Source: Gemmatimonadota bacterium
GTDB taxonomy: Bacteria; Gemmatimonadota; Gemmatimonadetes; Gemmatimonadales; GWC2-71-9
Length of the DNA stretch: 64,000 nucleotides
Direction of reading: 5' to 3'
Assembly: GCA_036679645.1 (NCBI GenBank)
Contig: JAZDCY010000098.1
Span: 28,426-92,425 of the forward strand
Shown here: one piece after another, positions 1-64,000 of the stretch
Numbering within the stretch: position 1 is the stretch's first letter
Layout: each line of letters opens with the position of its first letter
Program-made: the position numbers and the translations under genes
Notes under the pieces: generated by a model
The model's database searches: none
What the model saw: the letters and a program-made list of their open reading frames with translations, nothing else
Told to the model about the DNA's origin: nothing

Positions 1-560
1 CCAAGTCTGTCGAGGGCCGCCTCCAGTTTGTGATTAGAGTAGGGAGCCACCGTAAGGGTCTGTGCCAGTTGCTTGACTCTCAGGAGCCATGCTTCCTGCG
101 TTGTCGTCGTTTCCGCATCGTAGGATGTCTGCTTCGCTGCGTAGGCCAGCTTTGGCCGTTGGCTCAATTCGGGAACGCCGAGAAACTTGAGCACGTCACT
201 TTCAAGCACATCGGTGTTTTTTGACGCCGTAATCCACCCCCGAATCGACATCTCTCGAACGGGACACCGCTCCCGAAGCCGCGCCCTGCGTGAAATACGC
301 TTCGGTGCGGCTTCGGTGTTGGTCAAGCGGTAGGCGGCCTCTAGGTTGAGCCACAACTCGGCACCCGTGCCCAACGCTGCCGCCAGCTCCTTGGCGATCT
401 CGGGGGTAATAGCACGCTTCCCCTTCACAATCTGGCTGACCGCAGAAGCAGGTCGGCCGATAATGTCTGCGAACTCTGCCTGGCTCCAGCCCCGTGCGTC
501 TAACTCGTCGCTCAGGTACTCACCAGGAGGGAATGTCTCTGCTGGGATGCGCGTATTCAT
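1..560 (-). CDS. higA: HigA-family antitoxin (XRE HTH with long C-terminal extension), truncated by window edge
   Basis: Manual translation from ATG at 560: MNTRIPAETFPPGEYLSDELDARGWSQAEFADIIGRPASAVSQIVKGKRAITPEIAKELAAALGTGAELWLNLEAAY..., the typical HigA PPGE..L / ITPE.A..L / WLNL motifs; open to position 1; SD-like GAGGGTGG upstream. Confidence 0.85.
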   Translation of the reverse strand, partial: MNTRIPAETFPPGEYLSDELDARGWSQAEFADIIGRPASAVSQIVKGKRAITPEIAKELAAALGTGAELWLNLEAAYRLTNTEAAPKRISRRARLRERCPVREMSIRGWITASKNTDVLESDVLKFLGVPELSQRPKLAYAAKQTSYDAETTTTQEAWLLRVKQLAQTLTVAPYSNHKLEAALDRL

Positions 561-576
561 CGGTACACCACCCTCG

Positions 577-873
577 TCAGTGGTAGTCGACAATCTCTAT
601 CACTCCAATTCGTTTCTTGGGCGCCTCGCCGCGAATCTCCAAAATCAGGCGCCATTGGTCGTTCAGTTTCATCGAGTGCTGGTCGGCGCGATCTCTTTCG
701 AGCTTTTTGAAGTTGAGACCGCGCATGGCGTACAGATCGCGTTCGTCCACGGCAGCGCGAATGAACCCAATCGCCTTCCGGAACCCCTTCACAATGGCTG
801 GCGCTAACCCGGCCGTGAATCCGGGGTCTGTTTCCAGCCGATCAAGGTCAGGATCGTCATACTCGATTTCCAT
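577..873 (-). CDS. higB: HigB/RelE-family toxin (plasmid maintenance killer type)
   Basis: 98 aa with GLNFKKL..DR..QHSMKLNDQWRLI...IEIVDYH motifs; toxin gene upstream of antitoxin. Confidence 0.9.
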   Translation of the reverse strand: MEIEYDDPDLDRLETDPGFTAGLAPAIVKGFRKAIGFIRAAVDERDLYAMRGLNFKKLERDRADQHSMKLNDQWRLILEIRGEAPKKRIGVIEIVDYH

Positions 874-981
874 GCCCTAGTACATTAAGCCTTGAGCGCA
901 GTTACCGCAATAGCGAAATTATGAAATTCGGTAATTCGCTGCCTGACCTTGCTTGAGCATTTGACTAGGTTGCCTGTGACA

Positions 982-1827
982 ATGAATAAGCTCCCCGTTG
1001 CAAGGCAGGCGGCCATTCTCCGGGCCCTCACGGAAGGCAACTCCAGCCGGGCGACCGCCCGGCTGGTCGGGATCTCCAAGACGACGGTTCTCAAGCTCCT
1101 GGTCGAGGTGGGGGAGTTCTGTGAGTTTTACCAGGACAAAGTCCTGCGGAACCTGCCGTGCACGCGGATCGAGGCCGGCGAGATTTGGGCCTTCGTCGGG
1201 GCCAAGCAGAAGCGCGCCACCCGGAAGGGCGACGGGGACATTTGGACATTCACGGCGATCTGTGCCGACACCAAGCTCATGGTCTCGTGGTCGGTCGGGT
1301 ATCGGACTCACGCGTATGCCCACGCCTTCATCGAGGATGTGGCCTCGCGACTAACCAACAGAGTCCAGTTCACCACGGACGGCCACCACATGTACCTGTC
1401 GGCGGTCGAAGAAGCCTTCGGCTACGGCGGCGTGGACTACGCGCAACTGGTGAAGATTTACAAGTCAGCGCCTGGTGTCGGATACAGCCCCGGCGAGTGC
1501 ATCGGGACTCAGAAGGAACGGATCATGGGGCGGCCCGATCCCGAGAACGTGTCCACCAGTTACGTGGAGCGGTCAAACCTCAGCATCCGAATGGGGATGC
1601 GGCGGTTCACCCGGTTGACGAACGCCTTCAGCAAGAAGGTGGAGAACCACGCGCACGCCGTGGCCCTCTACTTCATGCATTACAACTTCTGCCGCCCGCA
1701 TCAGACGCTGACGAAGAAGGCCAACGGAGTGAAGGTCACGCCCGCAATGGCGAACGGGTTGACGGACCGGGTGTGGACGATGGAAGACGTTTTGGACCGC
1801 ATGAATCCAGCTCGATTGTTACAATGA
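982..1827 (+). CDS. IS1-family transposase (single ORF, HTH + DDE)
   Basis: EGNS.RATARL.G.SK.TV HTH, EIW.FV..KQK, TTDG, TSYVERSNL..RM..RRFTRLTNAFSKK, YNFCRPH motifs; ATG at 982. Confidence 0.9.
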   Translation: MNKLPVARQAAILRALTEGNSSRATARLVGISKTTVLKLLVEVGEFCEFYQDKVLRNLPCTRIEAGEIWAFVGAKQKRATRKGDGDIWTFTAICADTKLMVSWSVGYRTHAYAHAFIEDVASRLTNRVQFTTDGHHMYLSAVEEAFGYGGVDYAQLVKIYKSAPGVGYSPGECIGTQKERIMGRPDPENVSTSYVERSNLSIRMGMRRFTRLTNAFSKKVENHAHAVALYFMHYNFCRPHQTLTKKANGVKVTPAMANGLTDRVWTMEDVLDRMNPARLLQ

Positions 1828-1858
1828 ACATGGGCCACTACCCGCCGTAACCCCTCAC

Positions 1859-1887
1859 TTGCGGTACATTTAGGCCCTCTCTATATT
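1859..1887 (+). promoter_or_regulatory. Putative sigma70 promoter for rpmJ-rplQ
   Basis: TTGCGG-17 nt-TATATT, 41 nt upstream of rpmJ start. Confidence 0.55.
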
Positions 1888-1928
1888 TACCGTTCTGGCC
1901 GCGATTTCTTGATACAAGGAGTGCGTTC

Positions 1929-2045
1929 TTGAAAGTTCGCTCGAGCGTTCGCCCCATGTGCGAGCACTGCAAAGTGGTCCGTCGCCGTGGTGTCACGCTC
2001 ATCACCTGCAAGCGCAATCCCAAGCACAAGCAACGGCAGGGATAA
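1929..2045 (+). CDS. rpmJ: 50S ribosomal protein L36
   Basis: Not in ORF track; TTG start after [44 protein letters not shown]. Confidence 0.97.
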
Positions 2046-2049
2046 AACC

Positions 2050-2430
2050 ATGGCGCGCATTGCAGGTGTCGATCTTCCGAGAGAGAAACGTGTCGAGATT
2101 GCCCTCACGTACATCTTTGGTGTGGGGCGGACGACGTCGCTGCGTATCCTCGACGAAACGGCCATCTCGGGCGACACGCGGGTCCGGGATCTGTCCGATG
2201 CCGAGGTAGCGCGGCTACGGCAGGCCATCGAGCGCGGGGTCAAGGTTGAGGGCGCGCTGCGCACAGAGGTCGCCATGAACATCAAGCGGCTCATGGACAT
2301 TGGGAGCTATCGGGGCATGCGGCACCGACGCGGCCTGCCGGTGCACGGACAACGGACGCACACCAACGCGCGCACCAAGAAGGGGCCGCGCCGTGCAATT
2401 GCCGGGAGAAAGAAAGCGGTGAAGAAATAG
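2050..2430 (+). CDS. rpsM: 30S ribosomal protein S13
   Basis: [33 protein letters not shown]. Confidence 0.98.
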
Positions 2431-2811
2431 ATGGCGAGCACAGGCGCAAAGCGAAAAAAAGTCGTCGAATCGGAAGGGGTCGCGCACATCACTGCGACCT
2501 TCAACAATACGCTCATTACGATCACAGACCTGCGCGGGAACACCGTTGCCTGGGGTTCCGCCGGGAAATCCGGGTTCAAGGGATCCAAGAAGTCAACGTC
2601 CTTTGCCGCCACGGTGGCGGCCGAAAACTGTGGACGTGAGGCGTCTAACCTCGGTGTGAAGAAGGTGCACGTGCGCGTGCAGGGTCCCGGTTCCGGACGT
2701 GAGTCGGCCGTTCAGGCGCTCGCTTCTGCCGGTCTGCAGATTCTGTCGATTCGCGACGTGACGCCGATTCCGCACAACGGGTGTCGGCCACCCAAGAAAC
2801 GGCGGGTCTGA
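2431..2811 (+). CDS. rpsK: 30S ribosomal protein S11
   Basis: [36 protein letters not shown]. Confidence 0.98.
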
Positions 2812-2813
2812 TC

Positions 2814-3449
2814 ATGGGGCGTTACACGGGACCTGCCTGCAGGCTGTGTCGCCGGGAGACCACCAAGCTCTTTCTGAAGGGGACCCGGTGCATTACCGAC
2901 AAGTGTGCTATCGAGCGGCGTGGGTACGCGCCCGGGCAGCACGGCCAGTCAACGGGCCGTCGGCGTAAGACGTCCGAGTACGCACGCCAGTTGCGGGAGA
3001 AGCAAAAAGTCAAACGAATCTACGGGCTCTCGGAGCGGCAGTTCCGGATCATGTTTCGTAAGGTCCGCAATCAGCCAGGTGTCACTGGCGCCAACCTGAT
3101 GATCGCCCTCGAGAGCCGGCTCGATAACCTCGTCTACCGCATGGGGTTTGCTCCCAGCCGCAGGGCGGCTCGGCAGCTCGTGCTGCATCGCCACATTCGC
3201 GTGAACGGGCAAACGGTGGATATCCCGTCGTACGCCCTCAAGCCGCGCGACGAGGTGCAGGTGCGGGAAGGGACACGCGATTCCGCGATGGTGCGGGCGG
3301 CACTCGAGAACGCGCAACGTGGGGCCCCGATTGCGTGGCTCACCATAGATCCCGAAAAGGCGTCCGGGAAGCTGGCTGAAGTACCAACACGCGATGCGAT
3401 TCCTGTCGCTGCACAGGAGCAACTGATCGTCGAGCTCTACTCGAAGTAG
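2814..3449 (+). CDS. rpsD: 30S ribosomal protein S4 (Cys/zinc form)
   Basis: MGRYTGPACRLCRR, PGQHG, LESRLDN, LIVELYSK. Confidence 0.98.
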   Translation: MGRYTGPACRLCRRETTKLFLKGTRCITDKCAIERRGYAPGQHGQSTGRRRKTSEYARQLREKQKVKRIYGLSERQFRIMFRKVRNQPGVTGANLMIALESRLDNLVYRMGFAPSRRAARQLVLHRHIRVNGQTVDIPSYALKPRDEVQVREGTRDSAMVRAALENAQRGAPIAWLTIDPEKASGKLAEVPTRDAIPVAAQEQLIVELYSK

Positions 3450-3451
3450 CC

Positions 3452-4516
3452 ATGAATATCGATCTTACTGGTCTCGTCCGTGCCTCCGTGGTCGAAATGA
3501 CCAAGCGCGAGGAAGATCCTTTTGCCGCAGAGTTCCGACTTCAGCCCTTGGAGCGGGGGTACGGGTACACCCTCGGGAACGCGTTACGCCGCATGCTGCT
3601 GGCGTCGTTGCGTGGTACCGCCGTCTGGGGGTTCCGGTTGGAGGGTGTGGTGCATGAGCACCAGACGGTGCCGGGGGTCGTCGAAGATATCCACCAGATC
3701 ATCCGGCGGCTCAAACAGCTGACGCTGGTCCTTGCGGACGACGTGGACGAGGCGGTGCTCAACATCAATGCCGAAAAGGCGGGCCCTGTCTACGGCCGGG
3801 ATATCCAGCCGCACGGCTCGGTCGATATCGTCAATCCCGATCACCTCCTGTTCACGCTGCAGGAGGACCGCGAGATCACCGGCGAGCTTTATGTGAACAA
3901 GGGCCGCGGGTACGTGGAGGCATCTCAGCATCCCGTCGATCGCTCGCTGCCGGTGGATCTGGTGCGGATCGACTCGATCTACAATCCCGTCCGGCGCGCC
4001 AACTTCACCGTAGCCGAGACGCGCGTCGGTCAGCGCACCGATTTCGATCGTCTGACGATCTCGGTGGAGACGAACGGAACGATCTCGCCAGAAGATGCCG
4101 TAGCATACGGGGCCGCACTGCTCCAAGAGCATTTCCGGGCGTTCCTGGATTTCGGCAAGGTCCCCACGGTGGCCGACGTGCCCGCCGAGGGCGAGACCGA
4201 TGGCGCGCAAATGCGGGATCTGCTCTCCAAGCCAATCGACGACTGCGGGCTCTCGGTCCGATCGATAAACTCGCTCAAGAACTCGAGCATCAGCACCCTG
4301 GGAGATCTGGTCAAGTACACGGAAGATGATCTCCTCAAGGTGAAGAATGTTGGAGAGAAGGCGCTGTCCGAGATCTCGGAGCTGCTACGCCGCGAAAACC
4401 TGAACTTCGGGATGTCGTTTGAAGATCGGGGCGATGATTTCGTCGTGACGAGTGGGGGCCATCCGCCGGCAGATATGGTGGCGGCGCCGGACATGGTAGC
4501 GGCGGCGGAGGAGTAG
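3452..4516 (+). CDS. rpoA: RNA polymerase alpha subunit
   Basis: PLERGYGYTLGNALRR, TRVGQRTDFDRL, LSVRS.N.LK CTD. Confidence 0.98.
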   Translation: MNIDLTGLVRASVVEMTKREEDPFAAEFRLQPLERGYGYTLGNALRRMLLASLRGTAVWGFRLEGVVHEHQTVPGVVEDIHQIIRRLKQLTLVLADDVDEAVLNINAEKAGPVYGRDIQPHGSVDIVNPDHLLFTLQEDREITGELYVNKGRGYVEASQHPVDRSLPVDLVRIDSIYNPVRRANFTVAETRVGQRTDFDRLTISVETNGTISPEDAVAYGAALLQEHFRAFLDFGKVPTVADVPAEGETDGAQMRDLLSKPIDDCGLSVRSINSLKNSSISTLGDLVKYTEDDLLKVKNVGEKALSEISELLRRENLNFGMSFEDRGDDFVVTSGGHPPADMVAAPDMVAAAEE

Positions 4517-4523
4517 CGAGGCC

Positions 4524-4880
4524 ATGCGGCATCGCGTCAAGGGGCGCCAGTTATCTCGGACCGCGAGTCACCGGCGTGCCATGCTCGGCAACATGGCCAC
4601 CGATCTCTTTCGCCACGAAGGGATCGTGACGACCCAGGCCAAGGCCAAGGAACTCCGTCCCTATGCCGAGAAACTCATCACGCTCGCGCGGCGCGGAGAT
4701 CTTCACGCCCGCCGCCAGGTCGAACGCAAGATCCGCGATCGTACGGTCGCCGGCCGGCTCTTCAAGGAGATTGGTCCGCGATTCGCGGGGCGACCGGGCG
4801 GGTACACACGTATCGTCAAGTTGGGGCACCGGTCCGGAGACGGCGCCGAAATGGCGCGCATCGAACTGCTAGAGGAGTGA
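4524..4880 (+). CDS. rplQ: 50S ribosomal protein L17
   Basis: MRHR..GR.LSRT.SHR.A; RPGGYTRIVK. Confidence 0.98.
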   Translation: MRHRVKGRQLSRTASHRRAMLGNMATDLFRHEGIVTTQAKAKELRPYAEKLITLARRGDLHARRQVERKIRDRTVAGRLFKEIGPRFAGRPGGYTRIVKLGHRSGDGAEMARIELLEE

Positions 4881-4904
4881 GCGGGAACGGCGGCCAACGA
4901 ATGC

Positions 4905-4932
4905 AAAACGGGGACCTGCGGGTCCCCGTTTT
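4905..4932. terminator. Bidirectional intrinsic terminator between convergent rplQ and rpmB
   Basis: AAAACGGGGACC-TGCG-GGTCCCCGTTTT perfect hairpin with T-tracts on both strands. Confidence 0.85.
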
Positions 4933-4956
4933 CTTGGCGGCTACGTCGTGTACGTG

Positions 4957-5172
4957 CTAGCCGGCAGCGACCGCCGGCCCGCGCGGCGCTCTCACCACAC
5001 GCCCCGACTTGATGCACTGGGTGCAAGCTCGGATCCGGCGCGACTTGCCGTCAATCAACGCCCGAACGGGCTGCAGATTGGGATACCAACGCCGGTTGGT
5101 CTTATTGTTCGCGTGGCTGACGTTGTGCCCGAACCGCGGGCCCTTGCCACAGATATCACACGTGCGTGCCAT
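4957..5172 (-). CDS. rpmB: 50S ribosomal protein L28
   Basis: [31 protein letters not shown]. Confidence 0.97.
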
Positions 5173-5272
5173 AGTTGTTACTCGTAACGTGAGTTTCCAG
5201 AATGATCTACAGAATATGGAAAGCTAGCCGTACCGGGCCCGACCTTCAACCCTTACAGGAAGGCTGAGTCCC

Positions 5273-6241
5273 GTGCCTACCGCGCTGATCACCGGCGTCA
5301 CCGGCCAGGATGGTTCCTACCTCGCCGAGTTTCTGCTGGAGCAGGGGTACCGCGTCGTCGGTGTAGTGCGCCGCACTTCGCACGACTCGTACGAGCGCAT
5401 CGGTCATCTGCTGGACCGGGTGGAGATCGTCCCCGCAGATCTGCTCGACCAGCACTCTCTGACTATGGTCATCAGGGACGTCGAGCCCGACGAGATCTAC
5501 AACCTCGCGGCCCAAAGCTTCGTGCCCACCAGTTGGACCCAACCTGTGCTGACCGGTGAGTTCACGGCCCTCGGTGTGACTCGGCTGCTCGAAGCTGTTC
5601 GGTTGGCGCGGCCGCAGGCCAGGTTCTACCAGGCGTCGTCTTCCGAGATGTTCGGGAAGGCGCGCGAGACCCCGCAGTCGGAAACGACCGCGTTTCACCC
5701 GCGGTCTCCCTACGGCGTCGCCAAGGTGTACGGGCACTGGATTACGGTGAACTACCGCGAGTCCTACGACATCTATGCGGTGAGCGGCATGCTCTTCAAC
5801 CATGAATCTCCGCGCAGAGGTCTGGAGTTCGTGACGCGCAAGATCACCGACGGGGTGGCGCGAATCAAACTCGGGCTGAGCGACGAGTTGCGGCTTGGTA
5901 ATCTCGACGCTCAGCGGGATTGGGGCTTTGCAGGCGACTACGTGCGCGCGATGTGGTTGATGTTGCAGCAGTCCACCCCCGATGACTTCGTTATCGGATC
6001 AGGCAAGACCCACGCCGTACGCGAGTTCGTAGAACTGGCCTTCGGGCACGTGGATCTCGACTGGAAACAGCATGTGCGGATCGATCAGCGGTTCGTCCGA
6101 CCCGCCGAGGTGGATCTGCTGCTCGCCGATCCCCGCAAGGCGCGCGACCAGTTGGGATGGGAACCGACGGTGAGTTTCCCCGAGCTTGTCACCATGATGG
6201 TGGACGCCGACCTCGAACGACTGGACGGTCACGGGCGGTGA
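5273..6241 (+). CDS. gmd: GDP-mannose 4,6-dehydratase
   Basis: [43 protein letters not shown]. Confidence 0.95.
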
Positions 6242-7164
6242 GAATCCTCGTCACGGGTGCCGACGGGTTCGTGGGGAGGCATGCCGTCGCGCGGTTCGGC
6301 CGTCTCGGTCACGACGTGACGGCCGTGGTGAAGCGGGGGGCAGCACCTGTCGACGCGGCGCGGTGTAGTGAGATGGATCTCGCCGACCGGGCAAGCGTCG
6401 CCGCGTTGGCCGATCCCGATGTGGAGGCGGTAGTGCACCTGGCAGCGGTGGCGTCAGGCGGCGACGCGCGACGAGATCCGGGCGCGGCGTGGGAGGTCAA
6501 CGCGGCTGGGACAGCGAGAGTCTGCGAGGTGTTTGGTCAACTCCAGGCCGAGGGTCGCTCGGATCCACTCGTACTCGTCGTGTCGACCGCCGAGGTGTAT
6601 GGGCAGGGGGAAGCGCGGCTGCGCACCGAGCGTGACGTTCCCGCACCCTGCTCGCCGTATGCAGCGTCCAAGCTCGGCGCCGAGATTGCGGCTCAGGAGG
6701 TGGCCCGGCGCACGGGTCTTCGGGTGGTTGTCGTTCGCGCCTTTCCGCATTCGGGCGCGGGGCACGATACCCGATTCGTGCTTCCGGCGTTCGCGCGGCG
6801 ACTGATAGCGGCAAAGGCGGCGGGCGAGCGAACCGTTGCGGTGGGGAACGTGGATCCGATTCGCGATTTCCTACACGTTTCCGATGTCGTGGACGCCTAC
6901 GTGGCCCTGCTGGCGGACGGAGAGCCCGGTGAGGTTTATAATGTGGCGTCGGGGGAGGGCCATAGCATCCGGGACCTCTTCGGGAAACTCGCGCACCTCG
7001 TCGGTGCGACGGTCGCCCCAGCGGTGGATCCGCACATGGTTCGCTCCGCGGAGATCGCGCATCTGGTCGGTGATGCTTCAAAGCTGCGTACACGAACAGG
7101 GTGGGAGCCTCGCGAGACCATTGATACCATGCTAGCAGAGATCGTACGTGCCCAAGCGAACTGA
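6238..7164 (+). CDS. Extended SDR, probable GDP-4-keto-6-deoxy-D-mannose reductase (Rmd-like)
   Basis: GTG start overlapping gmd stop; [38 protein letters not shown]; adjacency to gmd. Confidence 0.7.
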
Positions 7165-10100
7165 CATCGAGAGCATCCTGCTGATAGGCTCGGGGCCCAT
7201 CGTCATCGGCCAGGGTGCGGAATTCGACTATTCGGGCACGCAGGCGGTCAGGGCGCTGCGCGAAGAGGGGTACCGGGTGATCCTGGTCAACTCGAATCCC
7301 GCGACGATCATGACCGACCCCGAGATGGCAGACCGGACGTACATCGAGCCCGTGACGCCGCAGTGGGTCACTAAGGTGATCGACCGCGAGCAGCCGGACG
7401 CGCTCCTGCCCACCATGGGCGGTCAGACTGCGCTGAACGTCGCCATCAGCCTGGCAGACGACGGGACCTTGGACAAATACGGGATCGAATTGATCGGGGC
7501 CGACGCGCGCGCCATTCGCATGGCCGAAGATCGCAAGGCCTTTGCGGAGGCAATGGAGCGGATCGGGCTGGCGGTCCCGCCCGGTGCGCTGGTTGCCAGT
7601 TTTGACGAGGCGGTGGCTGCCGCAGAGGTCACGGGGTTTCCGGCAATCATCCGACCCTCTTTCACGTTGGGAGGGACTGGCGGAGGTGTCGCGTACAACC
7701 GGAAGGAGTTCGAGCAGGTTGTTCGTCGAGCGCTGGATCTCTCACCCGTTGGAACGACACTCGTCGAGCAGTCGGTACTCGGCTGGAAGGAGTTCGAGCT
7801 CGAGGTAATGCGCGACCAACGGGATAATGTCGTGATCGTTTGCTCGATCGAGAACATCGATCCCATGGGCGTGCATACAGGCGACTCGATCACCGTTGCG
7901 CCCGCCATGACGCTGACGGACCGCGAGTACCAGACCATGCGGGATTCAGCCATTGCCATTATCCGTGAAGTGGGCGTGGCGGCCGGCGGCTGTAACATTC
8001 AATTCGCCGTTCATCCCGAGACCGGAGAGCAGGTGGTCATCGAGATGAACCCCCGCGTGTCCCGCTCATCGGCACTCGCATCAAAGGCGACCGGATTTCC
8101 CATAGCCCGCATAGGCGCCAAGCTGGCGGTCGGGTTCACGCTCGACGAACTACCCAACGACATCACGCGCACCACGCCGGCGTCCTTCGAACCGGTGTTG
8201 GACTACGTGGTGGTGAAGTGTCCGCGCTTCGCCTTTGAGAAATTCCCGACGGCCGATGTCGAACTCACAACACAGATGAAGTCCGTTGGGGAGTCCATGG
8301 CGATTGGGCGGACCTTCAAGGAAGCCTTTCAGAAAGGCCTGCGCGCTCTCGAAATCGACCGACCCGGTTGGACGACGGCCGCCAATCCCGAGGACGACAG
8401 GTTGGAATCGGGCGATGCGGATGATCTGCGTGCCGCCCTGCGACACCCCACACCCGAGCGGATCTTCCAGGTGAAGCGGGCACTGCTCGCCGGCTTCCAG
8501 GTCGAGGAAATCGCGGCGCTCACTGCGATCGATCCGTGGTTCCTAGGGCAACTGGCGGAGCTAGTCGAGGCAGAACGAGACTTTGCGGAAGCGCCGGCGA
8601 TCGACCGGGACACGCTGCGCGGGATGAAACGCGTTGGGTTCTCCGACGCACAATTGGCCGACTTGCGAGGAACGACGGAAGACGACATCCGCGCTCAGCG
8701 CTGGGAGCTGGGTCTCCACCCCAGCTTCAAGATGGTCGACACGTGCGCCGGTGAGTTTCCCTCAGCAACCCCGTATCTCTATTCGTCCTACGACGAGGAG
8801 AGCGAGTCGGAGCCGCTGGGTGCGGAGGGGGTCGTCATTCTCGGGAGCGGCCCAAACCGCATTGGGCAGGGTGTGGAGTTCGACTACTGCTGCGTGCGTG
8901 CGGGTCTCGCACTGCGCGAACTCGGGTTCCACACGATCATGATCAACTCGAATCCCGAGACCGTTTCTACCGACTTCGATATCTCCGACAAGCTGTACTT
9001 CGAGCCACTGACGTTCGAGGACGTGTTGGAGATCATCAGACTGGAGCGACCGAAGGGTGTTGTCGTTCAACTGGGCGGCCAAACTCCGCTGAAGCTCGCC
9101 AAAGGGCTCGAGGATGCCGGCGTGCCGATCCTGGGAACATCTCCCGAGGCCATCGATCTGGCCGAGGACCGCCAGCGCTTTGACGAACTCTCCCGTGAGC
9201 TCGGCGTACGGCAGCCACCCAACGGGACCGCGCGAGATGTGGCAGCAGCGGTGGAAATTGCCGACCGGGTGGGGTACCCGGTGCTGGTGCGCCCCTCGTA
9301 CGTTCTGGGTGGTCGTGCAATGGAGATCGTGTACGACGAGCCATCGCTGAGACGGTTCTTCGAGAAGGCTGTCCGCGTGGCGCCGGACCACCCGGTGCTG
9401 ATAGACCGTTTTCTCGAGGATGCGTTCGAGGCCGACGTCGACGCAATTGCCGACGGTACGCGGTGCGTCATTGGTGGCGTCATGCAGCACATCGAAGACG
9501 CGGGCATTCATTCCGGCGATTCGGCCTGTGTGCTTCCACCGTACCTCATTGGCGACGATGCGGTTCGGGCCATGCGCGAGTACACCAAGGGTTACGCAAA
9601 GGCCCTGGGTGTGGTTGGGCTGATCAACGTGCAGTACGCCGTAAAGGACGACGTGGTCTACGTGCTGGAGGTGAATCCCCGTGCCTCGCGTACCATCCCG
9701 TTTGTCAGCAAGGCGACGGGCGTACCGCTGGCCAAACTGGCCGCCGGTGTGATGGTGGGCCGGACTCTGGACGAGCTCGGCGTTCCGGACGAGATCCACG
9801 TGTCGAACGTCTCCGTCAAGGAGGCGGTATTCCCCTTCAACAAGCTCCCGAACGCGGCGATCGAGCTGGGGCCGGAGATGCGGTCGACGGGCGAGGTCAT
9901 GGGAATCGCTGACAGCTTCGGGATGGCCTTTGCCAAAGCGCAGATCGCCGCCGAGGGGTCGTTGCCGCTCAAAGGCACGGTCTTCGTTACCGTGAACGAC
10001 CCCGACAAACCGACCGTACTTCCCATCATGCGCCGGTTCCACGAGATGGGGTTCAGCATCTGTGCAACCGAGGGAACCGCCCGCTACCTCAAGACGCGCG

Positions 10101-10429
10101 GCGTGCCCGCCGAGACCGTTCTCAAGGCGCACGAGGGTCGGCCTAACGGATTGGATCTCATCGCGTCAGGTAGGGTCGATTTGCTGATCAATACCCCACT
10201 TGGCAAGCTGACCCAGCGAGATGACTATCTGCTTCGGAGAACGGCGCTACAACATCGTCTTCCGTACGTGACCACCATGTCCGCGGCCAGCGCCGCGTGC
10301 GACGCTGTACTGGCGCTCAAGAGCCGTGATGGCAGAGTATGCTGTCTCCAGGAATGGTATGAGATCGCCGGCGTTGGCCGGCGCTGGTTCTCGGAAGGCG
10401 GTGTGGCCGCGAGCACGCCGTCCACGTGA
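7148..10429 (+). CDS. carB: Carbamoyl-phosphate synthase large subunit
   Basis: [26 protein letters not shown]; duplicated ATP-grasp; C-terminal MGS domain. Confidence 0.98.
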
Positions 10430-11349
10430 TCGAGACATCGTTGCGGGGTCTCGGTGAGCGACTTGCCGGCGAGGTGTCGTTCGACGTGCCGCTGGCACAG
10501 TTCACGACCTACCGCATTGGCGGAAACGCCGCGCTCCTGATCCAACCCTGCACGGCCGCCGACATTGCGCAGGCCGTGAGCGTCGCGCGCGAGAGTGGCG
10601 TGCCTTGGACGGTGTTGGGACTCGGGTCGAACGTGCTCGTGACCGATGCGGGGTTCCCCGGCGTCGTGATCCGTGTGGCAAACTGCCTCGCCGACATTGA
10701 GCCGCGTGAACCCGACGACCCGGTGTGGCGAGTGGGTGCCGGTCTTCCCACGCCGCTTCTGGCGCGGCGCACCGCCGACGCGGGATTCGCCGGCGTCCAT
10801 CGACTCATTGGGGTACCCGGGTCGGTTGGGGGCGGCGTATTCATGAACGCCGGCGCCCACGGTCAGGAGTATCGTCGGGTCGTGCAAGAGGTCGAGGTCG
10901 TGACGCAAGAGGGCGTGCTCGAACGTCTCTCGACGGCCGACGTGCCTTGGGCTTACCGCAGCAGCGGACTCAGAGACGTGGTGGTCACCGGTACGACACT
11001 GGAACTCGTGCCCGGCAATTCACGGCGACTCCGAGTGGAGATTGCCGAGCACTTACGATGGCGGAAAGCCGGAACGCCGTTTACCGAACCGTGCTGTGGT
11101 TCGGTCTTCCGCAACCCGGCCGGCGACCGGACCGCCGGGCAGCTGATCGACGCCGTCGCTATGAAGGGATTCAGCGTGGGAGGAGCACAGGTCTCGTCGA
11201 AACACGCCAACTACATCGTCAATACTGGTGAGGCGTCGGCTGACGACGTGCTGCGCGTCATCGAAGCCGTGCGGTCGAAGGTGCTCGAGGAGGCCGGTAT
11301 CGAACTCGAGTTGGAGGTCCAGATCGTCGGCGCGCACAGTATCGACTAA
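10426..11349 (+). CDS. murB: UDP-N-acetylenolpyruvoylglucosamine reductase
   Basis: [44 protein letters not shown]. Confidence 0.95.
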
Positions 11350-11363
11350 CTCTGCACCGTGAG

Positions 11364-11936
11364 ATGATGGAAGACTACTTCGTACACGAGAGTTCCTTCG
11401 TCGATGACGGTGCCCAGGTTGGGGCGGGCACCAAGATCTGGCATTTCTGTCATGTAATGCCCGGCGCGGTGATCGGCGAGCAGTGCAGCCTTGGCCAGAA
11501 TGTCGTTGTGATGGCCGGCACGAGGATTGGCAACAACGTGAAAATCCAGAACAACGTCTCCATTTATGAGGGGGTCGAACTAGAGGACGACGTGTTCTGC
11601 GGCCCATCGTGCGTGTTTACCAATGTGATCAACCCGCGTTCCCACGTGGTCCGGCGATCGGAGTTCATGCGGACGTTGGTCAAGCGCGGGGCATCGATCG
11701 GGGCCAATGCGACCGTCGTGTGTGGGACGACCCTTGGCGAGTACGCCTTCGTGGGCGCGGGTGCTGTGGTCACAACTGACGTCCAGCCCTACGCGCTGAT
11801 GGTGGGCGTACCGGCTCGCCGCGTGGGTTGGATGTGTCACTGCGGCGTGAGACTCCGACTGGCGGATCGACGGGCGACGTGTGAAGCGTGTGGCGCCGGG
11901 TACCGCGAAATCGACGGCTCGCTCAGGGCCAATTGA
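11364..11936 (+). CDS. Hexapeptide-repeat N-acetyltransferase (WbpD-like)
   Basis: TKIWHFCHV, KIQNNVSIYEGV, FCGPS.VFTNV.NPRS, GVPARR.GW.C.CG. Confidence 0.85.
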   Translation: MMEDYFVHESSFVDDGAQVGAGTKIWHFCHVMPGAVIGEQCSLGQNVVVMAGTRIGNNVKIQNNVSIYEGVELEDDVFCGPSCVFTNVINPRSHVVRRSEFMRTLVKRGASIGANATVVCGTTLGEYAFVGAGAVVTTDVQPYALMVGVPARRVGWMCHCGVRLRLADRRATCEACGAGYREIDGSLRAN

Positions 11937-11962
11937 CCCGCTGCCGGGTACCTGGTTAACCT
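11933..11962 (+). promoter_or_regulatory. Possible internal promoter
   Basis: TTGACC-18 nt-TAACCT in an AT-richer gap before the aminotransferase. Confidence 0.35.
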
Positions 11963-11988
11963 TTACTGTTTATGCACTTACACAATCC

Positions 11989-13101
11989 ATGAGCGTCCCG
12001 CTGCTGGACCTGCGCGCCCAGTTCGAAACCGTCCGGGACGAGGTAATGTCCGGACTGCTCGAGGTCGTCGATTCGCAGCGGTTTATCCTAGGGCCCAAGG
12101 TCGTTCAGCTCGAGGAGGCCGTGGCCGCACTGTGTCACGTGGGTCACGGGATCGCGTGCGCGAGTGGAACGGACGCGCTCTTCCTTTCCTTGAAGGCGTT
12201 GATCGAGCCGGGTGACGAGGTCATCACGTCGCCTTTTTCATTCTTTGCGTCAGCCGGCGCGATCTCGAATGCCGGCGGTCGGCCCGTGTTCGTGGACATC
12301 GATCCGGCCACGTTCATCCTCGACATGGACCAGGTCGAGGCGGCACTTACCGAGCGGACGCGGGCCGTCATTCCCGTGCACCTGTTCGGGCAGATGGCCC
12401 CTATGGAACGGTTGGCTGAGATGGCAGCGCACCGTGACCTCGTACTGGTAGAGGATGCCGCGCAGGCCATCGGTGCCAGGCGCCGCATCGAGGGCGCATG
12501 GCGTACCCCGGGCGAGTTGGGCTCCACGGCCGCCTTCTCGTTCTTCCCGAGCAAGAACCTGGGTGGCTGGGGCGATGGCGGAATGATCGTGACCCGTGAC
12601 GAGCCGCTGGCCGCGAGGCTGCGCAGGCTGCGCGCCCACGGCGGCGCAAAGCAGTACCATCACGAAGAGGTGGGAACGAACTCGCGACTCGATGCGATCC
12701 AGGCCGCGGTGCTGGCGGCGAAGCTGCCGCATCTGGCAAAGTGGAACGCGGCGCGACGAGCCAATGCGGCGTTCTATGACGAGGCGCTCGCGGGGTGCGC
12801 CGGCGTGACGACGCCGTACGCGGACCCAGCGAACGAGCATACGTATCACCAGTACACTGTTCGCGTGACGCGCCGCGATGAGCTGTTGGCAAGTCTCGAG
12901 GGGCAGGAGATCGGCTGCGCCGTCTACTACCCCACGCCACTCCACGTCCAGCCGTGTTTTTCGTCGCTAGGCTACCGTCGTGGTCAGTTCCCGGAAGCCG
13001 AACGCGCTGCGTCAGAGGTCATCTCCCTGCCCATATACCCGGAGTTGCCTACCGATGCCCGTGCCCGCGTCGCCCATGCGATCGGGAAGTTTGCCGCATG
13101 A
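11989..13101 (+). CDS. DegT/DnrJ/EryC1/StrS PLP sugar aminotransferase (WbpE-like)
   Basis: VPLLDL.AQ, SGTDAL, EDAAQAIG, FSFFPSKNLG..GDGG, NSRLDAIQAA. Confidence 0.9.
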   Translation: MSVPLLDLRAQFETVRDEVMSGLLEVVDSQRFILGPKVVQLEEAVAALCHVGHGIACASGTDALFLSLKALIEPGDEVITSPFSFFASAGAISNAGGRPVFVDIDPATFILDMDQVEAALTERTRAVIPVHLFGQMAPMERLAEMAAHRDLVLVEDAAQAIGARRRIEGAWRTPGELGSTAAFSFFPSKNLGGWGDGGMIVTRDEPLAARLRRLRAHGGAKQYHHEEVGTNSRLDAIQAAVLAAKLPHLAKWNAARRANAAFYDEALAGCAGVTTPYADPANEHTYHQYTVRVTRRDELLASLEGQEIGCAVYYPTPLHVQPCFSSLGYRRGQFPEAERAASEVISLPIYPELPTDARARVAHAIGKFAA

Positions 13102-14120
13102 GTGCGCTACGCATTGCCGTTTTTGGGGCAGGCCGGTGGGGCCGCAACCACGTACGTGCAGTCGCCGGCCTCGCCGAGGCCGATCTGCTCGCCGTTTGTG
13201 ATCCCGACCCGGCCCGGCAGGACGAGGTGAGCCGTCAGTATCCCGGCACTGTTGTGACGAGCGATGCCGCCGCGGCGCTCGACGGAGCGGAGGCTGTCGT
13301 TGTCGCGAGTCCAGCCGCCACGCACGTCGAGCTGGCGGAACTGGCCATCAAGCGTGGGCTCCCGGTGTTGATCGAGAAGCCGATGGCGCTCTCGGGCGAC
13401 GCAGCGCGCCGCGTCGCGGACGCCGCTCGGGCAAACGACGTGCAGGTCCTGGTCGGGCACCTGCTGCTCTTTCACCCCGCCGTCGAACAGCTGCGCGAGA
13501 TGGTACAGTCGCAGGAGTTGGGCGACATCTTCTATCTGTACAGCCAGCGCGTGAATCTTGGCGAAGTGCGGCCGGACGAGAGTGCATTGTGGAGCTTCGG
13601 GCCGCACGATGTGTCGGTCGCGCTCTATCTATTGGGAGAAGCGCCGGTCTCGGTGGCGGCACACGGACGCAGCTACCTGCAGCCCGGTATCGAGGACGTC
13701 GTCTTTCTAATTCTGGAATTTGCCTCTGGCATCATGGCCCACGTCCAGATGTCGTGGCTGGACCCGCACAAATCCCGACGGCTCACCGTAGTCGGATCGC
13801 GACGGATGGTCATCTTCGACGACATGGAGCCACGCGAGAAACTAAAGGTCTTCGACAAAGGTATCGACCGACCCCCTGACTACGGGTCGTATGGAGAGAG
13901 CCTGTCGGTGCGAGAGGGCGACATCTTCATTCCCCGCGTGCCGAACGTGGAGCCGTTGACCGAAGAGTTGCGACATTTCGTTGCTGTAGCGCGGGGCGAG
14001 ATCGCTCCCCGCGCGGACGTTCAGTCGGGACTGGACGTGGTGGACGTTCTCGAGGCCGCCACCGAATCGCTGCGACGCGAGGGGCAGGTCGTTCGGCTCG
14101 CGTCACTCACCAACACCTAG
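13098..14120 (+). CDS. Gfo/Idh/MocA oxidoreductase (WbpB/GnnA-like sugar 3-dehydrogenase)
   Basis: GAGRWGRNH, EKPMA, PHD motifs. Confidence 0.8.
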   Translation: MSALRIAVFGAGRWGRNHVRAVAGLAEADLLAVCDPDPARQDEVSRQYPGTVVTSDAAAALDGAEAVVVASPAATHVELAELAIKRGLPVLIEKPMALSGDAARRVADAARANDVQVLVGHLLLFHPAVEQLREMVQSQELGDIFYLYSQRVNLGEVRPDESALWSFGPHDVSVALYLLGEAPVSVAAHGRSYLQPGIEDVVFLILEFASGIMAHVQMSWLDPHKSRRLTVVGSRRMVIFDDMEPREKLKVFDKGIDRPPDYGSYGESLSVREGDIFIPRVPNVEPLTEELRHFVAVARGEIAPRADVQSGLDVVDVLEAATESLRREGQVVRLASLTNT

Positions 14121-14140
14121 ACTCGGATCGCGGAGTCAGT

Positions 14141-15433
14141 GTGACCGACCACGAGAGTGTGTTGCTGCAAAAGGCCAAGGATCGCACCGCCGTTTTTTGT
14201 GTGGTGGGCCTCGGCTATGTGGGCCTACCGCTGGTAGTAGAGCTTGCCGACGCCGGGTATCGCGTCGTGGGCTTTGACGTCAACGCCGGGGTGGTGGAGC
14301 GCGTGAATGCGGGGGACTCGCACATCCAGGATGTGCCGAGTGACCGTCTCGCGCCGCTGGTGCGGGCGGGCCGGATCGAGGCCACCGCGGACGAGAAGAA
14401 ACTGGCGGATGTGGACGTCGTGTCCATATGTGTGCCCACTCCGCTGTCCAAGACCAAGGATCCCGACATCTCGTTCGTTCTGGCTGCAGCGGAGTCGGTG
14501 GAGCACACGGTCCGTCCGGGACAGGTTGTCGTGCTCGAGAGCACGACGTACCCAGGCACGACGCGGGAATTGCTGTTGCCCCGCATCGAACGCAGAGGAC
14601 TGTCCGTCGGCAAAGACGCCTTCCTTTCCTTCAGTCCCGAGCGGGTTGACCCCGGGAATCCCACGTGGCAGACGCGGAACACGCCCAAGATCGTCGGCGG
14701 TGTCACCGAAGCGTGTAATCGCGTCGTGCTGGCGCTCTACGGGCCCGCTTTCGAGCAGCTGGTTCCCGTATCGTCACCCGAGGCGGCTGAACTCGTGAAG
14801 CTCCTCGAGAACACGTTCCGCAGCGTGAACATCGGGCTTGCGAATGAGATGGCGATCGTGTGCGACAAGCTGGGTGTCGATGTCTGGGAGGTCATCGATG
14901 CAGCCGCGACCAAACCGTTCGGCTTCATGAAATTCACCCCCGGCCCCGGGTTGGGTGGGCACTGCATTCCCATCGATCCCCATTACCTCGCGTGGAAGAT
15001 GCGCGGACTGAACTACAAGACGCGGTTCATCGAGGTCGCCGGAGAGGTGAATTCGGAGATGCCGCACTTTTGGGTGCGGCAGGTATCTGAGCAATTGAAC
15101 GAAGATGCGAAGTCGGTGCGCGGGTCGAAGATTCTGGTGATCGGCGCCGCGTACAAAAAGGACATCGCCGACGTACGGGAGAGTCCCGCGCTGGACATCA
15201 TCCGCCTCCTCCGGCAACAGGGAGCCAACGTTCGCTATCATGACCCGTTCGTCCCCGAACTCCGCGAGGAGGGCGACGTACTTCGGTCACAAGAGCTGAC
15301 CGGAAAACTCCTGGGCGACGTGGACTGCATCGTGATCGCCACGGACCACTCATCCGTCGACTACGGGTTGATCGCAGATGCCGCGACGCGTGTCGTCGAC
15401 ACGCGGAATGCGATGAGGAACCACGGCGTATGA
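14141..15433 (+). CDS. UDP-GlcNAc 6-dehydrogenase family (WbpA-like)
   Basis: GLGYVGLPL, CVPTPL, ESTTYPGTT, SPERVDPG, GGHCIPIDP. Confidence 0.85.
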   Translation: MTDHESVLLQKAKDRTAVFCVVGLGYVGLPLVVELADAGYRVVGFDVNAGVVERVNAGDSHIQDVPSDRLAPLVRAGRIEATADEKKLADVDVVSICVPTPLSKTKDPDISFVLAAAESVEHTVRPGQVVVLESTTYPGTTRELLLPRIERRGLSVGKDAFLSFSPERVDPGNPTWQTRNTPKIVGGVTEACNRVVLALYGPAFEQLVPVSSPEAAELVKLLENTFRSVNIGLANEMAIVCDKLGVDVWEVIDAAATKPFGFMKFTPGPGLGGHCIPIDPHYLAWKMRGLNYKTRFIEVAGEVNSEMPHFWVRQVSEQLNEDAKSVRGSKILVIGAAYKKDIADVRESPALDIIRLLRQQGANVRYHDPFVPELREEGDVLRSQELTGKLLGDVDCIVIATDHSSVDYGLIADAATRVVDTRNAMRNHGV

Positions 15434-16740
15434 GAGTATGCGTCGTGGGAACGGGGTATGTCGGTCTCGTCGTTGGAGCGTGCCTGGCGGAGACGGGAAA
15501 CGACGTTGCGTGCGCGGACGTGGACGAGCGGAAGGTTCACGATCTACAGAGTGGGAAGGTTCCCATCTACGAACCCGGTCTCGAGCCGCTGGTTGAGCGA
15601 AACGTAGCAGCGCAGCGGTTGCGTTTTACCACCGACGTGGGCAAGGCGGTCGAAGCGTCGGAGGTTGTGTTCATCGCGGTCGGGACACCTCCTGATGAGG
15701 ACGGGTCGGCCGATCTCCAGCACGTGCTCGAGGTCGCGAGCGTCATTGGCGATCACATGAACGACTCCAAGGTCGTCATCACCAAGTCGACGGTGCCGGT
15801 CGGGACGGCACAGAAAGTCCGCGAGACGATCGCCGAGCGAACGGACCAACCGTTCTACGTCTGCTCCAATCCGGAGTTTCTGAAGGAGGGGGCAGCGATC
15901 GACGACTTCATGAAACCCGATCGTGTGATCGTCGGTGTCGATGCGCCCGAGGCGGAGGTGAAACTCCGCGAGCTCTACGCGCCATTCGTCCGTACAGGTA
16001 ACCCGCTCATGTTCATGGATATTCCGTCCGCGGAGATGACGAAGTACGCCGCGAACGCCATGCTCGCGACCCGCATCTCGTTCATGAACCAGATTGCGGA
16101 GTTGTGCGAGGATGTCGGGGCCGACGTTAGCCGCGTGCGTGAAGGTATCGGCAGCGATCCTCGGATCGGGTCGGCCTTTCTGTTCCCGGGCCCAGGCTAC
16201 GGAGGGTCATGCTTCCCCAAGGATGTCCGGGCATTGATCCGAACCGCAGCGGAATACGGCGTCGCGATGAACCTGCTCGAAGCGGTGGAAGCGGTCAACG
16301 ATCGGCAGAAGCTCCGCCTGTTCCAGAAGGTACGAGACGCTCTTGATGGTAAGCTGCGCGGACGACGGATTGCCGTGTGGGGACTGGCGTTCAAGGCCAA
16401 GACAGACGACATGCGTGAGAGCCCGGCCGTGCCGCTCGTGCGACGACTTCTCGAAAACGGCGTGGCGGTCCGGGCGCACGATCCGCAGGCAGGCGCGAAG
16501 GCGCGGAGCTTGTTTGGGGATCGGGTAACGATTGCCGATAGTGCATACGCCGCGCTCGACGATGCGGATGCCGTGGTGATCGTGACCGAATGGCTCGAGT
16601 ATCGTAATCCCGACTTCCGGCGCATGAAAGAGGCCCTAAGACAACCCATCATCGTCGATGGCAGGAATCTCTATGATTGCGCAAAGATGCGCGCGCTCGG
16701 CTTCAGATACATAGGCGTTGGGCGCCGCGCCGCGCCATGA
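15430..16740 (+). CDS. ugd: UDP-glucose 6-dehydrogenase
   Basis: [34 protein letters not shown]. Confidence 0.92.
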
Positions 16741-17637
16741 CGATACTCGTTACCGGAGCCGCCGGGTTCCTCGGATCACACCTCGTAGACAGGTTTCTCC
16801 GCGATGGGCACGAAGTTGTTGCGATGGACAACCTCGTGACGAGTGGGGCGCGGAACCTCGCGCACCTGGACTCGAACGGAAACTTCACGTTCGTGCAGCA
16901 TGGAAGGCATACTGCATTTCGCGTCGCCCGCCAGTCCCATCGACTATCTGAAACTGCCAATCCAGACCCTCAAGGTGGGGTCGTTGGGGACGCACAATAC
17001 GCTCGGGCTGGCACTCGCGAAGGGTGCTCGGTACCTCCTTGCGAGTACCTCAGAGGTGTACGGCGATCCGGAGGTGAATCCCCAGCCCGAGACGTACTGG
17101 GGACACGTCAATTCGGTTGGTCCGCGCGGCGTGTACGACGAAGCCAAACGGTTCGCCGAGGCGATGACGATGGCTTATCACAGGTACCACGGCGTAGACA
17201 CGCGGATCGTCAGGATCTTCAATACGTACGGCCCGCGCATGCGTCCGAGCGACGGACGGGTCGTGTCCAACTTCATCGTGCAGGCGCTTCGAGGTGAGCC
17301 GCTCACGGTCTACGGCGACGGGAAGCAGACACGGTCGTTCTGCTACGTGGATGATCTCGTCGACGGCATTGTCCGGCTCTTCCACAGCAGTCAGGTAGAT
17401 CCCGTCAACGTTGGCAACCCCGGCGAGTTCACCGTCCTGGAACTCGCGGAGCACGTCACGCGGCTGATCGATACCGGTTCAAAGGTCGATTTTCACCCGC
17501 TGCCCGTCGACGATCCGAAGCAACGGCGACCCGATATCTCGCGGGCCCGAGCACTGCTCGAGTGGGAACCCCATGTACAGCTGGAAGAGGGACTGCTGGC
17601 GACGATCCCTTATTTCCGGAACACCCTCGGTCTGTGA
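16737..17637 (+). pseudogene. UDP-glucuronate decarboxylase (Uxs-like), frameshifted by an apparent internal deletion at about 16902
   Basis: N-terminus [23 protein letters not shown] in one frame; [31 protein letters not shown] in another; the usual D-V-containing segment between them is missing. Confidence 0.8.
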
Positions 17638-18614
17638 CGCCGGCTCGCGTCGTCGTCACCGGGGCCGCGGGATTCATCGGCAGTCGCCTGTGTGGCCGGC
17701 TGCTCACCGAGGGATACGCCGTTGTGGGGATCGACAACTTCGATCCTTTCTACGGTCGCGGGATCAAGGAACGCGCGTTGACGCCGTTGCTGGGACGGCG
17801 GCGGTTCACGTTCCGTGATATCGATGTGCGCGACACGGAGACTGTCCGCGGGGTCATCCGCCCGGACGATGTGATTGTGCACCTGGCTGCCCGGCCCGGT
17901 GTGCGGCAGAGCCTCGCCAATCCGGCACTGTACGAGCGCATCAACGTGCGAGGCACAGATACGGTGCTCGCGGCGGCGCGCGACGGTGGAGTGCGGCGCG
18001 TTGTGTTTGCGTCGTCGTCTTCCGTATATGGTGACCGAGACATTCCGTTTGTCGAGTCACACACACCGCTCCGTCCTTGCTCGCCGTATGGCGAGAGCAA
18101 ACTCTCTGGCGAGCGGCTCTGCCAGCGCGCGTCACGCAGATGGGACACGCGCATTGCCTGCCTGCGCTTCTTTTCCGTGTACGGTCCCGGGCAGAGACCG
18201 GATCAGGCAATTCATCGCTTCGCGCGGCTGCTCGTGGACGGGCAGCAGATCGAGCGGTATGGTGCTGCGGACACGATGCGAGACTATACGTACATCGATG
18301 ATGCAGTGAACGCGGTTCTTGCAGCGATCGTGTGGACGGCTGACGGGCGGGGTATGGAGGTATTCAACGTCGGTTCAGGGCGAACGGTGGAGCTGCAAGA
18401 GGTGCTGGACCGCCTCGAGTGTCTGTTTCACCGGCCTGCAATTGTTCGGCAGCGCCCGGGACACCGGGCAGATGCCGCATGCACGCTCGCCGATCTCACG
18501 AAGAGCCGACGGGTGTTAGGATACGAGCCGGCCGTGTCGTTTGGCCAGGGCCTGGAAGCCTTTCTCCAATGGTTCGAGGTGGCGTATGGACTTGAGTCCC
18601 GCGCAGCTTCTTAA
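17634..18614 (+). CDS. NAD-dependent epimerase/dehydratase (UDP-glucuronate 4-epimerase-like)
   Basis: [47 protein letters not shown]. Confidence 0.8.
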
Positions 18615-19311
18615 CAGCGCGAAGGAGCGGTTCGCGCTCCACGACCACTTTGGAGCGGTACATCTGCTCGAGGAGTTGATCGCGAGCGGCCGTGCATTTG
18701 CCGACGCGTACCATCTGTTGGGCCTGTCGTACTTCCTGATCGATCAGCCTGAGCGAGCGTTCGCCGCCCTGGAGGAGGCGATCCGGATCAACCCCCGCTA
18801 TGTGGAAGCGCTCGTGCACCGGGGCATCGTGCTGAGCGAGTTGGGGCGTCACGAGGAGGCACAGGAATCCTTCGCCGAGGCCCGGTCGACCAACCGTCTC
18901 GGGGAAAGCGGCATCGCGGTGCATCACGCCGGCAAGCTTGCCAACCAGCACGCCACACTGGGCGAGGCCTATGCCGAGGCGGGGGCGTACGATCGAGCTG
19001 TGGAGCAGTACCGGCAGGCCCTGGCATTGTGTCCCGACTTCCACGACCTGCGGTTCCGCCTCGGCCGTATGCTGATGGAGTCGGGTCGCATGCTCGAGGC
19101 ACGGGAGGTCTTTGCCGAAGTCGCGCAGGCGAGAACCGGTTCCGCCGATGCGAAGGCCGCGGTGGGGCTGGCAAGCTACCTGTCCGGTGATCCCGATGCG
19201 GCGCGCGCCGTTTGGGAGCAGGCCCGGCAGGATCACCCCGGTGACGCGCGGCCGGCTGCGTATCTGGCGATGTTGGACCGCGCCGCCGCGCAGGATGCGC
19301 TTCAGCGATAG
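18586..19311 (+). CDS. Tetratricopeptide repeat protein
   Basis: Repeated TPR helices (ADAYHLLGLSY, INPRYVEA, LCPDFHDLRFRLG). Confidence 0.8.
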   Translation: MDLSPAQLLNSAKERFALHDHFGAVHLLEELIASGRAFADAYHLLGLSYFLIDQPERAFAALEEAIRINPRYVEALVHRGIVLSELGRHEEAQESFAEARSTNRLGESGIAVHHAGKLANQHATLGEAYAEAGAYDRAVEQYRQALALCPDFHDLRFRLGRMLMESGRMLEAREVFAEVAQARTGSADAKAAVGLASYLSGDPDAARAVWEQARQDHPGDARPAAYLAMLDRAAAQDALQR

Positions 19312-19314
19312 CGG

Positions 19315-20208
19315 GTGAGCATGCGTTGGGCGCTCGTCGTCATGGCGGTCACGGCCTGTGGCGGGTCTGCGGCCGACCACCGGGTCCTGGGTGACAGAGC
19401 CTACGTCGACGGACACTTCGATGAGGCGCTCGCGGAGTATCGTCTGGCGCTCCGGCAGCGGACCCCCAATGCGACGCTCCGCGCAAAGGCGGCCGCGGCG
19501 GCGGTCAGGATCGGTGAACTGAAGCCGGCGATCGAGGAGTACATTGCGCTTGCCCGCGAGGACGAGAAGCGGGCAACCGAGGCGGCCGACGGGCTCGAGC
19601 GCGTCGCCCGGCTGGCGCTCGCGGGGAACGACCTGGTAGCGCTGCGGCTGGCAATCGGTGCTATTCGCGATCTGGGCGTGCATCGGGCGGTTAGCGGCAC
19701 GTTCGCCCTGGCTTTGCTCGAGAACGCGGAGCCCGCAGGAGCGGTCGATCTCCTGCCGCTCGCGGCCGCAGCGGCGTCCGACACGCGCGCTCAGGACTCG
19801 TTGATGTACGAGTACGGCACCGTGCTACGCCGGACGGGCAGATGCGAGCAGGCGCTTCCCGTTCTGGAGAGCCTCGCTCGGCGGCGCCGGGTAATCTCGC
19901 TTGCCGAGGGCGCCGCGCGGGATGCAGCAAGCTGCGCGTTGACGCTCGGGCGGCGGGCGTTGAACCGGAACGCGCCGACCGTCGCGGAAGAATGGTTTCG
20001 CCGGGCAGTGACCCACGGTGGCGACACACCGGTCGGTCGGGCGGCGTATGTGGGTCTTGGGGATGTGATGTTCGCGCGTGGGGAATTCGAGGGCGCGGTG
20101 GAGGCGTTCCAGCGGGCCATGGCTGACGCCCCGGCCGGCGATTCGATTGCGGCCGTCGCCCGGGAGCGCCTAAACCTCATAGGGAGCGCTGGAACGGTGT
20201 TCCGGTGA
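19315..20208 (+). CDS. TPR-containing lipoprotein
   Basis: Lipobox-like VTAC after hydrophobic N-terminus; TPR-like helices. Confidence 0.7.
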   Translation: MSMRWALVVMAVTACGGSAADHRVLGDRAYVDGHFDEALAEYRLALRQRTPNATLRAKAAAAAVRIGELKPAIEEYIALAREDEKRATEAADGLERVARLALAGNDLVALRLAIGAIRDLGVHRAVSGTFALALLENAEPAGAVDLLPLAAAAASDTRAQDSLMYEYGTVLRRTGRCEQALPVLESLARRRRVISLAEGAARDAASCALTLGRRALNRNAPTVAEEWFRRAVTHGGDTPVGRAAYVGLGDVMFARGEFEGAVEAFQRAMADAPAGDSIAAVARERLNLIGSAGTVFR

Positions 20209-20225
20209 CGAGTGTCTAAGCATTG

Positions 20226-20969
20226 ATGTGGTTACGGATTATCGGCGCGGCCTGCGTTGTCGTGGGTGTTACGGCATGCGGGTCGGGCTTCGACATAAGC
20301 CAATATCCAACTCCGCAAGCGTTGCTCGCGGCGTCGATCTCCGCGTACGAGCAGGGCGATTGCGGTGGCGCTGTGCGCGGCCTGCGCCGCGTGACAGTGG
20401 AACTCCCGCCACGCGACGCGCAGATCGCCGAGGCTCGGTTCTACCTCGCGGAGTGTCTGCTGCGCGACGGCGAGCGGATCGAGTCCGCCCGTGAGTTCAG
20501 GCGGGTAGCCGATGAGTTCCCGCAGCACGAGCGTGCGCCATGGGCACTGCTCCGAGCGGGCGACGCGCTGGCGCGACTCTGGAAGCGGCCCGAACTGGAT
20601 CCGACATACGGCACGAACGCGATCTCGACCTACTCCGAACTCCTGGGTCGGTATCCGCAGTCGGATGCAGCGGCAGAGGCGCGTGTGAAGCTGGCCGCGT
20701 TGCAGGACCGGTTCGCGCTCAAGGATATCAAGAACGGTGATTTCTATTCGCGACTGCACGCGTACGACTCCGCGATCCTCTACTATCGCAGTGTCGTCGC
20801 CCAGTACCCGGATTCTCGGTACGCACCGATCGCCCTAATGAAGCTGGTGGGCACGTACCGGCGCATCGGCTACGAAGAGGAAGCGCGCGAGACGTGCGAC
20901 CATCTGCGTCGCTTCTTTCCCGAGGTGGAGGGACTCGACGACCGCTGCCCCGCGCCCACCGCGAACTAG
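20226..20969 (+). CDS. bamD: Outer membrane protein assembly factor BamD
   Basis: Lipobox VTAC; TPR pattern with ELDPTY, FY......SAILYY..V...YPDS..AP.AL; start could also be TTG 20223. Confidence 0.75.
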   Translation: MWLRIIGAACVVVGVTACGSGFDISQYPTPQALLAASISAYEQGDCGGAVRGLRRVTVELPPRDAQIAEARFYLAECLLRDGERIESAREFRRVADEFPQHERAPWALLRAGDALARLWKRPELDPTYGTNAISTYSELLGRYPQSDAAAEARVKLAALQDRFALKDIKNGDFYSRLHAYDSAILYYRSVVAQYPDSRYAPIALMKLVGTYRRIGYEEEARETCDHLRRFFPEVEGLDDRCPAPTAN

Positions 20970-20973
20970 TCGA

Positions 20974-21552
20974 TTGCGGCTCGGGCTCTTTGGAGGGTCC
21001 TTTGATCCCGTGCACAACGGGCACCTCATCGTCGCGCGAGCCGCGGCGGATGCCTTGAACCTCGATCACCTGCGCTTTGTCCCTGCCCGCGAGCAGCCGT
21101 TCAAGGAAGGCCGGCATGGCGCCCACGCTTCCGACCGACTGGCCATGCTGGCGATGGCGCTTGCCGGCGAGCCCGGTTTCTCGGTCGATGACCGGGAGAT
21201 CCACCGCCCGAGCCCGTCGTACACCATCGACACCGTACGCGAGATCCGGGCAGAGTGCCCGAACGATGAGTTATTTTTGGTAGTTGGGGCTGACGCGATC
21301 GTGGAGCTGCCCGCATGGCGTGAAGTGGAGGCACTGGCAAAGATGGTGAGCGTGGTGGCACTGACGCGTCCCGGCGTGCCCGTCCCGCATAGCGGCTCGC
21401 TGATCGACCGGGTGGTGGCGGTTCCTGCAGTCGAGATCTCTGCCAGCGCGATCCGGGCACGATTGCGCGAGGGCGGTGTCATCGACGATCTGGTACCTTC
21501 CGCCGTCGCGCGGTATGTGGCGGAACGCGGTCTGTATTTGCAAGGAGACTGA
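20974..21552 (+). CDS. nadD: Nicotinate-nucleotide adenylyltransferase
   Basis: [31 protein letters not shown]. Confidence 0.95.
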
Positions 21553-24500
21553 TGCTCAAGAAGCTGGCTGCAACGGTGTTCGGCACGCGCTTCGACCGAG
21601 AAACGAAGCGCATCCAGCCGCTCATTGACGAGATACATGCGCACGAGGAACGGCTGGCGACGGTGCCGGACGAGGAGATCAAGGCGCAGACGGAGAAGCT
21701 GCGCGGGCTGTTACGCGAGCGGGTCGGCGCGCTACAGGACGAGGTCGAGGCGGTGCGTACCGAGAAACACGCGTGTGCCGATCCCGCCAAACGCGAGGAA
21801 TTGGAAGAGCAGGTCCACCGGCTCGAGGAGCGACTCAACGAGGATACGGGGGAAGCCCTCGGCGCCCTGTTGCCCGAAGCATTTGCCACGGTGCGAGAAG
21901 CCTGCCGCCGTCTCATGGGGTCGAAGGTCGTGGTGACGGCGCACGCACTCGAGTGGGACATGGTGCCCTACGATGTCCAACTCATAGGCGGGATCGTGTT
22001 GCACCAGGGCAAGATTGCCGAGATGGCCACCGGCGAGGGGAAGACGCTCGTCGCGACCCTGCCCATCTACCTCAATGCGCTCACGGGACGTGGTGTGCAC
22101 CTCGTCACTGTGAACGACTACCTGGCTCGCCGGGACTCCCAGTGGATGGGACATCTCTACAGCTTCCTCGGCCTCACCGTGGGTTGCCTCGACGACACTC
22201 AGCCGTCGACCGAAGAGCGCCGCCAGGCGTACCACTGCGACGTCACCTACGGGACCAACAACGAATTCGGTTTCGACTACCTGCGTGACAACATGGTCTT
22301 CTCGCAGGAACAACGGGTGCAGCGTCCGCATGCCTACGCGATAATCGATGAGGTCGACTCGATTCTGGTCGACGAGGCGCGCACGCCACTCATCATATCG
22401 GGTCCGGTCGGGAACGAGGAAGACAAGAAGTACGCACAGTTCAACACTGAGGTGGAGCGTCTGGCCCGCAAGCAGCTGGCGGTAGTGAACCGTCTGGTCG
22501 CCGATGGGGGGCGCATGCTGGCTGACGATCCCGACAGCTATGAGGGCGCGACGGCTCTCTACAAAGCGCAAAAAGGGGGTCCCAAGAACAAGCAGCTGAT
22601 GAAGCTCCTGCAGGAGCCGCGGTTGCAGCAGTTCGTTCAAAAGATCGACCTCGACGCGATCGCCGATCGTAAGCTCCCGGCCAAAGACCAGAAACTACGC
22701 GACATCGAAGAAGACCTGTTCTACGTGCTCGACGAGAAGGGGCACTCCGTACACCTAACGGACCAGGGCGTCGAAGCAATGAGCCCTGATGACCCAGATC
22801 TCTTCTTGGTGCCCGACATTTCGGAGGAGGTGGGGCGTATCGAGCACGACGATGCGCTCACCGCCGAAGAGAAGATCGAACGGCGACGTCAGCTGGAGGC
22901 TGAGTACGCGCAGAAGAGTGAGAAACTGCACATCATTCACAAGCTGCTGCAGGGGCACGCGCTCTACGAGAAGGACGTCGAGTACCTCGTGCAGGATGGG
23001 CAGGTCTTCATCGTCGATGAGTTTACCGGCCGGATCATGGTGGGCCGGCGTTGGTCCGATGGACTGCACCAGGCCATCGAGGCCAAGGAAGGAGTGACGG
23101 TACGCGGCGAGACGCAAACGCTCGCGACCATCACCATTCAGAACTACTTCCGGATGTACGACAAGCTGGCCGGCATGACGGGTACCGCCGAGACCGAGGA
23201 GACGGAGTTCTTCCAGATCTACGGTCTCGAGGTCGTCGTGATCCCGACGAACCGACCGGTCCGGCGCGTCGACGATCACGACCTGATCTACCGGACCCGT
23301 CGCGAGAAGTACAACGCAATCGTCGAGGAGGTCCATCGCCGGCATCAGCAGGGATTGCCGGTGCTCGTGGGGACGGTAAACGTGGAGATCTCGGAGACGC
23401 TGAGCCGGATGCTCAAACGACGCGGGATCCGGCACGAAGTCCTGAATGCCAAACAGCACCAGCGGGAAGCGGAAATCATATTACAGGCGGGTCGCGCCGG
23501 ATCGGTCACGATCGCCACCAACATGGCGGGTCGCGGAACGGACATCAAACTTGGCCCGAACGTCACACAGTGCGCCGTGTGCGGTGTGAAGGGAAAGGGT
23601 CTGGCCCCGTTCGGACAGCAAGTCGAGGAGCCCGATCTGTCGGCCGCCGAGATTCAGAGCCGCAAGTGCAATGAAGAGCCGCCGTGCGGGTTGGTGATCA
23701 TCGGGACGGAGCGGCATGAGTCCCGCCGCATCGATCGACAGTTGCGGGGCCGTTCCGGTCGCCAGGGTGACCCGGGCCAGAGCGTGTTCTTCCTTTCGCT
23801 CGAAGATGATCTCATGCGGCTGTTCATTAGCGAGCGGGTCGCGCGGTGGATGGAAAAATCCGGGGTCGAAGAGGACGAAGTCATCACGCATCCGCTCGTC
23901 ACACGGGCAATCGAGAACGCTCAGAAGAAGGTCGAGATCCGGAACTTCGAGGCACGGAAGCGTCTCCTCGAGTACGACGATGTGATGAACCAGCAGCGCG
24001 AGGTCGTGTACTCCTTGCGGCTGTTTGCGCTGGAGGGCGGAGAGGAGCTCAAGGCGGAGGCCGTCCGGATGATCCACAGCGCGCTGGAGGGGTACGCCGG
24101 CGAGATCACCGCAGATGATCCAGAGGCGTGGGATCGCAAGCTCATGGGCACAGAGATCCTCATGCGCTTCATGCTCTCGCTGCCCGACCTGCAGGACGCC
24201 GACCGCACTCCGGACGCCGCGGAAGTCTCAGATCAACTCAAGGGGGCCGGTGAGGCGGCGTTTCACACCAAACTCGCCGCCTGGGGGGAAGTTGGGAAAA
24301 CCAACGGCGTCGAGGATCTCGCGGGACGGTTGCTGTCACACGTCTTGCAGCAGGTACTGGACGAGAAGTGGAAGGACCACCTCTACGATCTCGATCAGCT
24401 CCGCAACGCCATCCAGTACCGTGCCTGGGGGCAGAAGGACCCGCTCGTCGAGTACAAGCAGGAGGCCTTCGACATGTTCGTGGACCTCATGACCGACATC

Positions 24501-24821
24501 CGGCGGACCTTCACCGAACGGTTGCTGAAGTTCCAGGTACAGTTCACCGGTGGCGCACCCACCCGTCCAATGCGGCGGCCTGTCCCGGTGGCGGTCGCGA
24601 CACACCCTTCGAGTGATGCCGATCTCATGATGGCGGGGGCCCAACCAGGTGCCGCGAGGGCGCTGGCACCCGCAACGACCACCTCGGCAGCAGGCGCGGG
24701 TGGCCCGGAGCCGGCACGGCCCATTCAGCGCAGTGTGGCCAAGGTGGGCCGCAACGACCCGTGCCCCTGCGGCAGCGGCAGGAAATACAAGAAGTGCCAC
24801 GGGGCGTCGGCGTCGGCGTAG
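21552..24821 (+). CDS. secA: Preprotein translocase ATPase SecA
   Basis: [56 protein letters not shown]. Confidence 0.99.
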
Positions 24822-24914
24822 GGGCGCACGTCGCGTCCCGTTTCCGTACTTCCGATACCCGGCGCACGTTTTTGGCTAGGTAGACACCGGCCGGCCCAGA
24901 CATCGTATGTCGCG

Positions 24915-25601
24915 ATGTCAGAACACCCCTTTGCGGCCCTCCGCGTACGTGAGCGCCCGCGCGAACGGCTCCGTTCGCTCGGGCCGGGTGCGTTGACGGT
25001 GGTCGAGCTCATCGCCATTCTCCTAGGTACGGGGACATCGCGTCGCCATGTACTGGAGGTAGCGGCCGAGCTGTTCGCCAGTGCTGGGGGTTCGCTGCGT
25101 GCGTTGGCGCGCCGGCCCGCTGGAGCGGTGGCGGACACCGACGGGGTGGGCAACGCCAAGGCCGCCCGGATCGCAGCGGCGCTCGAGCTGGCGCGTCGCA
25201 TGGCCTGCGAGCCGATCGAGCGCGAGCGTGTAGTGCGGTCGCCGTCGGACGTGTCTCGCTGGTGTGGACCGGCACTGTGTGACCTCGTGGTCGAGGAGTT
25301 TCGGCTCCTGACGCTCGATGCGCAAAACCGCATCACACGCGAGTTGCTGATCACGCGCGGCATTCTGAACAGCTCGCTGGTGCATCCGCGGGAGGTGTTC
25401 CGGGCCGCGATCGCGGAGGCGGCGGCCGGGATCATCGTGCTGCACAACCACCCGAGTGGGAACCCCGCGCCGTCGAGTGACGATCGTGCCGTTACCCGCC
25501 AGCTCGTGGAGGCAGGGCGCCTTCTGGATCTCCCGGTGTACGATCATGTGATCGTTGCGGGCAATCGCTACTTCAGTTTCGCCGAGGCCGGATTGCTGTG
25601 A
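24915..25601 (+). CDS. radC: RadC/JAB-domain protein (full-length HhH + JAB)
   Basis: ERPRERL, ELIAILLGTG, VHPREVF, HNHPSG..PS..D. Confidence 0.92.
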   Translation: MSEHPFAALRVRERPRERLRSLGPGALTVVELIAILLGTGTSRRHVLEVAAELFASAGGSLRALARRPAGAVADTDGVGNAKAARIAAALELARRMACEPIERERVVRSPSDVSRWCGPALCDLVVEEFRLLTLDAQNRITRELLITRGILNSSLVHPREVFRAAIAEAAAGIIVLHNHPSGNPAPSSDDRAVTRQLVEAGRLLDLPVYDHVIVAGNRYFSFAEAGLL

Positions 25602-27772
25602 CCACTGCTATTGCCGCGTTGGACGCCGCCTTTGCTCAGGCGTTGGAGGAACGCAAGGACCGGCTCGCAATCGACCGGATCGTCCAGGCGTTCATGTTCA
25701 GCGCCCAGGCGCATCAGGGCCAGAAGCGGAGATCGGGTGAGGACTTCGTGTCCCATTCGGTGGCCGTGGCGCGCATTCTGGTCGAGCTCCAGATGGATAC
25801 GACCACCATCGTCGCCGCTCTGCTGCACGATGTGGTGGAGGATGCGGACGTCTCGGTTGGGGAGATCCGGGACGCGTTCGGTGACGAGGTGGCGGCGATC
25901 GTCGATGGGCTGACGAAGCTCTCGAGCCTGACGTTCCGCTCGAGCACAGAGGAGCAGGTGGAGAACTATCGGAAGTTGCTCCTGTCGGTGGCCCGGGACG
26001 CGCGCGTAATCATCGTGAAGCTGGCGGATCGGCTGCACAACATGCGCACGCTCGAGCACCTGCCGCCGGAGAAGCAGAGCCGCATTGCCCAGGAGACGCA
26101 TGAGATCTACGCGCCGCTCGCCCACAGATTCGGGATGGCGGGGGTCAAGGCGGAACTCGAAGATCTGGCATTCCGGTTCCTGGAGGAGGAGGAGTACAAC
26201 GCGCTCGCGGCGAAGGTGCAGGCGGAGCGTGCCGAGCGGGAGGAGATGATCGAGCGCTTATGCCGACCGCTCGAGGAGGAGTTTACCCGAGCCGGGATCT
26301 CCGACTTCGAGCTGACCGGGAGATCCAAGCATCTCTGGTCGATCTACAAGAAGATCAAAGGCCGGAACAAGGCCTTTGAAGAGATCTATGACCTGATGGC
26401 GATACGAGTACTGGTGGAGTCAGTGCGTGACTGCTACCACGCACTCGGCATCATCCACCATCGGTGGACCCCACTCCAGGAACGCATCAAGGACTACATA
26501 GCCTCCCCCAAATCCAACGCGTATCAGTCGCTCCACACCACGATCTTCGGGCCGGGCGGACAGCTCTACGAAATCCAGATCCGCACGCGCGAGATGCATC
26601 GCACGGCGGAGTACGGTATCGCCGCCCACTGGGTGTACAAAGAGGGCCGGCACCCAGACGAACTCGACGAGCACTTCACGTGGTTCCGGCAGCTCATCGA
26701 GCTGCAGCAGGAGACCCACTCGCCCGAGGAGTTTCTCGAGTTTCTCAAGGTCGATCTCTACCAGGACGAGATCTTCGTGTTCACGCCTAAGGGAGACGTC
26801 AAGCGGTTGCCGGCTGGCTCGACGCCCATCGATTTCGCCTTTGCGGTGCATACGGAAGTGGGGTTGCGGTGCCGGGGTGCCAAACTCAACGGGCGAATTG
26901 CTCCGCTGCACCGGCCACTCAAGAACGGTGACACGGTCGAGATCATTAGCGGGCCGCAAGCGCGCCCGAGTCGCGATTGGCTGAACCATGTGCGAACGGG
27001 GCGGGCGCGGCACAAGATCCGACAGTGGGTCAACAAGGAGGATGGAGAGCAGACTCTCGCGCTGGGGAAGGAGATCCTGGGACGGGAACTGCGCCGCCGG
27101 CGCCTGGATCCTCCGCCGCAGGCCGCCTTTGCCGCCGCGGCCGACGCGCTCTCAGTTGGATCGGCCGAAGGCCTGTACCAGGCCCTCGGGCGCGGCGACG
27201 TCCCGACCGGCGCGGTCCTCAAGGCACTGTTTCCCGAGCGGCCGGCCAGCGAACTCCAGGCGCCAAAACCAACCACCGCGTTTGGACGCGTCATCGACCG
27301 CTTCCGGCTCCGTAAGGGTGTCCGGGTCCAAGGGGTCGGAGGGATCGTCATTCGGTACGCCCAGTGTTGTCAGCCGGTTCCGGGCGACCCTGTCGTCGGG
27401 TTCGTGACGCGCGGGCGCGGGATCTCCATTCATCGGGCTGACTGTCCCAACCTGCTCACCATGCCGGCCGATGCCGATCGCCGAGTCGATATCGACTGGC
27501 ACACGGTGGAAGGCGAGGTGTTCATCGTGACGCTGGCCGTGGTGGGTGAGGATCGGCGCGGTCTGTACGCGGACCTGATGGAAACGGTGTCGCACACCGG
27601 TACGAACATCAAGAGCGCAGAGCTGTCGAGCAAAGACGGTGCAATGTTCGGCTCGGTGGTAATCGAGGTAGAGCACAGCGCTCACCTGTCGAAGGTGATG
27701 CGAGCAATGCGGCGCGTGAAAGGTGTGAACGTGGTCGAGCGGCGCGAGGCGAGCGCCGATACGCCGTCCTAG
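25598..27772 (+). CDS. rel: Bifunctional (p)ppGpp synthetase/hydrolase (long RSH)
   Basis: HD hydrolase (LLHDVVED, KLADRLHNMRT), YQSLHT synthetase, TGS (VFTPKG, FAFAVHT), CC and ACT domains. Confidence 0.95.
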   Translation: MTTAIAALDAAFAQALEERKDRLAIDRIVQAFMFSAQAHQGQKRRSGEDFVSHSVAVARILVELQMDTTTIVAALLHDVVEDADVSVGEIRDAFGDEVAAIVDGLTKLSSLTFRSSTEEQVENYRKLLLSVARDARVIIVKLADRLHNMRTLEHLPPEKQSRIAQETHEIYAPLAHRFGMAGVKAELEDLAFRFLEEEEYNALAAKVQAERAEREEMIERLCRPLEEEFTRAGISDFELTGRSKHLWSIYKKIKGRNKAFEEIYDLMAIRVLVESVRDCYHALGIIHHRWTPLQERIKDYIASPKSNAYQSLHTTIFGPGGQLYEIQIRTREMHRTAEYGIAAHWVYKEGRHPDELDEHFTWFRQLIELQQETHSPEEFLEFLKVDLYQDEIFVFTPKGDVKRLPAGSTPIDFAFAVHTEVGLRCRGAKLNGRIAPLHRPLKNGDTVEIISGPQARPSRDWLNHVRTGRARHKIRQWVNKEDGEQTLALGKEILGRELRRRRLDPPPQAAFAAAADALSVGSAEGLYQALGRGDVPTGAVLKALFPERPASELQAPKPTTAFGRVIDRFRLRKGVRVQGVGGIVIRYAQCCQPVPGDPVVGFVTRGRGISIHRADCPNLLTMPADADRRVDIDWHTVEGEVFIVTLAVVGEDRRGLYADLMETVSHTGTNIKSAELSSKDGAMFGSVVIEVEHSAHLSKVMRAMRRVKGVNVVERREASADTPS

Positions 27773-27775
27773 GCC

Positions 27776-29830
27776 GTGGCGGGATTCGAACTCGAGCTGC
27801 CGTTCGAGCTGGCAGGTGACCAGCCAAGAGCGATCCGGCAGATCAACGCGGGATTCCGCGAAGACCTGAAGTACCAGACGCTATTGGGCGTCACGGGGTC
27901 GGGCAAGACGGTGACAATGGCGCACGCGATCGCGTCGTACGGGCGTCCGGCTCTTGTCTTGTCTCACAACAAGACTCTTGCAGCACAACTCTATGGCGAA
28001 CTCAAGTCGTTCTTCCCGCGCAATGCGGTGGAGTACTTCGTCTCCTACTACGACTACTACCAACCCGAAGCGTACGTCGCGGCGACCGATACCTACATTG
28101 CCAAGGACGCGTCCATCAACGATGACATCGAGGCGCTGCGGCTGCGCGCGACAGCCAGCCTCATGGAGCGCGACGACGTGCTGATCGTGGCGACGGTGAG
28201 CGCCATCTACGGGTTAGGAGATCCGGTCGAGTATCGGGAACTTCTAGTTACCATCGGAGTGGGCGACGAGCGCCCGCGGGACGATTTTCTCGCAGATCTG
28301 GTTCGCGTCCAATACCGCCGGAACGATGTGAGCCTCGAGCGGAGCATGTTCCGGGTCCGCGGCGATACGGTAGAGATCTTTCCCGCCTATGACGAGCAGG
28401 CCGTCCGGATCGAGTTCTGCGGCGACGAGGTCGAGCGGATCACGAAGATCCACCCGCTCACCGGCGAACCGATAGCCACGCTCGACCGGTGTGCCGTGTA
28501 TCCGGCGTCGCACTACGTCGTCCAGCGGCCGACGCTCGAGCGCGCGGTCCGGGCAATCCGGGAAGAGTTGAGCGAACGCCTTGCCGCGCTGAAGCCGGAG
28601 GGCAAGTTGCTAGAAGCCCAGCGACTCGAGTCACGCACCGGGTTCGATATCGACATGATGGTGGAGATAGGGACCTGTGCCGGAATCGAGAACTACTCGC
28701 GACACCTCTCGGGGCGGCGCGAAGGCGAGCGACCGGCATGTCTGCTGGACTACTTCCCGTCGGACTACCTCACCATCGTCGATGAATCGCACGTCACGTT
28801 GCCGCAACTCGGGGGCATGTCCCTGGGCGACCGGTCGCGCAAGCTCACGCTCGTGGAGCACGGCTTCCGTCTGCCCTCGGCGCTGGATAACCGTCCCCTG
28901 AACTTCGATGAGTTCATGGAGCTTACGCCGCGCATCCTGTTCGTGTCGGCCACACCGGGCGATTTCGAGCCCGAACGGTCGGGTGGCGTCGTAGTAGAAC
29001 AGATCATTCGGCCGACGGGGCTCGTCGATCCGGCGGTCGAGGTACGTCCGGTGAAGGGACAGGTCGACGACCTGCTCGCGCAGATACGTGTCTGCGAAGC
29101 CGCGGGCGATCGCGTACTCGTCACCACGCTGACCAAGCGCATGGCCGAGGATCTCACGGACTACCTGCAGCAGGCGGGTGTCCGCGTGCGGTACATGCAC
29201 TCCGACATCCCTACCATCGAGCGCATGGAAATCGTGCGCGGACTGCGACTTGGCGAATTCGACGTGCTGGTAGGAATCAATCTCCTGCGGGAAGGGTTGG
29301 ACCTGCCGGAGGTCGCGTTGGTCGCGATCCTGGACGCGGACCAAGAAGGCTTTCTGCGGTCTGACAAGTCGTTGATCCAAACCGTCGGGCGTGCCGCACG
29401 GCACGAGCGCGGGAGGGCCGTCCTGTATGCGGATCGGATGACCGGGTCAATGGAGCGTGCGCTGGCGGAGATGACGCGTAGGCGCAACGTGCAACAGGCC
29501 CACAACGCCAAGCACGGGATCACGCCGACCTCGATCCACAAGTCGGTGCAAGAGGTCCGCTTCGTGACTAGGGTCGCGGACGTGCGGGAACGGGCCGACA
29601 AGCCGGCTCCGGCGGAGGAACCGGAACACCTGGATAGCGGGCAGCTGATCGAGGTGCTCGAGCAGCAGATGCGCGAGGCCGCGGCGGATCTGGATTTTGA
29701 GCGTGCGGCCCAACTGCGCGACCAGGTCTTCGAGTTGAAGGCGTCGACCGACCCGGTCCGGCGTGCACCTGCGGGCGTCGATGGAAAGGGCCGACGGGGG
29801 CGGTCGCGAGGCCGTGCACGGCGCCGCTGA
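27776..29830 (+). CDS. uvrB: Excinuclease ABC subunit B
   Basis: [42 protein letters not shown]. Confidence 0.98.
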
Positions 29831-30236
29831 CACGACCGTCGAGCTGGCCGAGGTTCCGGCTGTGGCTCACCGGCTGTGGGACGACGTGCCCGCCGGTGGT
29901 GTCGTCTGGCTGTCGGGCGAGATTGGGGTGGGGAAGACGACGCTGGTGCGGGAACTGGCTCGAGTGAGTGAGGGGACGGCGGCGCGCAGCCCCACGTACG
30001 CGTTGGTGCACGAGTACACGTCACCGCACGGCCTCCTCGTGCACGTCGATTGCTACCGCCTGCGCCAACCCGATGAGGCCATCGACATCGATTTTGGCGG
30101 CCTTCTAAGGCGTGCGCGGCTACTCGTGATCGAGTGGCCCGAGCGCGGGGGCGCCCATGTGCCGCACCCAGATGTACACATCCGGCTCCATCATGTCGAC
30201 GACCCAACGCGCCGCCGTATCGAGCGCGTGCAATGA
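29814..30236 (+). CDS. tsaE: t6A biosynthesis ATPase TsaE (start uncertain)
   Basis: [34 protein letters not shown]. Confidence 0.9.
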
Positions 30237-30967
30237 CGCTTACGCTCGCTATCGACACGGCCACCGACACCATGGTTGCGGCACTCGGCGATGCCCGGGG
30301 CGTGCGTGCCGAGATGGCGCTCAGAAGACGTCGGCATGCGGCATCACTCGTTCCGGCCATTGTGGAGTTGTGCCGCAGCGCGGGCGTATCGCTCGCAGAT
30401 GTCACCGATATCATCGTGGCGGACGGGCCCGGAAGTTTCACCGGACTTCGCATCGGGCTGGCGACCGCGCAGGGGTTGGTCCGGGCGCGCGAGGCAATCA
30501 CCCTCTGGAAGGTCCCGTCACTCCTCGTGACAGCCCGCGTGGGGAGCGCGTTTGTCGACGGTCCGGTCGCCGCACTCTACAATGCGCTACGGGGCGATGT
30601 CTATGGTGCGGTGTATCGGTTTGGGAGGGAGGGGGACAGGTTGGACACGCTGCTGGCCCCCACGTTGGGCACGCTCTCCTCTCTCGCCGACGCCGTGGGG
30701 GACGTCCCGGCCGTCGCGCTGGGGGATGGGGCCGTTGCGTACGCAGACGAGGTGGTCGCGTGGACCGGTCGTGCCCCCGTCGGCCCACCGCACGCCTCGC
30801 CCAATGGCGCGGCCCTCTTGTCGCTCGCGACGGTGCCGGGTGCGCTCATTCGGGTCGCCGATCCGACGGCGTTCGAGCTTACCTACGGCAGACCTGCCGA
30901 GGCCCAGGCTCAGTGGGAGAAAGCGCACGGTCGATCCCTACCGGATTCGCCAGGCCGGTTCCGGTGA
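30233..30967 (+). CDS. tsaB: t6A biosynthesis protein TsaB
   Basis: LAIDTAT, H...L.PAI, GPGSFTGLRIG. Confidence 0.92.
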   Translation: MTLTLAIDTATDTMVAALGDARGVRAEMALRRRRHAASLVPAIVELCRSAGVSLADVTDIIVADGPGSFTGLRIGLATAQGLVRAREAITLWKVPSLLVTARVGSAFVDGPVAALYNALRGDVYGAVYRFGREGDRLDTLLAPTLGTLSSLADAVGDVPAVALGDGAVAYADEVVAWTGRAPVGPPHASPNGAALLSLATVPGALIRVADPTAFELTYGRPAEAQAQWEKAHGRSLPDSPGRFR

Positions 30968-31028
30968 TACCGTCGCGGCCGGGAAATTGTCGGGATCTCG
31001 GCCGACGATGCGGTGTCGTATTTGGTGA
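30927..31028 (+). pseudogene. Possible remnant of an overlapping rimI-like acetyltransferase gene
   Basis: GGGAGA SD-like + ACG, then VDPYRIRQAGSGD (GNAT-like IR.A...D start) overlapping the tsaB end, then an early stop; tsaB-rimI adjacency is common. Confidence 0.35.
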
Positions 31029-31134
31029 AGCGTAGTTCGGGCGATGTGATGCGCGCATTTGGTTGACGTCTTTGGCGCGCGTCGCGTACGTTGTATTCCG
31101 TCCGGGTTCCATCCTGCCTACTTCGGAGGTCGTT

Positions 31135-31620
31135 GTGAGTCGCAGTCTGAACAGGATCATGTTGATCGGGAACCTCGGTGCGGATCCCGAGGTGCGAAGC
31201 ACGGCAAACGGGTCGCGCGTGGCGACGTTGTCGGTGGCGACGAGCCGCCAGTGGACGAATCAGGCGGGCGAGCGCCAGGAGAAGACCGAGTGGCATCGCG
31301 TGGTGTTGTGGAACAATCGCGGTACGCAGCTCGCGGACATCGCAGAGAAGTACATGTCGAAGGGCGACCGGATCTACGTAGAGGGCCGCATCGAGTACCG
31401 CACGTGGGAGGACCGCGAGGGCAAGACGCGGTACACCACAGAGGTCTCGGCTCGGGAGGTCATCATGTTGTCGCCGCGCGGTGCGGCGCTCGATGATCCG
31501 GACGCACCGACGGAGACGGCACCCCAGACAGCCCAGCCGGCTGTGGCGGAGTCGAAGAACGAATCCTACGAGGATTTCCCCGAGACGCTGGATGAGGAGG
31601 AGGACGACCTCCCGTTCTGA
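31135..31620 (+). CDS. ssb: Single-stranded DNA-binding protein
   Basis: GGAGG + GTG; SLNR.MLIGNLG.DPE, TEWHRVV, C-terminal EDDLPF. Confidence 0.97.
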   Translation: MSRSLNRIMLIGNLGADPEVRSTANGSRVATLSVATSRQWTNQAGERQEKTEWHRVVLWNNRGTQLADIAEKYMSKGDRIYVEGRIEYRTWEDREGKTRYTTEVSAREVIMLSPRGAALDDPDAPTETAPQTAQPAVAESKNESYEDFPETLDEEEDDLPF

Positions 31621-31631
31621 ACGGTGCGCGC

Positions 31632-31660
31632 TGTAGGGGCGCACGGCGTGCGCCCCTACA
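31632..31660. repeat. GTAG-type REP-like palindrome
   Basis: TGTAGGGGCGCACG-G-CGTGCGCCCCTACA, perfect 14-bp arms; GTAGGGGCGCACG recurs at 24818-24830. Confidence 0.7.
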
Positions 31661-31850
31661 CGCGCGCATCTGGGTCGGCGTTATCCTGACCCCACCCGTG
31701 CGAGCCGGGAGCCACCTTGTGTACGGCTTGAGGCGAACCCGGCTATGGCGTTGATTCACAGGGACTTATATATTGTGGGCCGGCTGACGATCCTTATGAG
31801 TGCCTTGGTGGCTCGGGGACGGGTCGCCGCAGACGTTGAGAGGTAAGTCT

Positions 31851-33008
31851 ATGCCGCGCAAGAACTTTCGTTTGCACATCGCGTTCCTTGGCCTAGCGCT
31901 GGTCGCGGCGGTGCCGCGGACTGCCCCGGCCCAGGACTCCCTGCAAGTAGCCGGGCAAGAGCAGGTACACATCGTCCAGGTTGGGGAAACTCTCTGGGAG
32001 CTGGCGCGCCTGTACATGGGCGATCCATTTCTCTGGCCTGAGATCTACCGGATCAACACGATGGTCGTGGAAGATCCGCACTGGATCTTCCCCGGCGAGG
32101 AACTGCGCCTGGTTCCGGCGGACGAGACGGTGGTAGCTGTGGCACCGCCCGAGGGTGAGGTCCCGGAGACCGAGCAGGGTCTCGAGCGGCCGGTCGAGCC
32201 GGTCGTCGTTGCGCCTCCCCCGCCTCCGCCGCCCCCACCGGTGCAGCAGGATGCCCCGACAGTGTTCGTCGAGCGCCAGTCTGCGGCCGCACGTGCAATT
32301 CGTGTTGGGCTGACCTCGTCGTACCGCGCGGTGCGACGCGGCGATTTCTACTCGGCCGGTTTCTTGACCGAGGGCGATGATCTACCGTGGGCGGACGTCC
32401 GGGGCAACGTAGAGCCCGGATCGGCCGGTGGTCCGTTTGGGACCGCACCCGCAATGCTCCACGGACGGATTGGGGTTCGGGCGCCGAGCGGCGCGACCTA
32501 TCACGTCGGCGATACGCTGTTAATCGCGGTGCTGCCGCGTGATGTCCCGGGTTGGGGACGGGTGGTACTCCCCACCGGTCTAGCCCGCGTGACCTACGCG
32601 GCCGGCCGGGATATCGAGGCCGAGATCGTGAGCCAGTTCTCGCGTATCTCGAGCGGTCAGGTGGCGATGCCGGTCGAGCCGTTCCGGAGCACCGGTTCCG
32701 CTCGCCCGCAGCCGGTGCAGGAGGGCTTGTCTGCGCAGATCGTCGCCCTTCGCGACCTGCACCCTCTACCGAATCAACAGAACGTCATCTTCATAGATCG
32801 GGGACGTCAGGACGGCGTTATTCCCGGGGACATCTTCGAGGTCATCAGGCCGTCAAATGGTATGGGCGATCGGACTCCGGACCGCGTGGCGACGATTCAG
32901 ATCGTCCACGTGCGGGAGCGGTCATCTTCCGGCATGGTGCTGCAGATCGTCCGCACGGGAGTGCGGGATGGTGCGCCGGTGCGGCTGATCGCAAAGATGC
33001 CCTCGTAG
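31851..33008 (+). CDS. Exported LysM protein with C-terminal beta domain (TsaP-like)
   Basis: Signal peptide ending APA-Q; LysM HIVQ.GETLW.LA..Y.GDPFLWPEIY..N...DPHWIFPG; Pro-rich linker; IFIDRGRQDGV.PG motif. Confidence 0.75.
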   Translation: MPRKNFRLHIAFLGLALVAAVPRTAPAQDSLQVAGQEQVHIVQVGETLWELARLYMGDPFLWPEIYRINTMVVEDPHWIFPGEELRLVPADETVVAVAPPEGEVPETEQGLERPVEPVVVAPPPPPPPPPVQQDAPTVFVERQSAAARAIRVGLTSSYRAVRRGDFYSAGFLTEGDDLPWADVRGNVEPGSAGGPFGTAPAMLHGRIGVRAPSGATYHVGDTLLIAVLPRDVPGWGRVVLPTGLARVTYAAGRDIEAEIVSQFSRISSGQVAMPVEPFRSTGSARPQPVQEGLSAQIVALRDLHPLPNQQNVIFIDRGRQDGVIPGDIFEVIRPSNGMGDRTPDRVATIQIVHVRERSSSGMVLQIVRTGVRDGAPVRLIAKMPS

Positions 33009-33038
33009 CGGACGCCGCAAGGAGCGGCGACCACTTAG

Positions 33039-33091
33039 GCGGCGGGGCTTGCCGGTCTCGGAGATGCTGACCGGATAAGCGCCGCCGCTTT
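33039..33091 (+). terminator. Long GC-rich hairpin followed by TTT, possible terminator
   Basis: GCGGCGG.GCTT.CCGGTC / GACCGG.TAAGC.CCGCCGC-TTT. Confidence 0.45.
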
Positions 33092-33142
33092 GCATACGGT
33101 TCAACGCAACAACCCGAACACGTACACGATCAGCGGAGAAAC

Positions 33143-34093
33143 ATGACGCGAAGGGTCTTGGTTTCTGGAGGGGCGGGGTTCATCGGCTCCCATATAGCGG
33201 AACAGTATCTCGAGAACAGTTACGAGGTCACTGTGCTCGACGACCTCTCGAGCGGCAAGCGGGAGAATGTCCCCAACAGGGCAACCTTCGTGCAGGCCGA
33301 CATCGGCTCATCTGAGGCGCGCAAACTACTCGCGACGGGTGGTTATACTGTACTGAATCACCAGGCCGCACAGATGGATGTGCGCGTCTCGGTGCGCGAT
33401 CCGATGCTCGACGCACGCACCAATCTCCTGGGCTTGCTCAACCTCCTCGAAGGCGCTCGTGCGGGCGGCGTCGCCCGCGTGGTCTTCGCCTCTTCCGGTG
33501 GAGTCGTGTACGGGGAGAGTGATGAGTTGCCGCACAGCGAAGGGGCGCGTAAGCTGCCCGTCTCGCCCTACGGTGTCTCGAAGCTCGGGTCGGAGTTTTA
33601 TCTGGTCCAGTACGCGCTACTGCACGGGCTTACGGTGCGGTGTCTCCGATATGCCAACGTGTACGGTCCGCGTCAGAGCCCTCACGGGGAAGCCGGCGTC
33701 GTCGCCATATTCGGCAACAGGTTACGGCACGGTGAGGCGATCACGGTGTACGGCGATGGGGAACAGACCCGTGACTACGTGTTCGTAGGCGATGTGGCCC
33801 GAGCCAATCTCCTCGCGACGACCGACGAGCTTGGCGTTCCGACGTCGATTGACGACGTAGCGTACAACGTAGGGACCGGACGCGAGACCAGCGTCAACGC
33901 GCTCGCCGCGGCGCTCATCGAGGCATCGGGTGTGACCGTTCCCATCGAGCAGGCCCCGGCGCGGCCGGGAGAACTGCAGCGCAGTGCCGTGGGTGTGCAC
34001 AAGGCCGCCGAACGGCTCGGCTGGAAACCCGAAGTGTCGTTGGAGGACGGGTTGCGCCGCACGTACGAGTGGATTTGCCAGGTGGCGATGTGA
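33143..34093 (+). CDS. NAD-dependent epimerase (UDP-glucose 4-epimerase-like)
   Basis: GGAGFIGSH, AAQMDVR.SV, SPYGVSK, RYANVYGPRQ.PHGEAGVVAIF. Confidence 0.85.
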   Translation: MTRRVLVSGGAGFIGSHIAEQYLENSYEVTVLDDLSSGKRENVPNRATFVQADIGSSEARKLLATGGYTVLNHQAAQMDVRVSVRDPMLDARTNLLGLLNLLEGARAGGVARVVFASSGGVVYGESDELPHSEGARKLPVSPYGVSKLGSEFYLVQYALLHGLTVRCLRYANVYGPRQSPHGEAGVVAIFGNRLRHGEAITVYGDGEQTRDYVFVGDVARANLLATTDELGVPTSIDDVAYNVGTGRETSVNALAAALIEASGVTVPIEQAPARPGELQRSAVGVHKAAERLGWKPEVSLEDGLRRTYEWICQVAM

Positions 34094-34800
34094 TGTTACA
34101 GGTCGGCGGGGCGCTGCCCAGTTCTCCGTGGGAACTCGTGGCGACATCTAGTGGAGCAACCAAGTTCGTGCTGCTCGTGCTCGTGTCTTTTTCCCTGTTG
34201 AGCTGGTTTCTCATCGTGCTGAAATGGTGGCAGTTCCACCGCGTGCGCCGGGAAGGTGAGCGGTTCTTCGACTCGCTCGAGCGCACCAGTCGACTCGAGG
34301 ATGCGTACCACGCGGTCATGAAACTGCCGCCATCGCCATACGGTCGCGTGCTGCGCGAGGGCGTGAACTTCTTCTCCGAACTGCGTCCCGGCGCGCTTCA
34401 GGGTACAGATACGTCCGCCGCAACGCTGACCTCAACCCAACTCGAGGCGCTCCGGATGGTGCTCGCGAAGGAGATCAGTGCGGAGCGTGACCTGATGGCG
34501 CGCTTCCTCACCTGGCTCGCCACGATCGGTTCCGTGAGTCCGCTACTGGGTCTCCTGGGTACTGTGCTGGGTGTGATGGACGCGTTCCTCGGCATCGCGG
34601 CGGGTGGGTCGGGGAACATCTCCACTGTGGCGCCCGGGGTGGCGGAAGCGCTGACCACGACCGTCGCCGGTCTTGCGGTCGCTATTCCCGCCGTCATCGC
34701 GTACAACCTCCTCGTCAACCGGCTCGGCCTCTTCGCGGGTGAGATGGAAGGCTTCGCGCACGAGATCGTCGGCACACTTGCGCGCGAGGGGCGGCTCTAG
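34093..34800 (+). CDS. tolQ: TolQ (MotA/TolQ/ExbB family)
   Basis: LATIGS.SP.LGLLGTV.G, VAPGVAEAL.TT..GLAVAIPA; first gene of tol-pal order. Confidence 0.9.
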   Translation: MLQVGGALPSSPWELVATSSGATKFVLLVLVSFSLLSWFLIVLKWWQFHRVRREGERFFDSLERTSRLEDAYHAVMKLPPSPYGRVLREGVNFFSELRPGALQGTDTSAATLTSTQLEALRMVLAKEISAERDLMARFLTWLATIGSVSPLLGLLGTVLGVMDAFLGIAAGGSGNISTVAPGVAEALTTTVAGLAVAIPAVIAYNLLVNRLGLFAGEMEGFAHEIVGTLAREGRL

Positions 34801-34801
34801 G

Positions 34802-35221
34802 GTGCGGTCGGGGCTGCGTGGCCACGGCGAGTTGCCACTCATGGCGGATATCAACGTCACGTCGCTCGTGGACGTCGCGTTCGTGTTGCTGATCATCTTC
34901 ATGATCACCGCGCCAATCATGCAGGGCGGCGTAGATGTCCAGTTGCCGCGCGCAGAGGCGCGCCCGCTACAGCCAAACGAAGGGCTGATCGTATCGATCG
35001 ACCGGCAGGGCCGCATTTACGTCGATGAGACGCCGCTAACGTACGAGGACTTTCGGGCGGCCTTCCCGGCCATGGTGTCCTCCCGCAACCCGTCCGGCGT
35101 CTACCTGCGCGCGGACCGTCGGGTCGAGTATGGGGTCGTGGTGCGTGTGATGGCAGTCATGACCCAGGCGGGTGTGACCAACCTCGGCGTGGTAGCCGAG
35201 GAGGAGGACATCCGGCGGTGA
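34802..35221 (+). CDS. tolR: TolR (ExbD/TolR family)
   Basis: DINVTSLVDV.FVLLIIFMITAP, VYLRAD..V.YG; start could be ATG 34841. Confidence 0.9.
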   Translation: MRSGLRGHGELPLMADINVTSLVDVAFVLLIIFMITAPIMQGGVDVQLPRAEARPLQPNEGLIVSIDRQGRIYVDETPLTYEDFRAAFPAMVSSRNPSGVYLRADRRVEYGVVVRVMAVMTQAGVTNLGVVAEEEDIRR

Positions 35222-35922
35222 GACATGCGGGGCGTGCCCGCAAGCAGATTCGCGCTGCGGCGACCGGCAGGCACGTCGCATCGATCGGCACGGCGACGCT
35301 TCACGTCCTGGTGGGGATCGTGCTCTTCGGTGCACCGCGCGTGGACGGACGCCAGCTGCCCCCGGTGTACCGTATCGAGTTGGTGGCCGCGCCTAAGCCA
35401 AATCCGCAGGCGCGCCGCGCACCCCAGGCCGTCGAGCGGCCGGCCGAGCGCGTTGCGCCCACCCCGCGTCCGCGCCGCACGTCTGTTGCGGAAACGCCGC
35501 CGCCTCCGGAAGCGGAGCCGGCAGTGGAACGGGAGCCCGCCCCTCGGACCACCCCCGAGGCGGAGCCCCTGCCAGACGAAGAGCCCTCCACCGGCGACGA
35601 TCCCGCCACCGTCCGCGTCGAGGGTCTGGCCTTTCGATACCCCGAATACTTGCGCAACGTCGTCGCACAGATCTACCGTCGCTGGCAGCGTCCCGCCGGT
35701 AACGTTGCGCTGCGCGCGGAGGTGCTGTTTCTGATCCATCGTGACGGGTCGATCTCGAACCTGCGTTTCGTCACCCGGTCGGGGAGCTTTGGCTTCGATC
35801 TCGAGGCGCAGGGAGCTGTCGAGGCAGCGGGGAACGTCGGTGCGTTCGGTCCCCTTCCAGAAGGGTACCCCAACGACGTGCTGCCCGTGAGCTTCTTCTT
35901 CGACCCCAAGCAGGTGCGGTGA
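35218..35922 (+). CDS. tolA: TolA/TonB-family energy transducer
   Basis: N-terminal TM with His, Pro/Glu-rich linker, C-terminal I.RDG.I...RSG...FD..A..AV...FGPLP. Confidence 0.75.
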   Translation: MRHAGRARKQIRAAATGRHVASIGTATLHVLVGIVLFGAPRVDGRQLPPVYRIELVAAPKPNPQARRAPQAVERPAERVAPTPRPRRTSVAETPPPPEAEPAVEREPAPRTTPEAEPLPDEEPSTGDDPATVRVEGLAFRYPEYLRNVVAQIYRRWQRPAGNVALRAEVLFLIHRDGSISNLRFVTRSGSFGFDLEAQGAVEAAGNVGAFGPLPEGYPNDVLPVSFFFDPKQVR

Positions 35923-37280
35923 TCTCCGCGCGCCCCCGCCCCCGCTCCCGCCCCACCATCTGGTTGCTGGGGCTCGCTGTGGCCAGTGGGCCGGCCGCCG
36001 CCCAGGACTCGATCCCGCCCCTCGATCAAGGGGTGCGGGTGGGCATCACCTACACGCCCGGCGTACGTCCCGGCATGCTCGTGCTGGGCGGGACGCGCTC
36101 GGTCGCCTTCGATTCGATTCGCGCAATCCTCGCCCGAGATCTGGACTACAGCGACCGTTTCGAGATGATCACGCTGCCGCAGGACGACAGCCTCGTGCTG
36201 GGCCTCAACAGTCCCGACGGGACGGCTCACGGCGGCTCGCTCGCTACGTTCGTCAATTATCCGTTATACGCGGCCCTGGGTGCCAACTACGCGGTTCACG
36301 TGCGCCCACCGGTGGATTCCATACTGCGCGTCCTGATCTACGACGTGCTCGGAGAGGGCGTCCGGCAATCCATCTTGCTGCGCGAGATGGACCCCACTCA
36401 TCCGGACTTCCGCATGGCGGTTCACCGGGTGAGCGATGAGGTCGTACGTGCGACCGCGGGCGCACCCGGGGTGGCGGCCACGCGATTCCTCGTGCTGCGC
36501 CGGCGGCGGGTCTACCGGGTCGATTACGACGGGGCGGACATTGCCTCCGTGTCATCGCCCGACGTGCGGGCTTTTTCGCCCACATGGGGCGCGCGGGGTC
36601 TGCGCGCGGTCTACACGGAGTTCCGTGAGACGGGTGGGTCGATCTACTTCCACGATCTCGCATCGGGCGAACGCCGGCTGATCCCACCGACCGCGCAAGC
36701 GCTCAACTACACGGCGAGGCCGTCACCCGATGGGCGCATCCTCGCCTTCAGCCGTTCAGGGGAAGAGGGAACGGATATCTACACGTACGACCTTGCTAAC
36801 GACTGCTGCATGCAGCGGCTGACAGTGGGCCGGTTCTCGGACAACCTCAGTCCGACGTTCAGTCCCGACGGCAGGCAGATCGCCTTCGTTTCGACCCGCG
36901 CAGGGCTGCCGCAGATCTATCTCATGTCCGCCGACGGGACTGGCCAGGAGCTGTTCGCCCCATTCGATTATGGTGTGACAGGCAGCTCCAACGCGCCGGA
37001 GTGGTCGCCGGACGGGTTGTCGCTGGCCTTTCACCGAGACGTAGCCGGCAGTCCCCAGGTGTTCGTGATGGAGATCGCGACGCGGACGGTACGCCAGCTT
37101 ACGAGCGCGGGACGCAACGAAGATCCGACGTGGGCGCCCGACGGCCGGCACATAGCCTTCGTGTCGAGCCGGACGGGGACGCGGCAGGTGTGGGTCATAG
37201 ATCTGGATACGGGGCGGGTCCGGCAGGTGACTCGATTTGGGGATACCAGGCTTCCTGCGTGGTCCCCTCGAATTGATTAA
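35919..37280 (+). CDS. tolB: TolB beta-propeller protein
   Basis: Signal peptide; DLDYS.RF; PD40 repeats SPDG/WSPDG/WAPDG; ends PAWSP. Confidence 0.9.
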   Translation: MISARPRPRSRPTIWLLGLAVASGPAAAQDSIPPLDQGVRVGITYTPGVRPGMLVLGGTRSVAFDSIRAILARDLDYSDRFEMITLPQDDSLVLGLNSPDGTAHGGSLATFVNYPLYAALGANYAVHVRPPVDSILRVLIYDVLGEGVRQSILLREMDPTHPDFRMAVHRVSDEVVRATAGAPGVAATRFLVLRRRRVYRVDYDGADIASVSSPDVRAFSPTWGARGLRAVYTEFRETGGSIYFHDLASGERRLIPPTAQALNYTARPSPDGRILAFSRSGEEGTDIYTYDLANDCCMQRLTVGRFSDNLSPTFSPDGRQIAFVSTRAGLPQIYLMSADGTGQELFAPFDYGVTGSSNAPEWSPDGLSLAFHRDVAGSPQVFVMEIATRTVRQLTSAGRNEDPTWAPDGRHIAFVSSRTGTRQVWVIDLDTGRVRQVTRFGDTRLPAWSPRID

Positions 37281-37346
37281 CTTAGTCGATTGAAGCCCCC
37301 CAACAACTTGGCTGTAGAACCATCATTCAAAGGGAGTGGACCCGAT

Positions 37347-37970
37347 ATGCGCATCACCATCCCCCTGACGATCAGCATCGCTGCGATCATCGTCGCAGCG
37401 GCCTGCGGCGGCGCGCCACCTCCGCCCGTGGTACCGGTGGTCGATTCGACGGCGGTTCGCGATTCGATTGCGCGGGAAGAAGCGACACGTCGGGCCACCG
37501 CGGATAGCTCCCGTCGGGCTCGGGAAGAGGCCGAACGGATCACTGCCGAGCGGCGTGCGGACTCGCTGGCGGTCGTGGCGCGCGAGACGGAGCGCGTGCG
37601 AAGCATGTTTGCCACTCGTATTCACTTCGATTTCGACCGGGCTGACATTCGCAGTGAAGATCGGGCGACGCTCGACATGAAGATCGCCATCATGCAGGCG
37701 AATCCCGCGCTGCGGATTACGATCACCGGCCACTGCGACGAGCGCGGGTCGGACGAGTACAACATCGCGCTGGGCAATCGCCGCGCGCTGGCCGCTCGCG
37801 AGTACATGGTCTCGCGCGGCATCTCTGCAGATCGGGTCATGAGCGCTTCGCGCGGAGAAGAGGATCCGGTCGATGCAGGACACACCGATATGGCGTGGGA
37901 GCAGAATCGTCGCGATGAGTTCTCCCTCTCGGCGGGCGGGCAACAGCTGCGCGCGCCATCGGGGATGTGA
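37347..37970 (+). CDS. pal: Peptidoglycan-associated lipoprotein Pal
   Basis: Lipobox AAAC; HFDFD, GHCDERGSDEYNIALG.RRA, S.GEE.P, NRRDE. Confidence 0.93.
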   Translation: MRITIPLTISIAAIIVAAACGGAPPPPVVPVVDSTAVRDSIAREEATRRATADSSRRAREEAERITAERRADSLAVVARETERVRSMFATRIHFDFDRADIRSEDRATLDMKIAIMQANPALRITITGHCDERGSDEYNIALGNRRALAAREYMVSRGISADRVMSASRGEEDPVDAGHTDMAWEQNRRDEFSLSAGGQQLRAPSGM

Positions 37971-38746
37971 GATTCCTCATTAGTCTCACGGCGGCGGGCG
38001 TCACCTTGAGCGGATGTGCGCTCAAGGGTGACGTCCGGCGTGTCGAACGGCAGCTGCAGGAGTTTCGAGCTGAGGCAGCCCGCGCGGATTCCGCGCGGGC
38101 TGCCGAGTTGGATAGCTCGTTGGCAGCGGTGATCGCCCTGCTCCAGGCGGTAGATGACTCGCTGACGAGTCAACAGAATCAGTCGCGTCGCATGCACGCA
38201 GAGACGCGTGCGGACATGATCGATGTGCGGCGACAGCTGGTGCAGATCCAGGAGCTGACCGGTCAGAGCCAGCAGCGGCTGACCGAGTTGCGGCAACAGC
38301 TGGAACGGCGCGATCGGCAACCGGTCGCCATCGGACCCGAGTCCGGGCCGGGTGACCCCGGGGTAGTCGTCCCCGGGCTCCCGCCACCCGAGGAGCTGTT
38401 CTCGCTGTCCCTCTCGCAACTCCGGCGCGGCAGCCCTGGTGCGGCGCGCACGGGGTTCTCCCAGTTTCTCCAGGCGTACGCCTCGCATGAGCGAGCGCCA
38501 GACGCGCAGTACTTCATTGGGGAGTCGTGGGCGCGTAGCGACGTCGATTCGGCGGCGGCAGCCTATAATGCGGTAGTGGCCAACTACCCCGATTCACCCC
38601 GTGCTCCGGCATCGCTCTACAAGCTCGGCCTGCTCGCCGAGCAGGAGGGGGACGCGTCGGTCGCACGCGTGTTCTTCGAGCGCGTGATGGCTGGGTATCC
38701 CCGGTCGGAAGAAGCGGCGCTCGCCCGCGAGCGGCTCAACCGGTAG
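37967..38746 (+). CDS. cpoB: CpoB/YbgF (coiled coil + TPR)
   Basis: Lipobox LSGC; coiled coil; APDAQYFIGE, YP.SPRAP.SLYKLG; follows pal. Confidence 0.85.
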   Translation: MRFLISLTAAGVTLSGCALKGDVRRVERQLQEFRAEAARADSARAAELDSSLAAVIALLQAVDDSLTSQQNQSRRMHAETRADMIDVRRQLVQIQELTGQSQQRLTELRQQLERRDRQPVAIGPESGPGDPGVVVPGLPPPEELFSLSLSQLRRGSPGAARTGFSQFLQAYASHERAPDAQYFIGESWARSDVDSAAAAYNAVVANYPDSPRAPASLYKLGLLAEQEGDASVARVFFERVMAGYPRSEEAALARERLNR

Positions 38747-38775
38747 TCGGGCCGGTCGTTCCGGTCTCCCCTCGC

Positions 38776-41700
38776 ATGGGTCGTAAGGAAGCCAAGGGCG
38801 AAATGCCCTTCCTGGATCACCTCGAAGAACTCCGTTGGCGTATTCTCTGGAGCCTCCTGGCGCTGGTCGTCGGGTCGGTGATTGGGTTCGTCGTTGTCCA
38901 GCACTTCGACGTGCTCGGGCTACTCAAGCGCCCTATCTCCCCGTTTCTTCCCGATGACAAGCTCTTCATTACCCGGCCGACCGATGCCTTCATGCTGACG
39001 ATGAAGCTCGCGGTGGCGGTCGGAGTAGTGCTGGCAGCGCCGGTGCTCGTGTGGCAGGCGTGGGGCTTTTTCTCGCCTGCGCTGCATGAGAAGGAGAGGA
39101 AGTTTTTCATCCCCGCGTCCATCGCGGGGGTCGTCCTGTTCGGCGTTGGTGTATGGGTCGCCTACGAGGTCGTGCTGCCGAAAGCGCTCGGGATTCTCTT
39201 GACCAGCTTCCAGCGGTCCGACCTGGAGTTCATCATCACGGCCAACGAGTACTTTGGTTTTGCGACCCAACTCGTGCTGGCCTTCGGCGTCATGTTCGAG
39301 TTGCCGCTCGTGATCGTAATGCTGGCGGCGTTTCGCCTCGTGAACCCAAGTTTCTTCGCTCGGAATAGGCCGTTCGCGCTGATCATTGCGGCGGTCATCG
39401 CGGCGTTCCTCACGCCGCCGGACGTGCTGTCGTTGCTCATGATGCTCGCCCCGCTCCTCGTGCTGTACGAGACGGGGATCCTGGTCGGGCGACTCGTATG
39501 GAAGTCCCGCAGCCGCACCATCGGGACGGCTGCGTTGCTCGCGTTCGCGCTGCTGCATCCGTCGTCGGCGGAGGCGCAGGAACGACGGCGCCCCCCCCCC
39601 CCACCCCGCCGGCCCCGGCCAGACAGTCTGGTGCCGCGGGTTGAACAGGACTCGTTACGCCGGGCCACCCGGGACTCGCTGGCAGCGGGCGGCCGCATCG
39701 ATACGGCGACGGCCCGCCAGCTCGGTTTACCGACGGGCCCGTCTCGGGCCTTTCCACAACCCGACTCCGTCATGCGCGCACTGTTCGAGATGACGGGGTA
39801 CCGCGCGATACGCTACGCTGCCGATAGCGTCGTGCTCCACGCGGACAGCCAGCAGATCGATCTCGTCGGCAGCGCGCTCGTGCGGCAGGATGAGGCGACC
39901 CTCGAGGCCGATACCGTGCTCTTCCTGCAAGCGGACGGCGAACTGCTGGCCAGGGGATCTCCCAAACTGTTCGAGGGGGCGACCGTCCTGGTCGGCGAGG
40001 AGATGCGCTATCTGACGGACGAGCGGCGAGGGTTCATAGAGGGGGCGCTCACCAACTTCCAGCAATCCGGCGTGGACTGGTTTCTCCGGGGAGGTATCTC
40101 GGTGGACTCCGCATCGGTCCGGCTGTATTCGGGCCACAGCGACGTCACGAGCTGCGACCTTCCGGATCCGCACTACTACTTCAGGTCGGGCTCGGTCAAG
40201 TGGGTCACCAACACCATCATGGTCGCCCGGCCCGCGGTTCTCTACGTACACGATGTCCCGGTGCTGTGGCTCCCGTTCATCTTCCAGGACATGCGTCCCG
40301 GGCGGCGCACCGGCATCCTCGTCCCACGGTTCGGCATCAACGACCTGGTCCGTCCCAACGCTGGGTATCGGCGACACATCTCGAACGTGGGTTTTTACGT
40401 TGTGCTGAACGATTACGTGGATGTGCGCACGTGGCTCGACTGGTTCGCGAAGAACTCGGTCACGACGAACGGTGAGCTGCGGTATCGCTGGCGCGATCGC
40501 TTCGTGAGCGGGGGGCTCTCCATCTCCCGGATCTTCGAGTCGGGCATCGGCGGTGCCCCGGGCGGGCGTTCTATGCGGCTCAGGTGGGGACACCAGCAGA
40601 ACTTCGATCAGCGAACCCGGCTCAACGCGTCGGTCGACTATGCGACCAGTTCGCGCGTGGTCGAGCGCAATGCGGTGGACCCGTTTCTGGCCACCGCAAC
40701 GCTGGGCTCCAATATCAACTTCTCCAAGCAGTTCGCCTGGGGAACACTGGGGATTGGTGGCAGCCGCCGGCAGGAGCTGACGTCCGGTTCGGTCACGCAG
40801 ACCTTCCCCACGCTCTCGCTCACGCCGGTGCCGATCGACATAGCCGACAATGTCACGTGGTCGCCGTCCGTCAGTATCAGCAACGCGCGCGCGTTCGGGC
40901 AGCGGGCGGGCGTGGTGCAGATTCCCGCCGGCCCGGGCGATACGATCTTGCCTATCGATTCGCTCTTCTCGGCGTCACGCACGACCGACATCCAGATCAG
41001 CACGCCGCTGCGTATTGGGCGGTGGAACTGGGCCAACTCGTTCTCGATCCGCGATTTCGTCACCCGAACGCGATCCGTGGAGAAAATTGCGGATTCGGCT
41101 AGCGCTGACACCGTGACACGTTTCGTGGGGGTCGATTTCAATACTGGTATCGACTGGAACACCGGCATCAACCTGCCGGCGCTGTTTCCGTCGTCGTGGA
41201 AGCTGCAACCGCGACTCGGGATTCAGAACACCACGAGCGGCCCCTTTCTGCTGCGCAATCGGAACACCGGGGGACGCTACGTCCGGCAGGGCAAGCGGGT
41301 CTCGCTCGCCGCGGGCCTCACGCCCACGTTCTTCGGGTTCTTTCCCGGTGTCGGGCCCGTTGGGCGCATCCGCCATGCGATCACGCCGGTGGTGCAGTGG
41401 AGTTGGTCGCCCGAAGCCGAAGTTCCCGAAGCCTATGCCCGGGCGCTCGATCCGACGGGACGCAATCCCGTCCGACGCAGCCCCGCGCAACATCGCATCA
41501 GCCTCTCGCTCAATCAGACCTTCGAGGGGAAGTTTCGGCCGCCGCCGGGTGACACGAACACCGATCCCCGCAACGCGCGCAAGATCAAGCTGCTGTCACT
41601 GCAAACGTCCGCCATCGCGTTCGACTTCGAGCAGGCAAAGGACTCGGGCCGGACCGGCTGGCTGACCCAGAACCTCACCAATCAGTTCACCAGCGATCTT

Positions 41701-42336
41701 CTGCGCGGGTTCTCGCTTAGCACGACGCACGATCTGTGGGACGGCCCGGTGGGGACCGACGAGGCACGGTTCAGCCCGTTTCTGACGCGCATCTCCGCGC
41801 GGTTCAGTATCTCGGAGTCAACCATCACGGGGATTCTCGGGTTGATCGCCGGTCGTTCCGCACCCGAACCGACGGAGCCCCCGGACGCACCCGACCCCGC
41901 CGTCGCCGAGCCGGTGCCACTGATTCCCGAAATCCGGGGCGACCGGTTTCGCGATTTCGATCGGCGTCCCCGGGCTCCGGCGGGAACGCGGCGGCCGTTC
42001 ACCGCGTCGGTCACATTCGACGATCAGCGCTTCCGCCCGATCGAGAGTGAGGGCGACGCCCCGCCGGTGAGCCGCGATGCCAATCGCACCTTGGGGCTCT
42101 CGTTTCAGTTCGATCCGACCGCGCACTGGTCGGTCTCGTGGACGACCCAATACAACCTGACCACGAAAGAGTTCGGCCAACACGTAGTGCGGCTCGAGCG
42201 GGATATGCATCGCTGGCGCGCGACCTTTCAGTTCCTGAAGTCACCCAACGGCAACTTCGCCTTCAACTTCTTCATATCGCTCCTCGACCAGCCGGACATT
42301 CGATTCAATTACGATCAGCAGACGCTGACCAGGTAG
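38776..42336 (+). CDS. tatC: TatC fused to an LptD-like outer-membrane beta-barrel
   Basis: aa ~1-241 TatC (MPFLDHLEELR.R, FFSPAL...E, FELP, AFLTPPD, LYE); rest LptD-like (L.ADTV, TSCDLP.PHYYF, PVLWLPF, R.TGILVP.FG, RLERDMHRWRA); no stop between them. Confidence 0.85.
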   Translation: MGRKEAKGEMPFLDHLEELRWRILWSLLALVVGSVIGFVVVQHFDVLGLLKRPISPFLPDDKLFITRPTDAFMLTMKLAVAVGVVLAAPVLVWQAWGFFSPALHEKERKFFIPASIAGVVLFGVGVWVAYEVVLPKALGILLTSFQRSDLEFIITANEYFGFATQLVLAFGVMFELPLVIVMLAAFRLVNPSFFARNRPFALIIAAVIAAFLTPPDVLSLLMMLAPLLVLYETGILVGRLVWKSRSRTIGTAALLAFALLHPSSAEAQERRRPPPPPRRPRPDSLVPRVEQDSLRRATRDSLAAGGRIDTATARQLGLPTGPSRAFPQPDSVMRALFEMTGYRAIRYAADSVVLHADSQQIDLVGSALVRQDEATLEADTVLFLQADGELLARGSPKLFEGATVLVGEEMRYLTDERRGFIEGALTNFQQSGVDWFLRGGISVDSASVRLYSGHSDVTSCDLPDPHYYFRSGSVKWVTNTIMVARPAVLYVHDVPVLWLPFIFQDMRPGRRTGILVPRFGINDLVRPNAGYRRHISNVGFYVVLNDYVDVRTWLDWFAKNSVTTNGELRYRWRDRFVSGGLSISRIFESGIGGAPGGRSMRLRWGHQQNFDQRTRLNASVDYATSSRVVERNAVDPFLATATLGSNINFSKQFAWGTLGIGGSRRQELTSGSVTQTFPTLSLTPVPIDIADNVTWSPSVSISNARAFGQRAGVVQIPAGPGDTILPIDSLFSASRTTDIQISTPLRIGRWNWANSFSIRDFVTRTRSVEKIADSASADTVTRFVGVDFNTGIDWNTGINLPALFPSSWKLQPRLGIQNTTSGPFLLRNRNTGGRYVRQGKRVSLAAGLTPTFFGFFPGVGPVGRIRHAITPVVQWSWSPEAEVPEAYARALDPTGRNPVRRSPAQHRISLSLNQTFEGKFRPPPGDTNTDPRNARKIKLLSLQTSAIAFDFEQAKDSGRTGWLTQNLTNQFTSDLLRGFSLSTTHDLWDGPVGTDEARFSPFLTRISARFSISESTITGILGLIAGRSAPEPTEPPDAPDPAVAEPVPLIPEIRGDRFRDFDRRPRAPAGTRRPFTASVTFDDQRFRPIESEGDAPPVSRDANRTLGLSFQFDPTAHWSVSWTTQYNLTTKEFGQHVVRLERDMHRWRATFQFLKSPNGNFAFNFFISLLDQPDIRFNYDQQTLTR

Positions 42337-42431
42337 GGTGCGCGGTGCCCGGTGAGCGGTGAGCCGTGTGTGGTACCGTTGCACGTTGCACGCTGCACGT
42401 CCCGCCATCCTGCCTTTCCGCCCTCCCGCCT
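42337..42431. repeat. Heptamer array with inverted arms, followed by a pyrimidine-rich octamer run
   Basis: GGTGCGC GGTGCCC GGTGAGC GGTGAGC CGTGTGT GGTACCG TTGCACG TTGCACG CTGCACG, then TCCCGCCA TCCTGCCT TTCCGCCC TCCCGCCT. Confidence 0.7.
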
Positions 42432-42580
42432 TCACCCACATCTCGTCCTCAAAAGTGGACAATGAGGCCAACCGCATCATCCCACTTAAGTACTTGTAAT
42501 AGATATACTTATGGGTCTAGGACCGCACGGCATGTGCTCTGCATTGGTGTCCGACAAACCCGTTATCGCGAGTTGTTGCC

Positions 42581-43744
42581 ATGACACGTTCACTCGTTTT
42601 TTTCGCAAGCTTGCTCGTCGCCGCCGGATGCGATCGTGTGCTCGATTCCGACGTCGATCGACCCGCCAACCTGCGGTATCGCCTGGAGGCCAGCGGCGAT
42701 CCGGAAGCCCCGGCGGGCGTGCTCCTGGAATGGGATGCCGTCCTCACCGCCGATCTCGAGGTGTACAACATCTACTCCCGCGTGGACGATCGGTCGCCGC
42801 TCGATCTGCGCGCATCGACGACATCCACCTCGTTTCACGACGCGGGTATTCCCGATCTCTTCTATGCCGTGACCTCGGTGACAACCGATGGTGACGAGAG
42901 CGACTTCAGCGAAGAGGTCTTCATAGATGAACGGCTCCGGCTACCGGCGCCAAGCTTTCTGAGTTCGACCTCGCTCGACCGTGCCATTCACCTGGAGTGG
43001 GGGGACAATCCATTTCAGTCCGACCCCGAGGGGTTTGAACAGTACCGCGTCTACTCGTCGAGTCTGGACATCGACGTCGGGCTCTGTGGTGACGATTGGG
43101 CGCTCGAGGGCACGACCGTGGCACCTGCATTCTTGGCGGGAGCCCTTACCAACGGCGCGCCGCGCTGCTTTGCCATCGCCGCGGAGACCATCGAGGGATG
43201 GGAAAGCCTATGGTCGGATATCCGGGGTGACACGCCTCGGCCCGATGCCCGCAACGTGATCATCTTCCCGTTCGCGGAGGACGCGAACCGGAGCGGGTTC
43301 CGCTTCTTCCAGGATCTCAATAGCGACGGACTGGCCGGTCCGCTGGAACTGGGCATCATTCGTCCCGGCAGTGCCACCGATATCGATTTCTGGGTGTTCC
43401 GTGATCCCGTGACCGACTCGCTCTTCCTGGTGCCTGAGCGGGCCGGTACTGGAGTGGAGCTATTCGATCCAGTGCGGCCGGTGGAGGACCTGACTTCGAT
43501 CGACGTTGCACCAAACCTCACCTATCGCACGACCGCGATCGTCGCGCTGCCGGGGTTCGGATATGTGTTCGAGACGATCGGTGCGGGCGGATTGCCGCAG
43601 TACGGTGCGCTTCGTCCGACCCACGTCGGCCGCGACTACATGATCTTCGATTGGGCATTCCAGACAGACCCAGGGAATCCGGAACTGCAGATTAGAGGAG
43701 GGCTGCCGACGGCGGGTGCGGGCGGCGTACTGATAAAGAGATAG
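42581..43744 (+). CDS. Acidic lipoprotein with fibronectin-III-like repeats, function unknown
   Basis: Lipobox AAGC; two L.W...Y.[IV]Y...[YF]A[VI]...G.ES motifs; DLNSDG possible Ca-binding loop. Confidence 0.75.
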   Translation: MTRSLVFFASLLVAAGCDRVLDSDVDRPANLRYRLEASGDPEAPAGVLLEWDAVLTADLEVYNIYSRVDDRSPLDLRASTTSTSFHDAGIPDLFYAVTSVTTDGDESDFSEEVFIDERLRLPAPSFLSSTSLDRAIHLEWGDNPFQSDPEGFEQYRVYSSSLDIDVGLCGDDWALEGTTVAPAFLAGALTNGAPRCFAIAAETIEGWESLWSDIRGDTPRPDARNVIIFPFAEDANRSGFRFFQDLNSDGLAGPLELGIIRPGSATDIDFWVFRDPVTDSLFLVPERAGTGVELFDPVRPVEDLTSIDVAPNLTYRTTAIVALPGFGYVFETIGAGGLPQYGALRPTHVGRDYMIFDWAFQTDPGNPELQIRGGLPTAGAGGVLIKR

Positions 43745-43933
43745 ACGCTCAGTTGCTCAGACGCTCAGTTGCTCAGTAGACGTGGCAGGCGATCCGGGAG
43801 ACACCTCTAGTACTCTCTGCGTGCACCTGAGCACCTGAGCACCTGAGCACCTGTGCGTCTGTGCGTCTGGAGCACCTGAGCACCTGAGCACCTGTGCGTC
43901 TGTGCGTCTGAGCGTCTGAGCGCCTGTGCGTCT
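43743..43933. repeat. Octamer array with inverted arms (AGACGCTC / GAGCGTCT family)
   Basis: 4 units AG(A/T)(C/T)GCTC, ~44-nt core, then 14 units GAGCACCT/GTGCGTCT/GAGCGTCT. Confidence 0.9.
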
Positions 43934-43938
43934 ATAAT
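43933..43938 (+). promoter_or_regulatory. Consensus -10 box, probable leaderless hutH transcript
   Basis: TATAAT 6 nt upstream of the hutH ATG; no SD. Confidence 0.55.
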
Positions 43939-43944
43939 TCCCCC

Positions 43945-45441
43945 ATGTCGCCCATCATCCTAGACGGCCACTCTCTTACCGTTGACCAGGTCCTCGCCGT
44001 TGCCCGCCAGCGCGCCGAGGTAACGATAGATCCAGCAGCCGCTGACGCCGCCTCCCGCAGTCGCGCGTTCGTCGATGCGGCTGTTGCCAAGGGCGACGCA
44101 GTGTATGGGATCAACACCGGGTTCGGACGACTTCAGAACGTGCGGATCCCGGATGACAAACTGGTCGAGCTGCAGCGCAACCTGATTCTGTCCCACGTGG
44201 TGGGGCTGGGCGATCCCCTTCCCGACGACGTGGTGCGGGCGACGATGCTGCTGCGGGCCAACGTGCTGCTGCAACCATCGAGTGGTGCGCGGCCCACCGT
44301 CGCGGAGCGGGTGGTGGCACTTCTCAATGCCGGCATCACCCCACTCGTGCCGGAGCAGGGGAGTGTCGGGGCCAGCGGAGATCTCGCGCCCCTCGCGCAT
44401 ATCGCCCAGGTACTGATGGGCGAGGGTTGGGTGATTGAGGACGGCGCGCGCGCGCCCGCCGGGGAGGCACTCGGGGCGGCCGGGATCGAGCCCCTCGAGT
44501 TTCTCCCGAAGGAAGCCCTGTCGTTCATCAATGGGACACAGGTGCAAACCGCGGTGCTGTCGCTGATCGTGGCGGACGCGCGGCGTCTCTGGCGCGCGGC
44601 GTTGGGTGCGGCGGCGATGTCGCTGGAGGCGGTGCGCGGGACGCCGGTACCGTTCGACGAGCGGCTGCACCAGTTGCGACCGCACGACGGCCAGCGCAGG
44701 GCCGCCGCCGTGTTGCGGGAGTTGTTGGAAGGGTCCGAGATTCGGGAATCCCACCGGGAAAACGACCCTCGCGTACAGGACGCCTACAGCCTGCGCTGCA
44801 CGCCGCAGGTGCTGGGAGCGGTGCACGACGCAATCGAGTTTGCCGCGAGAACGCTCGACATCGAGCTGAACGCCGCAACCGATAACCCATTGGTGATCGA
44901 TGGCGCGGTGTTGTCGGGCGGCAACTTCCACGGCCAGCCCATCGCCCAGGCGCTCGACGTGCTCGCGATCGCGCTCACCACGCTAGCCGGTATTGCCGAA
45001 CGGCGGATCGATCGTCTCACCAACCCGGACCTCTCGAGCGGTCTGCCCGCATTTCTCACGTCGGAACCGGGGCTCCAGTCTGGTCTCATGATGGTACAGG
45101 TTGCCGCGGCGGCCCTGGTGGCCGAATCGCGGTCGCTCTGCATGCCGGCCAGCGTGCAATCCATCCCGACGGAAGCGAACCAGGAGGATTTTGTCCCTAT
45201 GGGCATGGCTGCAGCATTCAAGACGCGTCGCATTCTCGCCAATGCGCAACGCGTAGTGGCGGCGGAGTTGCTCTGCGCGGCGCAGGGGTTGGAGTTTCTG
45301 CTACCGCTGCAACCGGGCACGGGCGTCCGCCGGTTACGCGCACGCATCCGCGAGGTCGTCCCGCCGCTGCTGACCGATCGACCGTTGGCGCCGGACGTGG
45401 AGGCGGTGTACGCCATGGTCACGGCGGAAGATTTGGCATGA
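43945..45441 (+). CDS. hutH: Histidine ammonia-lyase
   Basis: [21 protein letters not shown] (MIO), [19 protein letters not shown]. Confidence 0.96.
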
Positions 45442-47053
45442 CGGCGACGGCACGCGTGGTCCGCGCGCCGCGCGGCGCGAGTCTAAGCTGCAAGGGGTGG
45501 GTGCAGGAGGCCGCGCTGCGAATGCTGATGAACAACCTCGACCCCGAGGTCGCCGAACGGCCAGATGACCTGGTCGTCTACGGCGGGACGGGCAAGGCCG
45601 CTCGATCGTGGGAAGCGTTCGATGCGATCTGTCGTACGCTTCGCACACTGGGCAACGACGAGACGTTGCTCGTGCAGTCCGGCAAGCCGGTGGGCGTGTT
45701 TCGGACCCATGAAGAGGCGCCGCGCGTGCTGATCGCGAACGCGAATCTCGTTGGGCGTTGGGCCACATGGGACGTGTTCCGGGATCTCGAGCGACAGGGG
45801 CTCACGATGTACGGCCAGATGACGGCCGGGAGTTGGATCTATATCGGCACCCAGGGAATCCTCCAGGGCACATACGAGACGTTCGGGTCGCTGGCGCGCA
45901 AGCATTTCGGTGGTTCTCTGAAGGGCCGCGTCGTGCTCACCGGCGGCTTGGGAGGGATGGGAGGCGCGCAGCCGCTGGCGGCCACGATGAACGGCGCCGC
46001 GATGCTGGCGGTCGAAGTCGATGCGGCCCGCATCCAGCGTCGTCTGGAGACGCGCTACGTCGACGTGATGACGGCGTCTCTGGACGAAGCGCTGGCGCGC
46101 ATGGACAAGGCGCGCGGTGAGGGCGAAGCCATCTCTGTGGGGCTCGTCGGGAACTGTGCGGACGTGCTGCCAGAGATCGTGCGTCGCGGGTGGAGGCCGG
46201 ACGTCGTCACCGATCAGACGTCAGCGCACGATCCGCTCAATGGCTACGTCCCGCGTGGTTGCTCCCCGGCGGAAGCGGCACGGCTTCGCGCGTCGGATCC
46301 CGCGGTCTATCTCGAGCGGGCCCGCGCGTCGATTGCGACCCACGTGTCGGCCATGCTGGATCTGCAGCGCGGCGGTGCCGTTACGTTCGATTACGGTAAC
46401 AACATCCGCACCGAAGCGCTCGACGCCGGCGTGGCCGATGCTTTCGACATTCCGGGCTTCGTGCCCGAGTACGTCCGGCCTCTCTTCTGTGAAGGAAAGG
46501 GTCCCTTTCGGTGGGTGGTGCTCTCTGGCGAGCCGCGCGATCTGCATAGGACCGACGAGCTGGTACTCGAACTGTTTCCTGAGGACGAGCATCTCGTGAA
46601 CTGGATCCGCATGGCGCGCGAGCGCGTCGCATTCCAGGGGCTGCCCGCGCGCATCTGTTGGTTGGGAATGGGGGATCGCGCGCGTTTCGGACTTGCGCTC
46701 AACGATCTGGTGCGGCGTGGCGACATCTCAGCGCCGGTCGTGATCGGGCGCGATCACCTCGACACGGGGTCGGTGGCGTCACCCTTTCGCGAGACGGAAG
46801 CCATGCGCGATGGATCCGATGCAATAGCGGACTGGCCCATTCTGAACGCGCTGTTGAATACGGCGTCGGGCGCATCGTGGGTTTCGTTCCACCACGGTGG
46901 AGGCGTGGGGATCGGCAACAGCTTGCACGCCGGTCAGGTGATCGTTGCCGAGGGATTGGTGTGGCACGGCACGCCGATGCGGGATACGACGTGGCCTCGG
47001 ACACGGCTCGCGCCCACGGTATCCGACTTCCCATGCGGGAGGAGGCCCACTGA
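45438..47053 (+). pseudogene. hutU: Urocanate hydratase, frameshifted by an apparent ~50-nt deletion at about 46951
   Basis: HutU motifs to HAGQVIVA; the terminal [15 protein letters not shown] continues in another frame to TGA 47053; the usual RVL.NDP segment is absent. Confidence 0.85.
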
Positions 47054-48315
47054 GCACGCTCATCGCCGGCGCGACCCAGGTCGTGACGGCGCGCGGGCCG
47101 GCGCGTGCACGTCGCGGGACCGAGATGGCGGAGTTGGACGTCGTTCCCGACGGGGCGGTGGAAGTGGCGTCGGACGGCTCAATCGCCGCCGTCGGGCCAT
47201 ATCGCGAACTCCGGGCGACGCACACGGGAGAGGTGATCGAGATAGAGGGGGTGCTTTTTCCCGGTTTCGTCGATTGCCACACACACGCGGTATTCGGCGC
47301 CGCGCGTCTGGAAGATCACGAACGTCGTGCCCTGGGCATGGATTACAAGACGATCGCGGCGGAGGGGGGTGGCATCCTCTCCTCGGTCCGCGATACGCGC
47401 GAGCGGTCGAAGGAAGAACTGGTCGATGTCACGCGCCGACGCCTCGACCATCTTCTTGCCCACGGGACCACCACGGTCGAGGTCAAGTCGGGCTATGGGC
47501 TCGAGACGGACACCGAGCTGCGTCAGTTGGCCGCCATCGGTGCGCTGGCGGGTCGGGGATGCCCCAACGTCGTCGCCACATTTCTCGGCGCCCACGAGAT
47601 TCCGCTCGACTCGAGAGCGCGGCGGGACGAGTATGTGGATCTCGTCGTGCGCGAGATGCTTCCGGCCGTGGAGCAGCAGGGGATTGCCCGCTACTGCGAC
47701 GTTTTCTGCGAGCCCGGTGTGTTCACGGTTGCGGAGTCACGCCGTGTGCTCGAAGCTGCGCGCGCTCACGGCCTGGGGCTCAAGTTGCACGCCGACGAAC
47801 TCGACGCTTCGGGAGGAGCGGAACTCGGTGCGGCGCTGGGAGCGGTGAGCGCGGACCACCTGGCCAAGGTGTCAAATGCGGGCATCGCGGCCCTGGCGAT
47901 GGGCGAAACGGTAGCTGTCCTGCTCCCCGGCACGCAACTGTTCCTGGGGCGGTCGGACCGGGCACCCGCGCGGGGACTCATCGAGGCGGGGGCGGCGGTC
48001 GCCCTGGCGACGGATTTCAACCCAGGTAGCGCCCCGGGGATGAGCTTGCCCTTCATGGGGATGCTCGGCGTCTCGCAGCTCGGCATGCGTCCTGCCGAGG
48101 CGGTGATGGCGATGACGGTCAACGGGGCGGCGGCGGTTGGGGAGGCCACGCGGCGCGGGCAGATTGCGCGTGGATTCCGGGCAGACATGGTGCTGGCCGC
48201 GGTCCGCGATTGGCGGGAGATTGTCTACTGGCACGGTGTGAGCCTCGTTAGCGAGGTGTGGGTGGGGGGCGTAGCTTGTCACCCATTGAGGCAACCCGTA
48301 AATTTCGTAGTTTGA
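47050..48315 (+). CDS. hutI: Imidazolonepropionase (probable CTG start)
   Basis: [46 protein letters not shown]. Confidence 0.93.
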
Positions 48316-48411
48316 GGAGGATAGACGGCCACGGGAGACGATGCTTTCTTGGCCAGCGGGACGATCCGCGGCCGTACTAGACGAACCCTGCCTTGCGGAG
48401 AGGATGTCACC

Positions 48412-50736
48412 CTGAACGTCGAGCGAATCAAGAACAAGGCCCGGAAACTCGAAGAGAAGGGCAATATTCAGAAGGCGATCGAGCAATACCTGGAGGTGCT
48501 CGATGAACTCGAAGGCACGCCCCAGATCACGGGTGAGCTGGCCCTGTTCAACAAGGTCGGCGATCTCTACCTGAAGATGTCGCAGGTCCCGGAAGCGGTC
48601 GAGATGTACGAGCGCGCCGTGACCCTGTACGCCGAGCAGGGGTTCCCTAACAACGCCATCGCGCTGTGCAACAAGATCCTGCGGAACGCGCCGGGTCGGA
48701 CGCACGTGTATCTGAAGCTGGCGCAGCTAATGGTGGAGCGGGGCTTTGTCGCGGAGGCAAAACAGAATCTGCTCGAGTACGCCGATCGGATGCAGAAGGC
48801 AGGCAAGACCGACGAGGCGTTCCGGGCGCTCAAGGAATTCGCCGATCTTTCCCCCGACAATGAGGAGATCCGCCTGCTGCTCGCGGAGCAACTGAAAGAG
48901 GCGGCGCGGGACGACGAGGCGCGCGAACAGCTGGCGAAACTCTATGCCGAGTCGCGTGCAGAGGGTGACGAGCGCCGCTCGCGCGCGACCCTGGACAACA
49001 TCAAGGCGATCGATCCCGACTTCGACGAAGATGCCGCCGCGGCTACCAGGATCAAGCAGAAGAAGGCAAAATCGTCGGATCTCGTCTTTCTCGATATCGA
49101 GTACGACACCGACTCGGCGCCCGCGAAGGAGGCCGGACCCGAGCTCGTGCCCTCCTCAGAGACCCCCAAGGCAAAAAGTCTCGAGGAAGCCCTGGAGTTC
49201 GACCCCAGCGCGCTGGACGAAGAGCCCGCAACGGCGGGAGTCGAGTCGGTCGAGGGGTTGGATGTCGGTCCGTCATTCGAGAGCGGCGCCGATGTAGCGG
49301 TGCCGTCGCTCGAGATCGAACATACATCCCTTGTCGAACCCGAACCCGAACCCGAACCAGCACCAGAACCAGAACCAGCACCAGAACCAGAACCAGAACC
49401 TGTAGAGGAAGAGAAGCCCGAAGTCGTGGCCGCCGAGCCGGAACGCGCGCGGGATTCCCTGGAGGTGGAGGCGGCGCTCGAAGAAGAGCTCGAGGCGTTT
49501 GGGACGGCGGAAGGAGATATCGAGGTCCCCGATCTCGATTTCGGTGCCGCGATGGACGAGGAAGATCTCCTGGGCAAGCCCTCAGCCACATCTGAGGCGC
49601 CCGCCGTCGAGGAACTCGAGTTGGATGAGGTGGACGTCCCAAGCATCGAGTTGCCGGCGCTCGAGGACGTGGAGGATGAGGCTGTCGAGAGCGTGGAGGC
49701 GGTCGTCGAGGCCGTTGCCGAAGAGGCGCCTGCGGGTCCGCCAGATGTGAGCGCCCTCGAGGCGGTAGTTGCGGACGATCCCGATAGCGCTCAACACCAC
49801 GTCGCGCTCGCCGAAGCGCTGATCGAAACCGGTGAGCGCGATCGGGGGCTCGAGGAGTTGGGGATTGCGGTCGACCTGTTCGAAGCGGCCGACGATTGGG
49901 GCGAGGCCGCGCACACGGTAGACGAGATCATCCGCGTCGATCCCGAGAACATCAAGTTCCAGCAGAAACGCGTCGAGTACGCCTATCGTGTGGGTGACAA
50001 GCGGCAGCTCACACAGGCGTATCTGTCTCTGGCAGATGCCTTCTTCCGCAGCGGTGGCATCGAGCGGTCAATGGCTGTGTACAAGCGCGTACTCGAGCAC
50101 GACGCCGAGAACCAACGGGCGCTCGAAGCGCTGGCGACGCTCGCGATTGCCGAGCCGGAGCCGGCTGCGACGGCGCCGTCAGGGGCCGGTGACGCCGGTG
50201 CACAAGATGAATTCGTGGATCTCGGCGCGCTCATCATGGATGACGAGCCGCAACGCGATACGCGGATGCGGGTGCAGGACGAGGAGCCAACCGGCGACGA
50301 AGAACGCGATTTTGCCGAGATGCTGTCCCAGTTCAAGCGCGGCATCGAGGAGAACATCGAGGACACCGATTGGCAGGCCCACTACGATCTTGGCGTGGCG
50401 TTCAAGGAGATGGGCCTGGTGGACGAGGCCATTGCCGAGTTCCAGAAGTCGTTACGTGCGCCGGAGGGCCGGCTCCAGACTGCCGAAGCGCTGGGGACCT
50501 GTTTCTTCGAGAAAGGGCAGTTCTCCGTTGCTGCGACAGTCATGCGCCGCGCCATCGAGTCCGACGCGGCCGGTGACGAGAAGAAGATCGGGTTGCTCTA
50601 CTGGACGGGACGGTGTGAAGAGCAGCTACAACGGATTGCCGATGCGCTCGTCTACTACCATCGTGTGTTTGCGCTGGACATTGGCTTCCAGGACGTGAGC
50701 GATCGGGTGAAAGAGCTCGCGCAGGCAGACTCGTAA
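48412..50736 (+). CDS. TPR - acidic linker - TPR protein (SgmX/Bd2492-like architecture), probable CTG start
   Basis: N-terminal TPRs, Glu/Pro-rich linker with (EP/AP)n at 49336-49401, C-terminal HYDLGVAFKEMGL.DEAI.EFQ TPRs. Confidence 0.8.
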   Translation: MNVERIKNKARKLEEKGNIQKAIEQYLEVLDELEGTPQITGELALFNKVGDLYLKMSQVPEAVEMYERAVTLYAEQGFPNNAIALCNKILRNAPGRTHVYLKLAQLMVERGFVAEAKQNLLEYADRMQKAGKTDEAFRALKEFADLSPDNEEIRLLLAEQLKEAARDDEAREQLAKLYAESRAEGDERRSRATLDNIKAIDPDFDEDAAAATRIKQKKAKSSDLVFLDIEYDTDSAPAKEAGPELVPSSETPKAKSLEEALEFDPSALDEEPATAGVESVEGLDVGPSFESGADVAVPSLEIEHTSLVEPEPEPEPAPEPEPAPEPEPEPVEEEKPEVVAAEPERARDSLEVEAALEEELEAFGTAEGDIEVPDLDFGAAMDEEDLLGKPSATSEAPAVEELELDEVDVPSIELPALEDVEDEAVESVEAVVEAVAEEAPAGPPDVSALEAVVADDPDSAQHHVALAEALIETGERDRGLEELGIAVDLFEAADDWGEAAHTVDEIIRVDPENIKFQQKRVEYAYRVGDKRQLTQAYLSLADAFFRSGGIERSMAVYKRVLEHDAENQRALEALATLAIAEPEPAATAPSGAGDAGAQDEFVDLGALIMDDEPQRDTRMRVQDEEPTGDEERDFAEMLSQFKRGIEENIEDTDWQAHYDLGVAFKEMGLVDEAIAEFQKSLRAPEGRLQTAEALGTCFFEKGQFSVAATVMRRAIESDAAGDEKKIGLLYWTGRCEEQLQRIADALVYYHRVFALDIGFQDVSDRVKELAQADS

Positions 50737-50737
50737 C

Positions 50738-51727
50738 GTGACATCGCAGCTCGCACCCGTCACCCTCGAATCTCTGCAACAACCCGTCCGGCAGGAATTG
50801 GACGCCGTGTTCGACGAGTTGGTCCGGATCATCCATGCCGACTTCTCCCTCATCAGCGACGTGAACGCGCACCTCCTGCGTATGCGGGGGAAGCTGTTCC
50901 GTCCGACGCTCCTGCTGCTGGCGGGCCGGGCCGTGGACTGTGTGGACCGGCGCAACGTCACATTGGCCGCGGCAGTCGAGCTGATTCACGTCGCGACACT
51001 CGTGCACGATGACTCGGTCGACCACTCGGTCTTGCGGCGGGGGCAGCCGACGGTAAACGCCATGTTCTCGCACCAGGTCGCGGTGATAATGGGCGACTAC
51101 CTCTACTCGCGGGCGATCATCGAGCTGGTCAACCTCGCGGACCTGGATGCGTTGCGCGTGGTGAGCCGTGTGACCAACGAGATGACCGTGGGAGAGATGC
51201 GGGAACTCGAGGCGCACGATGCGCTCGGGTACACGGAAGATGCCTACGATGCCCTGATCAGGGCGAAGACGGCGTCGCTCATGGCGGCGGCGTGCGAGGT
51301 CGGCGCAATCGGTGGGGAGCCAGAGGCGCGCGACGCGTTACGACGCTACGGTCTCCACGTGGGCATGGCATTCCAGATAACAGACGACGTACTCGACTAC
51401 ACGGAGACGGAGTCGGTGACGGGCAAGCCCAGCGGCCTCGACCTGCGGGAGCACAAGATCACGTTGCCTCTGATTCTCGCATTGCCCCACGTCGGGCCCG
51501 CGGACCGGCAGGACGTGGTAGCGCTCATGGCCGACCCCGAACCGTCCGACGACGCCATTGCCGCGGTCATCGATATCGTGGAGGCGCATGACGGGGTCGC
51601 CCAGGCACGGGCGCGAGCCGCGGAGTTTGCGGCGCAGGCGGAAGACGAACTGGCGGACATTCCGCCCAGCCGGGCGCGGGACGCCCTGGTGGACGGTATT
51701 ACCTACGCGATCGAACGGCGGAGCTAG
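50738..51727 (+). CDS. ispB: Long-chain polyprenyl diphosphate synthase (IspB-like)
   Basis: GK.FRP, ELIHVATLVHDD..D...RRG, KTA, FQI.DD.LD. Confidence 0.88.
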   Translation: MTSQLAPVTLESLQQPVRQELDAVFDELVRIIHADFSLISDVNAHLLRMRGKLFRPTLLLLAGRAVDCVDRRNVTLAAAVELIHVATLVHDDSVDHSVLRRGQPTVNAMFSHQVAVIMGDYLYSRAIIELVNLADLDALRVVSRVTNEMTVGEMRELEAHDALGYTEDAYDALIRAKTASLMAAACEVGAIGGEPEARDALRRYGLHVGMAFQITDDVLDYTETESVTGKPSGLDLREHKITLPLILALPHVGPADRQDVVALMADPEPSDDAIAAVIDIVEAHDGVAQARARAAEFAAQAEDELADIPPSRARDALVDGITYAIERRS

Positions 51728-51729
51728 CC

Positions 51730-52002
51730 GTGGCCATTGGGCCCAGGCGGCCGCTTTTCTATATTGGGGTCTTAGGGATAGGGTTCGTGCTGGGCGGATT
51801 CCTGTCGGCACTGCTCAAATGGATGCTGCCCGAGAGTCCGGCCAAGACCTTCTTTACGTGGACGGTCACCCCATCGGTTGGCCCGGTCCACCTGGATCTC
51901 GTTATACTCCATATGACGTTGGGGCCAATTGGGCTACAGGTATCACTGCTGGCACTGGTTGGCGTGATTCTGGCATACCTGGTGGCGCGGTCCCTCTTCT
52001 AG
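51730..52002 (+). CDS. Small membrane protein (DUF4321-like)
   Basis: 90 aa, hydrophobic ends, P..LDL.IL..TLG pattern. Confidence 0.6.
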   Translation: MAIGPRRPLFYIGVLGIGFVLGGFLSALLKWMLPESPAKTFFTWTVTPSVGPVHLDLVILHMTLGPIGLQVSLLALVGVILAYLVARSLF

Positions 52003-52017
52003 CGCAGCGAGGCGGTC

Positions 52018-52266
52018 ATGTTCAGCAATATTGGAATGCCCGAGATGCTCGTGATCCTCGTGATCGTGCTTCTCGTATTCGGCGCAAAGCGGCTGCCGGA
52101 GATGGGATCGGCAATGGGGAAGGGCATACGCGAGTTCAAGAAGAGCATCAAGGAAGTGCAGGATCAGGTCGAGAGCGCGGGTGACGAATCCGTGCTTCCG
52201 CCCGATCGCGAGATGGACGCCGCTCCCCGGAGTAGCGACGGTGAGCCGAAGAAGCTGAGCCAGTAG
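52018..52266 (+). CDS. tatA: Twin-arginine translocase TatA
   Basis: IG.PE.LVIL..VLLVFGAKRLPE.G..MGKGIREFKK. Confidence 0.96.
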   Translation: MFSNIGMPEMLVILVIVLLVFGAKRLPEMGSAMGKGIREFKKSIKEVQDQVESAGDESVLPPDREMDAAPRSSDGEPKKLSQ

Positions 52267-52404
52267 ATTAGAGATTGGAGATTACAGATTACAGATTGGA
52301 GATTGGAGATTGCCGGTTACCAATCGCCAATCTCTAATCTCCAATCTCAAATCGCCAATCTCTAATCGCCAATCTCAAATCTCCAATCTCAAATCGCCAA
52401 TCGA
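52264..52404. repeat. Heptamer array with inverted arms (GAGATTG / CAATCTC)
   Basis: 7 x NAGATT(A/G), core CCGGTTAC, 12 x (C/T/A)AATC(T/G)C; fills the gap between two convergent stop codons. Confidence 0.92.
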
Positions 52405-54273
52405 TCAGAACCCCAGCGCGTTCGGCAGCAGACTGTTATCCGCCGCGTCCCGCTGTGCACGCTCTAGCTGGCGCCGCAGGTCCTGAACATCCGCGTCTCG
52501 CCGCAACGATGCCATCGCGAGTTGCACCCGCTGCTGACCCGCGAGTTGAATGGCCTGCATCCGTAGCAGGTCGAGCTGGGAGACGAAGAGACTCGAATCG
52601 GCCACGATCTTAGCGTCCGGCCGTACGAAGAAGGTGCCGGCGTCGGTGTGAATTGGACCGCTTGTTTCTCCTACCCCCATCGCAAAGGCGGCGCCCGTAG
52701 CCTCAGGCGCGCCCTGGAAGACCGGTGGGAATGACTGCCGCGTGAACCCTGCCGCAGTGCGTGTGGAGACACCGTGGCGCTCAGCTGCCTCTTCGAGCGT
52801 CATCCCAGATGCAAGATCGGATGCGACCTCGCGGGCGATCTCCTCCGTGCGGGTTTGCTTCGCGGCCTGGGTCGCGGCGATACGCGCCGTCCCGCGGATC
52901 TGGTCGAACGGCGGGACGCCTTCCGGTGCCAAGCTGTCGAGTCGGAAGACGTAGTAGGTCGTCTCGGTCTCGATCACCGGTGACGTCATCCCGATATCGA
53001 TATCACCCCCGAACGCCCAGATGCTTGCATCGCCGATGCCAAACCCGCTGCCCAACCGCAGCCGCCCGCCTTCGACAACCGGCGGCGCCTGACCGACGGG
53101 TAACGAGAGCCAGTCGGCCACCTGGTCGAGCGAACCAGGATCGTCCTGCTCGGCAGCGTAGAGATCCAGCGTATCCGCCTTGCTCTCGACCTCATCCAGG
53201 TGGTCGCCCGCCAGCTCGACGGTCACGAGAATGTGCCGCGCGTGGAATGATGTGTCGGTGCGCGATTCGAGCCGAATGATGTGGTAGCCGAAAGGCGTCC
53301 GTACCGGGTCGGACGTTTCGCCGGGCGTGAGTGTCAGGGCCGCGGTCTCGAATTCAGAGACGAACCGGCCCAGCGCAACCTCGCCCAGGTCGCCGCCCTC
53401 TGCGGCGGATACGGAGTCGGCCGATTCCTGGCGCGCCATCCGTTCGAAATCGGCACCGTCTACCAGTTCCGCATGCAGCCGCTCGGCGCGCTCGATCGCG
53501 GCGACCGAATCGGACGCGTTGGGTTGGCGCGAAAGCGCGACGAAGCTGAGGTATGCCGTGGCCGGGCGCGTGAAATCGTCGCGATGTGCGCGGTAATGTG
53601 CCTCGACCTGCTCGTCGGTCAGCGTGACCTCGGAGTCGGGGACCACGAGGTACGGGAACAGGGGTAACACGACCGCGGTCACCGAGTCGTATTGATCGCG
53701 GTAGCGCCGCCAGAGTTGCGCGTCGGAGACATAGATGCCGGCCGTCAGCTGACTGAAGAGCTTGTTGCGGGGGATCTCGTCGCGGTAACGGGCCTCGAGT
53801 GCCAGTAGGAATCCGGGGTCGGTGCTCGACGCCAGGAACCGCTGGTACTTCTGGAGGTCGAACTGCCCCTCAGTCTGAAACTGGGGCGCGTCTATGATCT
53901 CGGGCGGTGGGTAACTCTGAGCCGCCTCGATGACCTCCTGGTCGCTCACTCGAATGCCCCGGCGACGGAACTCCTGACGCAACAGAATGTTCTGGATCAT
54001 GCTCTCGAGGACCTGGTCCTCCAGCGCGCGCTGGTCCTCGAGCGAGGTCGGGATGACCCCCTGTTCGGCGCGGATGCGGTTCTGTTCGTTGCGCACCGCG
54101 GCGTAGAAGGTCGTGACGTCGATGGTCTCGCCGTTGACCTTGGCCACTGTATTGGGGAGAGACGATCCCTGGCCGGTGACGTCCATACCGACCGAGAAAA
54201 TCATCCAGCCGACAAAAGCGACGGCCACGATACCCATGATGTATTTGGCGCTGGCCCGCATAGAGCGCATCAT
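52405..54273 (-). CDS. PpiD/SurA-type membrane-anchored parvulin chaperone
   Basis: N-terminal TM, SurA_N-like region (AKVNG..I), rotamase (F..MARQES.D..SA..GGDLG, S.PVRT.FGYHII). Confidence 0.88.
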   Translation of the reverse strand: MMRSMRASAKYIMGIVAVAFVGWMIFSVGMDVTGQGSSLPNTVAKVNGETIDVTTFYAAVRNEQNRIRAEQGVIPTSLEDQRALEDQVLESMIQNILLRQEFRRRGIRVSDQEVIEAAQSYPPPEIIDAPQFQTEGQFDLQKYQRFLASSTDPGFLLALEARYRDEIPRNKLFSQLTAGIYVSDAQLWRRYRDQYDSVTAVVLPLFPYLVVPDSEVTLTDEQVEAHYRAHRDDFTRPATAYLSFVALSRQPNASDSVAAIERAERLHAELVDGADFERMARQESADSVSAAEGGDLGEVALGRFVSEFETAALTLTPGETSDPVRTPFGYHIIRLESRTDTSFHARHILVTVELAGDHLDEVESKADTLDLYAAEQDDPGSLDQVADWLSLPVGQAPPVVEGGRLRLGSGFGIGDASIWAFGGDIDIGMTSPVIETETTYYVFRLDSLAPEGVPPFDQIRGTARIAATQAAKQTRTEEIAREVASDLASGMTLEEAAERHGVSTRTAAGFTRQSFPPVFQGAPEATGAAFAMGVGETSGPIHTDAGTFFVRPDAKIVADSSLFVSQLDLLRMQAIQLAGQQRVQLAMASLRRDADVQDLRRQLERAQRDAADNSLLPNALGF

Positions 54274-54361
54274 GACAGAACTATCTCCCTGTAGGATCCT
54301 TCAGAGCGGCTAAGTCTAGGTGTGGCAATGCGCAAACTCAAGCCATGATACCGCCATCAGG

Positions 54362-54391
54362 TTGACAGCGTTCCCTGAAACGCGCTAAGTT
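54362..54391 (+). promoter_or_regulatory. Putative sigma70 promoter for the TPR-aroQ-...-accC unit
   Basis: TTGACA-18 nt-TAAGTT, 11 nt upstream of ATG 54403. Confidence 0.5.
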
Positions 54392-54402
54392 GTTTGCCTG
54401 GA

Positions 54403-56643
54403 ATGGCCTACCAACCCGAGATCGAAAAGCTCGAGCAGCGCTACGCTGCCGAACCGGCTCGGAACTTCGCGCAGCTAGCGGAGGCGTACCGCCGCGATGG
54501 GCGTCTCGACCAGGCGCTCGACATTCTCCATATGCATCTCCAGGAGCGGCCCGACTACGTGAGTGGGCTGGTGGTGCTGGGCCGCTGCCTCGTCGAAAAG
54601 CAGGAAGATACGGAGGCGCAGGCGACCTTCGAGCATGTCCTGATGCTCGACGCCGAGCACATCATCGCCCTCAAGGCGCTGGCGGACATCTCGGGTCGGG
54701 CCAACGACTCGGATGGCGCTCGCAACTGGCTGCAGCGCCTGCTCGACGTCGATCCCATGAACGAAGATGCCCAAGCCGGGCTGGACGCACTGGCTGCGGC
54801 CGCGCCCGCCGAAGAGGTGGTACAGGAGCCCGCTGCGTCCCCGTCCCCGTCCTCGCCCCCCGAGGCGATGGCTCCCTCAGATGTTGAGGAAGAAGAACCG
54901 GAGCCGCCACCCATTCCGCCGACCGTGGCCGTCCCAGCGGTCGATGTGCTCGCGGAGAGCGAGGAGTTGGTCATCGAGCGTGCCTCGGCGGAATACGACG
55001 TCGTCGCGGCCGACCTGGCACCGGTCGAGGTCGAGCAGTCGAGTGAGGCGGCGCTCCCGCCGCTGCCCGAGGTAGTGGATGCCGAGCCCGAGCCCGAGGT
55101 CGAAGACGATCTCGACGCCACCGCGCCGATGTTCGCGAGCGGGCCGGAGCCCGGCGACGCCGGTCCGGAGGAAAGCGAGTCGACGCTCGCGGAGCCCCCG
55201 CCCCAGCCCCTGTCCCCGGATATGCCTGTGGCGGGCGACACCGTGATCGAAGAGGCCATTCCGGAACCGGCGGAAGCCGGTGATCTCGACCTGGAACCGT
55301 TCGATTCGAACCTGGGGTGGGGTACCGGGGAGCGTATCTCTCGGCAGATCACCTCGGAAGACATCGTGGCGGCCGAACTCGCGCACGAGGATGCGCTAGA
55401 GGACGCTGCCGTGCAGGAACTCCCAGGTATGGAAAACGCCGACGTGCCGCCCGTCGGACATGACGCGGCGGCCGAAGGCCCGAAACTCGAGACGACGGCC
55501 ACCCCCACACCGCCGGAGGGCATTGCCGAGCCGGTGGCTGGCCTCGAGCCCGAGGAGTTCGAGCCCGTCGACAGCGAAGGAACCACGCCACTCGAAGGCC
55601 TTGAGCCCACGAGCGAGGACGCGACGACCATCCCCGACCTCGGCACCGATGGGATCGTCACCTTCGGTTCCGCCGAGACGGTTCGCTTGGAAGGTATCGA
55701 TGCTCCTGCTTCCACGCCGGCCAGTGACCTCGGATTTCCGGCGACGGAAGAGGAGACGGTCTGGGTCGAGCCGGAGGAGCCAACGCCAACCGCACAGCTA
55801 TCCGCGCCAGTCGCAGAGCCCGCTTTGGAGAGCGGGGAGGCTGTGGTGGTCCCGGATGAAGTGGTTGAGCCCGTGCCGGTGGATGAGACTCCGCCAGAGG
55901 ACGGCGAAAGCAAGAAGCGCAGCTCGCTGGACGGGTTGCCGGTGTTCATGCCGGACGATGACGAGGAATCCGCTCCCACGGGCGAGCCTGAGCCGGTCGT
56001 GACCGAGACGATGGCCGAGGTATACGCGAGGCAGGGTTTGATCGACGAGGCGCGGGACGTGTACCGCAAACTGCTAGATGCGCGACCCAATGACCCTCGG
56101 TTGCAGGATCGGCTTGCGGCACTCGATGCGCAGCCAGCCGCGGAGGCGGGGGCGGGGACAAAAACCGACCGGTATTCGGCCGCCGCGATCGGTGGGGAAT
56201 CGGCGCGGTCCTTCCTCCGGTCCATCTTGAGCGGTCACGTCGGTGAGTCACCGTCAGCACAAGCGGCGCCGGCAAGTGTCGCTCCCGTCCCCGTGGAGGC
56301 GACCCCGGCCGCGACGCCCGCGCCTTCGCCTATCGATGAGGCGTTCGAGGGCGAGGATGCGGATACGGCCCCCGGTGCTCCCACACAGCCCGCGTCGGAC
56401 GAGATGTCTCTCTCAAACGTCTTCGGTGACGCGCCCGCACCGGCAGCGCCAGAGGTGGAATCTGAGACACCGGAGACAGCGCCCGGGGCGGGGGCGCCCG
56501 GCGGGTTCTCGTTCGATGAGTTCTTCGGGAGTCGTCCCGGAGGTCGCCGCTCCACCGGTGAGCATCGCCCACCCCGGGATACCATGTCCGACGACGAGGG
56601 GGACGAGGCCTTCAGGAACTGGTTGAAGGGTTTGAAAGGCTAG
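54403..56643 (+). CDS. TPR protein with long acidic/Pro-rich disordered region
   Basis: N-terminal TPRs ([11 protein letters not shown]), internal [11 protein letters not shown]...EA..VY TPR, C-terminal amphipathic F.NWL.GL helix. Confidence 0.8.
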
Positions 56644-57098
56644 TGCGGATAGCCGTCTTGAACGGCCCCAATCTCAATCTGCTGGGCAGTCGCGAACCGG
56701 AGATCTACGGGCGGGTGACGCTCGACGAGATTCGGGAAATCGTGGTCCGGCACGCGTCGGATCTCGGGGCAGAGGTGCGCTGGGAACAGACCAACCACGA
56801 AGGGGAATTGGTCGACCTCGTCCAGGAGCTGGCCGCGACTGCTGACGGGGCGCTGCTCAATGCCGCCGCTCTGACGCATACCTCGCTGGCCCTGCGTGAC
56901 GCGCTGCTGGCGGTGCAGGTCCCGTTCGTCGAGGTCCATCTCTCGAACATCTACGCACGCGAGGAAGAAGAACGCCGCCGGTCGCTCATCGCCGACCTCG
57001 CGGTGGGGATCATAGCGGGGTTTGGCGCGCGCAGTTACGTGCTGGGTCTCGATGCCCTCGTCGGCCACCTATCGGAGCGTGCGACCCGACCTTCGTGA
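56643..57098 (+). CDS. aroQ: Type II 3-dehydroquinate dehydratase
   Basis: [36 protein letters not shown]. Confidence 0.96.
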
Positions 57099-58167
57099 GG
57101 ATCGCCAAGCGGCCGTGCGGGTCTTGCTCGAACCCGACGGCCTTCGGGCGCTCATCGTCACCCACCTTCCCAACATACGCTACCTCACCGGTTTCACCGG
57201 TAGTTCGGGTGCCGCTATCGTGCTGCCCGACCACGTGGTGCTGGTCACCGACTTCCGCTACGAAACGCAAGCCGCGGACGAAGTGGGGAGTGCCGCGCGG
57301 GTGGAGATCGTCCGCACCGATCAGTGGAAACGGGTCAGAAAGGTGCTCAATGACGCTCCATGTATCTCGGAGGTTGGTTTTGAGGCCGAGAGCGTGAGCG
57401 TGGCGACCGCGCAACGGCTGAGCGATGGTGATTGGTCGGTCGCGGCGCGGCCGGTGCGAGGTCCGGTAGAACAACTTCGCGCGAGCAAACATCCGTCGGA
57501 GGTTGAATCGATCCGGCAGGCTGCCTGTTTGGCCGCAGAAGCGTTCGAGGAGGTCACGTGCGCAATCCGGCCCGGCGTACCCGAGCTGACCATAGCTGCT
57601 GAGTTGGAGCGGGCGCTGCGGCTGCGCGGTAGCGAATGGCACCCCTTCCAGACGATCGTCGCGTCAGGTCCCCGGAGCGCCTTGCCCCACGCGCGCACCG
57701 GCAATAGGGAGCTGCGACCGGGTGATTTCGTCTTGCTCGACTTCGGTGCGCAGGTGGACGGCTACTGCGCCGATCTCACGCGCACGGTCGTTCTGGGAAC
57801 TGCCGATGAACGGCAACGTACCGTCTATGAAATCGTGCGCAGCTCGCAGGCAGACGCCCGCAGCCACGTGCACGCGGGCATGACGGGTGCGGATGCGGAC
57901 GCACTGGCACGCTCACCAATTGCCGCCCGCGGCTTCGGGGACGCGTTTGGTCACTCACTGGGACACGGTTTGGGGCTCGAGGTGCACGAGGCGCCCCGCC
58001 TCGGCCGCACCAACGACAAGCCGCTTCCGGCAGATGCGGTAGTCACAATCGAGCCGGGCGTATACTTTGCGGGCTGGGGTGGAGTGCGGATCGAGGACGA
58101 TATCCACCTTGCGGCGGAGGGGGCGAGGCTCCTCTCAGATGGGCAAACTGAGCTGATGGAATTGTGA
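57079..58167 (+). CDS. Xaa-Pro peptidase (M24B)
   Basis: [24 protein letters not shown]...[30 protein letters not shown]. Confidence 0.92.
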
Positions 58168-58183
58168 CCGGTAATGGAGGCGA

Positions 58184-58744
58184 ATGGCCAGTACCGCTGA
58201 CTTTCGGAACGGGATGGTGCTCGATATTGACGGCAACCTGTTCCAGATAGTCTATTTTCAGCACGTCAAGCCCGGGAAGGGCGGCGCGTTCGTGCGCAGC
58301 AAGCTGAAGAACGTGAAGACGGGGGCGGTGCTCGACAAGACGTGGAACGCCGGCGAGCGGGTGACGGACGTCCGTCTCGAACGGCGACCCATCCAGTACT
58401 CGTACCATGACGAGCACCACTATCACTTCATGGATCTTCAGACGTACGAGGACATTCTCCTCGACGCCGAACTCATTGGAGAGGGTCAGCTCAAGTACCT
58501 GAAGGAAGGGATGGAATGCTCCGGTCTCGTGCACAACGAGACTGTCATCATGGTGGAGTTGCCGTTCTTCATCGAGCTGGAAGTGGTCGAGACAGATCCC
58601 GGCGTGCGCGGTGATACCGCATCCGGCGGGACGAAACCGGCCAAACTCGAGACGGGCGCGGTCGTGCAGGTCCCGCTCTTCGTCGAGCAGGGTCAGCAAG
58701 TCCGCGTCGACCGTCGCGAAGACAAATACCTCGAGCGCGTATGA
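58184..58744 (+). CDS. efp: Elongation factor P
   Basis: HVKPGKGGAFVR, TDPGVRGDTASGG.KPA.LETG. Confidence 0.98.
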   Translation: MASTADFRNGMVLDIDGNLFQIVYFQHVKPGKGGAFVRSKLKNVKTGAVLDKTWNAGERVTDVRLERRPIQYSYHDEHHYHFMDLQTYEDILLDAELIGEGQLKYLKEGMECSGLVHNETVIMVELPFFIELEVVETDPGVRGDTASGGTKPAKLETGAVVQVPLFVEQGQQVRVDRREDKYLERV

Positions 58745-59205
58745 TCGATTTCGGCGTTCTGGAAAAACTGATCGACCTACTCAATCGCTCCGATGCGCAC
58801 ACCATCGAGGTGCGCAAGGGCTTTTGGTCGACCACCGTGAGGATCTCCAAAGGGGGGGGCGGCTTGTCCAATTCGGGTGGTCCGGTGACGTACCAGGTCG
58901 CGGCGGGCAATCCAACGCCCGCACCTGCCGCGCCTGCTGCGCCTGAGCAGGTTGCCAAGTCGTTAACGGAGATCAAGTCTCCCATGGTCGGCACCTTCTA
59001 TACGCAGCCCGAGCCCGGCGCCGATCCGTACGTGCGGGCGGGAAGCCGTATCAAGCCTGGCGATACGCTCTGTATCATCGAGGCCATGAAGATCATGAAC
59101 CCGCTCGATTCCGAGGTGTCGGGTGTTGTGCGCGAGGTACTCGCGGACGACGCGCAGCCGGTGGAGTTCGGGCAAGTCCTCTTCCGGGTGGACCCCAATG
59201 CCTGA
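58741..59205 (+). CDS. accB: Biotin carboxyl carrier protein
   Basis: SPMVGTFY, IIEAMKIMN, PVEFGQ.LF. Confidence 0.96.
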   Translation: MIDFGVLEKLIDLLNRSDAHTIEVRKGFWSTTVRISKGGGGLSNSGGPVTYQVAAGNPTPAPAAPAAPEQVAKSLTEIKSPMVGTFYTQPEPGADPYVRAGSRIKPGDTLCIIEAMKIMNPLDSEVSGVVREVLADDAQPVEFGQVLFRVDPNA

Positions 59206-60373
59206 GTCAGCCCAATTCAACTTCAAGTCCGCGATCACCGGGATGGTCCAGGCCGGCGGGTCGGACCTTCACCTCAAGGTCGGCCGGCCGCCCACGGTGC
59301 GGATTGCCGGTGATCTCAAACCCATCGATCAGGCCGCGCTCAAGCCCGAAGAGCTGAAGGCTCTGGCCGAGCAGCTCATGACGCCTCGGCAGGTGAAAGA
59401 GTTCGCGGAGCACAAGGAAGCGGACTTTGCCATCGGCGTGCCGGGCGTGGGTCGGTTCCGGACGAACGTGTTCCAGCAACGCGGAACGCTCGCGTTTGTG
59501 TTCCGGGCTATCCCCTACGAGCTGAAGACGATCCGCGAGTTGAACTTGCCGGATGTGCTCGAGCGGCTGACGCTCAAGCCGCGCGGCTTGATTCTGGTGA
59601 CGGGGGTGACGGGGTCGGGGAAATCGACGGCTCTGGCCGCGATGATCCACCACATCAACCAGAACCGGCACTGCAACATCATCACGATCGAGGACCCGAT
59701 CGAGTTCCTGCATCGGGATGGGGCGGCGAACATCTCGCAGCGCGAGGTGGGGACGGACACGTTGTCGTTCGAGACGGCGTTGCGGCACGTGCTACGGCAG
59801 GATCCGGACGTCATCCTCATCGGCGAGATTCGTGATCGCGTGACACTCGACACGGCCATGAAGGCCGCCGACACGGGGCACCTGGTGTTCTCGACGCTGC
59901 ACACGACGGACGCGACGCAGACGATCAATCGCGTGATTTCCTTCTTCCCGCCGCACGAGCACGACGCGGTGCGGAACCTGCTCTCGACGTCGCTGGAAGC
60001 GGTGGTCTCGTTGCGCCTGGTGCCCACGAAGGACGGGACAGGCCGCGTGCCCGCCTGCGAGGTACTGGTGAACACCGCTGCGGTGTGCGACAACCTGCGC
60101 GACCCCGAGAAGGCGCTCAACATTCCCGATCTGATTCGGGAGGGCACGGTGCAGTACGGGATGCAGTCATTCGATCAGTCGCTAATGAACTGGTACAAGA
60201 AGGGCGACATTACGTACGAGAGCGCGCTCTTTTACTCGACCAATCCAGACGAATTTGCGTTGCGCGTGAGCGGTATCGAGGGCACGTCGGATCGCACGTT
60301 TGCGGACGATCTTGGTGATGCGACGCCGAGCGCCCCGCCGGCAGACGAGTTGCCCGGCGGGTTTACGGCGTAG
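59198..60373 (+). CDS. pilT: PilT/PilU-family type IV pilus retraction ATPase
   Basis: SDLHL, GRFR.N.F.QRG, Walker [42 protein letters not shown]. Confidence 0.9.
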
Positions 60374-60405
60374 GATGGTGGAAAGGCGCCGCCACACTAG
60401 TCTCC

Positions 60406-61776
60406 ATGTTCAAGAAGATCCTCATCGCCAACCGCGGCGAGATTGCTCTGCGCGTCATTCGCGCGTGCCGCGAGTTGGGTATCGCGACGGTGGCCGTCTA
60501 CAGTGAGGCCGACCGCGAGTGCCTGCACGTGCGGTTTGCCGATGACGACGTCTGCATAGGCCCGCCGCCGAGTCGTCTTTCCTATTTGCGCATCCCCGGC
60601 ATAATCGCAGCCGCCGAGATCACGGGCGCTGACGCCATTCACCCGGGCTACGGGTTCCTTGCGGAGAGCCCGGAGTTCGCCGAGACGTGTGTGGCGTCCG
60701 GCGTCACGTTCATCGGTCCGACGGCGGAACAGATTCGGCTGATGGGGGACAAGGCCGCTGCCAGGAAACTCGCCCAGGAATTGGAGATTCCGGTCGTGCC
60801 GGGTTCCCCCGGTGCCATCGAGGATCCAGCCGAGGCAGAGCGGATCGCGCACGACATAGGGTTCCCGGTCATCATCAAGGCGGCGGCGGGCGGTGGCGGG
60901 AAAGGCATGCGGGTCGCGACCGATGCGGAAAGCTTCGCACGGGCTTTTCAGTTGGCCCGGAACGAAGCGCTCGCGGCGTTTGGATCGGCCGAGGTGTACG
61001 TGGAAAAATTCCTCGACCGACCGCGGCACGTCGAGATCCAGCTCATGGGCGACACGCACGGCAAGGTGATGCATCTGGGCGAGCGGGACTGCTCGGTACA
61101 GCGCCGACACCAGAAGCTCATCGAGGAATCGCCCAGCCCCGCGCTCACTCCGGAGCTGCGAGAGACGATGGGTGCCACCGCCGTGCGTGCCGCCGAGCAT
61201 ATCGGGTACGTGGGAGCGGGCACGGTCGAGTTCCTGCTGGACGAGGACGGGTCCTTCTATTTCATGGAGATGAACACCCGGATCCAGGTCGAGCATCCGG
61301 TAACGGAGATGGTGACGAGCCACGATCTGGTAAAGGAGCAGATTCGTGTTGCGGCCGGCGAACCGCTGCGACTCATGTTGAAGGGCAATCGGCTTCGCGG
61401 GCACTCGATAGAGTGTCGCGTCAACGCAGAAGACCCCGCTCGTAACTTCCAGCCGGCTCCCGGCGTGATCACGGCATTCCATCCCCCCGGCGGACCGGGC
61501 GTGCGTGTGGATACGCATATCTATGCGGGGTACACGGTACCGCCCTACTATGATTCCCTGTTGGCCAAGGTGATTGTGCACGGCAACTCGCGCGAGGAAG
61601 CGCGGGTACGCATGAGCCAGGCGCTAGATTCATTCATCGTCGAGGGCGTAACGACGACGATTCCCTTCTTGCGGCGTGTCATCGAACACGAAAGTTTCGC
61701 GAGCGGAGACGTGGACACGAAGTTTCTCGAGCGGCATCCCGAGCTGATGGTGGAGCCCGAGGCCGTCGGTGCGTAG
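60406..61776 (+). CDS. accC: Biotin carboxylase
   Basis: [43 protein letters not shown]. Confidence 0.98.
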
Positions 61777-61785
61777 CCAGCCAGT

Positions 61786-62010
61786 GTGCCGCTTGAGCCA
61801 ACAGGTCCCTCCGCGCGCTGCTGACGACGCAGCGTGCCGCTTGAGCCAACAGGTCCCTCCGCGCGCTGCTGACGACGCAGAGTGCCGCTTGAGCCAACAG
61901 GTCCCTCCGCGCGCTGCTGACGACGCAGAGTGCCGCTTGAGCCAACAGGTCCCTCCGCGCGCTGACGACGCAGCGTGCCGCTTGAGCCAACAGGTCCCTC
62001 CGCGCGCTGC
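61786..62010. repeat. 48-bp tandem repeat, ~4.7 copies
   Basis: Unit GTGCCGCTTGAGCCAACAGGTCCCTCCGCGCGCTGCTGACGACGCAG(C/A) starting at 61786, 61834, 61882, 61930 (45 bp) and 61975 (partial). Confidence 0.95.
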
Positions 62011-62103
62011 AGCTCGTGGGGTACTTGGCGATCGCGGGCTGGGGCAGCGAGCTGACGCGCGCTCCGGGACCTGTCGGTCTGCGCGCCACGCCCGTCGACT
62101 TCT

Positions 62104-62173
62104 GCCGTACCGTACACCCTGCACTCTGCGCCCTGCACCCTGCGCGTCACACGTTGCACGTTGCACGTTGCAT
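62104..62173. repeat. Heptamer array (NNTGCAC family)
   Basis: GCCGTAC CGTACAC CCTGCAC TCTGCGC CCTGCAC CCTGCGC GTCACAC GTTGCAC GTTGCAC GTTGCAT. Confidence 0.8.
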
Positions 62174-62193
62174 GATATCCGGTTTCCCCGATC

Positions 62194-62934
62194 GTGAAGA
62201 TCTCTGTCTATTTCACCCCCCTCGGCGTCACACCAGCGGCTATCGCGGACAGGCCGGTGCTGGTGGTCGACATCCTGCGCGCAACGACGACCATCGTTGC
62301 CGCGCTGGCCAACGGGGCGAAGGCCGTTGTACCGGTGGAATCTACGGATGACGCCGTCCGTCTCGCGCAGACGCTCGAACGTGACGACGTGTTGCTTGCG
62401 GGTGAGCGCGGGGGGGAGCGGGTGAGCGGATTTGCGCTGGGCAATTCGCCCCGGGAGATGACTGCCGAGGTAGTTGGCGGCAAGACACTCGTGATGTCCA
62501 CGACCAACGGAACGCCCGCTGTAACGGCGGCGCTGTCGGGTTCGCCCGTGATCATAGGGGCCGCCACCAATTTCTCGGCCGCCGCGGAGCGTGCACGGCA
62601 GGCGTTTGCGGAGGCTGGTGAGTTGGTGATCTTGTGCGCCGGTCGCGAGCGCCGGTTCGCACTGGAGGACGCGTACGCCGCGGGACGGTTCGCGCAGGCA
62701 GTGATCCCGACCGGCAAACGGCGCTCGGTCGAATTGGATGATGCGGCGGTCGTGGCGCTCGAGATGGTCAAGCGGTACGGCGACAAATGGAAGCGGGCGG
62801 TGCAGGCGAGCGCGGCTGCCAAGGCACTCGGGCAGCTTGGATTCCGCGCCGATGTCACCGCGGCGACCGAGGTCGATGCGCACGCTATCGTTCCCATATA
62901 CGCAGATCGGCACATCACGATAGCTCAGGAGTGA
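62194..62934 (+). CDS. comB: 2-phosphosulfolactate phosphatase family protein
   Basis: VVDILRATTT, LAGERGG...GF.LGNSP, TTNGT, F.LED...AG. Confidence 0.9.
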   Translation: MKISVYFTPLGVTPAAIADRPVLVVDILRATTTIVAALANGAKAVVPVESTDDAVRLAQTLERDDVLLAGERGGERVSGFALGNSPREMTAEVVGGKTLVMSTTNGTPAVTAALSGSPVIIGAATNFSAAAERARQAFAEAGELVILCAGRERRFALEDAYAAGRFAQAVIPTGKRRSVELDDAAVVALEMVKRYGDKWKRAVQASAAAKALGQLGFRADVTAATEVDAHAIVPIYADRHITIAQE

Positions 62935-62935
62935 C

Positions 62936-64000
62936 ATGCCGCTGACCGATCGCAACCGGCAAGAACTCTACGCGATTCTCGCGCTGCTCGCCGGGCTCTT
63001 TGTCGGTCTCACACTCCTCCCCGTGAATCTCACCGGTCCCGCCGGCCGGCTGCTGGGTCGCCTGCTGCTCACCGGGCTCGGCAGTGGCGCCGTCTTCATC
63101 CCGCTCTTCGGAATCGCCATTGGGCTGACCGGGTTCGGTTGGCTCGAGCGGCTCGACATGGGCCGGCTCGCCATCTTCTGCGGCGGGATGATCGTCCTCC
63201 TTCCGTACGCCATCGCGATGGCAACCGGGGTGACGACTAGCGCGGATTTTGAGCCCGCTTGGGCGCAATGGACCCTTGGGCAACAGTTGGTTGGCTTGCT
63301 TCCCGCGCTGATTACGGTCGGGATCTCCTCCGCGATCGGGACCGCCGGGGCGGTGATCGTCGGCGTACTCGGATTCTCGGGTGTCACGATTCTCACGTTC
63401 GATTGGCATCCGTTTGAGATGCTTAAGGAGTGGGCGGATGCTTGGGGCGAGAGACGGTCAGGTGCTCAGGGGCTCAGGGGCGCAGGTGCTCAGTCAGACA
63501 AGCCCTCAGATGCTCAGACGCTCAGACGCTCAGAGACAGACAGACGCTCAGACGCTCAGGCGCTCAGACGCTCAGAGACAGACAGACGCTCAGACGCTCA
63601 GGCGCTCAGACGCTCCCGGAAACGATCCGCGGCCGCCGATGAGCACGCGCTCGATCAACTTCCCGATCTCGACCTCCTGCAGGCGCCCAATCGGGAGGCC
63701 TTCGATGCCGGCGAGGAAGAGCTGGAGCATCTGGGTGAAGTGCTGATCGACACGCTCGGCACGTTTCGGGTGGAGGGTCGCATTGTCGGTCGTACGACCG
63801 GGCCGGTGGTGACGCAGTACGAGGTGGCACCGGCTCCGGGAGTGAAGGTGGGACGGATTGCGGCGCTGGCGGACGATCTCGCGCTCGCCATGCGGGCGCA
63901 GTCCATTCGCATAGTGGCGCCGATTCCCGGGAAAGCCGCTGTGGGTGTCGAGGTACCGAATCCCGTTGCCCGGATCGTCCAGTTACGGGAGTTGTTCGAG
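62936..64000 (+). CDS. ftsK: DNA translocase FtsK, 5' part (runs off window)
   Basis: Not in ORF track; manual translation is open from ATG 62936: TM region, linker, then LP..DLL, L..F.V.G....GPVVTQYE..PAPGVKV.RI..L.DDLALA, IRIVAPIPGK.AVGVEVPN. Confidence 0.93.
   Translation, partial: MPLTDRNRQELYAILALLAGLFVGLTLLPVNLTGPAGRLLGRLLLTGLGSGAVFIPLFGIAIGLTGFGWLERLDMGRLAIFCGGMIVLLPYAIAMATGVTTSADFEPAWAQWTLGQQLVGLLPALITVGISSAIGTAGAVIVGVLGFSGVTILTFDWHPFEMLKEWADAWGERRSGAQGLRGAGAQSDKPSDAQTLRRSETDRRSDAQALRRSETDRRSDAQALRRSRKRSAAADEHALDQLPDLDLLQAPNREAFDAGEEELEHLGEVLIDTLGTFRVEGRIVGRTTGPVVTQYEVAPAPGVKVGRIAALADDLALAMRAQSIRIVAPIPGKAAVGVEVPNPVARIVQLRELFE
63452..63615 (+). repeat. Octamer array (AGACGCTC family) inside ftsK
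   Basis: AGACGCTC/AGGTGCTC/AGGCGCTC units with a 42-nt higher-order duplication; frame preserved. Confidence 0.9.

Follow-up and report, generated by a model that had tools for sequence, protein, structure and literature searches.

FbcH of Bradyrhizobium japonicum, which Thony-Meyer, James and Hennecke are said to have described in 1991, is reportedly the product of one gene that encodes cytochrome b and cytochrome c1 and is processed into two proteins; a polytopic inner-membrane protein is said to be followed there by an internal signal-like segment and then by an exported protein. The Rieske protein of Streptomyces stays one chain. An internal Tat signal behind its membrane helices drives the export of its C-terminal domain (PMC13186574, in part), and the 14-helix tandem TatC of haloarchaea is a natural TatC fusion, the only one to appear in the review passages considered here (PMC13673990, PMC13186574). 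For a fusion of TatC with LptD no account was found at the level of titles and abstract openings in the literature on TatC/LptD fusions, Gemmatimonadota LptD and gemmatimonad tatC, and the text of a TatC survey from the last of these mentions neither a fusion nor LptD. Other Gemmatimonadota have separate, adjacent tatC and lptD genes (LptD_2; loci L154–L161 and L168–L190) with the same gene order and the same domains as the locus described below.

In the window, which is the whole stretch of 64,000 nucleotides of Gemmatimonadota DNA that was analysed, a single open reading frame stands for the two proteins encoded separately in those relatives. Unlike there, the stop and start between them are gone, and the basic tail of TatC takes the place of the n-region of the LptD signal. 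A first-pass annotation had described an uninterrupted frame of 1186 residues with a signal-like segment right after TatC. Our analyses confirm this observation and support its reading: the 1186 codons, which encode TatC and LptD, contain no stop, and the segment KSRSRT-IGTAALLAFALL-HPSSAEA|Q (residues 243–268) lies at exactly 39502–39579. The features of the locus and its surroundings are as follows.

34069–38746, + strand: tolQ-tolR-tolA-like-tolB-pal-cpoB cluster, upstream context (profile matches)
38776–42336, + strand: tatC-lptD fused open reading frame, 1186 residues (ORF list, profile matches)
38776–39501, + strand: TatC moiety, residues 1–242, six predicted membrane helices (Pfam/TIGR matches, model)
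39502–39519, + strand: basic run KSRSRT, the TatC cytoplasmic tail, as signal n-region (net charge across relatives)
39520–39555, + strand: h-region IGTAALLAFALL (n/h/c heuristic)
39556–39576, + strand: c-region HPSSAEA with A265 (-3) and A267 (-1), predicted signal peptidase I site (conserved motif)
39577–39579, + strand: Q268, predicted first residue of mature LptD (invariant in 94/94 aligned fusions)
39580–39690, + strand: Pro/Arg-rich linker, variable and of low model confidence, with a counterpart in the free LptD of relatives (alignment, model)
39808–40281, + strand: LptD N-terminal all-beta domain, residues about 345–502, read as a beta-jellyroll (model, Foldseek)
40327–42333, + strand: LptD beta-barrel, residues about 518–1186 (Pfam, model, Foldseek match to the LptDE structure 8H1S, E 3e-25)
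52018–52266, + strand: tatA, the only TatA/B-family match in the genome (profile search)

Pfam matches cover residues 14–226 for TatC (E 7e-59) and 483–960 for LptD_2 (E 2e-39). The TatC moiety passed both PF00902 (199.6 bits, cut-off 25.1) and TIGR00945 (190.1, cut-off 132.7), and its predicted model has the six-helix TatC fold, matching 4B4A and 4HTS with TM-scores, normalised by target, of 0.81–0.83 (0.81 for 4B4A). The LptD moiety passed PF19838 (LptD_2, 136.3 bits, cut-off 22.5) and fell far under the cut-off of the proteobacterial equivalog PRK04423 (23.7 versus 944). The top 14 Foldseek matches listed for the model are all LptD(E) structures (best E 3e-25), and the barrel was assigned by this fold match rather than by counting strands on coordinates. 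In the model TatC and LptD fold separately and are joined by a low-confidence link. Two disulfides between jellyroll and barrel are a feature of E. coli LptD; neither is found in this protein, whose single cysteine is C460, and such disulfides mark the proteobacterial LptD and not the LptD_2 family as such. Residues F98 and E107 of the TatC moiety, which do not vary in any of the 94 aligned fusions, are presumably the counterparts of F94 and E103 in E. coli TatC, to which they were matched by spacing and context and not by alignment. The E. coli pair binds the twin-arginine motif (PMC13673990, in part).

At the junction, a basic n-region, a hydrophobic h-region and small residues at -3 and -1 are all present according to an n/h/c heuristic, which is not SignalP. 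Because it starts at residue 243, the segment is not a classical signal peptide and at most works like one. The n-region has a net charge of at least +1 in 106 of 106 junctions, and its length lies between about 6 and more than 60 residues among fused loci. Behind the h-region, 110 of 111 fused loci carry [AGSCVTLI]x[AGS]Q, a figure that overstates the number of independent cases because kin are not independent, compared with 679 of 5550 control windows (12%). The junction motif therefore exceeds chance, and the conservation of A-x-A that the first-pass annotation had proposed to check is borne out as small-x-small-Gln, with Ala (100), Gly (8) or Ser (2) at -1. Q268 is the sole invariant column between E232 and D330 among the 94 aligned fusions, a result that is partly self-fulfilling because the aligner anchors on Q, and the linker behind it has a mean conservation of 0.29. 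Free LptD signals of relatives end in small-x-small-Gln in 46 of 54 split loci. A conserved cleavage site shows selection on the site, not cutting of every chain. A Tat-type or lipoprotein signal was considered and rejected, as RRxF and a lipobox each occur in 0 of 111 fused loci, which points to Sec and signal peptidase I. The Rieske signal, in contrast, is twin-arginine, whereas the site conserved here is of the signal peptidase I type.

The glutamine at +1 recalls the Q-rule of Bacteroidetes, in which Gln stands right after the signal peptidase I site in over 48% of substrates (PMC5837995, in part). By a crude heuristic, 76 of 142 signal peptides in the present genome (about 54%, within the Bacteroidetes range) have Gln at +1, versus a 3% background. 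A difference is that no glutaminyl cyclase of the PF05096 type, the one type searched for, was found in this genome, which is 93% complete. The main text of the Q-rule paper contains 0 occurrences of Gemmatimonadetes (PMC5837995).

On this evidence, TatC-LptD is probably a polyprotein that signal peptidase I divides, likely at AEA|Q268. The Sec translocon would insert the six TatC helices co-translationally, after which the basic tail of TatC and the h-region would act as helix seven, oriented N-in/C-out, and open Sec to the remaining 919 residues. LepB would then cut after A267. The inner membrane would keep TatC, with a 25-residue stub that is perhaps trimmed by an intramembrane protease, and mature LptD, with Gln first, would be chaperoned to BAM, pair with LptE and so reach the outer membrane. 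Output of the two proteins from one chain would presumably be 1:1. Under this polyprotein reading there is a likeness to viral polyproteins in the ER, which are likewise released by signal peptidase. The likeness to FbcH is one of mode, an internal-signal polyprotein, as the proteins are not homologous. The FbcH products are subunits of one inner-membrane complex, whereas TatC and LptD serve machines that are unrelated and sit in different membranes; the second product here, unlike that of FbcH, is a large BAM-dependent barrel. The haloarchaeal tandem also differs, since there TatC is fused to TatC within one membrane.

Most of the family carries the fusion. Among 200 family genomes searched, 190 had matches, of which 159 are fused, 17 have split but adjacent genes, six have the genes apart and eight have no class call. 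The TatC plus LptD architecture does occur in independent genomes, and the possibility raised by the first-pass annotation that all close relatives have two genes did not hold, most of them being fused. In sister families there are nearly always two adjacent genes. The junction is matched by at least 361 database proteins of 652–2076 residues; among the matches listed, all 120 have both Pfam domains, and nearly all of the named fusions were named only TatC, so that lptD is hidden by an annotation gap. A tree built from tatC and lptD themselves indicates one fusion at the base of the family, 7–8 re-splittings at the same spot, each of which left an ordinary signal peptide, plus two fusions that occurred separately within a sister family. 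In split relatives the tatC stop and lptD start often overlap as GTGA or ATGA. The tree suggests that throughout the phylum tatC and lptD lay next to each other, overlapping or abutting; in the fusion the stop and start would have been lost, LptD's own signal would have survived, and the tail of TatC would have become its n-region. We think it likely that the family makes its one Tat receptor and its one outer-membrane translocon for LPS as a single natural polyprotein, the barrel being exported behind six helices and released by signal peptidase, in a fusion that arose at least three times and was reversed 7–8 times at the same spot, so that signal peptides would act as reversible joints.

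Other explanations of the junction must be set against this evidence. In a 100-contig assembly with a C12 run near the junction (39591–39602), one might suspect that an error of assembly or sequencing had joined two separate genes. This has practically no probability, however, and is refuted by the fused relatives, as the 159 fused genomes belong to many genera and include single-contig ones (G086 and G094); the C12 run is not the cause of the fusion because it comes after Q268 and the fusion is also present in relatives that lack it. One public sequencing run has a single contig, at depth 91, that spans the entire stretch without a difference, with neither a stop nor missing DNA at the junction, although the run may be the assembly's own source; independent support for the fusion is the 159 fused relatives, not this run. 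Two further runs (X2 and X3) cover the stretch patchily, and no contig of a run from a relative (X4) bridges the junction because its contigs break at 39502–39504. Alternatively, the seventh helix could be an uncleaved anchor, with the barrel in the outer membrane and the N-terminal domain of LptD tied to TatC across the envelope. The geometry of such a tether is not impossible, because that domain points into the periplasm and is preceded by a low-confidence linker of ~45 residues, and the fused gene does follow the tol-pal cluster. A tether is nevertheless improbable: it has no need of the small -3/-1 residues and +1 Gln kept in 110 of 111 loci, its helix scores lower in hydrophobicity than any other 19-mer tested in the protein (1.17 versus 1.39–2.67 for the TatC helices), and the genes have been re-split repeatedly and lie apart in six genomes. 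A longer post-signal linker in fusions was looked for and not found (median 49 residues versus 47 in free LptD, p 0.10; minimum 33). It is very improbable that the chain is divided in another way, by a different protease or linker site or by partial LepB cutting that leaves free and tethered pools of LptD with a regulatory role. Cleavage may be slow for a signal that is embedded after a polytopic protein, and the length of the n-region does vary, but the signal peptidase I-type site is the only conserved feature of the linker.

An internal in-frame start, a GTG or ATG near the end of TatC helix 6 that yields a separate LptD with a normal cleavable signal, is likewise unlikely. The full-length chain would also be made because no stop exists, and therefore TatC would need the same cut anyway. 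An in-frame ATG, GTG or TTG does lie between LYE and the h-region in 92 of 111 fused loci, but 19, including the present one, have none, and from YE to the basic run the share of loci with a start codon at any one position is at most 33%. Here the closest such codon before the h-region is the GTG of V229 (39460), within TatC helix 6, and a non-canonical CTG (L236) is also upstream of the h-region. At the end of helix 6 ATG is rarer than elsewhere in tatC, and the GTG share of Val codons is 56% versus 53% elsewhere (Fisher p 0.38). At -11 from YE, 108 of 111 fused loci have ATG or TTG; this codon was rejected as a start since 34 of 54 split tatC genes likewise have ATG there and it has no Shine-Dalgarno (SD) enrichment (-3.3 versus -3.6 kcal/mol), for which reasons this Met looks like a protein constraint. 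The first-pass annotation had argued from the lack of an in-frame ATG or GTG with an SD before the signal. The absence of a start between LYE and the h-region stands, but the SD part is weak: SDs precede 33% of first ATGs in this genome versus 18% mid-gene, a use so modest that a missing SD says little and starts without one are plausible. A stronger argument against an internal start is that no conserved or enriched start codon was found at the junction across the 111 fused loci.

If the polyprotein reading is true, a core outer-membrane barrel needs neither an N-terminal signal nor post-translational targeting of its own and can be exported during translation from within a polytopic membrane protein; this bears on substrate hand-over between Sec, LepB and BAM. 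A natural polyprotein of inner- and outer-membrane proteins would join the few such cases in bacteria, and its recurrent gain and loss could be compared over more than 150 genomes. Overlapping gene pairs for different compartments could then fuse at little cost. The fusion may be near-neutral, and the repeated re-splitting argues against a special function.

The fused gene is the only tatC and the only lptD match in the genome, in agreement with the single copy expected earlier; neither tblastn nor HMM searches of this 93% complete genome found a second one. In 37 of 38 fused family genomes checked, the fused TatC is likewise the only one. A scan found 0 promoter sites, and the number of terminator-like sites, 6, was about that expected by chance (5.2). 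The placement of the fusion after the tol-pal genes was also correctly described, as tolQ, tolR, tolA-like, tolB, pal and cpoB are directly upstream, with 29 nt between the end of cpoB and the ATG of the fused gene. Profile searches of the genome also gave a match to LepB, matches to LptE, LptF/G and LpxC, and a single one to LptD_2.

In this study, translation of positions 38776–42336 (forward strand) yielded one stop-free frame of 1186 residues, as the first-pass annotation had described, and Pfam models matched both of its halves:

Residues 14–226, forward strand: TatC (Pfam match; TIGR00945 cut-off passed)
Residues 483–960, forward strand: LptD_2 (Pfam match)

The signal-like segment described at the junction was located at 39502–39579. 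The source genome (G000; 4.05 Mb, 92.7% complete), placed in the Gemmatimonadales from named relatives, showed no separate tatC or lptD match, its sole TatC and LptD_2 matches both lying inside this frame. Upstream, MotA/ExbB, ExbD, TonB_2, PD40, OmpA and YbgF/CpoB matches identify the cluster, by domain content, as tolQ-R-A-B-pal-cpoB. A public sequencing run, possibly the assembly's own source data, carried the entire region on a single contig (depth 91) free of differences, and the C12 run at 39591–39602 kept its length; in a contig of a relative from a second run, 6 nt fewer occur there and the frame is kept. This run encodes a poly-Pro stretch just behind Q268, the predicted first residue of mature LptD, and a slip in it would cut off LptD. 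The chance that the fusion is an artefact is close to negligible.

The TatC-LptD fusion is real and conserved. Of 200 further genomes in the source genome's own family (f1), a query spanning the junction matched 190, comprising 159 fused, 17 split but adjacent, six with the genes apart and eight unassigned (mostly contig ends), where a fused call mostly denotes a stop-free match in the search table and 109 junctions were read as sequence. The architecture thus recurs in independent genomes, and the situation that the first-pass annotation had set against its own proposal, close relatives all with two separate genes, is not what the family holds. One of the 159, G067 (loci L033/L142), has a fused junction and a TAA at about codon 423, within the LptD part, reflecting a sequencing error or a broken gene. 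Stop-free junctions were found in 2 of 71 genomes of sister family f2 (G035 and G218), 0 of 16 of sister family f3, and 0 of 23 sampled from other families of the phylum, where tatC and lptD are mostly adjacent. The fused TatC was the sole TatC in 37 of 38 fused f1 genomes checked (two of them single-contig); a second, free tatC accompanies the fusion in G103 and G035. The two genes lie on different contigs in G009, G014, G093, G148, G152 and G190, and at loci L028 and L032 lptD has its own signal-like N-terminus. At least 361 relatives came out of a protein search that scored 7998 candidates; among the matches listed, both Pfam domains were present in 120 of 120 relatives, and named relatives nearly all carry the name TatC alone. 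One protein, P0053 (1567 aa, TatC and LptD_2 domains), extends about 390 aa beyond the rest and is possibly a three-part fusion.

In split relatives across the phylum the tatC stop often overlaps the lptD start (GTGA or ATGA) or abuts it. At six loci (L016 and L157–L160 of f3, and L161) the tatC stop is in frame with lptD, and in the five f3 loci a GTG start follows at once, so that one substitution or read-through would yield a fusion. A FastTree phylogeny was built from 161 loci (109 fused and 52 split, without two short ones). With the root set as split, parsimony required 11 changes on it, namely a single basal fusion in f1, eight re-splittings and two fusions in f2, whereas a history of fusions without splitting needed 36 events. 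The nesting of f3 within f1 is weakly supported, and seven re-splittings suffice if f3 is a sister family. An IQ-TREE tree of 40 rows agreed, and AU tests, on groups picked after the first tree was seen, rejected placing the fused f1 rows in a single clade (p 4e-68) and likewise the two f2 fusions (p 8e-28). The f2 fusions, each in a single genome with an in-frame ATG inside the junction, could be errors or internal-start cases. Re-split lptD genes have regained a start codon and encode a normal signal that closes with Gln. At the ends of some re-split tatC genes stand remnants such as RSIGT or NTISGT, matching the start of the fused h-region. At four re-split loci of genus g54 (L045, L049, L051, L056), just one ATG, GTG or TTG would leave the signal of lptD complete, a GTG in the −1 frame that lies 25 nt inside tatC. 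Alternatively, lptD may start from a CTG/CTA located at the stop, or be reached by a −1 frameshift.

TatC is a six-helix protein whose C-terminus faces the cytoplasm, LptD is a barrel exported by Sec and assembled by BAM, and SPase I requires small residues at −3 and −1 at the periplasmic face. From these facts and our data, the chain is probably processed as a polyprotein: the junction segment would enter the membrane as a seventh helix, C-terminus outward, Sec would thread the 919-residue remainder, and LepB would free LptD at Q268, so that TatC would keep a 25-residue stub. Among 111 distinct fused loci (109 from f1, the window's included, and two from f2; 10 duplicates dropped), a basic run, a hydrophobic core and [AGSCVTLI]-x-[AGS]-Q occurred in 110, the exception ending GWTQ, so the A-x-A-type site proposed earlier is conserved; among control windows taken further along the same proteins, the bracketed pattern appeared in 679 of 5550. 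Position −1 is A in 100 loci, G in 8 and S in 2, and position −3 is A in 47, L in 46 and V in 9. In the alignment of 94 fusions, Q268 is the sole invariant column between E232 and D330, an invariance somewhat flattered since the aligner anchors on that Gln; the linker behind it has a mean conservation of 0.29. In a crude scan of 1768 ORFs of G000, 142 were predicted to carry an N-terminal signal peptide, with Gln at +1 in 76 of them (background 3%), and the internal site therefore bears the organism's own signal peptidase signature. By this crude heuristic the preference resembles the Q-rule of Bacteroidetes described in PMC5837995, a paper whose main text does not mention Gemmatimonadetes. 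Neither RRxF nor a lipobox occurred in any of the 111 junctions, and no glutaminyl cyclase of family PF05096 was found in G000.

An internal in-frame start making LptD separately is unlikely. Some candidate start lies between LYE and the h-region in 92 of the 111 loci, but the window's locus and 18 others have no in-frame ATG, GTG or TTG there, a start codon occupies any one position at the end of helix 6 in at most 33% of loci, and the GTG share of Val codons is 56% there against 53% elsewhere in tatC (p 0.38). At the codon 11 residues ahead of YE, 108 of 111 loci have ATG or TTG; however, 34 of the 54 split tatC genes also have ATG at this codon, and it lacks SD enrichment. Since G000 makes modest use of SD sequences (33% upstream of first ATGs versus 18% mid-gene), a missing SD at the junction says little. 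An internal start would not stop production of the full-length chain either.

It is very unlikely that LptD stays tied to TatC as an uncleaved tether. From the Gln to a fixed LptD point, fused loci (n = 109) span 49 residues (range 33–68) and split f1/f3 loci (n = 29) span 47 (p 0.10). This makes the linker ordinary LptD sequence, with no periplasm-spanning spacer gained. In addition, the extra helix has a hydrophobicity over 19 residues of 1.17, compared with 1.39–2.67 for the TatC helices of the same protein; the mean across fused loci is 1.75. Other or partial processing we regard as highly improbable.

Both halves of the fusion look intact in an AlphaFold2 model built from the 94 aligned fusions (mean pLDDT 82.7), in which the TatC helices precede a short low-confidence extra helix (250–258), a segment with pLDDT <50 (259–303), an all-beta domain (~345–502) and a large barrel. 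LptD(E) structures ranked top in Foldseek (8H1S, E 3e-25), and TatC 4B4A was also matched (TM-score 0.81 by target). F98 and E107, which we take to be counterparts of E. coli F94 and E103, are invariant in the 94 fusions. PMC13673990 gives F94 and E103 as the twin-arginine-binding residues of E. coli TatC. A Cys pair at residues 388/415 is present in 86 of the 94 fusions and both are missing together in the other eight, the window's included, a pattern likely reflecting a disulfide in the LptD N-terminal domain dropped by some lineages. G000 also holds matches for LepB, LptF, LptG, LptE and LpxC, and one TatA/B-family gene:

52018–52266, forward strand: tatA, the only TatA/B-family match in G000, 9.7 kb 3′ of the fusion

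As no separate tatB was found in G000, its gene content suggests a TatA-TatC type system. Adjoining tatA, a 622-aa ORF (52405–54273, reverse strand) may encode a membrane-anchored PpiD/SurA-type chaperone, which it resembles by eye.

A precedent is Bradyrhizobium japonicum FbcH, in which a single gene reportedly supplies both cytochrome b and cytochrome c1; the TatC-LptD fusion would work like FbcH, yet it joins unrelated machines of two membranes. No report of it was found in literature searches on TatC-LptD fusions, Gemmatimonadota LptD and Gemmatimonad tatC, which take in few subscription journals, or in two 2026 Tat reviews and a TatC survey. Downstream of the fusion, a 387-aa ORF (42581–43744, forward strand) has at its start a lipoprotein-like signal that closes with AAG-C, and had no Pfam or NCBIfam matches. 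An 863-aa urocanase ORF (45438–48029, forward strand), whose C-terminal Pfam match breaks off at residue 506, position 159 of the 196 in the model, overlaps a 456-aa ORF (46945–48315), and a frameshift or fusion is possible there.
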